This document shows positions 1 to 64,000 of a stretch of DNA of 64,000 nt, piece after piece. The notes beneath the pieces were generated by a model. The model saw only the letters and a program-made list of their open reading frames with translations. It ran no database searches and was not told the DNA's origin. The position numbers and the translations under genes are program-made. Within the stretch, counting starts at the first letter, position 1; every line of letters starts with the position of its first letter. Origin of the DNA: Trichosphaerium sp. ATCC 40318 (Eukaryota > Protista > Tubulinea); NCBI GenBank assembly GCA_038496445.1, contig JALMLS010000216.1, positions 248,001 to 312,000 on the forward strand, in the 5' to 3' direction.

Positions 1-175
1 GGAGAAACAAGGTTTCGGGAATTATCTTGACACTCCTTCTTTGACGTCTGGTGCCTTATAAACACTTTTTTTTTTGCAAAACAGTGTGTCGGTTGTAGTC
101 AAGAAAATCAAAACCAAACTTTTGTTGAAAATAGACTAAAACGTTACCAATCGCTTATCGAAACAACACGGAGGC

Positions 176-3063
176 ATGGCATCTTTTGCCTCCGCATTAC
201 TTGATGCTGTAACACCAAGCAGCTTTAAAATCGACCAAGGAAACCCTCCAGATGATGGAGTACAACAACAGTCTAGAAAACGAGCAGAAGGAGACGCGCA
301 AATGAGTCCTAGAAGATCAAGCTCCTTCGTTAACCCAAGTGGTGTCAATAGTGTTAAAGAGCATAAAAAACACGCGAGAAGGCCTCACAGCGGCTCGTTA
401 CCGCCAAGTGTAAAAAATAGCTCAGGCAATCACCGTCGCGGTAACCATGAGCATAAGCACGCGAGTGGCGCTAGGCACAAGAAGAGTGGAAAAGAATTAT
501 CTGACGGAAAAGAAAAATCTGGCTACAGCAAGCAGAAGAAGCCGAAGAAAGAATTGACACCAGAGGAGAAAGAAAAAGAGCAACGCCTACGAGAAGCAAG
601 GCGCCTTTGTACGTTCCCAATTTGCACGCGTCATGCCTAGCGCGACACTGAAGCAAGAGTTTACAAAAATACTCTTTATGTTTTTCAAAAGTCGCTCAAA
701 CGAACGGAATAACTTTTTGTGGCGCGCCACTGCAGATGTTAGTAACGATTTATTTAACTAACTGATATTTGTAGTACGTCTGGAACAAGTAAAGCGAGAG
801 GAAGTCCGTATGGCTGAGCTATTTCGTCAATTAGAAGAAGCGTTTGTTAAAGCCGATGAGGTAAGACTTTGAGACTATATAACATGTCACCAACCTTTTT
901 TTGATGTAAAAGAACAAGACATCAAAAAAAAACGTGCAGAAATTGTTTTCGTTTGAGTAAAGAAAAATTATACTTGTTATCGTTTCACCGCGTAATATTA
1001 ACGTGTACGCCTTAGGATGGTGCTGTAGCAATTAAAAAAGAACTCGATATTCTCAGACAGAAACAACATAAGAGAGAGGAACGGCGTAAGCAAATGGAAC
1101 AAAGGAAAAAGAAAAAACCTGTTAAAAAAAAGAATGGTAAAAAAAAGGGTGCCGCACCAAGGCCAAAACCAACAACCGTACGTTCGTACAAATGGCTTCA
1201 TTATTAGCTGTTTTTTTTGTTTGTCCACAAATTTCTTTTTGCGTGACTGAGAATACTTAGGTTGACACAGAGGAGAGTATCTCAAAGAAACTCGAAGCTG
1301 CTGAGCAGGTGAGAATTTTTTTTCTTCAACTCATCGACTAATACAGGTATCTAGGTTCATTTTGATGTTTTGCATCCGCCTCGTGCCAAAAAATGTTGTT
1401 TGGTTCTTGACATTGATTACACTCTATTTGATCACCGCTGGCAACAAGCATTAAAATCAGAGTATAAGCGTGAACGTCACATGATTATTGAGTTTAAACG
1501 TCCGTACTTGCACGAATTTTTGGTACGTTTATATTTGCGTAGTACTCACTTGAAACTATTCAGATTAGTCTCTTTCTTGTCTAATATATTATAGACGACG
1601 TGCCACGAATTTTACGATTTGATCATATGGTCGGCAACGTCTATGGTTGCTATTCAATCTAAAATTACTAATCTCAAGATTTTGGATTCAAAAACTTATC
1701 ATATTCAATTTGGTATGTATAACAATTGTTTGTTTATTTTTTTGGCGCTTGTTCGAGTATTTTTAAAGGTGATTTTCTATTTTAGTTCTGTCTAAAGAAC
1801 ACATGTTTTACATAAACAAAAGAAGAAATCCAAAAACTATTGTTGGTGAGACAGTGAAGCCTCTAGATGTCATTTGGTCCAAATTTCCTGAATTTTATGG
1901 AAAGCACAATACTATTCACGTACGACTTCATGCTTTAGATAATGAATTGTGTGTCTAAATTGTTCTGCAGATTGACGACTTGGGTTCGAACTTTCAACTA
2001 AATCCGAATAATGTATGTTGACTGTTCAACGCCTTGTTTATTTTTGGTTATTAATTGATTACTAGGGTTTGCAAATTCAACCATTTAAAGAGGCTTTAAA
2101 GAACAGAAATGATGATAAAGAATTGTTTTATCTCACAAAGTATTTATTGATGATTGCGAAGGATGAGCCCGATTTTTCTGCATTAAACCATTACGTACGC
2201 TGCTACACATTGTCGTTTTGATGATTTTTTTAAACTCTTTTTTTTTTGAATTGTTGAAGTGTTACAAAAAAGTTTTACCCAAAAATGTGCTTATTTTGAG
2301 TTTTAGCATTGGAAAGAATACGTCATTGATAAATTATGGCAAAAATCTGGTGAAGAATATGGATCTATTCCACAAAAGCCTTCATCTGAAGTTCCATTAA
2401 CACCAATGTTATCAATGATGAGGCCTACAATGATTAAGGCAATACAACAAAAAGAAAAGAGGAATGAGAAACCTCATGCTTATATTAAGCCACCTCCTAT
2501 TGAAGTTATTGGTGCACCAGCCGATCCAGTACAAGGCGGAGCTGCTGTCCCAACAGAAGCGACTGAAGACGTAAATGGAGAAGACAAGAATGTCGCTACC
2601 CCACCAGCAACTGAAGACACAGAAATAATTGCTGGAGGAGAGGATGCTTCTACACCAGCGCCTGAAGAAGCACAGAAAAGTAACCCGTTCTTGGACTACG
2701 ATAGAATGGACACTAAGGTAGTTACAGGTGATATTACTCTCAACCTCAGCCCTGTACGTCATCTGTGATAAACTTGATTTCTGACGTTTTCCTCCATAGG
2801 ATCATCAAGATATTGATTTAGGTCTAGATTTAAACCTTAGCGCCAGTCCTACAGAGGATGCAACTGACGTGAGTGATGGTGATGCGATGGTAGAAACAAT
2901 TTTTAAAGAACACACGCCTGTTGAGGATATCGTCTTGACACCTCGAAGTGATGGTAATTATGCAACGTCCACAGACGAAGATGATGCTTCAGTGCTACCT
3001 ATAGAACCTACAACAAGTACAGAGAAGCCGTTAATAGACTTCGGCTTAGAAACGCCTCAGTAA
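176..3063 (+). CDS. UBLCP1-like HAD/FCP-family phosphatase, multi-exon, with Lys-rich/coiled-coil N-terminus and acidic low-complexity C-terminus
   Basis: Spliced reading gives LVLDIDYTLFDHR (DxDxT), KRPYLHEFL, YDLIIWSATSM, VKPLDVIWSKFPEFY, NTIH|IDDLGSNFQLNPNN|GLQIQPFK and DKELFYLTKYL, all characteristic of the UBLCP1 phosphatase domain. GT-AG introns include 609-774, 861-1015 and 1178-1260. Stop TAA at 3061-3063. Confidence 0.85.
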
Positions 3064-3449
3064 GCAAAATGCTTTAACGTTGATTGTTGGCGCCTTGTTT
3101 TTGTATTGTGTTTGTCACCATTTTGTAAAAAAGGAGTAAAAGTAGTAGCTTGTACATCAAAATATTTCTGACGTGTTTTGTTACTTATGCAAATTGGGAC
3201 AATGCAAGACCTCTGAACTTAATCAGTAAAGATTTAAGGTTCTGGGAAAACAGTTGACTGTAAGTATTGTGCTCTTATCTGAACCCAGAAATAATACCCT
3301 ACGCATCTTGTGCTTCTTTGATGACGTCTGAGTACGTTTTTGTTAATAAATGTATTTGGTTGTGTGGAGCTGTTTAAACGTTAAAAATCAGTCTCTGAAA
3401 TACTCTTTTTTGTGTTGTGGAGCAATGATTAGACTTACAGTACTTACAG

Positions 3450-5056
3450 ATCCGTTGAATTTCCTATTTATTGTACTGCTTGTGACAAACGCGGCTGTAT
3501 TTCTGCTGAAGACACGCCAACAACTGTGAAGGTTGCTCCAACGACAAAAATTGGAGAAATACACAAACTCTACCAAGACAAAGACTGGCCAGGTGCTGTG
3601 CGTATATGGATGAAAATACAGGTACGTTTACGTTATTTATACGCAATGGCGGGTTACAATATTTACAAACACTGTTTGTTCCTATTGGCAACACAATTTA
3701 AACTCATATCAGTCCTTTAACGGCCATTTCTGATTTTTTTTTGTACAGAAGGGTGAAAGCGGTCATAAATACAATGTAATGGGTTACGCGCTTACAAACA
3801 GCGACCTAACAATCGAAGAAGCAAAGATAACAAAAGATAGGACTCTTGTTATCGGTAAACACCTAAACAAACTGACATTTGACGCGTTTAAAGTGTTTTT
3901 CGCCTTCACACTGCATTACGTGAATAACACCAAGCGTGCCATCCAAAAAAAAAAAACTTTCATTTTTGAGCTTCAATTGAGCTTTTTGCTTTTTCTCTCC
4001 ACTTTGCTGAGATACACTTATTGCCAACAACAAAACCAAAGCTATTTAAGTGCAATACAGATAACAAGCAAAAAGCTTTTATTTAAATCGTAATTGTTTC
4101 AGTGAGCGTTACCTACATTTCGAATTAAACCTTCTGTAGAGCATTCAGTTGATGGTAAAAATTGGCCTATGGACTTGGCAGCTATATTCCATCATCGCCT
4201 AGTACGTACTACGCCAAAAGTTTGTGGATTGATTTTCGTGCTTATCTCGTTTAGTCCGCTGCTGTACGGGCCGTCAATAAGCCTTTGCCTCCAGATACAG
4301 TTGATTTGGGCACAGTTGCGACCACAGATGCAGATGATAGTAGCGACGATTCGTCAGATGATGCGGAAGAACGCTTCCGTGCAATGCGTGATAGACAACG
4401 TCGTGCTGATGAGTTTGGTGGCATGCACGGCATGCACGGTATGGGCATGAGTGGTATGGGGCGTATGGGTGGTATGGGCGGTATGCACGGTATGCGTGGC
4501 ATGCACGGCATGGGTGGTCGCATGGGGCGAATGGGCGGCATGAGTGGCATGGGTGGAAGAATGGGAGGAGGTATGATGGGTGGAAGCATGCGTGGTATGG
4601 GTGGTATGGGCGAAATGATGGAGAGGATGCGTGGTGCTCAGACAGTAGATCCAATCGAAGAAGCGCGAAGGAAACGAGAGGAGGAAGAGGCAAAGAGGAT
4701 TAAAGAAGAGAGAGAAGCAAAAGAACGTGAAGAACGATTAAACAAAGAACAAGAAGAAATGAAAAAATTTTACGAAGCGAGCTTAAAACGGTCAACAGAG
4801 ATTGCAGTTAATCCTGAAACACTTGCTGATGAAGTAAATGATATGTATCTTGATGAGGTACATATTTGATTTCAAAAAAATCAACAAAGCTTGACGTGAA
4901 GGAGTCGTTTTTAACTTCTTTTTGTTGAAATAGGATGATTTTTATGACGAGGAAGAATTTGATTTTGACCTTGATGGTGATGATGACGCTGAATATGATG
5001 ACGGTCAAAGTGATGAAGAAGGTGATGATTATGTACCAGATTATTACGATGATTAA
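3450..5056 (+). CDS. Hypothetical protein: ubiquitin-like segment, Gly/Met-rich repeat, coiled coil and Asp/Glu-rich tail (5' end uncertain)
   Basis: Exons read ...CTACDKRGC...VKVAPTTKIGEIHK...LTIEEAKITKDRTLVI|EHSVDGKNWP (resembles the USP4/15-type UBL end), then ORF 4285-4855 and a last exon ending DYYDD-TAA at 5056. A TGTAAAT-TAAATAAA signal follows at about 5072. Confidence 0.6.
4417..4620 (+). repeat. Coding Gly/Met-rich low-complexity repeat (GM, GMH, GRM units)
   Basis: Imperfect ggcatg/ggtatg repeats encoding GGMHGMHGMGMSGMGRMGGM... Confidence 0.8.
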
Positions 5057-5540
5057 ATACTAGCCATGATTTGTAAATTAAATAAAAAAATACTTGTAAA
5101 AAAATTGATAAGTACAAACAACTGAACAAAAAGATTAGAACCATTTCGGATATAGAAGCACTGGCTATCACCTCTGAAGTGAGATTTGTTTCTCAGGACG
5201 AGGAGCTTTAAGATGTTCTACAAAAGCTAAGTTACTTTCTCTCCACGTTCTAGAGCTCAAGTTTTAATAAAATGCTAAGGTGATGGTAGTAACAATCATC
5301 CGTCAGCAACAATTATTGACTACAAAAGACTTGGTATCTTATGTTAATTTAAGTTGGATTGTTCTACTTGCGGGATTCCTTGATTGAGAACAATCAATAC
5401 ATGGATATTAATATTAAGGAGAAAATAGGAATAGTTTAAGTTTAACTGGAGCTTAGTTCAGTTAAACAGCAACGCAATATTTCAAATAAACAAAGCTAAT
5501 TCAATCAAAATACCACAGACATAAAACTACAACAAGCACA

Positions 5541-6140
5541 ATGGGAGTGTCATTCAGTATGCTTCAAGAAATATTTGGCTATCCCCAGAAACATCGCGTA
5601 ATAATGGTAGGATTGGATAATGCAGGTATTACTATGCGTATTTAGCGTATATTGACAGTGTAATTCGAGTAAGGCAAGACAACGCTTCTTCACAAGCTAC
5701 GCATTGGTCAAATGACAACTACAACACCAGCGCTAGGTTTTAACATAGAAATAGCAACAAACAGATATGTAACGCTTAGCGCCTTTGATCTAGGAGGCAA
5801 AGGATACGATCTAAGACGTCTATGGCAGAATGAGTTAGATAAAGGAGCAAGCGGTGTTATTTTTGTTATTGACAGCAACGACAGAGATCGTCTTTGTGAA
5901 GCACAACAAGAACTAGCTGGAGTACTTACTGTGGATGCATTAAAAGAATCATACATTCTAATTCTGGCGAATAAACAAGATTTACCAAATGCAATTACAC
6001 CTTCTGAACTGACTGAAAAGCTGGGCTTGGAAACATCTTTGAGTGATAGAAAATGGCACATTGAAGGTAGTTGTGCAGCAAATGGTAAGGGATTGTATGA
6101 AGGTATTGATTGGTTGGCAATGTTGTTAGATAACAAGTAA
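5541..6140 (+). CDS. Divergent Arf/Arl small GTPase (1 intron, 5626-5673)
   Basis: MG start, GLDNAG|KTT P-loop, PALGFNIE, FDLGGK, FVIDSND, ANKQD, GSCA, GLYEGIDWL. Confidence 0.92.
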
Positions 6141-6699
6141 AATAATTAATACTGCTTGTTTTTAAAAACTAGTTACTTTTTCTTCGAAGAAAAATAAATC
6201 AGAAGTGAAGCCTTGGGCAAAGATAGATTTTTGAAGACAACAATTCACTACACTTATATAAAATCGTATTCTTCAGTTCTTTCTTTCATGTAAGGGTCGT
6301 CGTACAGTAGCAGAATTAAGCTTCAGATTTAGAAAATCTGAGGGTTCTTAAAGGAAAAGAATTGAACCCTTTAGAACATAGAGTTATACTCTTTCCATTC
6401 AAAGAATCCTTTTGAAGTGAAAATACTGTGTTTGGTATGTCATCTGTATCATCAAAACAAGGTTCAATAGAGTCATCACCCTATTCTTCATTTGGCTCAA
6501 AAGGAGCATCGCCAACAATGCAGAAAACTGCGTTGCACTTGTTGTTCACTACAACCGAATGATTGGTGCAAGCAGGAGCTTTTTGTTGTACCCTCACATC
6601 AAAGTTCAAGGAATATCTAAACAAGTACGAGATAATACGAACAATAGTTAAATACACTTGCACATGGCTTTGTAGCCGTTATGTGAATACTCAACCAAA

Positions 6700-6935
6700 A
6701 AACAGTTATGTATTCTCTTGAGGTGCTTTTTGCTTCAAAATCACGTGTACATCTGAAATATGCTTCAATTTTAACCTGTTGTAACCAAGGACATTGTGAA
6801 CAATATCTTTCATTAGTTGGCAGGTACTGACAATGGTGAAACCAGGCCTGCTGATAATGAACGCACTATTATAACTACCAATTCCACTGGTAAGCGTACA
6901 AGACCCGAAGGCGAACTCTCAGTACGACTATTGGG
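6700..6935 (-). pseudogene. Decayed F-box gene of the same family as the F-box-LRR genes at 11.8 kb and 52.2 kb
   Basis: Reads LVRLPVELVVIIVRSL [frameshift] FTIVSTCQLMKDIVHNVLGYNRL, versus LVALPVEIIVHILK...AQTCHFLQNIVHNHVGYGRI in the 53257 gene. An upstream in-frame TAA and an early downstream stop are present. Confidence 0.7.
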
Positions 6936-9569
6936 ACATTAGTTTCATTTCAACAAATTTAGCTCCAATAGCCCAAAAGCTCGTCTAAGGAGAGGTTTAC
7001 GCGTAGTAATAAGAAATGGCCATAAAACCGTTTTAAAATTATTTGTACCTATTCTTTTCGCTCACAGTATTTTAACTTGTACCAGAACAATCTAGTACGT
7101 TGCTCAAGTGGAAAGCGTTATCTTTGAAACTTATACGTTTAAGTCATGCAGAGAAATAGTTTCAACGATTTTTTTAACAGAATGCTAAAGTCAAAATTTT
7201 ACTGTGCTTGTTTTGCTTCTAAAATCAAGGCACGTGTATGACTTACTAGCGCTACGCTTGCGCCTACCCCACGCTAAGAAAAGCGCTCTCGCAGCACCCA
7301 AACAGCAAATCAGGCGTAATAACGTTAAACCTCCCCAAAAATACTACCAAGTTGCTGTAGGATTGTAAACACCGCCGGATCCGTCAAATATGTAAATAAA
7401 AATAATAACTATTGTAAATTAAATCACGTGATTTTGAAACGGTTGGATTTGCTAGACAGTTGAGGGTACATCATAAAATGTGAGATTTGTAAAGATCGGA
7501 CAGAATTGGCAGATCCGTACGCAAGATCTGATAGATCGTACAGAAACTGGAATTTTTTTGTTAAAAGTCAGTCTGGCTAAATACTTGAATGAGGCAGACA
7601 ATATATACGAGGCCTTCAGCTTCTACTAGCTATTGAGAAACTATCAATCGCAAGTAGAAGATTTGACCTCGTCAAAATGCATCAGGATGTTCACGTGCTA
7701 TTTGCCTAAAAGAAGGAGAATTTACAAATGCAGTAGCGAGGCTAACTGGTCTCGTTAAAGAGGACAACGAGTTTTTTAATTCCTTGCGTGATGTTTTATT
7801 TCTCTGCCTAAAAAAGGTTCTAGCCTAGAACGACGCATGGTGGCACATGCTCAGCATGAATAGGGTACAGTTAACACCAAACGAAGCCCTTAAAAACTTT
7901 TGATGGTGACAACCAACAAAAAGGGAAAACTAAGTACGTATTTGTACTGAATGAAGTACACTAAGAGATTTATTGACACTACAATGCTTCATCAATAACT
8001 ACGAATGAGACCTTTTTGTTACAGATTTTGGTTTCAATTTTGGTCTTCCAACACCAAAACTGTTCTCCCTCTTCGTCAACAGGGTTGTCAATAAGACTAA
8101 GGCTCATGCTTGGAAGACAAACAAATAACCTCATCGCAGCCAATTCTTTATGGTTGCGTTGCTATTTAGAGTTGTAGTAGCCAATACGAGCCATGTGAGT
8201 AAGATCACATCCTTTTGGGGTTCCTAAAAATGGACATAAGCTTAAAAAAAAGGAAACTCTCTAAAAAACCTCACCTGCTGTGTGGAATGGTTCTGTTGTT
8301 GATTTGGGCTTATGCCAAGTTAACATCCTTTTCAATGCCTGTGATTTTTGGCCTTCTCCTTCTCTGTTCGTTACCTTGGCGCCTTTTACTGAGAACACGT
8401 GGATTCGTGTAGATACAGATAAGAGTTTAGTGTTGGGAACTGCAGCACTTGTGGCGTGACGTGTTTTTTTTTTTTGCTTTTGATAAACGATCACATGTAC
8501 ACAACGCGTTTATGTTTGTCGTCTCTGAGTTTTATTTACCTCTGGGCTCCTTTTTTAAAATACTGCGTAACAGATTCACACGGAGGTTTTTCATTGGTAA
8601 GCATCATAGTAAAACTTGAAGTACTACATAAGGGCTACGAGTTGAGAGCGGAATTGCTAAAAACCGAACAAATAGACCCGAAAGTTGTTACGATTTTTCG
8701 ATCCTAGAAAGAGAAGGAGAAGCTTGTAAAACACCACAGAGCATATAATATTTCTGTGGAGTTTCCACAAAATGGCTTGGCCAAAGGACACATATGTGTG
8801 ATCTGGTTTAGTGTAGTAATTTTTTTTTGGTTTTTGAAAAACTTTTTTATTAAATCCGCGTTCTGCTTGGTTAGACTCCTGGTACAACATGCTATGTATT
8901 TGACGAGAAATTATTAAACGCCCACTCAAATAACGGTTTTTTTTTCCATAAACAAAATCTCCTATAATCAGTTTGTACAAGTCTTTGGCAAAGATTTGCG
9001 GAGTTTGCAAAGACCATTTTTTTTGACAACGGCCCAGATAGATATATTGGAACGAAAAACTTCCATGTGGAAAGCTTGAAAAGTTTGGTAAACATATTCG
9101 GATGCTAGTGTAGCTACACATTACCTCAAAAGAAGAATGTTACTACAATAATCTCAAAGATAAATCTAAAAAAAGAAACTTTTAGTTGCCAAGTGACAAG
9201 ACCCATTGCTAAAACTGTCAAGTATTTTTCAAGTTTTGAACGGAACTACCTATTTACCTTGGTGCTTTACGCATTGGTGGTAATGACGGCTCGAAGAACT
9301 ATAACAAACAATAGTAGACTGATTTAATCTGGCTTCAGAACTTATTGTTTCCATTTATTCAATGCCTCCACAGGTAATATCACAATAATAGAGGTTATGG
9401 AGGATTGATAATTTCTAATGTATCACATGGTGGCCTCATTTTTTGTATTAAGTGAATCACCAACCGCAACTCCCTTTGCTTCTACGGTCCTGTAATTCCT
9501 TGTTGTAGAGTCTGTCAACAATCTATCAAACGCCAATACACTATTGTAACCAGCTCTTGAAATACCTTT

Positions 9570-9830
9570 ACATTACTCTACATAGCCTATTGCCAGTGTG
9601 GTATACTTCCTGAAAGGTACCATCAGGTTTACATCTTCGCTGGGAGATCTTGCGGCCATGTACATAGTCCGCAATCTCTTTTAAATTTTGATCCTTGTCA
9701 TAGCTTTTATGGTGTCCATGTTAGCAATTCTTGTTATAAGCTTCATAACGCAAAACACCATTAGACCCATCTCTTTTCTACAATAGTTTCTGGGCTATTC
9801 AAATCAACTCTGTCTGAATCAATAAACTAG
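9570..9830 (-). pseudogene. Decayed MORN-variant (YwqK-like) repeat gene
   Basis: Reads VEKRW[frameshift]SNGVLRYEAYNKNC*HGHHKSYDKDQNLKEIADYVHGRK with TAA at 9721-9723. This is the same repeat grammar as the intact gene at 35152-35913. Confidence 0.55.
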
Positions 9831-9848
9831 CAAAGTAAACAAAAGTTG

Positions 9849-10009
9849 TATTGTTCGTTTCAGTCAAGTTAGTCAACTAGTTATTTCGCCAGATATTTTT
9901 CGCTCTGGAAGCACTTTATTTGTGTTGTGGTATACACTGGATGGAGCACTTTTTACGAGAAATAAATGACGAAATAACTAGTTGACTAACTTGACTGAAA
10001 CGGACAATA
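9849..10009. repeat. Long inverted repeat / fold-back element (MITE-like or pre-miRNA-like hairpin)
   Basis: Arms 9849-9888 and 9970-10009 are reverse complements at 39/40 nt. The stem extends imperfectly inward (tatttttcg / cgagaaata), and TA lies at both outer ends. Confidence 0.9.
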
Positions 10010-10139
10010 GAAAAGCAATTCAGCGAAACAGTAAGTTGTCATCCTTACAATAAGGATCAAGAATGGGTTAGGGACAAAATAAGTATCACAAACACCCTGA
10101 AAATGGTTAGGAAATATTACTGCGCGGTTTAAGCGATCG

Positions 10140-11480
10140 TACATCGATAAACTCCCAGATGATGTTTTATACGACATGGCACAATTCATGACGCCAAAAG
10201 AAGTCCTTAAAAGCGGTATTTGGTATTTGTACAGCTTTTTTTGTCTAAAACGCCTTAGAAATGATTAATACAGCGTTTAAGAGTATTTTCGGATCTACAT
10301 ATTGCTTGCGGAAGTACTGCTTGCCCCAAGCCGCTTCAGCTCTTCCACAAGACTCACCACCGAAAGTGCTAAAAATGGTACTGAAAAAAAACAACAAAAC
10401 GTGCGTGTCCTTGCATACTTACAGCTCCAAAAGCTTGTAGCCAGCTTGAAAGTAAACACATGTGATGTTCCCAAAATAGTCTTGTTTGATACAGCAAAAG
10501 ATAGAATGAATATAAAACACGTGTTTGATCACGTGTTTGAAGAAAAAGAAGAAGGACCAAAAAAAATGTGGGTAAGAAAGAAGAATTGTGTGATACTTGC
10601 GAGTAACCTCTTTACCATTTTTCTTATTAGTCCATCTACAATGCTGTGATTGAAGTCGATGGTAAGCAATCTCTTATTCAGATATGGGATATGGACACAC
10701 GTGAGGTTTACTCCCAACGGTACCACTATAATGGTTATGGTTTTTGTTTTGCTAACACTTGTGCTAAGCGTCAAAGAGCGTGTTTTTGGAGATGCTGCGA
10801 TTGTGGTGGGTTTAGAGCCTTATTACGTAACAGAGTTTAGAGAAGAGTTTGAGACAATATTACTTGGCTACAAACCGAGCACCGAGGGAATGAAAATCTT
10901 GAGGAAAACCCTTCCAACTCGACAGATATACACTAGCTATGACAGTACTGTTGATGCAACATGTGTTAACTATGGCCAAGAAAAAATGACAGAGATTGAG
11001 AAAAAAAAGGAGATTTCTTTTAAAGAAGTACGTATTTCATTGTTATACTGGAACACTCAAAACCCTCCCTCTACATCATGTATTTGATTCGTAGTACGAT
11101 AATTAAGTTCTGATTCCATCCAACCATTCGGGATAAAAAAGGAAAAAAAGATGATTTGTTTTATTGATGTATTTGTAAGGTTTTAGAAATAACTCTGAGG
11201 TGGTATCTCAAGCAACAATATTCTGCCAAGATTTCCTTCAAATACGCAATGCGTATGGGATGGCTAGATGAGGAACACGTAGACAACCATATGCACACAA
11301 ATGGAAAATTAATTGTACATATTGGGTTTTTTTTAATCAAGTTTTTAACAATTGTTCTAGGCACATAATATGCCATGGGAACTTTCTAAATATATAGTGG
11401 TTTGGAGGTTAGTATCTATATATTTTAAATGTGTACCTAACCATTCCAGGGCTCCCTGTAACACTTGTGGTATGGGTTAG
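10140..11480 (+). CDS. F-box-like protein with a degenerate Ras/Rab-like segment, multi-exon, possibly frameshifted or pseudogenised
   Basis: YIDKLPDDVLYDMAQFMTPKEVL (F-box-like) at about 10140 and VIEVDGKQSLIQIWDMDTRE (cf. IEVDGKxIKLQIWDTAGQE) at about 10645. GT-AG introns are present, but the frames do not join cleanly across homopolymer runs. Confidence 0.4.
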
Positions 11481-11788
11481 AAAATATTCCACATCAACAA
11501 TACTAGAAAAAAGTTACCTTGATATTCGAGGAAATAGAACCTGTTAGGTTCCTAATGTATCAATGCAATAAATTCACTCATTTTTTATGCATGCCACTTG
11601 TAAATTCACAAAAACGAAAGAAGATTTTGTTGAAACAAACTTTATGGGTCTCATTTCCAAGCGCTATCAAAATTGAGGAGTATTTACTAATATACTATCA
11701 AATCTGACAAGGTTTCAGCCGATGCCCTCATTGTGGAGGGATAAGAATGGAAACAGAAGGATACTTCGACTTTCTTTTTATTTGAGTG

Positions 11789-13141
11789 TTAGTACTTAAC
11801 GCAAATATTTACATAAAGCCCATTACACACTCCCATAACTTCTGAAATGAAATCACCATAAACATAACAAAGTTCAGGCCTTAGGGCATCGATGGTCTCG
11901 TCCATTATTGTAGTACAGTAGATATCAAGGGAATGTACACCTTTGAGTGCTTTGATGCCTTCATCAGTGATCTTGGCACATTCACTCACAGAAATGGCAT
12001 GGACCCCTGCTAATGCTTTGATACCTTCATCAGTAACAGAAGTATACGACAGATCAATAAAATTGACGCCTTTGAGTGCTTTGATACCTTCATCAGTGAT
12101 GTTAGCACATCCACTCACAGAAATGGTATGGACCCCTGCCAATGCTTTAAGACTTTTATCAGTAACAGAAGTACACGACAGATCAATACAATGAACACCT
12201 TTAAGCGCTCTGATACCTTCATCAGTGATGTTAGTGCATCCACTCACAGAAATGGCATGGACCCCTGCTAATGCTTTGATACCTTCATCACTGATAGTGT
12301 CAAGACCATCTAGACAAATAGTATGGGTTCCTTGTAATACTTTGAGACCTTTATCTGTGATAGCAGTACACGAAAGATCAATACAATGAACGCCTCTGAG
12401 GGATTTGATTCCTTCATCTGTTATTTTTGTGTTCTCTAGAGAGATACTGTGGACGCCTTTGAGAGCCTCAATACCTTTGTTTGTAATGTAGGAGCAGTTT
12501 CTAAGAATTATCTTATGTACACCTTGTAAAGCTGTTAATCCTTTGTCTGTTATAACTGTATCACTAACATCAATACAATAAACACCTTTCATATATTTGA
12601 ACCCTTTATCTGTTATTGAAGTGTCTGAAAGGTTGATGGTATGGATACCTGTCAGTATTTTAAGTGCCTTATCTGTTAGGCCGTCACACCCCTCTGAAGA
12701 ATACCTACGGATCCCACTTAAATTAATCTTGTGTACACCTCTTAGTTCTTTGAGACCACGAGCACTTATTTGTTGACAATAGCTTAAATCTATTGTATGA
12801 ACACCTGATATTGCTTGCAGATCAGAGTTGGTCATTTGACGATTTGATGATCTTTTAATGTGGTGACACCCAGCTAACAATGAGTACAAATTTGTAATAT
12901 TACAATTCATCACAATTATACTATTGTTCATGATACCCTTGTAACTTCTAGCGAGTAGAATATCTTCAACTTTAGAAAGGGTTACTTGCTCATAACCAAC
13001 AATATCATGAATAATATCAGCAATAAAATGGCATGATTGGGCAGCAGAATATCTATCTTTACCTCTTGTATAACTTAAGATATTTGAAATAACTTCTGGT
13101 GGAAAGTCTGTTACAATAAAGGGTTCTTTGTGTGATGTCAC
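11789..13141 (-). CDS. Intronless F-box + leucine-rich-repeat protein
   Basis: Single open frame with F-box DFPPEVISNILSY...AAQSCHF and about 14 LRRs of type LxGVHxIxLSxxxITDEGIKA. There is no in-frame ATG before the F-box; a GTG at 13141 sits where the paralogue starts. Confidence 0.85.
   Translation of the reverse strand: MTSHKEPFIVTDFPPEVISNILSYTRGKDRYSAAQSCHFIADIIHDIVGYEQVTLSKVEDILLARSYKGIMNNSIIVMNCNITNLYSLLAGCHHIKRSSNRQMTNSDLQAISGVHTIDLSYCQQISARGLKELRGVHKINLSGIRRYSSEGCDGLTDKALKILTGIHTINLSDTSITDKGFKYMKGVYCIDVSDTVITDKGLTALQGVHKIILRNCSYITNKGIEALKGVHSISLENTKITDEGIKSLRGVHCIDLSCTAITDKGLKVLQGTHTICLDGLDTISDEGIKALAGVHAISVSGCTNITDEGIRALKGVHCIDLSCTSVTDKSLKALAGVHTISVSGCANITDEGIKALKGVNFIDLSYTSVTDEGIKALAGVHAISVSECAKITDEGIKALKGVHSLDIYCTTIMDETIDALRPELCYVYGDFISEVMGVCNGLYVNICVKY
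11941..12290. repeat. Recent internal tandem duplication, 129-bp unit (two LRRs, 43 aa), about 2.7 copies
   Basis: ctttgagtgctttgat... recurs at 11941, 12070 and about 12199 with high nucleotide identity. Confidence 0.85.
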
Positions 13142-13305
13142 GTGGGTAAGTGTACTAATAAAAATGAGTGAAAGCAGGGCTATGATATCATAATGGCAAA
13201 CAAGACTCTTGCACTTTTTATTTTTCTCTAGACGTTTTTTTCCTTCAGTTGGAAATATTTGTAAGGCGCACGTGTCGTCACTCACAAATTTTTTTCAAAA
13301 GCAGA

Positions 13306-13460
13306 GGGTTTGCACTACTTTTCGCAAAAGTAACTAGAGCCACGATTGACTAAAAAATGCACTACTTTCTTGCAAAATGTTGTACAAAAGCCCTCCAAAA
13401 AAACGGATTTCGAAGAAATAGAACAAGGCTGCCTACTTTCGCGAAATGTAGTGCAAACCC
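13306..13460. mobile_element. MITE-like element with 27-bp terminal inverted repeats
   Basis: Left arm GGGTTTGCACTACTTTTCGCAAAAGTA (13306-13332) and the reverse complement of 13434-13460 match at 25/27. A third degenerate internal copy lies at about 13358-13386. No clear target-site duplication. Confidence 0.6.
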
Positions 13461-13505
13461 AGCTTGTTGTTTGTAGTCAAAAAGTCAAAACTAAGAAAAA
13501 AAACG

Positions 13506-13844
13506 TTACAATCTGGGTGGAAAACAAAAAAACAAGCCTAAAACCATTTGCAGTTGAAAAAAAAAGACTACAAAAACTGCGTACCCTACTAATTGTTTAT
13601 TGCTAAGCGAATGAGGTTTTGAATATTTAGTAGCCTGATTACGTTTTAATTGGCTGCTACTTGTATATTTCAGTATTGCCATGTCTAGTTGCTGCAAAAG
13701 GGTTGTATTTGATTCATGCAAAACACGTTCGAGATGAGTTACAAATGCTTCTTGATGTTTCGACTTAATCTGAGCTAAAGCATCTGTATGTGTCTCACGA
13801 AGGTACACTAGAGCCTGTTCTACTGATACACCACAGATGTTCAT
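13506..13844 (-). CDS. Hypothetical helical protein
   Basis: ATG-initiated 112-aa ORF with protein-like composition; no recognisable motif. Confidence 0.3.
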   Translation of the reverse strand: MNICGVSVEQALVYLRETHTDALAQIKSKHQEAFVTHLERVLHESNTTLLQQLDMAILKYTSSSQLKRNQATKYSKPHSLSNKQLVGYAVFVVFFFQLQMVLGLFFCFPPRL

Positions 13845-14272
13845 TATATGTAGCGTTTGAAGGATGTAATGACGGCTTAAGGCATTCGTTAAGTTTTAAA
13901 ATGCCGTTTTGAACCGTTGATAGAGCTGTTGTAAATTTCAACTGAAGCTCGAAACAAACTGAGCTCTTTTGCAAGACAATGTATTCCAGAGTGAGCGATT
14001 CGCTATTCCGAGAATGCCTCCAAGCGGATAACAACTTAACTTTGAACTGTTTTGACGTTTTTCTAAGAACTGCTACAGCGATTAAGTTGACACTCTAGTC
14101 TGGCGTTTGTTTACAAACCTGTACTGATTGTTATTTTCCTAACTATTGAAGAGATGGTATAGAAACTCCAAAAAACCAACAAGAGATCACACAATGGAGT
14201 TATTTATGTTACAAGTCTATTATACAAAACGAGTTTTTCTCATTTGTTTCTTTTTTGCTTGGGCTTTGTTTT

Positions 14273-15374
14273 TTAATGGAATTGCTGCGATAACCACAAA
14301 GCAAAATCCCTGTAACTAACGCCTTCTTGTAAGGCCTTATTATATAGTTCATTCATATCACAATTATTAATCTCGTGACCAGAAACCATATCGCTGAGAT
14401 TAATCATAACACCGTAAGCATTAAACAATCTACAAAAAAAAAAAGTTAGATGAGTATCCAAATCACGTGATTTTTGTAGACTAATTTTTAGCGTACTCTT
14501 TTTTAACTTGTCCTAGTTCATCCTGGCTTCGCGTTACATAAATCTACAGCATGAATCAGACGAAATACTCGAAGAAAAAGAACGGTCTAAAAGGCTGTAT
14601 TTGAACAACGAACGCACTCGGTGGTTTTTGTTTACTGAAGAAAGAGTTGACGCTAACGCAGCACTTTGCTCTGTTAATTCTGTTACTTTCCTACACGCAG
14701 TTTCTACCATATTCTCTCGCTCTGTTTCAAATCTTTTGAACTAGGTTCGATGAGATTTAAACAAAATAAGAAAAAAATAGGAAAACACCAACATCAAAAC
14801 TTGTCATTTCATTATGCAAAGAAAACATAGTACTTACGCATTTATCACATTCTATGAGTAACTAGAAACAAAAATCGTAAGGGATCGAACATTTTTTCAA
14901 AAAAAAGCTTTACCTGGTCTAATTGTTGTGTCTTTAAATTTAATCTCGCTTCTAATTCATCCTTTTCTCTTAGTTTTTGTAGCAACTCTTGTTTTTCTAG
15001 CCGCGGTTTTAGTTAACGGCTACTTTTTTTCTGTTTCTTTTTCAAAATTCTTTACCTTGCTCTGATTTTATTAGTTCTGCTTCCAACGCTCTTCTAGATA
15101 GTTCAGATGCAGTTATACGTGTAGCAAATTCGCCAACAAGCTTTGTAAGCGAAATTTTGTCTATTGGCTGTAAATACATCTACGAATACGATAATGACGT
15201 ACCTGAAGCACCATTTGGGCGTATTATGTGCCTACGTTTCGAAATAGAGAAGGATAAGTCGTTCAATTTCCTCTTTTTTAAAATCGATTTTGATGGACTC
15301 CTTGTTGGCGTTGTAGGCATATTAATGTAGTTTTCTTTATCAGAAAAGCTTCTGCGTGTTTCTTGAGTTGTCAT
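14273..15374 (-). CDS. Hypothetical coiled-coil protein, multi-exon
   Basis: Exon 1 MTTQETRRSFSDKENY... (KEN-like motif, basic KKRK), coiled-coil middle exons, last exon ...ELYNKALQEGVSYRDFALWLSQQFH*. Confidence 0.6.
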
Positions 15375-15517
15375 GATTGAATGTCTGAGTCTATATAACC
15401 GATACAAACCGTTAAGCAGAGCGGGAAAAATCAACTTTTTTTTAAGTCACAAAAGGCGTCGGTTGTTATGTTAAATCTTGCTCAAGAGCTATGGCATGAT
15501 GGGTTTTATGTTATTTA

Positions 15518-18500
15518 CTACAAGGTTACGTCAAGTGTCATGGAAACGATATTAGGATAATTGTACATTTTATTTGCTTTCAGTATTTCTTTTAAAAACG
15601 GAGCAAATTTCATCAAAGGTAAGCCTTTCTTCGGGATTAAAAGACCAACATTTTAGTGTAAGTTCCATAAGCCATACTGGCGTTTCTATAGGCATCTTTG
15701 GATGTGATCCCTTTTGGTATGTATAAGCGACAAATATCAATAAATGGAGACTTGTATTTCTTTAAAAAAGGTTAAAACAAACGCGCACTTTATCTCGTAT
15801 TCCTTCAGCCAAAGTCAGAAAATCATGAGAACCTTCATGTGGTTCCTTTCTAGCCTACGAAAATAACCAGTCAACAACAGCTGTCACAATATAAAGTAAT
15901 TCATGCAGCAATAAAAAAAAAAGAGAGAAAATGGCTTACCAGGCACTCAAAACAAACACAGCTAAACATCCAGGCATCTGAAGCATTAGAATAAATCCTA
16001 CCTGAACCAATACTCTCAGGTGCCATCCACCTTAAAAAACACAAATGTTAGAAACAAAGAATCCAGAATTTTACTACTTCGATAATTGATTTAGTGTACC
16101 TTATTGGTCCTGTTAGAGCCTTTGTCCTTCCTTTAGTGCCAAGTTTAAGATTTCTTGATAATCCGAAATCTGATATCTTGGGCACACCAGTATCGGATAA
16201 TAATATGTTTCCTGTACACTTGTAAATGACAAGCCAAACCCTTTTATCTTTTTTAACTTACTAGCTGCCAAATCTCTGTGCACAAAACCCTCCTTATGGA
16301 TATGTAACATACCTCGAGCAACTCCAATAAGAAGCTCAAGCCTATATTTAAGAGTCATATCGGTTGATAGGTCAAATAAATAGCGATCCAAGGAACCTCG
16401 AGAATAATACCTAAAATACAGTAAATAAACCAAAAAGTTCAAATCTTATTAATATCGATCAAAAAGTTTCATTTATATTACTTACTCCATGACTATTCCT
16501 CTATGGTTCTGTTCTAGAATAACTCCAAATAATTGGGTCACGTGCTTATGAGGTCGCATAGCGCTCATAACTGATACTTCATCAAGGAACTCTGTGTAAG
16601 CATCTTTAGCAATATTAATGCCCATCTTAACAGCCACATTAATGGCTCGCCACTCCCTAGAATCAAACATAAGCACACTTCCAAGCGAACCCATTTCTGA
16701 GTAAATAAGAAGACACGTACCCTCTATAAACAATACCGTAGTTACCGTCTCCAATAATCTCTTTCAAAACAACCTCTGTCATTGGTAACATAATGTCAGC
16801 AATGTTACTCCTTGTTTGTTTGTATTCGAGTGCTACTGTTTCTATTGATGGCTCATCTAGCCATCTAGGTGAGTACCTGTCCCTCGCAGTAACTTTTTCA
16901 CGTCTTTTTATACCCAAGGCATAAAAGATAAGTATACATGCTACAAGCACTAACACAGCGCCAACAGCTGCAGCTGAGCATAAAACTATTAAGTTTGTTC
17001 CTATTTTGGCGTAAGAACAAGACAAAAATAGCAACAGTACGTACGATCCTTTGCTTCCTTAGGTGTTTGTACAGAAACACTTGTCGGCGTTTGAGGCAAA
17101 TCATTAACTATACACTTAAGTCAGGTTCAAAGTTCTTAACATGCCCACATAAAGTAAGCTCATACATACCGTTCCATAGTTCTACAAAGCTTTCAAGTAA
17201 TGATGCAGCAACAGAAGAAAATTTTAGCTTTTGTGTAAAACCAAATGTCACGTGTGTATCATTGATTACATAAGAACTAATACCAGCTAGAGATAATAAA
17301 AAAAGTGAGCTTAAGTTTTTTCTTTGATGAAATTCATGAGTTCTTCCTTACCTCCTCTGTTTTCAATTGTATCAATGTCGGTTATAATATCAAAATATTC
17401 TACAGGATTACCTGTATCATCAAATAGGAATGCTCTTGGTGAAAACTGACGGTCAGTAGGCAGAGTTCTTAGATAAAAATCAAAAACTAAACCAAAGCGA
17501 TTGTCATTATTAAATACAAACTGCTGACCTAAAAAAAGAGTCACATCACGTGCATGAATAATAAGTATAAACAAAATCAAATAACACCAGCGACACCTAC
17601 CATAACCGAGTATTTCATACTGTGCACGATCAAGTTTAGAGATAACAACAGGTGAAGAAAGAAGTGTTAAGTTTTGCCCATGCAAAGTATACAATTCAAC
17701 ACTATTCTTTGTACTGCTATCATCAGCAATACTAGGCAAAGCCCTAGCTGAACAACAGTAAGTATATAACACGAAAATAATAGTTAACACTTTGTCATTA
17801 CATACCAAGCATAACACGGTCATCTTTTAATCCAAAAAAATGTGTCAACTTGCTAAATCCACCTTGGGCGGGAGTAGGCAAATTAAATAATACTGACATT
17901 TCTCTAACTACATTCAAGTCCATGTCATAAGATGAAACAAGAATTGTTTCAGAACCAGAGAACTTCCATATCACCCCAAGTGTATTCGGACCAATGACTG
18001 CCATTTTAACAGATCGAAATTCTCTACGTCCATCCACAATCACTGAGGACACCTGCTTTCCTCCAGTGTACTTAGATACCACCACACGAGTCTTATTAAA
18101 TAAAGAAGCTGTAAAAAATGACCCTGGTTCTTCAAGTGAAACTAAATCAAAACAAGAAAGAGTCTGTCGTAGTGGTTCTTCATCGCTAAAAGAAACCTGT
18201 GATTACTGAAGAAGCAAAAAAACGGTTTTAGGACATACCTTCTATATGTATACCCACTAACAACCCTGGATTCAAGCTCCCAATCACCATTAATAGTGAG
18301 AGTAGACACTATAAGATCGATAGGCTGAAAAACTTGAAACCCCGTGAAATACACAACCGAAATTGTAGAATCGTTTACAAATTGTGCGTGTTGTATCAAT
18401 CTGGCGTCATGGTCAATAGATGTAGATGTAGAAGGGCACCTAGAACGAATTTACAAATCAAGTAGACAATCACCAAATTTAGTAAATGGCGAATAACGTC

Positions 18501-19028
18501 AACAGCTCAAACAACGCAGTCTGTGCTGCCAAACGTCCACAACGCGTATACGTTGTATTATAAGGGTTGTAAGGGAGTAAACGCTTACCATCGGGCTATT
18601 TCCCGAAAAGAAGATGTGTTGTTATCGCACTCTGTTGCGATTTGTTCGTTCAATTGTAAGCAATTCTCAATATAGCTTCCATTTCGACTGTTATAAATAA
18701 CGTGTATCTTGTTTTCCGAATTTACGAGCACAACTGGAGAAAAACTAGTGCCAAATCCCCTATCTACAAGCGCACAGTTAATATAGGATAGTAGCTATTG
18801 TCCAAAACGACTAGTGGAGAATCTTTCTTCGTTACCACAAAACGCGCATTATGTTGCGCCCATGTTATTTAAACGTTATGACACGTACTGTAGCTGATGC
18901 TACAGCATGAAAAAAAACGTACCTAGTGAAAAGTCTTCCAGACTAGCCTGGCATATTACAGGCGCTTGTGCATGTATTAAAACAATTGCAGATAGCAAAA
19001 TTGTATAAACTGTAGTTACGAGATTCAT
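15518..19028 (-). CDS. Receptor tyrosine kinase-like protein (signal peptide, ectodomain, single TM, TK domain), multi-exon
   Basis: Signal peptide MNLVTTVYTILLSAIVLIHA; TM AAAVGAVLVLVACILIFYAL; kinase motifs GDGNYG, VAVK, HRDLAA|RN, KISDFGLSR, GPIR|WMAPES, CWSFNPEERLTF. Confidence 0.9.
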
Positions 19029-19285
19029 GATATAAACTCAATCTAATGCCACGTATACATTTGATATGGTTGCATAGACCACTTCATGCAATATAATATA
19101 ACCCAAAAAAGGTTTGACAGGCAAAAACTCCGAAGAAGCTTGGTTATTGTTGTTTTTCATTGTGCAAGCAAGGCAAAGAAACACAGCATTATTATAAAAA
19201 GTTTATCTCCAACGAGTGGAACAAAAAACAAGCTCACTCCAAAATTATTTACACACGGATGGCTACTAATACATACATAAATTAT

Positions 19286-19611
19286 TCATCCGCTACAGCT
19301 CCTAAAAAATATTGTATAAGCATAAAAACTACAAATTCTATTGAAAACAACACTCACTGAGTTTGACGCTTCTTCTCGACTCCTTCCGTCGCCTAGGGCT
19401 CCTATCAGACCTACCAGAGTGTAACTCCCTAGAACTGCCTTTATGCCCACTATCACGCATAGCAGAAAGGTCAACTGAGCCACCACGTCTGAATAACATT
19501 GTAAGGACATTGTTACATCAAAAATAATTTTTTTTTCTTCATAGTTACCGTGGCCTGAATATGCGCCCAAATACGAAAAAACTTGGTAAAACATTCACAG
19601 CAACACGCCAT
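19286..19611 (-). CDS. Possible small membrane protein with Cys-rich N-terminus (3' end unresolved)
   Basis: MACCCECFTKFFRIWAHIQAT, a GT-AG intron, then hydrophobic LTFLLCVIVGIKAVLGSYTLVGLIGALG. Confidence 0.35.
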
Positions 19612-19684
19612 AATAAGTATAGGATATATAATATGTACATAATAGTTCGAGAGAACAAACAAAAAAAAAATCAAAAAAAAATTC

Positions 19685-22600
19685 TCAAGATTGAGTTTCT
19701 TGGCTTTCTTCTGAGGACCTGTTATTTCGACGTTTTTTCTTTTTCTTTGATGCAACACTATTAGGTTGACTTTCAACTCCAGGGACAGTCAATAAATCAT
19801 TATCTGACATTGACTTCCCTTCACTCTTTCTCTTATCATGTTTTTTACCCTTGTGATCAGATTTTTCTCCAGAAGAAGATCTAGACGTAGATTGCGATGA
19901 AGCACGCTTACTATGACCTTTCTTCTTTTTAGACTTTGTAGGTGTAGGTGCAGGAGCCTTAAGCACTACAGAAGACACTTAGTAAAGAAGAGAAAACACA
20001 AAAGAAGCAAAAGATAAGCTCAAAAGAAAATCTCGAACAACGTACCAACACCATGCTGTTCAAGAACTTTTTCAGCCTCGAGATAAGTATCATCGAATGC
20101 AATATAAATATGTGTAGGCCTTTCTTCAGATATACTCCGTAATTGTTCACGGTGATCTTCAATAAGCTTCCTTGTTTTCTCCATGAATACCTCTTCAGCA
20201 ACTTTAAGCTGCTTGGATTGTACTTTCTCTAATTTCTTCTTTAAAGCTGCAGCTTGCTCTGGAACACCACCGGCAGATAAACCACTACGTTCATGCAAAG
20301 CAATGAGCTCTTTCTAAAGCTTGTATAAGTAAAGAAACCTCACTCTACAAAAAACTTGGAAACCAAGTTGTTTTTCAACTACGCACCTCATGTGTATCAA
20401 TCAAATCAAGTTGTTCTTTATGTATTATCTCCAAAAGCATTTTACTATCATTCTTATGCTTCAAGTGATAGTCTACAACATGTTTTTGCTACAAAAAAAC
20501 AGACGTTAGTATTCGGCTATTTCGCTTCAATAACATGTTAATTACCTGATGCTGTGTCACGCGCTGATACAAAAATTGGTAGTATGTTATTTCAGCCTTA
20601 TTAATAGCTTGAATATGTCGCTCTTTAAGATCAGAAATCTCTTTTTCTTGTGCAGCAGTAACAAGCTTTAAATCCTCCTTATACGTCCTGTTGAGCGATT
20701 CTCGCTGACGAACATGATGCTGAGTGATAATCTCAGCTTCATCCTTCTGTTGCCTAGGCAGTAAAGTAAGTCGTGAGAACTTTTTCCTTCAGATAAACAG
20801 AAAAATGAGCGTACTGGTCAAGTTTGGCCAAAAACGCAGCTTCTTGTTCTTCTTGCTTCTTATTGAACTGATCCCTGATGTACTGAATTTTTGCTTTAAT
20901 CTCCTTAGCTGCCATACTTCGTCTATTCCTGTTCTTGAACTCTTGTTCACGACGGCGAAGTTCAGTTTTTTGTTGATTCTTTGTGCGTTTAAAAGCTTTC
21001 ATTTCACGCTTTTGATCTAATAAAACAGTCAATCACAACGTCGTCAGTACATTAACTTTATACATACCAGTGCCCAAAAGAGTATCAGATTGATCTTTTT
21101 CAATTTTTTGAACTTTCTGCTGTTGACTGGACTCAAGATTATACATTTGCTCATGATGAGTGATAAGCAATGGTCCCTTCTTTTCAAGAGCTTCAAGCTC
21201 TAATTGTTGTAGTGCTTTTTCTTTTTCTAACTTCACCGTGAACTTTTCTTTTTGTTGCTTTGTAACCATCGTAAAATTAGCTTAAGAAAAAACAACACAT
21301 TAGTCACAATAACAAATAATTATTTCAAAAGAAAAAAGATTTTAAACTGGTTTTTGTTCAGTCTGTCTATCGTTTGATTTTTTTTTTTTTTGAATTCGCA
21401 CGCAGCTCAGCTTCTGTATTGAAATCAAAAATAAGGTTTGTACCCAAAAACTTTTTCAACTCAACACTGTAGCTTTCTTCGAGTTGAACCTTTCTCATTT
21501 CATGCTCTTGTGATAAAGCTTCAGTTTGAACCTCATGAATACGCTCCATTTCAACAATAGACCATCCAATATCAAACTTCATCTTTTTATCTTTCATTTG
21601 ATCCTTCGACACTAAAAACAAAGATGTCATGATTAAAAAAAAGATCCAAAATCAAAGATTCACAAATAGAAAAAAAAAATCACTTACTCTTTGCTTGGCG
21701 CCAAACGTTTTTTTCATCCTTCAACCGAGTTTTCTCCTCGCTTTTAAGATCACTTTGGGTCTTTTTAAGGCTATCAGCTTTAACTCTAGCCAACTGTCGT
21801 TCTTCATCCTAACTTGGGCGTAAATACAGCAAAAAAAAAATCCAAAACCAAAAACTATATTTTGTCAAATCGTATTATCTAAAAACAGCCCGATGCGGTC
21901 GGGTAAACATTCAAAAAACTACAAAAAAGCTAACCTTGAATTTCTTGGCCATATTCTTAACCTCCAAGGCATGACTGGCAACGGCAGTATCATTTTCGTG
22001 TTTGTGGTGACGCATACCCTTTTTCCTTTTCTCCCCGTACTTTTTATTTAATTCACTCGTTTGCGCTTTAAATTGTGCTTGCATTGTATCCTAATAATAT
22101 CAGTTAGCACAAGAGTGATAATAATTTTTGTTTACCCGTTCACGTTTTTGTGTAGATTCGAGTTTCTCGCGTTCTCTGAGATCTATTTACATTATTTAGC
22201 ACACAATAACATTCCCATAAACTACCTCTGGCTTGTTGGATCCTCAAAAATTTAAGCTGAGCCTTCATTAGCTTCTTATTCCTGTCAACCTTAGCTTGAT
22301 AATTCTTCTCACGTCGAGTTGCTGTTCGAGAAGCTTTCAGCGTTGGCCTATCTGTACAATGTATGAGTGTAAACTCTGTATAATATATTTAACATACCCT
22401 TGCGCTGTGGTCGTTGTTGTGGTGCATCACGCTTCTTAGGTTCAGATGGCCCTGTTGATTTCTTTCCTTTTGGTGAAGAGGCTTGAGCAGGTTGCTTGAA
22501 TGGGTTCATGCTTGCAGGTTTATCTTTTGATGGGGAAGCAGCGCTGTCAGGCTTACTACCAGCAGGTGGAGGTTGAGGCATTGCTTCATCTTCGGTCTCT

Positions 22601-24113
22601 TCCTCTTCTTCACTAGGTTCCTCTTGTTGAGGGTCTTCATCGGCGCACTGAGCACGCACTTGACGTGCGTCATTCATTAGGTCTGTTAAGATACGCTTTG
22701 GCTTGCAGCGTGTTACAAAAGGATGTTTTAATAGTTCTTCAGCTGTAGGGCGCTTTGAAGGCTCTTTTACGAGACAACAAGCGACGAAATCTACAAAATT
22801 CTGACTCCATTTTTCTTTATGCTTAAATGTTGGTGGTGGCTTTATAGGTATCTATAGTAGTTGTTACAAAGAGTTGTATTAAAATTACAAAATAATTTTC
22901 TGATTTCAAAAAAATAATCATGTAGACAGCCGTACCATCATCAACGCGCGCATTGGATGTATATCACTGAGCGGTGGCTCCTTTTCAGCCAACTCAACAC
23001 AAGTAATACCAACACTCCAGATATCTACAGCGTAGGAGTACGGATTGTTTCCATTTTTATTATCTATAATCTCAGGAGCCATCCAATACGGTGTACCAAT
23101 AAGAGTATTCCTCATTTCATGACTACTCGCCAAAATTGCAGAAACACCAAAATCGACTGTTGAAGGGAAATAATTGTTAGGGAACAAGATTATTACGTTA
23201 TAACAGCGTCAAATAATTTTTTCTTTCGCGGAGAGGGCGAGTATTGGAGTTTTTGTGAAAGTCCTTGAGGTTAAATGACGCAATGCAAAAAAAAAAAAAA
23301 CAAAAGAAAAAAATTTTCTCTTTATGTACCTAGTTTAACATCGCCTTCATGAGTGAGTAAAATATCTGGTGGTTAGAGTGAAGGAAATTAGAACTATTAA
23401 TGGAAAATAGCATTGTGAATTATTGTGCTAAAGGATACTGGCTCCTTTGATATCGCGGTGCACCATGCAATTATCGTGCAAGTATTTCAAACCCTACAAA
23501 TACGTTAGGGTAAGCTTTGAAAGATATTGGGATTTCCGACTTGCCTTTAATGTCTCTCGCATAACAAGAGCAATTTGTTCTTCTGTTAGCTCCATATCCC
23601 ACACTAGTACACGTTAGTTTATCAAGACATAGAATTGGGAGAACCTTGGCAAAAGTCACTAATGGCACCACCTCCGCAGTACTCAATTGCGATCTATACA
23701 AGCGTAAGCTAAATTGTATAATACCAAAACAAAACAAATGAAATGGAATAAGCGCCAGCGTACGAATGTTTCATCCTCCTTCTTCCATGTGCCAAGAAGT
23801 TTGCAAATGTTTTTGTTAGCACAGTGGCGTAAGATCGCTAATTCAACAAACTCAGTCACATCGTCGTCTTCTTCAGGTTGGATGATCTTGAGCGCATATA
23901 TTTTATTGTCTTTCATATATCGCGCCTATTTGAAGTCGATCAGACCTAGTTTAACGTTGTGTGCGAAAAACGCTGTTTTACCTTGTACACGCTTCCGTAA
24001 GAGCCTGAGGCTATTTCCTCCTCAAGTATGAAGAGTTCTTCCGGGTCGCCCTCGTCAAAGTGCCAATTATCGACATCGTCTAGCGCCACTAAGTTTATGG
24101 GCTTAGCAGACAT
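19685..24113 (-). CDS. STE20-family (GCK; SLK/LOK or Dictyostelium Dst-like) Ser/Thr kinase with long C-terminal coiled coil, multi-exon
   Basis: DPEELFILEEEIASGSYGSVYK, YALKII, EYCGGG, HRDIKGA|NILL, DFGVSA, IGTPYWMAPE, HPMRAL; then an acidic/Pro linker, extensive coiled-coil exons and a Lys/Ser-rich tail. Confidence 0.92.
23366..23438 (-). other. U12-type (minor spliceosome) GT-AG intron, 73 nt
   Basis: 5' splice site GTATCCTTT; branch site TTTCCTTCAC about 12 nt upstream of CAG. Removing it restores HRDIKGANILL (phase 1). Confidence 0.85.
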
Positions 24114-24515
24114 CTACAGAAGACACAGGCTTGGCGCTTTGTTTTAAAAATTTGTTAAATCTAGCTGCAATTTCACGTTGTGTTAAGTTAATGTATACGT
24201 CTGGGAACGCGTGAAATAACGAGCGTATACTATTGAGCAAGTGTGACACTGTCGATAGCCTTTTGTCCACTACAAATTACCCGTGTCACTCAAATGTTTT
24301 AACACGCATACCCATTGGCGTTGAAGAGGTAGCCATTAACGCTACAAAATTACTAGCTGTAGTTCCGTACCGCGTTCGTGGAGATTTTGACAGATATATT
24401 GCTTACAAGGTGAGCAGCACGCCTAGCGAAAGCGTCGGTACCTTTATGTATCACTGAACTACAAACTTTCAAGAAAGAAAAGTAAGTAACTTTACAAAAA
24501 ACACAACTCCACCAA

Positions 24516-25755
24516 ATGGCGCAGCTATACGAAAGTTTTCAGTTATACGTATCTAATGAAGGCTCCAAGCCAAAACAAGTTCAAATGGGCGAATGTGTAT
24601 TTTTACTCGGCGGTAGAGGCGAAAAAGCACAAGAAGCCTTAGTTACGCTAACAACAAAACACGCAGATGGCAAACGTGTAGTAAACCTTGATTTTAAAGG
24701 TAGACAATACAATTTCACTTTAACGCTCTAAACGTTGATGCAGACTCTCAAAATAAGTCGTATATACCTCTGGGACACTCCTTATATTGTCCGATGAGAG
24801 ACTATCAGTATCAAATTAAACATTCTCCAGACACTGTGAAACCACTTGGTATGCTATGAGCGCCGTTACTATATGTCTCACATACTGCTGTAGATCCTAC
24901 ACGATGCATTCGGGTTGGAGTTACAGTTCTCATCGAACATAGCGGTCACGTACTAATCACAAGGCGTGCAAGCCATCTACGAACGTTTCCAGAAAAATGG
25001 GTACAAAACAATTTAAACGCATACCCTAAAATTAGTCCTAGGTGATGCCTGGCGGGTGCGCGTAGTACAGCTTTAGACTGTACCTTAATGATTTGCATAG
25101 ACACGTGGATAAAGGTGAGACATTTGAACAAGCAGGTACATAAATGACCCTTCATTCATTTTTGCAAAGCGTTCATGTAGGTATTAGAGAGGTACTAGAA
25201 GAGACAGGACTTCATGTTAAAGACTTGAAACTTTGCGGTTTATGGGAGTCATGGTACTAAAATGTTGGCTCCATTGTTACCATTTCTAATGTTTTGTTAT
25301 CGGTGCCTAGTTATCCTACTTTTCTTAAGGATGGTGTACCAAGAAGTCAACACTTGGTTGTAATGTACAAAGCCTCATTATCAGATGAACATGCGAAGCA
25401 ATACCCTTGTAAAAATATTATAAAACTAGAGGAAAGAGACAGACGCAGCTGCGTGGATTAACAAAGATGTTGCCAAGAAGATTCTTACCTTCAAGAACCC
25501 TTCAGAGACTGTAGATACATTTGTACGTATAAGCGGTCTTGTACATGTCGTAACGAGTGTTAGGTATTGCACAAAACTGAAGATAGCCTTAAAGTACAAA
25601 AGTTTGCACTGAAACGATTTTTTCGAACTTTTGATATCAAGCATTCAGAACACAAAGATTTTGATGCAAAGGAATCACTTGCACTTTCTGTTCTCTTCTT
25701 ATTTCGAAAGTGGATTACAAATAATAATGTAAAGCTATGGCCTTTTAACCAGTAG
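24516..25755 (+). CDS. NUDT17: Nudix hydrolase, NUDT17-like, multi-exon
   Basis: VGVTVLIEHSGHVLITRRASHLRTFPEKW|VMPGG|HVDKGETFEQA|GIREVLEETGL...LWESC|YPTFL...PRSQHLVV...ETDAAAW. Confidence 0.85.
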
Positions 25756-26419
25756 CTTAATGCTGAAATAAAATAGTGTTGGCCAAAGCAATGACAACTG
25801 AGAACAGGAACGGTGTTACATAATTGTGTTTGAAGATGGCGCTACATTGTCTGTTGTACTGTTATCGCTTCTCGTATACTACAGTCTTTTTGGCAAGCTC
25901 TTGCCACTATCAACTGACACTTGGAAGGACAACTTATAGTTGCAAGGGTTCGAATGTCATGTTGGCATATTGTTTGTCTCAGTTTTAATTTACTTTACAT
26001 ACCTTTACATACAATTTGTATGACCTACTGGGTTTAATACATCAATAGTATCTAATTGTCTGCAATTGAGGGCGCAATTAATTAGACAATTGCGAAAATT
26101 TGAAAACAATTGATTGTCGCCATTTTCGATCAGTCACGTTTTCTTTTTGTAGCGTCACTCTTGTCTGGTCATAACAAACGCTTGAAATGTGACACAACTT
26201 CACAAATCATTTATTCTTTAATTGCTCAAAGACTGTTCTTAAAACCATAAACCATACATGCAATTCAGCACCTGACTGATGAAGCCTGTTTAGTGCTATT
26301 GATAGGTTCTTGAATATGTCGTATCGCGACATGTTGGCATCTGGCGTCTACCGACTGGTCGCGTATTTTCAATGAAAGCGTTTATATGTCATAAGCCTGA
26401 TTAGCGGATACTGAAGCGT

Positions 26420-28842
<2,423 letters not shown>

Positions 28843-28863
28843 AAAATAAATTATTATAACTCT

Positions 28864-28873
28864 TGTAAATAAA
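28864..28873 (+). terminator. Putative polyadenylation signal TGTAAATAAA (one example of a recurrent motif)
   Basis: The same decamer lies about 18-47 nt after the stops of NDR (28864), cofilin (30053), USP (41566), RCC1-BTB (53415-53424, minus) and the H3-like gene (61988 and 61999, minus). Confidence 0.7.
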
Positions 28874-29458
28874 AAAGAAAGAAAGACATTCACATTGTCA
28901 AATATTGTTAGTAGCAATCAAAGCCTTTTCTTATGTTCATTTTTAGTAACTGCAAACAGCTTATTTAGTTCCCGCAATCACTAAAGTGATTTTTGGTGGA
29001 GCGAACAATACTTCACTTTTTTTTGCTTCAGGCACATATTCGTTTTACAACACAACAACACTCGCATATGTGAAGTTAGAAAAACTGTACTTAAAATCGG
29101 TTTTGGCGCTTACCGTTAACCACAGTATGTTACGCACATAGGGGCGACGTCAAGAGTTGTTGGTGGTGATGAGAAAGGCTCTGGTCGAAATACAATTTTT
29201 GCTATTGTTAGTAGTAGTATTTTTCCTTCATTTTACCATGTTAAAACTCCGTTACGCACTTGCATGAAATACAATTTATCACAATATTGTGTGGTGAAAT
29301 ATTTGGAAGAACATATTTTCAGTGAAAAGTAGAATTTTCTTCATATTTTTTGGTCAATGAGCATGTTTTGCAACGAAAAAACTGCAACGTACTTCCACTT
29401 TGTTGAGGAAGTTATCCAACCTCATATCATATTCTACAACAACAACATACAATACATC

Positions 29459-30022
29459 ATGAGCATACTACAAGTCCAAACACAACTAGATGACGACTGC
29501 ATCCCAGCATTTGATAAGTGCGTCTTTTTTTCTTTTTTCTTCACCACTCATTCGTTGTCTTCTTTTCTTCCTCACCGTCTCTTCAATAGATTCAAGATGG
29601 GCAAGGGAAGTCCTTACATTGTATACAAGCTTACTGATAATCATTCACGTGTTGTCATTCAAACAAAGGGAAAACAAGGAGATGATTGGCAAACACTTGT
29701 TGAACAGCTTCCTGAAAATGAACCGAGATATGTCTTATTCTCATACAATTACGATCTTGGGTCAGATGGAAAAAGAACTAAGACTGTATTTCTTTATTGG
29801 TGTCCAATGAAGTCCGGTGTAAAAAACAGAATGCTTTACACATGCACCAGGATGTACTTGAAGTCCCTCTTTCACGTGCGTTTTTACAAACTTCATTTCT
29901 TTAATTGAAACGTTTTACCAACTCTTTGTTTGTAGGGCATCTCAGTAAGCATGCAAGCTGGTAGGAAATGTGATGTCACAAACGAGTCTGTATTGGATGT
30001 TTGTACAAAAAAATTCAGATAA
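29459..30022 (+). CDS. ADF/cofilin-family actin-binding protein (2 introns)
   Basis: YIVYKL, LPENEPRYVLFSY, KTVFLYWCP, VKNRMLY, SMQA. Confidence 0.9.
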
Positions 30023-31799
30023 GACCATAGTAGTAACTTCTTCACTTGTAAATGTAAATAAATCTTACTACTTTTTCAAATTATCTTGTCGATTATTTCT
30101 TTTCTTTTTCAAGTATCTTGTCGAACTCGAGTCTTAAGTTCAAACCAATACAGCGCTAAGGAAAAATTCACGTATCTCCCAATAACTATAAGCTTGACTA
30201 CTTGAAGTCCAAACCATGAACATAAATTGCTAATGGTCTTCAAGCGGACTTATTAGTTTGTGTTTCGGTTTTTTTTAATCTCTTTACCTTTAAAAAAAAA
30301 AAGTTACCTGTAACAAAATTTTCCAATGCATATTTCTCAGCGCCCTCATTTCAACTTTCTCTGATATGAACATAATCCGTCCCAATCATGGTTGTAAGTG
30401 TGAGGCGCACACCATAATGAATTTAGCATTTGCCAACAAAGCTGTCGAATCAATTAACTGATCCCAATTTTTCCATTTTTTTCGCTAAGTGTTTATAATT
30501 TTAGATTTATATTCCATCTTTTGACCACACACCACTATGTTAAGCTTCTACGCGTTTTAGTGAATGACATGCAATAATAAAATCTATAAATGGAATGTTT
30601 TATAATGGTAATGGAGTTGGGTCACATTGCAAAAATTACTTAGAAATTTTTTCTTGTTTTTTTCAAATTTGTCACATGTGGTATGCTGACTCTTGAATTT
30701 AAATTGTACTAAATTCTATTTCTAGATGGTATATATAGCTCATATACAAGCTTTAAAGTTGAATTTTGAATACGAATTAGCTACCAGCACGTCCAGAAAA
30801 TGTATTTTTGTGATATTTGAATTATGAACATTGACCACACACTGTATTGTTCTTTCTCAAAAAACTTTTTTGGAGTACAAAGTACAACATTGCTGCCACA
30901 AACTGTGTTTTTTTGTTCGCTCCAAATTTTGTTTCCCAAAGTGTTTGGATAAAATTATCCAACGTACTACACTTTATCAAGTGTCTAGGTAGTGTGAAGA
31001 TGTACTGGCCTCGGTATTAGTGGTAAGGGGTACAATTAAACAAATATATATCATTAAAACTCGATAAAGTTAACCAATGACCATGACAAGGCTTGCTATT
31101 ATCTTTCCATCGCCTTTAATTCGTGTTATGTGACTTTTAGCGTAGTTTACGCTTGTGTTAGCTTATTTTAACGGTTTTTTGTAAACCTTGCTGTAAGCGG
31201 TATTATACGTTTATTAGGCGCTAAAAAATCAGATGCTGTGCGTATTTACGCTAGTGTTAAATAGTGTATCAGATTAGGGTTTATTCTGCTTATTTGCACT
31301 TTTGCGTGGCTACAATAGGTAATTAACATTGTTTTAAGGTCATTTTAGTGGTCAATAGTGAGTTTTGTTGAAACATGTTACAGGTAATTTTTTTTTTTGT
31401 TACGTATAACGAGTTAATGGCTCTGATTTTACATGAACTTTGCATAAAAGTCAGTGTATTTTACATTTACTACGTTGAGTACGATTACACAAGTACCACA
31501 ACTTGCCGGAGTTTGTTAATACATATTAATAGTACACAGGGAAAATATTAAATGTCGGCGTTACTATTTGTTTGTGGTTCAGCAAACAGGGACAATTTTA
31601 TTAATATGCCGCCATCTGAAATTAATTAAAATTTGTAGCACATGAATATAGTTTTCCTTGATGTTTGAAACGTTCAAGAGTAAATAAAATCCAATATGCT
31701 TGTTCACGTGAATATCGTGTGACTTAACTTCAAAGCGATTAAGAACTACACTTTTCATATCAACCAACACAACCACTAACAAACAAACGAACAGAACCA

Positions 31800-32318
31800 A
31801 TGGGCAAAGACAAAAAGGAACTATTGAACGTTCTCAAAACTGACAAAGCATTCCATGACATCCGACCTAAGAAAGGAGATATCACAATATCAGCGACAAC
31901 TAACAAGATAACAGTGTTCCAAAGACTACATGGGGAAAAGAAATTTACTGAAACAAAAGCCCGCTGTGTACCACCAAACTGCAAAACTGGATACACAGCA
32001 ATTACAATCTATTTACCAAATCATATTGTTCTAGCGATGTGTACAGACCTTGAACCAACCGCTAAACAAAGAGCTCACCAGCGACTCCATTCATTGATGC
32101 AATTTCCTCTTATGGACAGGGAGATTTTTGAGTCACCTGAAGTTGTAGTAAGTGGATGGTCTATCAAACCGGATGGTAAACTTGGGTATAACTCAAACTC
32201 AATGAATTCGCCAAAGATAAAAAGACCAGACAAATACAAAGCAGTTTACATTGGCACCAATACCATGGAAACCTGGGAACAGGATATAGTCAAAACTATC
32301 TTGAAATACAAAGCATAA
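31800..32318 (+). CDS. Intronless 172-aa basic orphan; C-terminal half tentatively resembles a polymorphic-toxin (Ntox43-like) domain
   Basis: Clean ATG-TAA ORF after an A/C-rich leader; motif AHQRL...VSGWSIKPDGKLGYNSNSMNSP...EQDIVKTI. Confidence 0.65.
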   Translation: MGKDKKELLNVLKTDKAFHDIRPKKGDITISATTNKITVFQRLHGEKKFTETKARCVPPNCKTGYTAITIYLPNHIVLAMCTDLEPTAKQRAHQRLHSLMQFPLMDREIFESPEVVVSGWSIKPDGKLGYNSNSMNSPKIKRPDKYKAVYIGTNTMETWEQDIVKTILKYKA

Positions 32319-33079
32319 TCTACATCTACTTCCGCCTCATCTCCCTTCATCAAGATTTCACCTTCAATATAATCCAAATAAACTACAGTTTGTTACCTAG
32401 ACTAAGTCGAAGCTCTTTTATTAATACACACTAATACGATGAATATTGTGCCTTGCTAGCACATCCTCACTACACTGAAAGTTGCCACGGCCTTGTTTTT
32501 TGGACTGTGATTAAATACCATGAGAATTGTCCACCTTTTGTAGAACACTTCAATTGAACACCAGAAAGTGCAATGACAATCCTTGATCTGGTACGTAAAT
32601 CGAATGAACACTGCCAAATGGGCTAGCAAAATCTGGAATGACTTGTGTTTTTACTCCTATGACTTCGTCAATATCAAAGTGTTTATTGTATGTTGTATAT
32701 AAAGACTAGCATATGGAGTTATATTTTGATCACCGCAATTTAATTTACTCCAAAAAAGGTACATCTGGAACCATGAGGCACTGCAAGTGGACTACAAAGC
32801 GTGGTATATAACGGTAAGGAGCGCATGATAAACGTGGAGGAGAGTATAAATGGGACATTAATGGAGAATTGGTTGTTTTTGACATAAAAGCGGCGAGAAG
32901 GTAAAAGTTGTAAACAAACTGAAATAAAAAGATGTTTGACTAAGTCTTTTGTGCTGTCAACATTAGATGTATAAGTAAAAGCGCAGTGAGGTAGTGTTCG
33001 ACATGTTGTTTTATTTTTAGTCCATAGACAACGACCACCCATCAGGTTTATCAACGCATCCAACCATATCACAATATCC

Positions 33080-34772
33080 TTAAAGTTGTTTAGTTGTTGT
33101 TTGTTTAAGTGAGTAGTTACCTGTCAAAGGACAAAGCATTCGCTTGGCCATTGCACAATAGTCATATATTGGTTTACCTTCAGCTAGATTTGTATGTTCA
33201 AGGTAAGGGTACTTCATATGTACTACATTAATTAGTTTTTTTCTTTTTGGGAGTTCGACACATTTTAGCGTGGTGTACCATAGAACATTGGGAACCAGTG
33301 TCTATCAAACTGATGTATGAGTGCTGGCATCTTACCATCTTTGGTTATTACACGACCATACTGATCGTAACGTAGTTCTACAGAGCAGAAAGCAGTGAAC
33401 AAATAGATGGAAAAATATCACGTGATTTCTTGTATGTACCTTCAATTGGTACAAGGTTCATGTTATATATGATACCATCATTATAAGGATGTATGATAGC
33501 GTTGATATTATATTTTTTATGAATATGCTCATTGTAAACTATGTAGATATGTATACCTTGATCAAAACCAAAAGTCTAAACGTGGCAAAATAAGAATCAG
33601 ATAAATTGATAACTCAGTGTTGGGTATTACCTTTCTACATTCTTCTGTAGCATTTATTGTCAGATCCGTATGAGCACGTAAATAATTATACATGCCTTCT
33701 GAACTTCCTAGTGAGAAAAGTTAAGACGTACAAAGAGCACGTGCTTTTGCTGTTTTTGATAAGCTTCATTTTTTTTTTCATGCCTGCAATTACACCTGCG
33801 CATGAAATGTTGAATTTAGCAACTCTATCTAACTCTTCTTGTCCATAGCAGTTTCTAACCCATTTTGCATCAAACCAAAAGTCTTCTCCAATTGGTAATC
33901 GATGATGTTCCATCATGAATAACACTCCATCATCAGGAATATCTATTACGTTGGTGAGAATCAAATGAACTAGTTGCATTTTTCCAATACTTTCCTGCCC
34001 TACTCGTATGTAGCACAAGTTATTAAAAAACAAAGTATGATGTACCTGGAAAGGGGTCTCTTTGTGCAACAACATCTTCGACATCAGAAAGAATAACCTT
34101 TGTATTAAACAGTGAGCACCTGATTTTTTTTTTGCAACAAGCACCTTTCTGTATTTGTGTCTGTTCTTCTCCAAGTACGCAAGAGGTAAGAAAAATCTAT
34201 TACCTTGTCTATCTCCATTATTCGGAAAAGGGACAATGACAACCTCAGCTCCGAACTCTTTAAATTGTATCTAATCGCGGACACGTGAGTTAACAAAAAA
34301 GACGAAAAAATTACATAAAAAATTAACTTTTACCTTTTGGTCGTAATCTTCCTGTGTAGGCACAATTAAAACAACATGTGCGTCTGGAGCGTGCATTCTC
34401 ATAGCGCGTACAAATACGCTTGCTTTTCTATCTACGAAGATTTAAAACCACAACTACGCAAAGAAAAACCTCAATAACATAAAATCACGGCGTTATCTCA
34501 GCTGAGTAATTTTCTTTTTTTTACGCCTTCAAGAGTCACGTGCGTTGGTTCCATACGATCCCAATGATAACGTCTTGGAGTTCTGGTGCTTTCGGTTCAG
34601 GTTTACTCGGTTTAATAGGCGAAAGATCTGTTCTAGTGGGTTTTCTGTGGTTTGAGATGCTAACAACAACGTAGCGCCCAAGTTCATACGTCATAAGTAA
34701 AATAACAATCATTCCAAAGAAACCAATACGGGTCATGGATATTTTATTCGACGTTGTTTGAGGATTTTTCAT
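33080..34772 (-). CDS. Type II membrane GT-A-fold glycosyltransferase-like protein, multi-exon
   Basis: N-terminal TM and stem, VILSDVEDVVAQRDPF, WVRNCYG, ISCAG, GFDQGIH, LIHQFDRH. Confidence 0.75.
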
Positions 34773-35151
34773 ACTGAGCACGTGTGCGTAGTACGTAGAA
34801 GATAATTACGTGATTGGCTTAAGTGGGTTGAACTGTTTAACCGCTTAATTTCGTGGAGAAGTAGTAATTTTAGCGTAAGGTCTCTAGTTAGTACAATACC
34901 ATGCAGCTCAATTTTTGTAAAAATGGTGTAAGCATGTGATTCAAAGTACAATTTTTAAACATTACGTTGCAGTTCAATAGTCAGTAGTAAAGTGGTCTTG
35001 ACCGCCTTTTGGCGTAGCTGTAAGCTAGACTTCCTTAGACAATGATCAAAATAAATCAACAACAAATTCTAACAGACGAGGAATGTAAAACTTAGGCTGA
35101 AATGTCTGTATAAATAAATTGACCACAACTCAAAATAATAATGAGATACTA

Positions 35152-35913
35152 ATGACGAACGTATCTGAATCGGGTTACAGCCACTTATTTAACCTTCCTA
35201 TAGAGATACAGACAGAAATAGCTGAGTTAGACTGTGAAGTGTACAGGAAGTGGCCATTAGTGTCCAAATACACAGCAACAACAACAAGATTTGATTGTGA
35301 CTTTAAAAAACACAGAAAATGGATAAAACACAGTGTAAACTCTCTAGGGGCTAGGGTTCAAGCGTATTGGAAACATGGCAAACTAGATGGAAAATACACT
35401 GAATGGAGCAATAATCAATTAGTGAAACAATGTTACTATGTTGGTGGAAATCGTGAAGGAGCAGAGAAGGTATGGTACGAAACTGGCCAGTTGAAAGAAC
35501 ACAGTAACTATGTCAATGATAAAATACATGGAGAGTCCAAACTTTGGACTAAAAACGGTCAAATGGTCGAGCAATGTCATTATGTAAATGGTGTACAAGA
35601 AGGCGAGTGTATGTGGTGGCACACAAACGGACAACCACACATAAAATGTACGTTTGTCAATGATACACAACATGGTGAGTGCACGTGGTGGCATAGAAAT
35701 GGCAACTTGTATGAACTTTATAATTGCGAGTATGGTAAAGGCGAAGGAGAGTACAAGCAGTGGCATAGTAATGGTAAACTGAGGATAAAGTGTTATTATG
35801 TCAAAGCTAGGTTAGAAGGAGAGTACAAGGAGTGGAACGCTGAAGGTCAGTTGATAAAGTATTGTACTTTTATTAATAATGAAGAACAACACAACTTATT
35901 ACTTTCAGACTAA
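35152..35913 (+). CDS. Intronless F-box-like + MORN-variant (YwqK-type) repeat protein
   Basis: LFNLPIEIQTEIA...LVSK, followed by about 7 repeats of GxxxxWxxNGxLxxxCxYxxG. Confidence 0.88.
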   Translation: MTNVSESGYSHLFNLPIEIQTEIAELDCEVYRKWPLVSKYTATTTRFDCDFKKHRKWIKHSVNSLGARVQAYWKHGKLDGKYTEWSNNQLVKQCYYVGGNREGAEKVWYETGQLKEHSNYVNDKIHGESKLWTKNGQMVEQCHYVNGVQEGECMWWHTNGQPHIKCTFVNDTQHGECTWWHRNGNLYELYNCEYGKGEGEYKQWHSNGKLRIKCYYVKARLEGEYKEWNAEGQLIKYCTFINNEEQHNLLLSD

Positions 35914-36032
35914 AGACAGAATAAACTAAGAATAGTCATAAATTTATGGTAGTTCACTAATCACACGCAAGAAAAAAATGTGCTGTATCAACTGTAGTTA
36001 TATGTTATGTTTGCCACTCATTTTCTGTATTT

Positions 36033-36751
36033 CTATTTGTGTGAGGCTTCTTTCAATATCTGATACAACTTTCCCTGAATAGCTATTACAAAACCAATGT
36101 TACCAAGTGTAGCAAGTACCTTGAGTGTATCTGTATGTAAGATGGAATGGCTTTAAAGGTTCTGCAAACATTCTATGAATCCAAGATTTAGTGTCCGGCC
36201 ACATCTCATCAAAAGGAATATTGTCGTTTGTAAACCATTTTGGTAGCACCTCTTGTTGCTGTTAATGGACAAGCTATAACGAAGTAGAAAGTGTACCATC
36301 GCTTTCTATGATATTACCGTCCCAAGAGTTGCATAAGAACAGAGCTGTGATAAAGTCATCCTTGGGTTTATCTGTAAAAATGAACTGAATGCAACCTATT
36401 TTCTGTTATTCTGTAGGACTCTCTAATTTATAGTTGTGCGTACCAGCAAATTCAAGCGTTGTTGGTGTTAAACCACATTCTTCTTTACATTCTCTTAATG
36501 CTGCTTGTTTAAATGTCTCGTTTGATTCTAACTTTCCTCCTATACCTTTTGTGTGTTAGGGTATTCTAAAAGGACGCCTACACAATATAGCTGTACCTGT
36601 CCACTTTCCAACGCCAAAACCACGCTATACGGAGTAAGTAGAGCCGCAAATACGGGTATAGTCCACTATTTACCTTTTTTTTAGCAAGTAGCACCTTGTT
36701 GCCCTTAGTTGGGTACACCAAACTTGTACGTATTTCTTTATGCGTTGCCAT
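36033..36751 (-). CDS. NUDT1: MTH1/NUDT1-like oxidised purine NTP hydrolase, multi-exon
   Basis: VLLAKKK|RGFGVGKWT|GIGGKLE...AALRECKEECGL...ESD|EVLPKWF...IPFDEMWPD. Confidence 0.88.
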
Positions 36752-37008
36752 TGTTGTTTACTATTAATATAAAGTGAATACAAGAGAAATGTTGACTCTT
36801 TTTCTCGGGCAATGACCCCGAAACTTAAGTTGTGGTATCGTGCAACACAAAAAGAAACTCCAACAGAGCAAATTTACTGCCTCACTGCAAAGTTCAAACA
36901 TAGTGAACTGGCTCCAGTTGTGTCAGGTAGGGTTTGACGCGTAACTAGCAGAGAAATTAATTATTTGCGTTGACCATATTTTTGTGTCAGTGAAAGCGCT
37001 TCCGCACA

Positions 37009-41548
<4,540 letters not shown>

Positions 41549-41870
41549 ATAAAGTAATGATAAAATGTAAATAAAAAATATGTGCTTTTTGTTTGAAATT
41601 GCTATTTTTTTGTATACAATTGATGCTAACCTCTACAAGATGGGTTTCCAGATTGGCGTCTTGAATTTCTTTTAATCTCCAAAAATATTGCTTGTAATAC
41701 TGTTTTGATTGCACAAAAACTCTTTCTCCCATTTCACAAGTATCATTGTGTTGTGGTTGGTAACTGAATAATTATAAAGTTTAGTAGCAACTTGCTTTTA
41801 AGGCCCTTAAGTACAGCTGTTTTTTTTTGCTGTTCTTACCAAAAAGTGACAAACTTAACATCATAACGAA

Positions 41871-42541
41871 ATGTCTAGCGTTGAATTACCACCAGAGCTT
41901 GCATATATTATTGTAGAGAATGTAATGACAGTCAAACTGCTGAAAATCGTAAGGACGTTAAATACTCTTTATTCTGCCATAGCAAATAAGGCCTTACTGT
42001 ACAAGGCACGTGTTATACTTTTTAGACTTAATTACATAATTTAGCGTAAACTTGTACCAATGAAAGGGAGTGTGGCGAAAATGGGACCCTTGCTTAGAAA
42101 TTGGAAAGTATTTACAAACTTTGAGTTGCGAATAGATGCATTGTATCTTACTAAAATGTAATTCCACAATACAATTAGTTACTAACATCAAAATCAAGGA
42201 CAACTAGAAAGTACCCTTTAATGGATATTAAAAAAGTGCAGGCTGTCAGCCCAGAAAAGACAAACAGACCAAACGTATGGTGTATTACACACAAGGTGAA
42301 AGATAAGGAAATAGTTACATATTTTTACAATCAAACTAAGGAGGAGGTACAACTTTAAAACCTTGTTGAGGCTTTACAAATTATTCTTTTCTTAAAATAG
42401 ACAAGCCCTTTCTTGCTTTTCAAATAGAAATGTATTTCTTTGTTTATCATGAGTTAACACTGTTTTTAGAGACAAGAATGGATGGAGCATATCAGGTTGG
42501 GAATATGGCTGTGTCATCTTTTTCCTCAGGAAAGTCAATAA
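41871..42541 (+). CDS. Small F-box-like + PH-like protein, multi-exon (middle splicing unresolved)
   Basis: MSSVELPPELAYII (F-box-like); MKGSVAKMGPLLRNWK and TYFYNQTKEE|RQEWMEHI (first strand and terminal helix of a PH domain). Confidence 0.55.
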
Positions 42542-42594
42542 AAAACGATGTTTCATTTATGACATTGTTATTTATTTTTACGTTCTAGAACGTA

Positions 42595-43987
42595 TCATGT
42601 TGACATGAACATAAAACAATCATTAAGTCGTCGAGGACAGTTAGATATTACTTCAGGTGGACATATGTCATTATCACAATTAAAGGTATTAACTTCAGCA
42701 GGATCTACAAGGCTGCAACAACTAAAAGAAGTTGTCAATAAATGTAGACATGTTGTTTTTACCTGTTAGTACCACCACCGCCTTGTATTCGCCCATTAGT
42801 TAACGTAGTTTCAGTCACGCTTTCAACAAAAATAGTATCATCCCCATCGGCACCATTGATAAAGTTTGCAACTGTTGATGTTGGTTCTAGAAGTTAATGT
42901 TAATAATCTAATAACGTTCATATGGTTATGTACGTATTGTAACTTCTGACACAAAAAGAACATCATTTTCAGTTCCTCCATTCATGTTTGTCATTAAAGA
43001 GCACCTGGCAAATAACATATCATTACCTTCAGCTCCTTAACAAATATAAGCCAAATGATCGAATAAAAGCAACTAAGGTGACAAGATACCAGAAATGCTT
43101 TGAACGTCGCTGTTTTGTACATCGATACAATCATCGTCGTTTCCTCCGAAGACTGTGCCAGTTATTGATTGAACACCTCTATAAGGAACAACTTTAAGGC
43201 AGTCATTTCCATTTTGTCCGTTTAGAGGTTCGCTGTTTATACCATTAACTCAGTCACACTTAAGAAACGCACGGTGGCATTCCCATAGTTACAACAAGAC
43301 TTCCTTCGAATATTATGTCATCAGCGTCATTACCTCCATTAATTCTTGAAGTAGTAGCTTGAGTAACTCTCACACAATCATCACCTTCTCCTAACCATTT
43401 GTCAAATTTATTTTTGTCACGTGTCCAAACTCAGTTGAAAATATCAAAAAAACCAAAGATAGCTATAAAATTCTTTATGTCTGAACGGTTCTTACTTGCA
43501 AATATTATTCCTGTAACTGTTGCTCCTTCTGTGACACGAATACAATCCTCTCCAGGTCCTGTATTTATAGAGCCTACAGTTACTCCTGAACCTCTTACAA
43601 GAACGCAATCAGGATTATCCGTTCCAAGGATTTGCGAAACGGCCGTTTCTACTATCACACAATTCGTAGAAATATCTTCAAGCACCACTATAAGCATTTT
43701 AAATTAAAAACGACCAATTGTGATCTTTTTATTCAAGTGAAGCAAAACGGGGTTTATCGGTGGTACTTACCAGCGCCATCGCCGTTGGCTACTGCGGTCA
43801 TACAATTATCAAAATCGCAAGCGCTACAAGCCATACAATTACATTCGCACCCACGAACATCAGGTAGCGCCGGCTGAGCGTGGTGTACGCTTATAACTAA
43901 GTAATATGGTAAGATATGGTTTAGTTAACTGGTAAACGTACATAAGCTAAGCCACAAAAAAGATAAAAGAGGTGTTGTATTCTTCAT
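42595..43987 (-). CDS. Secreted Cys-containing protein with RTX/hemolysin-type Ca2+-binding-like repeats, multi-exon
   Basis: Signal-like N-terminus; repeats GTDNPDCVLV, GPGEDCIRV, GEGDDCVRV, GGNDADDIIF, GGNDDDCIDV, GGTENDVLFV, GADGDDTIFV. Confidence 0.75.
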
Positions 43988-44382
43988 GAAGGTTAACTTA
44001 TTTAAAAAAAATCTCCAGAGAGGTAGCGATTGTGATTTGGGGAAAATGGAGAAACAAAAATGCCTTGTGTAGTTAATTAATACGAAGAACCAGAAAACAA
44101 AGAAAAAGATACATCCTTTATGAAATCGTTTCAAATCACATGATGTTTTGAAACACTAAAAATAGCTTTCCCCCGTTTCTTTATCGAGAAAAATTAAAGT
44201 TGTAGAGCACAGGATGGGCATAATGACATCCATGTTTAACTTGTAGATTAGGTTTTGGCGAAGTATTTGTTGTACCCACATTAACAGAGAACAATAGCCT
44301 TTTTCGGTAACAAACTTTATTTTGTAGCTAGTATGGAGAGTCTTTAGTGGTTTTTCTCGACTGTCTGATGAGGTTGTGTTTG

Positions 44383-45472
44383 CTACATTGGAGTAGTGTT
44401 AAATTTAGAAGAGTGTGCATATCTAGAGTGTGGGCAATATATCTACAACATAGATTAAAAAAACAGGAAAAAAAAGTGTTGTTTAACAATAGTACATACA
44501 CACTTGAGTACTATAAACAACACAAACGCAGTACAAGAAATGAATACAAATACTGCCGAAGAGATAACTACGGCAAGAAACGCGTTTACTCCAGAAGGGG
44601 CTGGTGATGGTTCTGTCCACGTAAAATTAATCCGAGGGGTTGCCTATCAAAGTTAGCTCTTTGAAAATCTCTAAACACGTACAGTAATGTTCCAGTAGGC
44701 ACTGTCAGAAACTTCACTTGGATACTGAGGCTTCACAATGACAACAATAGAACTGCCAAGATCGTTCCATGCTAACAGTAACAGTTACAATATAAGGAGC
44801 GTACAACCAAATATATAAAAACAAAAATTGCGTGTTTAATTTTGTACGTGCATGATTGGCCAACTACTCTTTCAAGAGAAAGTTTATTAAAGGACCAAGA
44901 ATTTAAAGTGTCCATACGATCCGCTATTCTGAAGATGCCGTCACCTAAATACTGATCAAAAAATGTCCAAGCAAGAGTTGTACCTATATCTGTATAGTTC
45001 CAATCGCTGTACCGTTCGTTGCTCCCAACAGAGCAAGACTTTGAGGCAGGATCTGCTTCTTGTACAATATTGACAAAAAGTGAGCTACCTCCAATTGTAC
45101 TTGGAGACTCTGAGGTCATGTACATATCAACTGTGCTAATAAACTGTAAAAAGTCAGCGGTGAATCTTTTTACGAACCGTTATTCTACAAATCAAAGAAA
45201 ACGTTAAAAGGTAAAGTACCTTAGCACCTTGTCTTACTATGACATTGTTAAACCGTATATAAATAGAGGCGTTCGCAGGCACGATGTCATTAACAGTATC
45301 AGAACACCGAGGCATAGATTCGGATGGAAGTATGAATAGAACTTCATCCGCAGCTTCGTTTGTCATTATGGCAGCTAAACTACTTAATTTCTAAATACGC
45401 GCTATATGTACCTGGTGAAGCTGCGACCGCAAGGATATACAGTACAAATAAAAACAAGCTTTTTGCATTCAT
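44383..45472 (-). CDS. Single-pass surface receptor paralogue A (cytoplasmic tail truncated)
   Basis: Same exon structure and ectodomain as B and C (EAADEVLFI..C..VNDIVPANASxYxRFNNV). TAG at 44383 replaces a Tyr codon of B; a remnant gactctccatac lies downstream. Confidence 0.75.
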
Positions 45473-45775
45473 ATCTTGTGCCACGTGACTTTCAGTTAGA
45501 AATCGAGTTAAATATACTAAAGTACGGTCAACTAAAGTTCAAACTGACGGTTTTCTTGTCACAAGTTTCACCTAACGTCTTGCAACAAATATAACTGTTC
45601 ATGATACGTAAATTTGGTTTGCATGTTTACAATTTGAGCACGCCGTTTTTGAAGATTCAACACAGTCCATAACAACATTCCAAAACAGGTTATTGATTTT
45701 GTCTCAGCTAATATGGGCTTTACATTATTTAGAAAAGGAATTACCGACCATAATTGCTGTGTAATATTTATTTGG

Positions 45776-47201
45776 TCACTGGTATGGAGAGTCTTCAGCG
45801 TATGGACTTTCTTCAACTGTGAAAAACAAGTTACAACTAAAAAGACATGTGGTTATGTACCTGGAGCGACTGAGTCATCTTGGACTTGTGGTGAGTATGG
45901 CTGTCCTTCAACAGGGTATCCTTGAGCAATAGGTTGACCTTGTGGAGGGTACGGCTGACCTTGAGGAGGATACCCAGGTTGCACACCATAAGGTTGCGGT
46001 GAAGTGTATGGTTGCATTGGTGTGCCGTAAGCAACTGGTTGCTGAGGTTGAGGTTGTGTTTGATAAACCGGAGTAGTGTTAATTTGTGGAGATACAGTGG
46101 TGTGCGTGGTAGTTTTTGTGGTGGTAACTGTTGAGCCATTACAGCCCTATAATCATAGAATTAAAAAAAGACAATATACATTGTTAACAAAGCCACATAC
46201 ACATCTCTTGTATACAAACCACAGCGCAATAAGAAAAATAATAATTCCAAAAATTATTGGTCCAATAAATGTAGTAATGCTTACACCTCGGCTAGAAGAG
46301 AATGCCTCTGTCCAGGAAATATCAATATATGGCCTTGGCTATTCAGAGTTAGTATGGATACTGTCTTTGATAAACATACATTAACGTCCCAGTAGGCATT
46401 ATCAGGAATCGAAGATGGAGAATCAGGCCGCACAATCATAACAATAGCACTACGGAGATCGTTCCATGCTAACAGTAACAGTTACGATAAGTTTGATCGG
46501 GTAATGTACAAATCAAACGTGACAGCAATGACGTCATGTTTGTTTCATTAATTTTGTACGTACATGATTTACCAACTACAATTTCAAGAGCACTGTTAGG
46601 AAGGTCCCAATCATTTTCAGTTTCGATACTACTTGCTATTCTTCTGGCGTTTATACCTAAGTGGTGAAGATGGGTTAAAAATTAGTGCAACCAAAGTTTG
46701 TACCAATGTCAGCATAGTTCCAACTGTTGTATTCAACATCTCTACTTGTAGAGCAAGATGTTGAGACAGGATCTACCTCTCGTACAATATTGACAAGAAA
46801 TGCCTCACTGCCAATATTATTTGAAACCACCGAGGTAATGTGAAGATCCAAGTCTGTGATCTTGAAGATTTGAGAATTGATAATCGTTTTTTTTTTTTTT
46901 GCTCAAACGTTTTTTGGGTAAAGAAGTGAAAACCAAAAATATACACTTACGTCAGCATCTTTTGTTAATCTGACGTTGTTAAAGCGAAGATAAAGAGAAG
47001 CGTTCGCAGGAACGATATCATTAACGCTAAGAACGCACCGAGGCACTGAATCGGATGGAAGCATGAATAGGACTTCATCCGCAGCTTCAATGGTCGTTTT
47101 GGTAACTAAATAACTTTAAAGGTATCAACATACGCGCTTCATGTACCTGTTATAGCCACAACGATGTACAACATAAATAAACATAAGCTTTTTGTGTTCA
47201 T
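45776..47201 (-). CDS. Single-pass surface receptor paralogue B with Pro/Gln/Tyr-rich tail
   Basis: Signal peptide, shared ectodomain, TM FIGPIIFGIIIFLIALWF, tail QPYGVQPGYPPQGQPYPPQG...EESPYAEDSPYQ*. Confidence 0.8.
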
Positions 47202-47329
47202 ATTGGTCATATCACGTGATTTCAGTTAGAACGTTTTTGAAATTGATTGAAATACGGTCAACTAAATTTCAAAACGAATGGCACGCACCACGAACACATT
47301 TTTCTGTCACAGGTACAATTATTGGTACA

Positions 47330-47700
47330 AAGAGTAAGCAACATAAGGTGTTTCTGTTGAAAACGTGCTGTGGTTGTGGTGTGTTACATGGCTGTGGAAT
47401 TGTGCCGTAAGCAATTGGAGGTTGGGCAGGTTTAACAGTTGTCTGTGGTGCAACAACTGTGGCAGTCTTTTTTTTGTAAGGAAAGCAGTAGTCGTTTTTC
47501 TGGTGGCCTTGAATGCCATTACTAACATTACTTGAGGAGGTTCAATGTTAACGTACATATAAACGCGCTGCACCTAAGCAAAAAATGTAGCCAGATTTGT
47601 ACATGTACTTTGACGCTAAACAAGGTGCCACGTAGGCGTATGTGCCGTAAAGCATCGTCATTTAATTGTATTATTATCTTGGGATAGTCACCGTCCTATA
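47330..47700 (-). pseudogene. Decayed partial fourth copy of the receptor family (tail region; TM segment missing)
   Basis: Nucleotide similarity to paralogue C (ttgaatgccattactaaca, acagttgtctgtgg, tgtgccgtaagcaa, cataaggtgtttctg) with frame disruption. Confidence 0.7.
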
Positions 47701-48206
47701 CTATTCTTTAGGAGCTAGCGAGCCTCATACATTCAAAACTTAATGGTTTTGAATTTTTTTCTCTTATCTTTGTCTGTCCCAATCTCATATATCGGCGGCA
47801 ACTACACTCATCATCACCCAATCAAATATATCAATTTTTTGTACTTGTGCCCTTACTGTTAAGATCTTTAGCTCCGTATTTTGGTATCATTAACTAGTTG
47901 TTTTACACAATACCTAAATTACAATTCAATGTGTCACATCCTCGCTCTGACAATAGATGCGAGGTAAATCGTATCTACACGACAATCACCTATTTCTAAT
48001 ATTGCTAGTGTACTAACCACCAGTTCTACTGAGGTGCCTACCATGTGGTAGTGTTCATTGAGACTCAGGCGATTTGTTAAAATGAAGCTGAACTACAAAA
48101 AAAGATGTTAAGAGCCAAGATGTGACCATCATTGAGTCACATGCATTGAGAAAGCATGGTCATAATTTGATATGTAGTTAAGATTTTATTTGATTACTGG
48201 TATTTT

Positions 48207-49789
48207 TTACTGGTATGGAGAGTCTTCTGCATAAGGTGTTTCTGCGACTGTGAAAAAAATAAGAACTTAAAAAACTCAAAACAAAGTGGTGACATACTCG
48301 GTGGCACGACTGGGCCGGCATGACCTTGCGGTGGATATCCTTGATGTATTGCTGGTCCCTGAGCAGGAGGGTAACCTTGAACGATCTGCTGACCTTGAGG
48401 AGGATAGCTAGGTTGTGCACCATAAGGTTGTGCTGGCATTGGTGTGCCGTAAGCAACTGGTTGCTGAGGTTGAGGTTGATGTACAGGTACAACAGTTGTC
48501 TGTGGCGCGACAACAGTTGTAGTTGTTGTTTTTTTGGTCGTAACTGAGCCAAAACACCATGCCTTTGAATGCCATTACTAACAACTTACAAAAAAGGTAT
48601 GATATGAAATACGCACACGGCTCTTAAGTACCGAACATACAACGATGAGAAAAATAACTGTAACAAATATAATAGGAACAAGATAAGCGCTCATGTTAAT
48701 ACCACTAGAAGTAGGTGGTGAAGGTTCTGTCCAGTCTATCTCAATGTAAGGTCGGGCCTATTAAAGTTAACAAAAAATGTAGACTGATTTTACATGTACA
48801 TTGACGTTCCAGAAAGCATCATCATTGATTGTTGCTGGACTTAAAGGACGTATAATTACAACAAAAGAACTTTGAAGATCTTTCCATGCTAAACAAAGAA
48901 GAAAGTGAGCCAGAGACAACAACTTAACAAGCTTAAAACAAAACGTGTTTTGACTTATATTGTTGCGTACATGGCTGGTCTACAACATCTTGAAGAAATG
49001 AATTAGGTATATCCCAGCTGTTACTAGTACTAATACGGGATACTGATTTTTTAGTATCGAATCCTAAGAATAAACAATTAAAAATGTGATAAAACTTCCA
49101 GTTGCAGATAGTACCAAGGCTGATATAGTTCCAAGTAGAATAAGAAACATCTGTTGGTATAATACAAGATCTTATGCTTGGATCTGGCTGAATTACAAAG
49201 TTTATAACAACCTCTGTTCCAGTACCAAAATTTACTGCAGATTCAGTTCTAATGGTTATATCCAAGTCTGAAATCTTTGGGATATGGGTTAGTCTGGGAT
49301 GTAATTTTAAGTCTTGACATGAAATAGTGCTGTGTATTTAACACTCTCCCAATTTTACCCGAAAGCGGTTCAAAAGCACGTGTGCGCTTTTTTGTCATGC
49401 AATAAAAGTTATGTGCGTTAACTCTTATGTTTAACCCTATAATACATAGCGGTACTTCAATTCATACAAGCGTTGCTTTACCCGAATGGATTTGGGTAAA
49501 ATATGGAAGAAACAATGAGGAAACAGTAAAAAAAAACGTACAGCAGCGTCTCCTGTTACTCTAACGTTGTTAAAGCGCAGATAAAGAGAAGCGTTCGCAG
49601 GAATGAGTTCGTTTACTGTGGCAGAGCATTGAGGCGTCGTTTCTCCGCTGAGAATGAACAGAACCTCATCAGCGGCCTCAATTGTAGTTTTGGCTACGTA
49701 TGTAAGCTATGTGAATACATTCTGTGTATACCTATTGTAGCCGTAAGGCAATAAAGTATGAGTACACAGCAGATGCTTTTTAGTTCCAT
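48207..49789 (-). CDS. Single-pass surface receptor paralogue C with Pro/Gln/Tyr-rich tail
   Basis: Signal MELKSICCVLILYCLTATI, shared ectodomain, TM AYLVPIIFVTVIFLIV, tail QPYGAQPSYPPQG...AETPYAEDSPYQ*. Confidence 0.8.
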
Positions 49790-50247
49790 ATTTTTTTTGT
49801 TATCATGAAACACGTGCACTGAAAACTTATGGGTCAACGATAGTTGTCCACAGTGGTATGAAATTGCTAGCAACACTCCACTTGACAAAGGAAATTAGCA
49901 TTAAACCAATAATACGCCATTTATAGATACAAAACTGATTGATTATGTTGTTAGGTACGAGTGCAAGAAAAAAGGTATGTCAGCTAAATACTTAGTGTTA
50001 CCAGTTTCACAAACTCAGTACAGGTGTGGCCGACCTTGCGGACCCATGGCGTATAAAGATTGTGTCGTATGCTGTAAAAGTATGTATAAGTTTATCACAT
50101 TGCAGTGTCACAATACTTTGTAAAATAAATGCTTTTATTACTATTCAGGTTTAATTGACGGTTCATTACAGGAGTTATTAATTAATTCGTAGCGAGTTAA
50201 GATCAATAAATTGAACTTAGATTACCCATTGTTGACATATGTTCATA

Positions 50248-51638
50248 TTACTTGGCAATAGACTTAAAAAATTCCACGGCCTCTGTTGCATGCTCTTCTG
50301 CTGAACCAATAGGAAAATGGACGCTACGAAATGGAGATTAGCTGTTGCCAAATCACTAAGTTTTGTTGTAACCAACTTACATGTCTTTCTCTAACTGAGC
50401 ACCAAGTTTCAAGAAACACCCCTTATTAGCGCGTTTGGTTGAGTAATTACTAGCTGTCCATACAGTAAGAACTCTATTATCATGAGAGTAATGGAATCCC
50501 TACAAAAAGTAATCGAGTTAGAAAATAAAAGTAGTTTGTACCAATAGCAGCACCTCGTTGTTGATAAGTTGGTGAGATCTGATTATCATGTCAATACCAT
50601 TAGCATCACAAAACGTCTTGGTAACAAGAGGACCCCATAAAAACCCAGCTCCACGTGGACAAGTCGCAAAAAGTAGAACGTCATCGTCAGGGTCACTCCA
50701 AAGCAAGTCTTAAACAAAAAGTTAACATTAAATAACAAATAAAGATAGCAACCTGTTAGCGCTCCAGCGTTATCTACTGCATTACCACGTGGCATATTAC
50801 ATAATTGGTTCATGTCAGCAACACTTGGAGACAATCCGCCGTGTACTACAAGCGTCTAGAGTACAGAAGTTAACTTTTTTTAGTTCAATCTTGGTACCTT
50901 GTTATTAACAAGCGCTGCTAGTGGAAGTTGGTTGAAAACATTGCAACTAGTCTGGTGCATCTCGCCACCGTCTGGGTGACCATAAATGGCAGTAAGATCG
51001 GCTTGGAATCCGTAACTAGAATAGCAACAGTAAGAAGATAATGGTAACATAACTAGACTCACATGCTGGAAATCCTTACATCTTCGTGGTTTCCACGAAT
51101 AAGATAGACGTTAGTAGGAAATAAAAGCTTCAAGATAAAAATCAACTGAACACAAAGTGTAGACTTGCTTCCTCTGTAAAAAATATTATAAACTCATAGC
51201 ACTATAGTTTAACGTACCTATCAAGTTTCCCATGAAGAGGTATTGATTTTCAACAGGAGATCCACCAAGCCTCAAGACTTCTAACGTATACGTTATTGGT
51301 TTTCTTGTGTCTTAAAATATGATGTCTACTGTACCTTTCATGTCAATGAAATGGCCATGAATGTCTCCAACCAATGTCAAAGGAGCAGTGAGCTTGAGGA
51401 CTGTCGCTTCAGATTTGAAACAAGCTTCTGCCTAAAAGAGCGAAAAACACGTGAACAGAAAGGCAAAACGGTGCATGCAAAAATAGAAACACTAATGACA
51501 TTAAAATCGTACTGCAGAGCATAGTTTTTTGAAATTATCTAAGGCCAGAGACTCGTTGTTGGATACTGTTACCAACCACTTTTTGAGGGTAGCTTCGGGT
51601 ATAGTTGATGCTGTCTTCTGAGTCTTTTGTTCTTCCAT
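50248..51638 (-). CDS. Divergent PPP-family (PP2A/4/6-like) Ser/Thr phosphatase, multi-exon
   Basis: VGDIHGH, YLFMGNLI|(DR)GSKS, RGNHE, HGGLSP, DLLWSDP, PRGAGF, IIRSHQ, TVWTASNY. Confidence 0.88.
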
Positions 51639-52183
51639 TGCTGAGGAGGTGTCTATTCGTTGTAGAGTTTATAATTATGAAGTAGTTTTTGGTTTGGATG
51701 GCAAATACTTCGTTATGCCAAAAACTGATGTTCAGGACTCTTCATACCGGCTTTAAAAGCGTCAGGAGCACTTACATAAGTCAGACGACGCCTGTAGTTG
51801 AAAATATTTAACAGTGCTCCTTCGAAGGTAAAAAGAGGTGCATTGTGTTGACGTGAGGTATGCTGTGCGTTGGTACGAAGTTCGGAACCACGGTGACAAG
51901 TTGAAGCGCACAATGCTAAGCCGGAGGAAAAATACCTACGAGCTTATTTCAGTGAAACTGTATTAACAACATTTGCTTTTTGACAAGCGCTAACAACTGG
52001 CGTATGATTTTGCGCTTTACCTGTAACGTAGAATATTTGTAGCTATACCTGTAAAATAGATTGCACGTGATAAAAACTGAAAATGCTTCTGTTTTATATA
52101 GGCAAGAGAAATGTAAATAAACAAGCAATTTATACGCTGCGATAACTGTAAAAACAATACTAATAAACGAATGTTATCTTTAT

Positions 52184-53257
52184 TTAATAGATCTTTACAC
52201 CTTGTTTACGTAGCTTATTTCTACATTCATCAGTGACATTTATACAACTATCCAGTGCAATAGTGTATGCATCAAACAAATACTTGACACCCTCATCTGA
52301 TATCTTTTTACATCCCTCTAGTTGTATGGTGTGAGCACCAGCCAAAGCCTTAATGCCTACATCACCTACTTTTGTGTAAGATAAATTAACTTTATGCACT
52401 CCAGCCAATGCTTTGACACCTTCATCTGATATTCTTAAGCATTCTACCAATTTTATTGTGTGCACTCCAGCTAGAGCTTTGATACCTTCATCACTGACGC
52501 ACGTGGCTGATAGATCAATGTTGTGTACACCAGCCAATGCTCTGACACCTTCATCACCCACATTTGTGTAAGATAAATTAATAGTATATACCCCACCTAG
52601 CATCTTGACACCCTCATCCGTGATTTTAATACCACGTAAGGATATAGTATGTACACCAGCCAAAGCTTTCACACCCTCATCTGTTACATTCTTACAACTA
52701 ACCAAAGTTATTGTGTGTACACCAGCCAACGCCTTGATACCTTCATCACTCACGTTTGTGTAAGATAGATCAATCTTGTGTACGCCAGCCAATGCTCTCA
52801 TGCCTTCAGCACTAACGCTTGTATAAGATAAATTAATGGTATGTACCCCAGCTAACTCCTTGATACCCTCAGCTGTAACTGAATCACAACGTGTCAAGAA
52901 TATAGTATGTACGCCCGCCAAAGCCTTTAGAGCCTCGTTGGTAACCTTTGAGTAAGATAAATGAATAACTTGTACTCCAGCAAGTAACCTTATATTGTCA
53001 TCTGTTATAAGGTGAGGAACCCATAAGCAAAATTCTGTATTTTTAAGTAAAGGGCTTCCAGAAAGCATATCGAACTCATGTTTGTTCCAAATAGTAATTC
53101 TACCATATCCAACGTGATTATGTACGATATTTTGCAGGAAATGGCATGTTTGGGCTGTCCGAAGTGTAAAAGTGCCTTGCTTAAGAATATGAACGATAAT
53201 TTCAACTGGGAGCGCCACGAGATCAAATGGTTGCTTATTTGAATCGTTTTGTTCCAT
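52184..53257 (-). CDS. Intronless F-box + LRR protein (paralogue of 11789-13141)
   Basis: ATG-initiated single ORF with F-box LVALPVEIIVHIL and about 12 LRRs of type LAGVHTIxLSxTxVSDEGxKA. Confidence 0.92.
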   Translation of the reverse strand: MEQNDSNKQPFDLVALPVEIIVHILKQGTFTLRTAQTCHFLQNIVHNHVGYGRITIWNKHEFDMLSGSPLLKNTEFCLWVPHLITDDNIRLLAGVQVIHLSYSKVTNEALKALAGVHTIFLTRCDSVTAEGIKELAGVHTINLSYTSVSAEGMRALAGVHKIDLSYTNVSDEGIKALAGVHTITLVSCKNVTDEGVKALAGVHTISLRGIKITDEGVKMLGGVYTINLSYTNVGDEGVRALAGVHNIDLSATCVSDEGIKALAGVHTIKLVECLRISDEGVKALAGVHKVNLSYTKVGDVGIKALAGAHTIQLEGCKKISDEGVKYLFDAYTIALDSCINVTDECRNKLRKQGVKIY

Positions 53258-53455
53258 ATGGAGCTTTACAGTGATGTGAGTACTAAATCTGAACGGTCAC
53301 GTTTGAATCCCCTTCGTTGCTTATTTCTAACGTTCCGAACTATCATCTGCAGTCAATTATGTTCTCATGATTTGATTCATTGCACGTGTTAAAATATCAA
53401 TACGACAGTTTTTGTTTATTTACAATTTTTTTGGTGGCTAAACTTGGTCCACTTA

Positions 53456-56400
53456 TTATTGAATGGTGCAACGACTGCTGTCTTTACTAGCCTTTTGTGG
53501 TTGACGACGTAAGTATTTATTGATCTCTTCGAGAGTATTTTCGGTAAGATCCTTTGTGCAAGTTAGAATAAATTTTTTTCATTCCATTACATTACCTTGT
53601 ACGTGTCAGTTTTTATGACTTCCTCATAGTGGTGTAATAAGAAATAAAGACAGAATCCTTTCAATTGTTGAGCATTACATTCATCAGATATCTCTAAAAC
53701 TGTGTTAAAATAAAGTAACGGACGAGGAAAAAACTTTAAAACGTTGAAACGACTACAACTTGTTATCTTATCTCAGACGTTCTAACGTAGCTACTTGAGT
53801 TTGAAAATAAACTTACCAAAAAGCCATGCTACATTATACACATCAATACCTTGCTCAACAAGCCTGGAACAGAGTGTCAGAACAAAAGTTGTCACGGTGA
53901 CAGTTAACAAACTGAAGTTCTTTGGATTTGCAACACTTACGCTTCAGCTCTTTGCTTTAACCTGTCCAACCCATATTCGTTTGCAGCCATTAGAAGTTCA
54001 ACGGCTAAAGAGACGGTAAGTATAGTGAAGGGATATTTCACTAAACAATGTACATTGATCAGGCTCAATCGACACATCGTCAGTGTATATGTACCTAAGA
54101 ATAAAATAAGAAACGCAGGTGCCAAAAAAAGAAAAAAAAGAGAAACGTTATGTACGTACTGTAGCATTGACAAAAATACTTCAACACGCACAGTCATATC
54201 TATAGTATCCATACTCGCTTCTTTAAAACCACTAGAAAACATAGCACGGAACTGTTCGCTTCTAACAGACAAAATCGCCTAAAATTGTTTAATCAAATAA
54301 CTTTACTGTTACCATACCTTGTGAGCGTATATTATTTTGCCTTGACAATTAAATTTTATATCACTGAACGTTTTATTATTAACATAAACTCCTAAATGCA
54401 TTTGCAGACCAAGACGAAACAAGCTTCTTTCTGTAGCAAACTCTACAAACATGATGTAAATTACAGTCAACAAAAAATAGAAGCAAGGACGTACTGTTGG
54501 TTGATAACTTTATTCCAAATCGTTCAGCAATATCGCCAAGTAGCACCGCAAATGCTGCTTTTTGTTCTGCTTCAGTCTTATGAGCCTCTTTTTCATCAAG
54601 CTAACGTTGATTAAAAAATGAATGTCAGTACCTTTCTCACCTTAATGTTTACAGTATCGGTGTACAGAAACTTTACAGTTGCGTATATAACATCATGCCT
54701 AATGTATAATGTTACTAATATCCCTAAGGTGCGACGGGATTCATAAAGAGGGGAATTACCTGAACTCTGTTACTTTTAATGTATCCTCTTTTTTAAACAA
54801 CTTTGCCCATTTCTTAGCCCTACTCAAAACTATACGATGACCTGGTATCTTTTCCTTTTCTGTCACAATTATGACATCTGAAAAGTCCTCACTTTCTACC
54901 AGTTTCCCAATATCTTCACAAAACGTAGAATCGTCAATAGTAATGAGAGGCGTGTAATCTTAAAACAGACTGTTAAACAACAAACGGAAGAACTTTTTAG
55001 TAACAAAAATTATTTAACAACGCACTTGTTGCAGCAAAGCTGTGTCTACCACCGGCTGCTATGACTTGAACCCGTGTGCTATCAATTAAGATAAGCATTA
55101 TTAATTAAACAAGGTACGTACTCAGATAGTTCACCACCTACAAAAACAGGTTCGCTCTTGTTACTCGATGTTCCATTTCCAAGTTGTCCGTTATCATTTA
55201 GTCCAAAGGCGTAAACGTGTCCAGCATCTATAATTAGTAAGTAACAAGTATGTTTACAGTGGTGGTTTTCTAACCTGTAAGAACAAGAGTGTGATAAGCA
55301 CCACAGGTGACTTGAAATACGTTTTTTCCAAAAAGAGCTTCTTTTACTTGACGTGGAGTAGGGTTATCATCTCCATAAGATAGTATTCTGTCTAGAGAAC
55401 CATATCCGAGTTGCCCTAAACGTGTATTTAGCTTCAAAGGCAGCATCTTTTAGAAGGTGTTGTGTTTGTACCATGTTCACCTCCTCCCCATGTGTAGCAT
55501 TTACCAACATCGCTTGCAGCGACTGAGTGAAGCTGACCACCTGCAAGGCTCATAATAACAACTCCTCGAAGTAATTTTATCTCTGTAGGCTCAACAACCA
55601 TCTGCTCAAATAGTTACAACTAATCGTGAGTACTCTTGAACTCACGGCTTTTTTACTAGAATCCACAGCAGGTTCTGATCCACACTGACCTTAACCACTG
55701 TTACCTATTAAAGCCAAGACGAAATCCGTACCATTTGAGTTATTACCCCTAAATAAAGATGGTTAGCACCTAGATACTTCATACAAGTTGATACGCACCA
55801 CGCAAAGCACTTAGCTGGACTCTTAATACTTAGTAATGTATGACTATGACCACAACCAATTGCTTGTATTGGCGCTGTATCGATTACCTTAGGACCAATA
55901 GTTACTACATAAATAAAATCTATAAAGTTCACACCTTGTTTATAATTTGCTTTGGTGTAGCTACTAACTTTCCAACAAATTCATCACCTAGTCCGAGCTG
56001 CCCTAAACAAGCCAAAATACTCAGTAAAAACGTATTGGCTACAACAAACTAATACCTTTATCGTTATTACCCCAAACATATACTGCGTGGTGCCCTAAGA
56101 AGCAAAAGTGAGTAACAGAATCTCAATGCCTGGTTTCTGAATCAAAGTCCTAAAAAAATTCTCGTACACGTGGTAGCGACTGTGTGGGTGTTACCACAAG
56201 CAATCTTTGTAATACGTTTTCCTTTAAGTGGAGATACAAGAATAGGTACAATTTGATCAACATGGTCACCAGTACCCAGCTGTCCCTTATGATTACGACC
56301 AAACGCATACAACTCGCCTTTACCTAAACAATCAAGAGTGTCAAAGAAAAGCGTTGTTTGCATCCAGAGAGAAAACTGCAACGTTGATGAATTTCACTCC

Positions 56401-56925
56401 AAATCGTTGTTCATTTTGACACTTACTTGTTGCTATGACGCTATGAAAACCACCACAGCTACCAATAGTGAAGCGTTTGCGCTCATTGAGATGTATATGG
56501 CCAGGATGAAATACATCTGAGACACTTCCAGAGCCAAGGCGTCCGTACGTTCCTGTAAGTGTCAATAACAAACGTTAATACCTATTTAATGGCACCTTTC
56601 CCTTTAATACGTATGTTAGGCACGTTGTAAACGTTTTTGTACCGTACCACATGTAAATACTTCGCCTGTATCTGTTATTGCGAGAGAATGACTTAATCCG
56701 CATGATAAAACGCATACGCGTTTTCCTTGCAGTCTTAACGATGTTAATAACGAAAAACAGAAAAATACATGCCTAGAAACTTTAGAAGCAACCTTGACCT
56801 TATTGGTATTAATACCAAGTTGTCCAGACTCAGCCCAACCCCATGCACATACTGTCCCGGCGTCAACCTCTGAAAAGGCGTAAATAACTCTTTAGAAGCC
56901 TCATTAATACAACAGTACCTGCCAT
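53456..56925 (-). CDS. RCC1-repeat + tandem BTB protein ending in a CaaX box (CTIQ), multi-exon
   Basis: Multiple xWGxNxxGQLG...CGxxHS/T repeats; BTB1 (FSDVIIV...HRIVL) and BTB2 (FSDIKF...AHK|AILSVRSEQFRAMFSSGFKE); ends SSRCTIQ-TAA. Confidence 0.9.
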
Positions 56926-58278
56926 ACGTTCAGCAAACAATTTTCAACTGTGTTTTGACTACAACTTGACTACTATAATAAAAAACGAGCTCCAAACTTG
57001 ACTCCATTGCCTTTCTCAATTACGTCACGAATATTTCTGTATGCCAGTATAGCATCATAACTAAATTTTACAAATAGCAATCGACACGGAATGGTGAGAA
57101 AAAAAACACATCTAAGAATCACGAATACTTGCCAAAAATGGTAAATTGTTAAAGTTGTATGTTAGTTAAACGCTTGCATTGCTGGTAAGGCTACAGATGC
57201 TGAGCCCCATAATGAGGACCATTGCTCGTGGTGAGATTTGTAGTACTCTGTGCCCACCAATACACCAGGCCTCCTAAAAATAGTCAGAAGGGTGCTAACA
57301 ATAAGTTGAAACTTTCCATTCTGTTTGACAACTTCTGTTATTGCGGATGCATATTGTACTTGTCCTTGTGGTGTAAAGGAATAAGGACTTCCCACCCTGT
57401 CACATTATGATATGGATGACTTATTTCTACTATGGATATCCATTGCTTTCCAGGAAATGGTTGGGGTAACTTCTGCAAAGATGCTAAAAAAAAATCCGAA
57501 GCTACAGTTTTTGTAGGACTATTGCGGTGCCACGTGCCTATGCTTTCTAGTTTGCCACCCCAAGCGCCAACCCTATTACCTCAAAAGCAGCACCTCCGCA
57601 ATATTCGCAATTCCTCAATCCCACATCTTTTCCGCCTACTCTACTGTTGTATTACAATTAAAGTGCAACTGAGTACCGTCCATTTTTGCGATGTGAATCA
57701 TTCACATAGGAGTTTCTGCTCCGAAATTATTAGTAACATCAGCCATGAAATGAAACCGGTTCAGACAGTTTGTCGAAGCGCGGAAAAGCTGATTCAATGG
57801 AGTCGTACACCTTTACACAGTGATCACTGTTGAGCTGTCTTACTATGGGGAAGTAAAATTAAAATAAAAACCCACAGCAGACTGTTGGTTAAAATTAAAA
57901 AGGGGATCACTCATAAACCGCCTCGCCATCCTAGTGTTACATTAAAAAGGGACTGTGAGTTGCAACACCAGCTTTTCCAATTATTCCTTTTGGCCCAGGT
58001 AGTTGCGCAATCTGTCTTCTGGCAAACAACAAACCTTCGTTGAGCGTATTAACATTTATCGGTTACTCGCAACTGGGGAGCAATAAAAGGGTCTAAGACC
58101 AAGTCTCGTCGCTACTGATTGTGGCATCTTTCACCACCTTTAACAAACCATTAAAACTCCAAGCGAAGCCAAGAGCGTTGCGATGGTCGGAAAGTTTGAA
58201 CCCTCAGTCCACTTGTAGGATGAAAAGCCGGTCAACTTCTTTCTTGTAGGTTTTTCAAATAACTTGTAGTTGACGACA

Positions 58279-59357
58279 ATGGGTTGCGGTGATAGTAAAC
58301 AACAATCAGAAGGTGGTAAATCTAAGGATTCACTTACAAAGGCCGGGAGACCAAAACATGTAGATTATGATTTTCTTTTTAAAATTCTATTGATTGGTGA
58401 CTCTGCGGTTGGAAAGAGCAGGTACGTGTTAACTTTAGATAACCTCCCAGTCCCAAGTTAAAATTTTATTTTAACTCGCTTACTCTTTTATCTTCTAGTC
58501 TCCTTCTACGCTTCGCAGATCAAGCATTCAATACAAGCTTTATTTCTACCATCGGAGTAGATTTTAAGATACGTACTGTTGACATGGAAGGTAAAAAAGT
58601 TAAACTACAAATCTGGGATACTGTACGTCTTTTATTACGTCATTGTTACCCTTCTAAGTATTCAACTATTTAGGCTGGACAAGAGAAGGTATGCGTAATT
58701 TACTGATTACTAGCTGGGGTTTTTATCTTTTTTACCACGTGATTATCGGTTCGTTCTACAACTGATCACGTGAGAAATAAGATTTTTTGCGAAACACAAA
58801 AAATACATGCGTTTTTCGCCTGTATAACGTACTTCACGTGATCCATCTTCTAAAGTATTTAACTTTAGTTCCGTACGATTACATCGAGCTATTACCGAGG
58901 TGCACATGGAATCATAGTGGTAAGTTTTGTCTTAGATCTTAGAAAAAGACATAATAAAATTCGATCTTATAAACTCAACTACTTCCCAAAAGGTTTACGA
59001 CGTTACAAACGAAAACTCTTTTGAACACGTGGAGTCATGGTTGGAAGAAATAGAAAAATATTGCAGTGGATCAGTTCAGAAACTACTTGTAGGCAACAAG
59101 AGCGATCTACCAAAAGCAGTACCAACAGTACGTAACAAACAAACCTCTCTAAAGTATTTTTTTAAAGTTTTTTTTTTTAACGACAAATGTAACTTGGCAC
59201 GTGACTTATCACGTGTATTCAGGCAACCGCTGAAGGGTTTGCTAACGAGAGAGATGTTTTGTTCATGGAAACAAGTGCAAAGAACAATACAAACGTAGAT
59301 GAGACGTTTTTGAAGCTAGCAAGTTTGATAAAGGCTTCTGGAGCCGCAAAGCAATAA
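58279..59357 (+). CDS. Rab1-like GTPase with N-terminal MGC extension and no C-terminal cysteines (5 introns)
   Basis: [18 protein letters not shown]|[24 protein letters not shown]|AGQEK|[26 protein letters not shown]; ends [13 protein letters not shown]. Confidence 0.92.
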
Positions 59358-59643
59358 GGTTTTTTTTCTTTACCCTGGAAAAACCTTGTACAGACATATA
59401 AAAAATTCGTTGTTGTGGAATTAAAAGAAAAGCTGTAGGTAAACCCATGTACATGTAAAATCTACTTTGTGGTATATTTAACAGTTCACGTATACACTTT
59501 TTTGTTTTTATGGCGGGTGGTACATGCTAGAGAGCAAGTAATAATTCTAAATTGGAATCCAATTTTTTGGTTGTTGGTGATTATTTTATACAAGAACAAA
59601 GAATACCTATGCAATTTTTTTTTGTTACCGTTGCGCTTTTTTC

Positions 59644-61725
<2,082 letters not shown>

Positions 61726-62034
61726 GATGTGGGAAATCGTATTTAGAAAGACTTATATGCCGCAGACTTAACAGGAAAACACTGAATTCACTCCTTACCC
61801 TTTTCAAAACGTACTACGTACGCGTGACTAGATACTATATTTTATAGACCATTCAATGTAAAGATGTTAGCCACATAATATTCACGTGACTACTAGATAA
61901 GGCGATAAAGTCAATTGTATAAACAATAGCCTTAATACCGTTTCTCACTTCAACTCGACTAAGCTGTGCAAGATCTTCAATCGTTCCTTTATTTACATTT
62001 TATTTACAGATATGTACATTTTGCTTGTGGAGCA

Positions 62035-62409
62035 TTAAAAGGAATCTAAGACACGCAATCCCTTGGCATAATCTTCCACTTCTAAAAAAAGATTATTTTT
62101 AATCAGCGAAATAAGAATTTGTCAAAGTACCTGGAGGCAGTGCCTTTTTAGCTCTAACGCGTCGGCGACGCTTATGGGACCTCTTTGATTGTATTTGATG
62201 AGCTTTTTTCTTACGGTTCATCGAACGAAGCTCTAACCAGTCTTTTCCGTCAGTACCCATGTACGCTAAAGAGAATAAGTATTTTCGGGCAAAAAGTTTT
62301 TTGTATTTGACAAACCTCTGCTTCTAGCAAGTTTTGTTTGTAAAGACGTCCTTGATAGCATTGGGCTTTTACCCCCATAGCTTTTACGTAGTTTTCTAGG
62401 GCTATCCAT
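62035..62409 (-). CDS. Small basic protein (90 aa, 2 introns) resembling the histone H3 N-terminal tail, without a histone fold
   Basis: Two canonical phase-1 GT-AG introns keep the frame open: MDSPRKLRKSYGGKSPMLSRTSLQTKLARSRAYMGTDG...KRSHKRRRRVRAKKALPPEVEDYAKGLRVLDSF*. Two TGTAAATAAA signals lie about 27-47 nt downstream. Confidence 0.65.
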
Positions 62410-62998
62410 TTGCTTTGATGATGGGGAGAATATCAGAAATAATAAATCTCGTGAAGTACTTATTGGGAAATTTAGCTAGATTTTTAAGATAGCGTTTCGT
62501 GTCACGTGAGACCGCGTATAAAACGTTGAAGATCATTACAGAAACTACTTTCATGATGACATGAAGCTAACGAACTTCCGCAACTAACGCAAGGTAAAAA
62601 ACTTAGAGAACAAGTACCAAAAAGGATACGATGCTCCAACAACAACAAAATAATTCCGTTTACTTTAACTAAAGAACTTCTTTGTAGAAGTTACTCTGTC
62701 ATGATCCTAGCGCACAAGCGCGCTCTCACAGATCCGTAATAGTACTGCATAATTTTCAAACCTAAATGCCGGATGTGCAGTTTAATACTTAGAGAATAAC
62801 TTTAGGTACAAAAACCATTCTACTACACAACCCAAGAACTCTGTAACGCTGTCAACTTTATGTTTATTGTTTGGGTTTTTGTGCTTACAAAGCTTCTAGC
62901 ACAATTGAATAGAGCGGAATATAAACTCTACTTAATTGTACACCATAACTAACTCCATATATAACATGGAAAGATTGCCAGCAATACCACTATTTAGG

Positions 62999-64000
62999 TC
63001 AGCATCTTGGCATAATTTTCACGCTTGTTTTGCTCTCTGTGTTAATGCTTTTCTCTTTACCGTGTAGTTTATTAGATGATTTTATTATATCACCTAAGCT
63101 CTCCAATGCAAATTGAGGCTGTGGTATCGAAAACGCTCGAGGACTTTCCAAATCTTCTAACACGAAATCACTTTCTTCTGACAAAGCATCAGCATCGCTT
63201 TCTTCAATTTCAAAGTCTTCACTCTCCACAACACCGTCCACAATATCTTCAATGATACTACCGCTACGCCTTACATATCTACAACCTTCTATTCCGAACC
63301 AAGCTTGGAATCTAAACGAATCCATAGCCACCTTTAACAAAAAGTAAGTACATAAAAGACATCTTATAATCAAATGAGTACCTTCGGAAACGGTGTGCGA
63401 ATTATCTCGCGTATATTTCTTTTGTTTAGACAAGCTTCAATAAACTCAATAAAAATGAAAGTGACACTACGTGTATCATCTAAAAGGCGCCTAGCTAACT
63501 CCATGTGTGATTCATTAACAACATCTCTATTCAAATCGAACATAAACTGTGCATGCTTCCCTCTTATAGTAAGCTTCGGGACTTTACCATACACAAGGGA
63601 ACCTCCAAGAGCAAGCTCCATACCAAGGCTTAAAGAAAATATTAGTATCATCAACACAAGGAAACATAACATCCACAAAAAAAACGCACCATCCAACTGC
63701 GAAGACATCACTTTTTGGAGTCCAACCGTTCTCTGAAGCGTCAAAGTCCAGATATCCAATAGTTGATTTACTACTATAAACAGAACTCTGGAAGTAAAGG
63801 AAGGCGTTACCAAAATCACATATCTTAACGTATCCACCAGGCATAATTAGTACATTTTCTCCTTTGATATCAGAGTGTACAATACCACACTCGTGTATGT
63901 GATACAGTCCACGTAATACTTGAACTAGGATATGTCCTATAGCTTCAAGACTCATACCTGCTTTTGCCAATGTACTAGAGTTACAATAGGCTACAGGGTA
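62999..64000 (-). CDS. Divergent non-RD Ser/Thr protein kinase, 5' part outside the window, acidic tail
   Basis: GIVHSDIKGENVLI, KICDFG, SDVFAVG; the APE motif is replaced by GYLDFD. Two introns join ORFs 63584-63970, 63370-63837 and 62999-63433. Confidence 0.8.

Follow-up and report, generated by a model that had tools for sequence, protein, structure and literature searches.

An expressed Rab1-derived GTPase of lobose amoebae with a predicted N-terminal acyl anchor in place of the C-terminal prenylation site

A gene for a Rab1-like GTPase was found in the window (the whole 64-kb stretch of DNA that was analysed). The gene is expressed and probably belongs, as a fast-evolving member, to a lobose amoeba family of Rab1-derived GTPases whose membrane anchor has been relocated from the C- to the N-terminus. 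At the sequence level, the prenylation site and the hypervariable domain have been lost, and a conserved dual-acylation motif together with a disordered linker has been gained.

The gene occupies positions 58279-59357 on the plus strand and is composed of six exons and five introns. All five introns are of the GT..AG type, and splicing by eye gave an ORF of 603 nt encoding 200 aa. Exon 1 (58279-58421) comprises the start codon, the linker, strand 1 and the P-loop GDSAVGKS, and its junction (58421/58499) is present in the transcript contigs X1, X2, X5 and X3. The first codons (58279-58299) specify MGCGDSK, where Gly2 is a predicted N-myristoylation site, Cys3 is a predicted S-palmitoylation site, and Ser6 and Lys7 are favoured flanking residues. 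They are followed by a Gly/Ser/Lys-rich disordered linker of residues 8-29 (58300-58365), which stands in for the absent C-terminal hypervariable tether. Exon 2 (58499-58622) encodes helix 1, switch I, the RabF1 motif IGVDF and the interswitch strands up to WDT, and matches Pfam Ras with an E value of 8e-12. Exon 3 is a 15-nt micro-exon (58674-58688) with AG/GT splice sites; the introns on either side of it measure 51 and 180 nt. It encodes AGQEK, that is, the G3 motif with the catalytic Gln, and contigs X1, X2 and X5 carry its letters inside the 58623/58867 joint. Exon 4 (58869-58919) continues with switch sequence, and exon 5 (58993-59127) encodes strand 4, helix 3 and the G4 motif NKSD (Pfam Ras, E 8e-12); the junctions of both exons are present in the transcript contigs. 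Exon 6 (59223-59357) encodes helix 4, the G5 motif ETSAK and helix 5 (Pfam Ras, E 1e-6), and ends with the stop codon TAA (59355-59357), which lies five residues past helix 5 with no Cys in between. Exon 1 alone gave no Pfam match because the piece is too short. The 1.1-kb gene contains six copies of CACGTG (58736, 58767, 58835, 59026, 59198 and 59210; five of them intronic), and the 64-kb window has 49 versus approximately 7 expected from base composition.

The gene model is backed by transcripts from several sources. Contigs from three studies (X1, X2 and X5), aligned to positions 57900-59700, contain every junction, the micro-exon included, and run past the stop codon without a further joint, X2 to 59471 and both X1 and X5 beyond 59700, so that transcript and genome are collinear for 114 to >340 nt 3' of the stop. 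A JGI/MMETSP transcript (L001) is 100% identical to the gene across the coding sequence and is collinear with the genome from 58263; therefore, it includes an in-frame stop codon, TAG, at 58267-58269, which is 9 nt before the ATG. The minimal 5'UTR defined by the transcripts is 58263-58278, with the X5 contig starting at 58257, and no ATG is present within the transcript 5' of 58279. Moreover, the database protein P0001, predicted from an MMETSP/JGI transcript and recovered with the stop-free frame around exon 5 as query (58936-59295, region 20-64), is 100% identical to the gene product. The RNA evidence consists of assembled contigs rather than raw reads, and rare isoforms may be dropped from such assemblies. 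These data demonstrate that the gene is expressed and correctly spliced, and they settle the start and stop positions for the dominant transcript. The first-pass annotation, which was made from the DNA letters and called the ATG at 58279 and the stop at 59357 pending RNA data, was thus right on both ends. A start downstream of MGC, which it had named as a finding that would overturn its reading, is not borne by the dominant transcript, in which the in-frame TAG precedes the ATG. An alternative last exon supplying prenylatable cysteines was also considered and is rejected for the dominant transcript, given that the transcripts follow the genome without a break across the stop codon.

Downstream of the stop, the stretch 59358-59644 comprises the 3'UTR and an intergenic portion shared with a convergent gene; X1, X5 and L001 align to it collinearly. 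The convergent gene (59645-61733, minus strand) is intron-rich and encodes an acetyl-CoA acetyltransferase (thiolase), its stop codon being 287 nt from that of the Rab gene. Both genes are spanned by single transcript contigs (L001 and X1); therefore, either their 3'UTRs overlap or the assemblers merged two transcripts.

P0001 starts with MGCGDSK and ends with SGAAKQ, as the first-pass annotation had read from the DNA, including Gly2, Cys3 and Ser6 at the start and a C-terminus devoid of a hypervariable tail and of CC/CxC. All five G motifs are present (GDSAVGKS, the switch I T, DTAGQ, NKSD and ETSAK), and the RabF motifs IGVDF, KLQIWDTAGQE, KFRTIT, YYRGA and VVYDVT are readable. The Rab G domain is complete, of the Rab1 type and apparently active. 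By contrast with this core, the C-terminal Cys motif by which Rab proteins are geranylgeranylated is absent from P0001, and so is the hypervariable domain of Rab1/Ypt1, a segment of approximately 30 residues ending in CC/CxC. No Cys was found in the last 60 residues of P0001, nor anywhere after residue 136, and only 24 residues follow ETSAK versus a median of 50 in 125 canonical Rab1 proteins. An AlphaFold model computed with the family alignment as input (mean pLDDT 78.7) shows the standard small-GTPase order of six strands and five helices over residues 32-195, and disorder over residues 4-27 (pLDDT <50). In this model, helix 5 covers residues 181-195, which leaves five of the 200 residues beyond it.

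Against solved structures, P0001 scores highest with Rab1A/B (237 bits), followed by Ypt1 (217), Rab10 (212), Rab35 (210) and Rab8A (209). The profile of the family described below gives the same picture, with 330-344 bits for Rab1, 315 for Ypt1 and 267-273 for Rab8, Rab35 and Rab10. Because the profile scores Rab1 above Rab8, Rab35 and Rab10, the family is considered to be Rab1-derived, and the Rab1-type signatures reported in the first-pass annotation, whose strings are all present, were correctly assigned. Identity with Rab35 or Rab8 was considered and rejected because of the score gap to Rab1. In a tree built under LG+C20 from rows that included no labelled Rab8 or Rab35, the family and canonical Rab1 group together, separate from the outgroup. 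No Rab5 appeared in the best 60 solved matches of either P0001 or the family profile; therefore, the anchor switch is taken to be independent of the ARA6/Rab5B group.

P0001 has many relatives with the same architecture. Among thousands of Rab1 proteins, a word search with P0001 returned approximately 33 proteins of 200-213 residues that align over the full query, start with MGC and have no Cys tail. A profile search raised the number to at least 59-64 proteins with an MG(x0-2)C start, in most cases MGCGxSK, and no Cys in the last five residues, each counted protein being a cluster at 90% identity. Among 269 fetched proteins, the last five residues are free of Cys in all 59 that start with MGC, MGxC or MGxxC, and such a start is never seen in the 175 that do have Cys there, although these counts are not phylogenetically independent. 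In the proteins starting with MGC (n=51), position 4 is mostly G (39/51), position 6 is always S, T or G (51/51) and position 7 is usually K (44/51). The PROSITE-type N-myristoylation pattern G-{EDRKHPFYW}-x(2)-[STAGCN]-{P} fits 63 of 64 members, including P0001. P0001 has an N-terminal extension of 29 residues ahead of the (Y)D(Y)LFK motif, compared with a median of 34 in the family and 4 in canonical Rab1, and the family has a median of 22 residues after ETSAK versus 50 in canonical Rab1. Approximately 30 residues of tether have in effect been shifted from the C-terminus to the N-terminus. We delimited the family by MG(x0-2)C together with the myristoylation pattern, a linker of approximately 23-45 residues, and an end 20-32 residues past ETSAK without Cys; P0001 falls within these bounds with MGCGDSK, its 29-residue extension and its 24 residues past ETSAK.

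All named members of the family come from lobose Amoebozoa. The Tubulinea are represented by Arcella, Difflugia, Flabellula (with several paralogues), Nolandella and Rhizamoeba. The members from Discosea, namely Vexillifera, Stygamoeba and Stenamoeba, make up a second subclade. Trichosphaerium is a further named member genus, and its transcriptome contains a typical member, P0091. The first-pass annotation had described an anchor switch on a Rab1 scaffold in this gene. The scaffold and the architecture hold, and the switch goes beyond this gene, being common to a clade across lobose Amoebozoa, and therefore arose in an ancestor. A scan of metagenome contigs with P0091 was dominated by canonical Rab1 and returned no contig of the transcriptome sample from which P0091 derives. 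The sole NCBI entry in the family, XP_049851497.1 (P0104), is a typical member recorded as a protein of Schistocerca gregaria on a contig of 206 kb; it probably derives from an amoeba, either a contaminant of the locust assembly or a parasite. Six proteins of 300-372 aa (P0064, P0065, P0066, P0187, P0188 and P0200) gave top bit scores and lie outside the family; judging by their size and scores, they may contain two Rab domains, produced by tandem gene-model merges or by fusions. Within the linker (approximately residues 9-30), which is otherwise of low complexity, 36 of 64 members carry a short hydrophobic motif, [LVI]x[VI], in forms such as SLNVN and SLTVN (e.g. P0067, P0070 and P0091), where P0001 has SLTK. 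This motif could be a binding or targeting element.

Within this family, P0001 is divergent. In its core, P0001 shares 67% identity with the family and 66% with canonical Rab1, compared with 79% among family members. In a quick tree from which P0054 and other long rows had not been removed, P0001 fell outside the clade, near the midpoint root. Because this placement was treated as long-branch attraction, the long rows were removed, near-duplicates were thinned and the tree was rebuilt under LG+C20. In this careful tree, the N-acyl proteins and P0001 form one clade (96/86), and P0001 falls within the larger subclade A (99/94), where its branch length is 1.12 changes per site versus a median of 0.09. 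A topology in which P0001 is kept outside the clade was not rejected by the AU test (p 0.42). Six positions conserved to at least 80% distinguish the family from 140 canonical Rab1 proteins. At these positions, P0001 has the family residue four times (S48, F58, F62 and N117), a third residue twice and the canonical residue never, and F62 occurs in 0% of the 140 canonical proteins.

These results bear directly on an alternative in which the gene gained MGC and lost its tail by itself from a Rab1 of its own lineage, and so mimics the family. The AU result, the quick tree and the nearly equal identities to the family and to canonical Rab1 speak for such an independent convergence. It is nevertheless unlikely in our view, since the site-heterogeneous tree places P0001 in subclade A, the diagnostic residues are those of the family wherever they are of either kind, and P0001 shares with the family the MGCGxSK start, the length of the linker and the point of truncation. 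Because the careful tree places P0001 within the clade on a very long branch, we interpret it as a fast-evolving, divergent family member, most likely a paralogue.

The long branch could also mean that the gene is a redundant copy that is drifting towards loss, its product being soluble or not lipidated. P0001 indeed departs from near-invariant family residues in having GDSAVGKS for GDSGVGKS (G43A) and QEK for QER (R94K), and has a two-residue deletion after NKSDL relative to the family consensus. However, none of these departures removes a catalytic residue, and Ala at the P-loop position of G43 is the native state in Rab5. The ORF is intact over six exons, one of them only 15 nt long, the G motifs and the catalytic Gln are kept, spliced contigs occur in three studies, and the full acylation motif has been retained. 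Decay is accordingly even less probable than independent convergence. An annotation artefact, in which the true start lies elsewhere or an alternative last exon supplies prenylatable cysteines, could be hidden by the loss of rare isoforms from assembled contigs, but it is largely refuted and very improbable, as three independent assemblies concur with one another and with the JGI/MMETSP transcript, the TAG stands in frame upstream of the ATG inside the transcript, the transcripts continue collinearly past the stop, and 64 relatives end at the same place.

The preferred reading, a fast-evolving member of an N-acylated Rab1-derived family, leads to a model of membrane attachment. After removal of the initiator Met, N-myristoyltransferase would acylate Gly2 co-translationally, and a DHHC palmitoyltransferase would then acylate Cys3 at the membrane, which would yield a stable two-lipid anchor. 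The N-terminal linker may serve as the flexible tether, a role played by the hypervariable domain in ordinary Rabs. Because geranylgeranyl groups are absent, the protein would not be handled by REP, Rab GGTase or GDI, and it would be expected to stay membrane-bound throughout the GTP/GDP cycle. Its location would be set by acylation together with Rab1-type GEF and effector contacts, and, by analogy with ARA6 and Rab5B, is likely to be the plasma membrane or endosomes. Both the acylation of Gly2 and Cys3 and the independence of REP and GDI are what we infer from the primary structure.

The localisation of Rab proteins is thought to rest on the prenyl/REP/GDI cycle and on GEFs. N-acylated Rabs are natural experiments that bypass this cycle, and they have so far been known only in the Rab5 group. 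In a full-text literature search, whose scope did not extend to the surveys of Elias et al. 2012 and Porfirio-Sousa et al. 2022, N-acylated Rabs were found only in the Rab5 group, and, those two Rab surveys aside, no description of an N-acyl Rab1-like clade in lobose amoebae was found in the literature searched. In the 2018 work of the Elias laboratory, a Rab5-related paralogue is the sole N-acylated Rab cited (PMC5869587), and Kloepper et al. 2012 do not mention acylation (PMC3425129). We tentatively propose, at somewhat less than even confidence in the whole, that these proteins constitute a conserved Rab1-derived subfamily, so far undescribed, whose two subclades span Tubulinea and Discosea and in which a prenylated hypervariable tail of approximately 30 residues has been swapped for a dually acylated N-terminal linker of approximately 30 residues. 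It would represent a second independent GDI-independent Rab beside ARA6/Rab5B, with the present gene as a fast-evolving paralogue. If this is true, the anchor swap is a recurrent evolutionary solution, adopted here on the most conserved Rab scaffold and kept across a large amoeba clade. The family would also offer a test of the part that the hypervariable domain plays in Rab1 activation and targeting, e.g. in TRAPP recognition, because the tether is at the opposite terminus. It would further hint at a trafficking step peculiar to amoebae, which might take place at the plasma membrane or the phagosome.

Compared with canonical Rab1/Ypt1 (RabD in plants), the family has a G domain that is approximately 66-71% identical and has matching RabF and switch/interswitch sequences. 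In contrast to canonical Rab1/Ypt1, it is without the hypervariable domain of approximately 30 residues and without CC/CxC, and it has approximately 30 extra N-terminal residues with MGC. Further differences from canonical Rab1 are two Y-to-F substitutions in switch I, a C-to-S substitution after the P-loop and a D-to-N substitution after strand 4. Rab35 differs from the family in scoring 25-70 bits below Rab1 against P0001 and the family profile, and it retains a prenylated polybasic C-terminal tail. It is nevertheless a possible functional analogue, being a Rab1-derived paralogue that has left the ER-Golgi role (PMC3425129) and that works in endocytic recycling as well as at the plasma membrane.

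The closest parallels in anchoring are ARA6/RabF1 of plants and charophytes and Rab5B of Plasmodium and Toxoplasma, which share with the amoeba family an N-terminal MGC and the absence of a C-terminal prenylation motif. Like the amoeba proteins, they are extra paralogues that exist beside conventional Rabs (PMC3912013, PMC5869587). The MGC of ARA6/Rab5B has been shown to be myristoylated and palmitoylated (PMC3912013, PMC5869587), whereas in the amoeba family both modifications are predicted from the motif and its conservation. For ARA6 and PfRab5B, membrane association needs Gly2 and correct targeting needs Cys3 (PMC3912013), a dependence that bears out the precedent invoked in the first-pass annotation for the MGCxxS signal in Rab5-group proteins. 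The two groups differ in their scaffold, which is a Rab5-group G domain in ARA6/Rab5B and a Rab1-derived one here. Convergence with ARA6/Rab5B, which the first-pass annotation had also proposed, is supported at the sequence level by the absence of Rab5 from the best 60 solved matches. As judged from sequence, therefore, the amoeba family is a separate origin, within Amoebozoa, of the anchor switch known from ARA6 and Rab5B.

Follow-up and report, generated by a model that had tools for sequence, protein, structure and literature searches.

In the 64-kb window (the whole stretch of DNA analyzed here, 64,000 nt), a short spliced gene lies on the minus strand between an acetyl-CoA acetyltransferase (thiolase)-like gene downstream and a protein kinase-like gene upstream. 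This mini-gene encodes a small, strongly basic protein, the first exon of which contains a segment resembling the tail of histone H3. Its features, in the order of transcription, are as follows:

61974..62434, minus strand: whole transcription unit, delimited by the extents of the transcript contigs; mature mRNA of ~362 nt once the two introns are removed
62410..62434, minus strand: 5′ untranslated region of ~17 to 25 nt, followed by the first AUG of the mRNA in the context AAGCAAATGG
62316..62409, minus strand: coding part of exon 1 (codons 1 to 31 plus 1 nt), with the ATG at 62409 and the whole H3-like segment inside
62316..62388, minus strand: H3-tail-like segment (residues 8 to 32, the last codon being finished by 62265-62264), aligning to H3 residues 8 to 29
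62266..62315, minus strand: intron 1 (50 nt, GT..AG, phase 1), with 62265 joined to 62316 in runs X1, X5, and X6
62131..62265, minus strand: exon 2 (codons 32 to 76), encoding a strongly basic core with 16 K+R among 44 residues
62144..62251, minus strand: predicted long helix (residues 37 to 72; AlphaFold2, pLDDT ~90), which holds the R/K cluster
62144-62185, minus strand: R/K cluster (residues 59 to 72) that, judged by consensus, resembles a classical nuclear or nucleolar localization signal
62082..62130, minus strand: intron 2 (49 nt, GT..AG, phase 1), with 62081 joined to 62131 in runs X1, X5, X6, and X8
62035..62081, minus strand: coding part of exon 3 (codons 76 to 91 plus TAA), encoding a short acidic/amphipathic C-terminal helix
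61974..62034, minus strand: 3′ untranslated region with two AATAAA signals (62004-61999 and 61993-61988); the contigs end 14 to 20 nt past the second

We are highly confident that this three-exon gene is genuine. Both junctions are matched exactly by assembled contigs of run X1 (study P1) and runs X5 and X6 (study P3), and a contig of run X8 (study P2), which derives from a close relative here called organism B, skips intron 2 at the same joint and stops at the exon 2 boundary. The contigs extend over positions 61974-62426 (X1), 61988-62431 (X5), 62023-62434 (X6), and 61975-62266 (X8), and no further exon, upstream or downstream, occurs in those spanning 61974-62434. The types of these four runs had been set as RNA by guess only; we take them to be RNA-derived assemblies because the introns of the neighboring thiolase-like gene are also skipped in them and because the intergenic stretches 61736-61936 and 62473-63200 are at zero depth. 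The first-pass annotation, which was made from the sequence alone, had proposed a spliced mini-gene with two canonical introns followed by a poly(A)-like signal present twice, all of which is borne out by the contigs and by the two AATAAA hexamers after the stop codon, whereas the product, given there as 90 aa, has 91 aa in the spliced frame.

Without splicing, the longest open reading frame (ORF) in the region has 53 aa, and the gene is missing from the ORF track because only its unspliced pieces, 47 and 53 aa long, appear in the list. In the spliced mRNA, the first AUG, in good context (AAGCAAATGG), opens the 91-aa ORF, which occupies 276 of the 362 nt and requires both splices; shuffled mRNAs attain 91 codons in only 0.1% of trials (P = 0.001). 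The mini-gene is an unannotated and yet clearly expressed orphan, and ORF tracks overlook short spliced genes of this kind in this genome.

Several features of the surroundings were recorded in passing. The thiolase-like gene occupies 61200-61733 on the minus strand, continues below 61200, and has its 5′ end near 61733; its four introns (138, 46, 46, and 44 nt) are confirmed by contigs joining 61233 to 61372, 61406 to 61453, 61535 to 61582, and 61645 to 61690. The kinase-like gene at 62999-63970 (minus strand) has several short introns and an HSDIK...DFG catalytic-loop motif in the ORF at 63584-63970; none of the four runs covers its positions 62999-63200, and the compared stretch ended at 63200, short of the kinase-motif ORF. 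The palindrome CACGTG occurs 49 times in the window against 9.6 occurrences expected from dinucleotide shuffles (maximum, 19), and one copy lies in each of the intergenic spacers flanking the mini-gene (61883-61888 and 62503-62508). Farther away, an intron-less 357-aa ORF at 52184-53257 (minus strand) consists of leucine-rich-type repeats of ~24 residues with a recurring "AGVHTI"; that exact protein is absent from a collection of 15 billion proteins.

The mini-gene product has a mass of 10.7 kDa and a pI of 11.4, with 14 R and 13 K among its 91 residues (27/91; 30% K+R). The charge is unevenly distributed: residues 1 to 32 contain nine K+R and one acidic residue, residues 33 to 76 contain 16 K+R, and residues 77 to 91 are net acidic. 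In a single-sequence AlphaFold2 model, helices are predicted at residues 20 to 33, 37 to 72 (pLDDT ~90), and 76 to 90, and we assign no compact domain because the pTM is only 0.38. The consensus of a classical nuclear localization signal is K-K/R-x-K/R, and the R/K cluster near the end of the long predicted helix resembles such a signal.

Searches for relatives of the mini-protein returned none. At an E value of ≤10, no Pfam family scored above its cutoff with the whole protein, and exons 1 and 2 searched separately gave nothing. The only candidate, the four-helix C-terminal domain of the proteasome activator PA28 (PF02252, PA28_C), reached 14.0 bits against a gathering cutoff of 20.9 (E = 0.043) and covered 47 of 145 profile positions; we treated it as a chance match between helices. 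Using phmmer, no match was found at E ≤ 10 in the PDB, where H3 chains number in the hundreds, or at E ≤ 1e-3 in an exhaustive search of 1.84 billion representative proteins, and a word-index search returned nothing from 5.8 billion proteins. The exact sequence is absent from the 15-billion-protein collection, and hence the protein is unannotated anywhere in it. A giant-virus origin was probed by scanning IMG/VR, which contained no relatives, nor did the JGI metagenomes; tblastn identified no paralogues in the 64-kb window, and an Rfam search yielded no RNA genes. Foldseek matched the AlphaFold2 model to nothing in the PDB. In the ESM Atlas, exon 2 alone retrieved only unnamed clusters, none above 0.88 (low recognition), with COX24_C as the nearest named cluster at a score of 0.80, a level that according to the tool is often due to chance.

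The resemblance to histone H3, which had been the main point of the first-pass annotation, was evaluated against H3 residues 1 to 78 (identical to PDB 6nj9_A). Residues 8 to 32 of the mini-protein align with H3 residues 8 to 29 at 14 identical positions out of 25, with one gap that corresponds to a three-residue insertion in the mini-protein. The Smith-Waterman score of 52 has a P value of 0.002 against H3 1-78 and of 2e-4 to 5e-4 against H3 1-40 in composition-preserving shuffles, and BLASTP with compositional adjustment gave 21.6 bits and a pairwise E value of 5e-4. As a single comparison, the likeness appears nominally nonrandom, and both of the blocks paired earlier are present: RKSYGGKSP against RKSTGGKAP with seven of nine residues identical, and LQTKLARSRA against LATKAARKSA with six of ten. 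The colinear alignment had been drawn as far as H3 residue ~61, and it is only this first part that stands. The continuation from "GTDG" to "LRVL" (H3 30-61), assessed as residues 33 to 91 against H3 30-78, is at chance level (shuffle P = 0.26), which leaves no basis for the idea that the mini-protein ends at the very point at which a histone fold would start.

The scale of the comparison matters for how this likeness is read. When H3 1-78 was searched with tblastn against the six frames of the window, the mini-protein segment was the best match, and yet its E value was 0.056. Because this value was reached in 64 kb alone, the likeness is not significant proteome-wide, and at the scale of a proteome several matches to H3 as good as this one would be expected by chance. 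Local identity to the tail in excess of composition is thus indicated by the shuffles (P = 2e-4 to 2e-3) and the pairwise comparison but not window-wide, with every criterion having been set post hoc, and neither phmmer search gave a database match to any H3. On these scores, the likeness to H3 8-29 cannot be shown to be distinguishable from a coincidence between two K/R/S/G-rich disordered segments.

Two observations nevertheless lean toward a nonaccidental relationship. Methionine aminopeptidase is expected to leave the initiator Met in place before Asp. With the Met taken as retained on that ground, residues R8, K9, S10, G12, G13, K14, and P16 (the 7/9 block) are numbered like their counterparts in mature H3. 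In simulations that allowed an offset of −1 to +1 and any 9-mer of H3 1-40, such an in-register match arose with P = 7.5e-6 per protein for a generic composition and 4.8e-5 for the composition of the mini-protein, values to be read with the criterion having been chosen post hoc; they correspond to ~0.1 to 1 in-register 7/9 match expected per proteome, rarer than a free local match. In addition, the H3-like part coincides exactly with exon 1, as exon shuffling would yield.

The modifiable positions of the tail are only partly retained. Equivalents exist for K9, S10, K14, K23, and R26, whereas K4, A7 (Leu), T11 (Tyr), K18, and K27 have none; residues 1 to 7, which start M-D-S-P, share 0/7 identities with H3 1-7, such that the ARTKQTA start is absent, and the three-residue insertion alters the spacing between K14 and K23. 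The A-R-K-S/T core used by HP1-type chromodomains and G9a-type mimics calls for Ala at position −2; the mini-protein reads L7-R8-K9-S10 at this place, which would disfavor chromodomains of the HP1 type. Residues G13-K14-S15-P16 present a G-K-X-P motif (the presence of the motif is all that is claimed), which around H3 K14 is recognized by GCN5 (PMC3344931). Because A7 is missing, the segment would, as far as motifs go, fit S10 kinases (R-K-S) and GCN5 (G-K-X-P) better than it would fit HP1-type readers of methylated K9.

That the protein is itself a histone H3 (PF00125) was rejected: there is no match to this family at E ≤ 10, no extra exon, no three-helix histone fold in the model, and no Foldseek match. 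The first-pass annotation was right in describing a product devoid of a histone fold, since no core-histone match in Pfam, no compact fold in the AlphaFold2 model, and no additional exon was found. Of the three outcomes that it had named as refuting its reading, two did not occur, as the gene is transcribed and such a fold is not added by any exon farther downstream; the third, an H3 alignment that loses significance once composition is accounted for, applies in part.

One explanation of these data is that the gene encodes a free-standing mimic of the H3 tail, exon 1 having either diverged from a copy of H3 8-29 or come to imitate it by convergence; we regard this as rather unlikely, and grade in the same way the role that would follow from it, namely, that of a nuclear protein recognized by the readers, or modified by the enzymes, that act on H3 S10 and K14 (perhaps also K9 and K23) and serving as a competitor, a substrate, or an import-signal mimic. 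The 14/25 identities, with a pairwise E value of 5e-4 and a shuffle P value of 2e-4 against the tail alone, the standing of the segment as the best H3 match in the window, the seven residues in the register of mature H3, the retained GCN5-recognized G-K-X-P (PMC3344931) and R-K-S kinase contexts, and the confinement of the likeness to exactly one exon all speak for it, as does the existence of small endogenous H3-like proteins such as PAF15 (PMC7060239) and NOP16 (10.1101/2023.06.13.544862). Set against these are the loss of significance at proteome scale (E = 0.056 already within 64 kb), the phmmer searches without any H3 match, the 0/7 identities over residues 1 to 7 with the ARTK end absent and Leu in place of A7, the missing K18 and K27 equivalents, and the shifted K14-K23 spacing. 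A functional version of this explanation, to which we give slightly less credence still, is that a tail-only H3 derivative, soluble in the nucleus, might compete for the S10/K14 (possibly K9/K23) enzymes and readers or be their substrate or, alternatively, might equip a small chromatin protein with an H3-like import signal of the importin-4/Kap123 type. The roles put forward in the first-pass annotation, as a decoy, a substrate, or a protamine-like protein, are speculative.

Comparison with organism B bears on a second alternative. Its contig covers the mini-gene from exon 2 onward and shows 7 differences in 243 nt (~3%) relative to the window, whereas the thiolase-like gene is identical (0 of 173 exon nt; Fisher P = 0.045). 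The frame is kept, with no frame-breaking change in the contig. Two of the three located changes (A53 synonymous, H54N, and K63T) are nonsynonymous, a number of changes too few for dN/dS. This pattern suggests that the mini-gene may be evolving fast, which would fit a young gene. It could also reflect a real transcript with an ORF lacking a selected function, either as a young de novo gene or as a short noncoding RNA with a fortuitous ORF. The failure of every search to return homologues, the divergence faster than that of the neighboring gene, and the 2/3 nonsynonymous changes are consistent with this alternative. We consider it improbable in view of an ORF that starts at the first AUG in good context, fills 276 of 362 nt, needs both splices, and exceeds what shuffling produces (P = 0.001), of an mRNA recovered in the assemblies of four runs across three studies, and of the intact frame in organism B.

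A mitochondrial protein, in which residues 1 to 33 would be a cleavable presequence (with an R-x-Y-like site at R31-A32-Y33) and the remaining ~58 aa a mature basic protein that belongs to the mitoribosome or binds RNA, as mS38/Cox24 does, is very improbable: the basic, hydroxylated, and nearly acid-free N terminus (nine K+R and one acidic residue in residues 1 to 32) and the COX24_C cluster (nearest Pfam-named in the ESM Atlas for exon 2, at the often-chance score of 0.80) point that way, but neither the whole protein nor exon 2 alone matches PF08213 at E ≤ 10, the mitoribosomal chains of the PDB, mS38 included, give no match at E ≤ 10, the hydrophobic moment of the N-terminal windows is low (0.07 to 0.36) with no clear amphipathic helix, and the protein is basic throughout rather than just at its N terminus, with an R/K cluster that is NLS-like.

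We somewhat favor the explanation that the mini-gene is a genuine, expressed, lineage-restricted orphan of an amoeba-type eukaryote, encoding a small basic protein whose likeness to H3 is not distinguishable from chance. In such an orphan, the 32 N-terminal residues encoded by exon 1 would form a flexible, basic, serine-rich segment, followed by a single long R/K-rich helix (residues 37 to 72) that carries the NLS-like cluster and, as modeled, by a short acidic C-terminal helix. Judging from this composition, the mini-protein may enter the nucleus or nucleolus, where the basic helix could bind nucleic acid or acidic partners electrostatically, in a mode that might, by analogy, be likened to that of other small basic proteins associated with chromatin or ribosomes.

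Among known systems, mS38/Cox24 (COX24_C) and other tiny basic (mito)ribosomal proteins resemble the mini-protein in size, extreme basicity, and the possession of an R/K-rich helix. The mini-protein has no profile or sequence match to them, and the basic block is C terminal in mS38 but not in the mini-protein. The histone H3 tail shares with it equivalents of R8, K9, S10, G12, G13, K14, P16, K23, and R26, whereas the mini-protein has neither the histone fold nor the ARTKQTA start and gives no HMMER match to any H3.

Further known systems are proteins that carry short H3-like motifs outside histones, including NOP16, a mimic of H3K27 (10.1101/2023.06.13.544862), the automethylation motifs of G9a/SETDB1, and viral mimics such as influenza NS1 (reviewed in PMC6028506); the histone-mimic claim for SARS-CoV-2 ORF8 is contested (PMC10833455). 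Like NOP16, G9a/SETDB1, and NS1, the mini-protein would present a short H3-like linear motif in a nonhistone, basic, partly nucleolar-type protein. Their motifs have an A-R-K-S/T-type core within a larger protein and have the support of binding or modification assays, whereas the mini-protein has an L-R-K-S core and a match that, at 25 residues, is longer but degenerate and is known from sequence.

A counterpart in format is PAF15/PCLAF, a small disordered nuclear protein whose H3-like N terminus is read and ubiquitylated by UHRF1 (PMC7060239). It too has ~100 aa, is basic and largely nonglobular, and carries an H3-like segment at its N terminus as a free-standing protein. PAF15 differs in mimicking H3 1-4 together with the K14/K18/K23 ubiquitylation sites and in having a PIP box; in the mini-protein, a PIP box (Q-x-x-[ILM]-x-x-[FY]-[FY]) is absent, none of its three Q residues starting one, and if anything is imitated it is H3 8-29, with the H3 N terminus lacking and no sequence homology to PAF15. 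A full-text literature search on histone mimics and amoeba retrieved no account of amoebae encoding mimics of their own. If the likeness to H3 is not accidental, a host-encoded, free-standing copy of the K9-K14-K23 part of the tail would be a format not seen before in endogenous histone mimicry.
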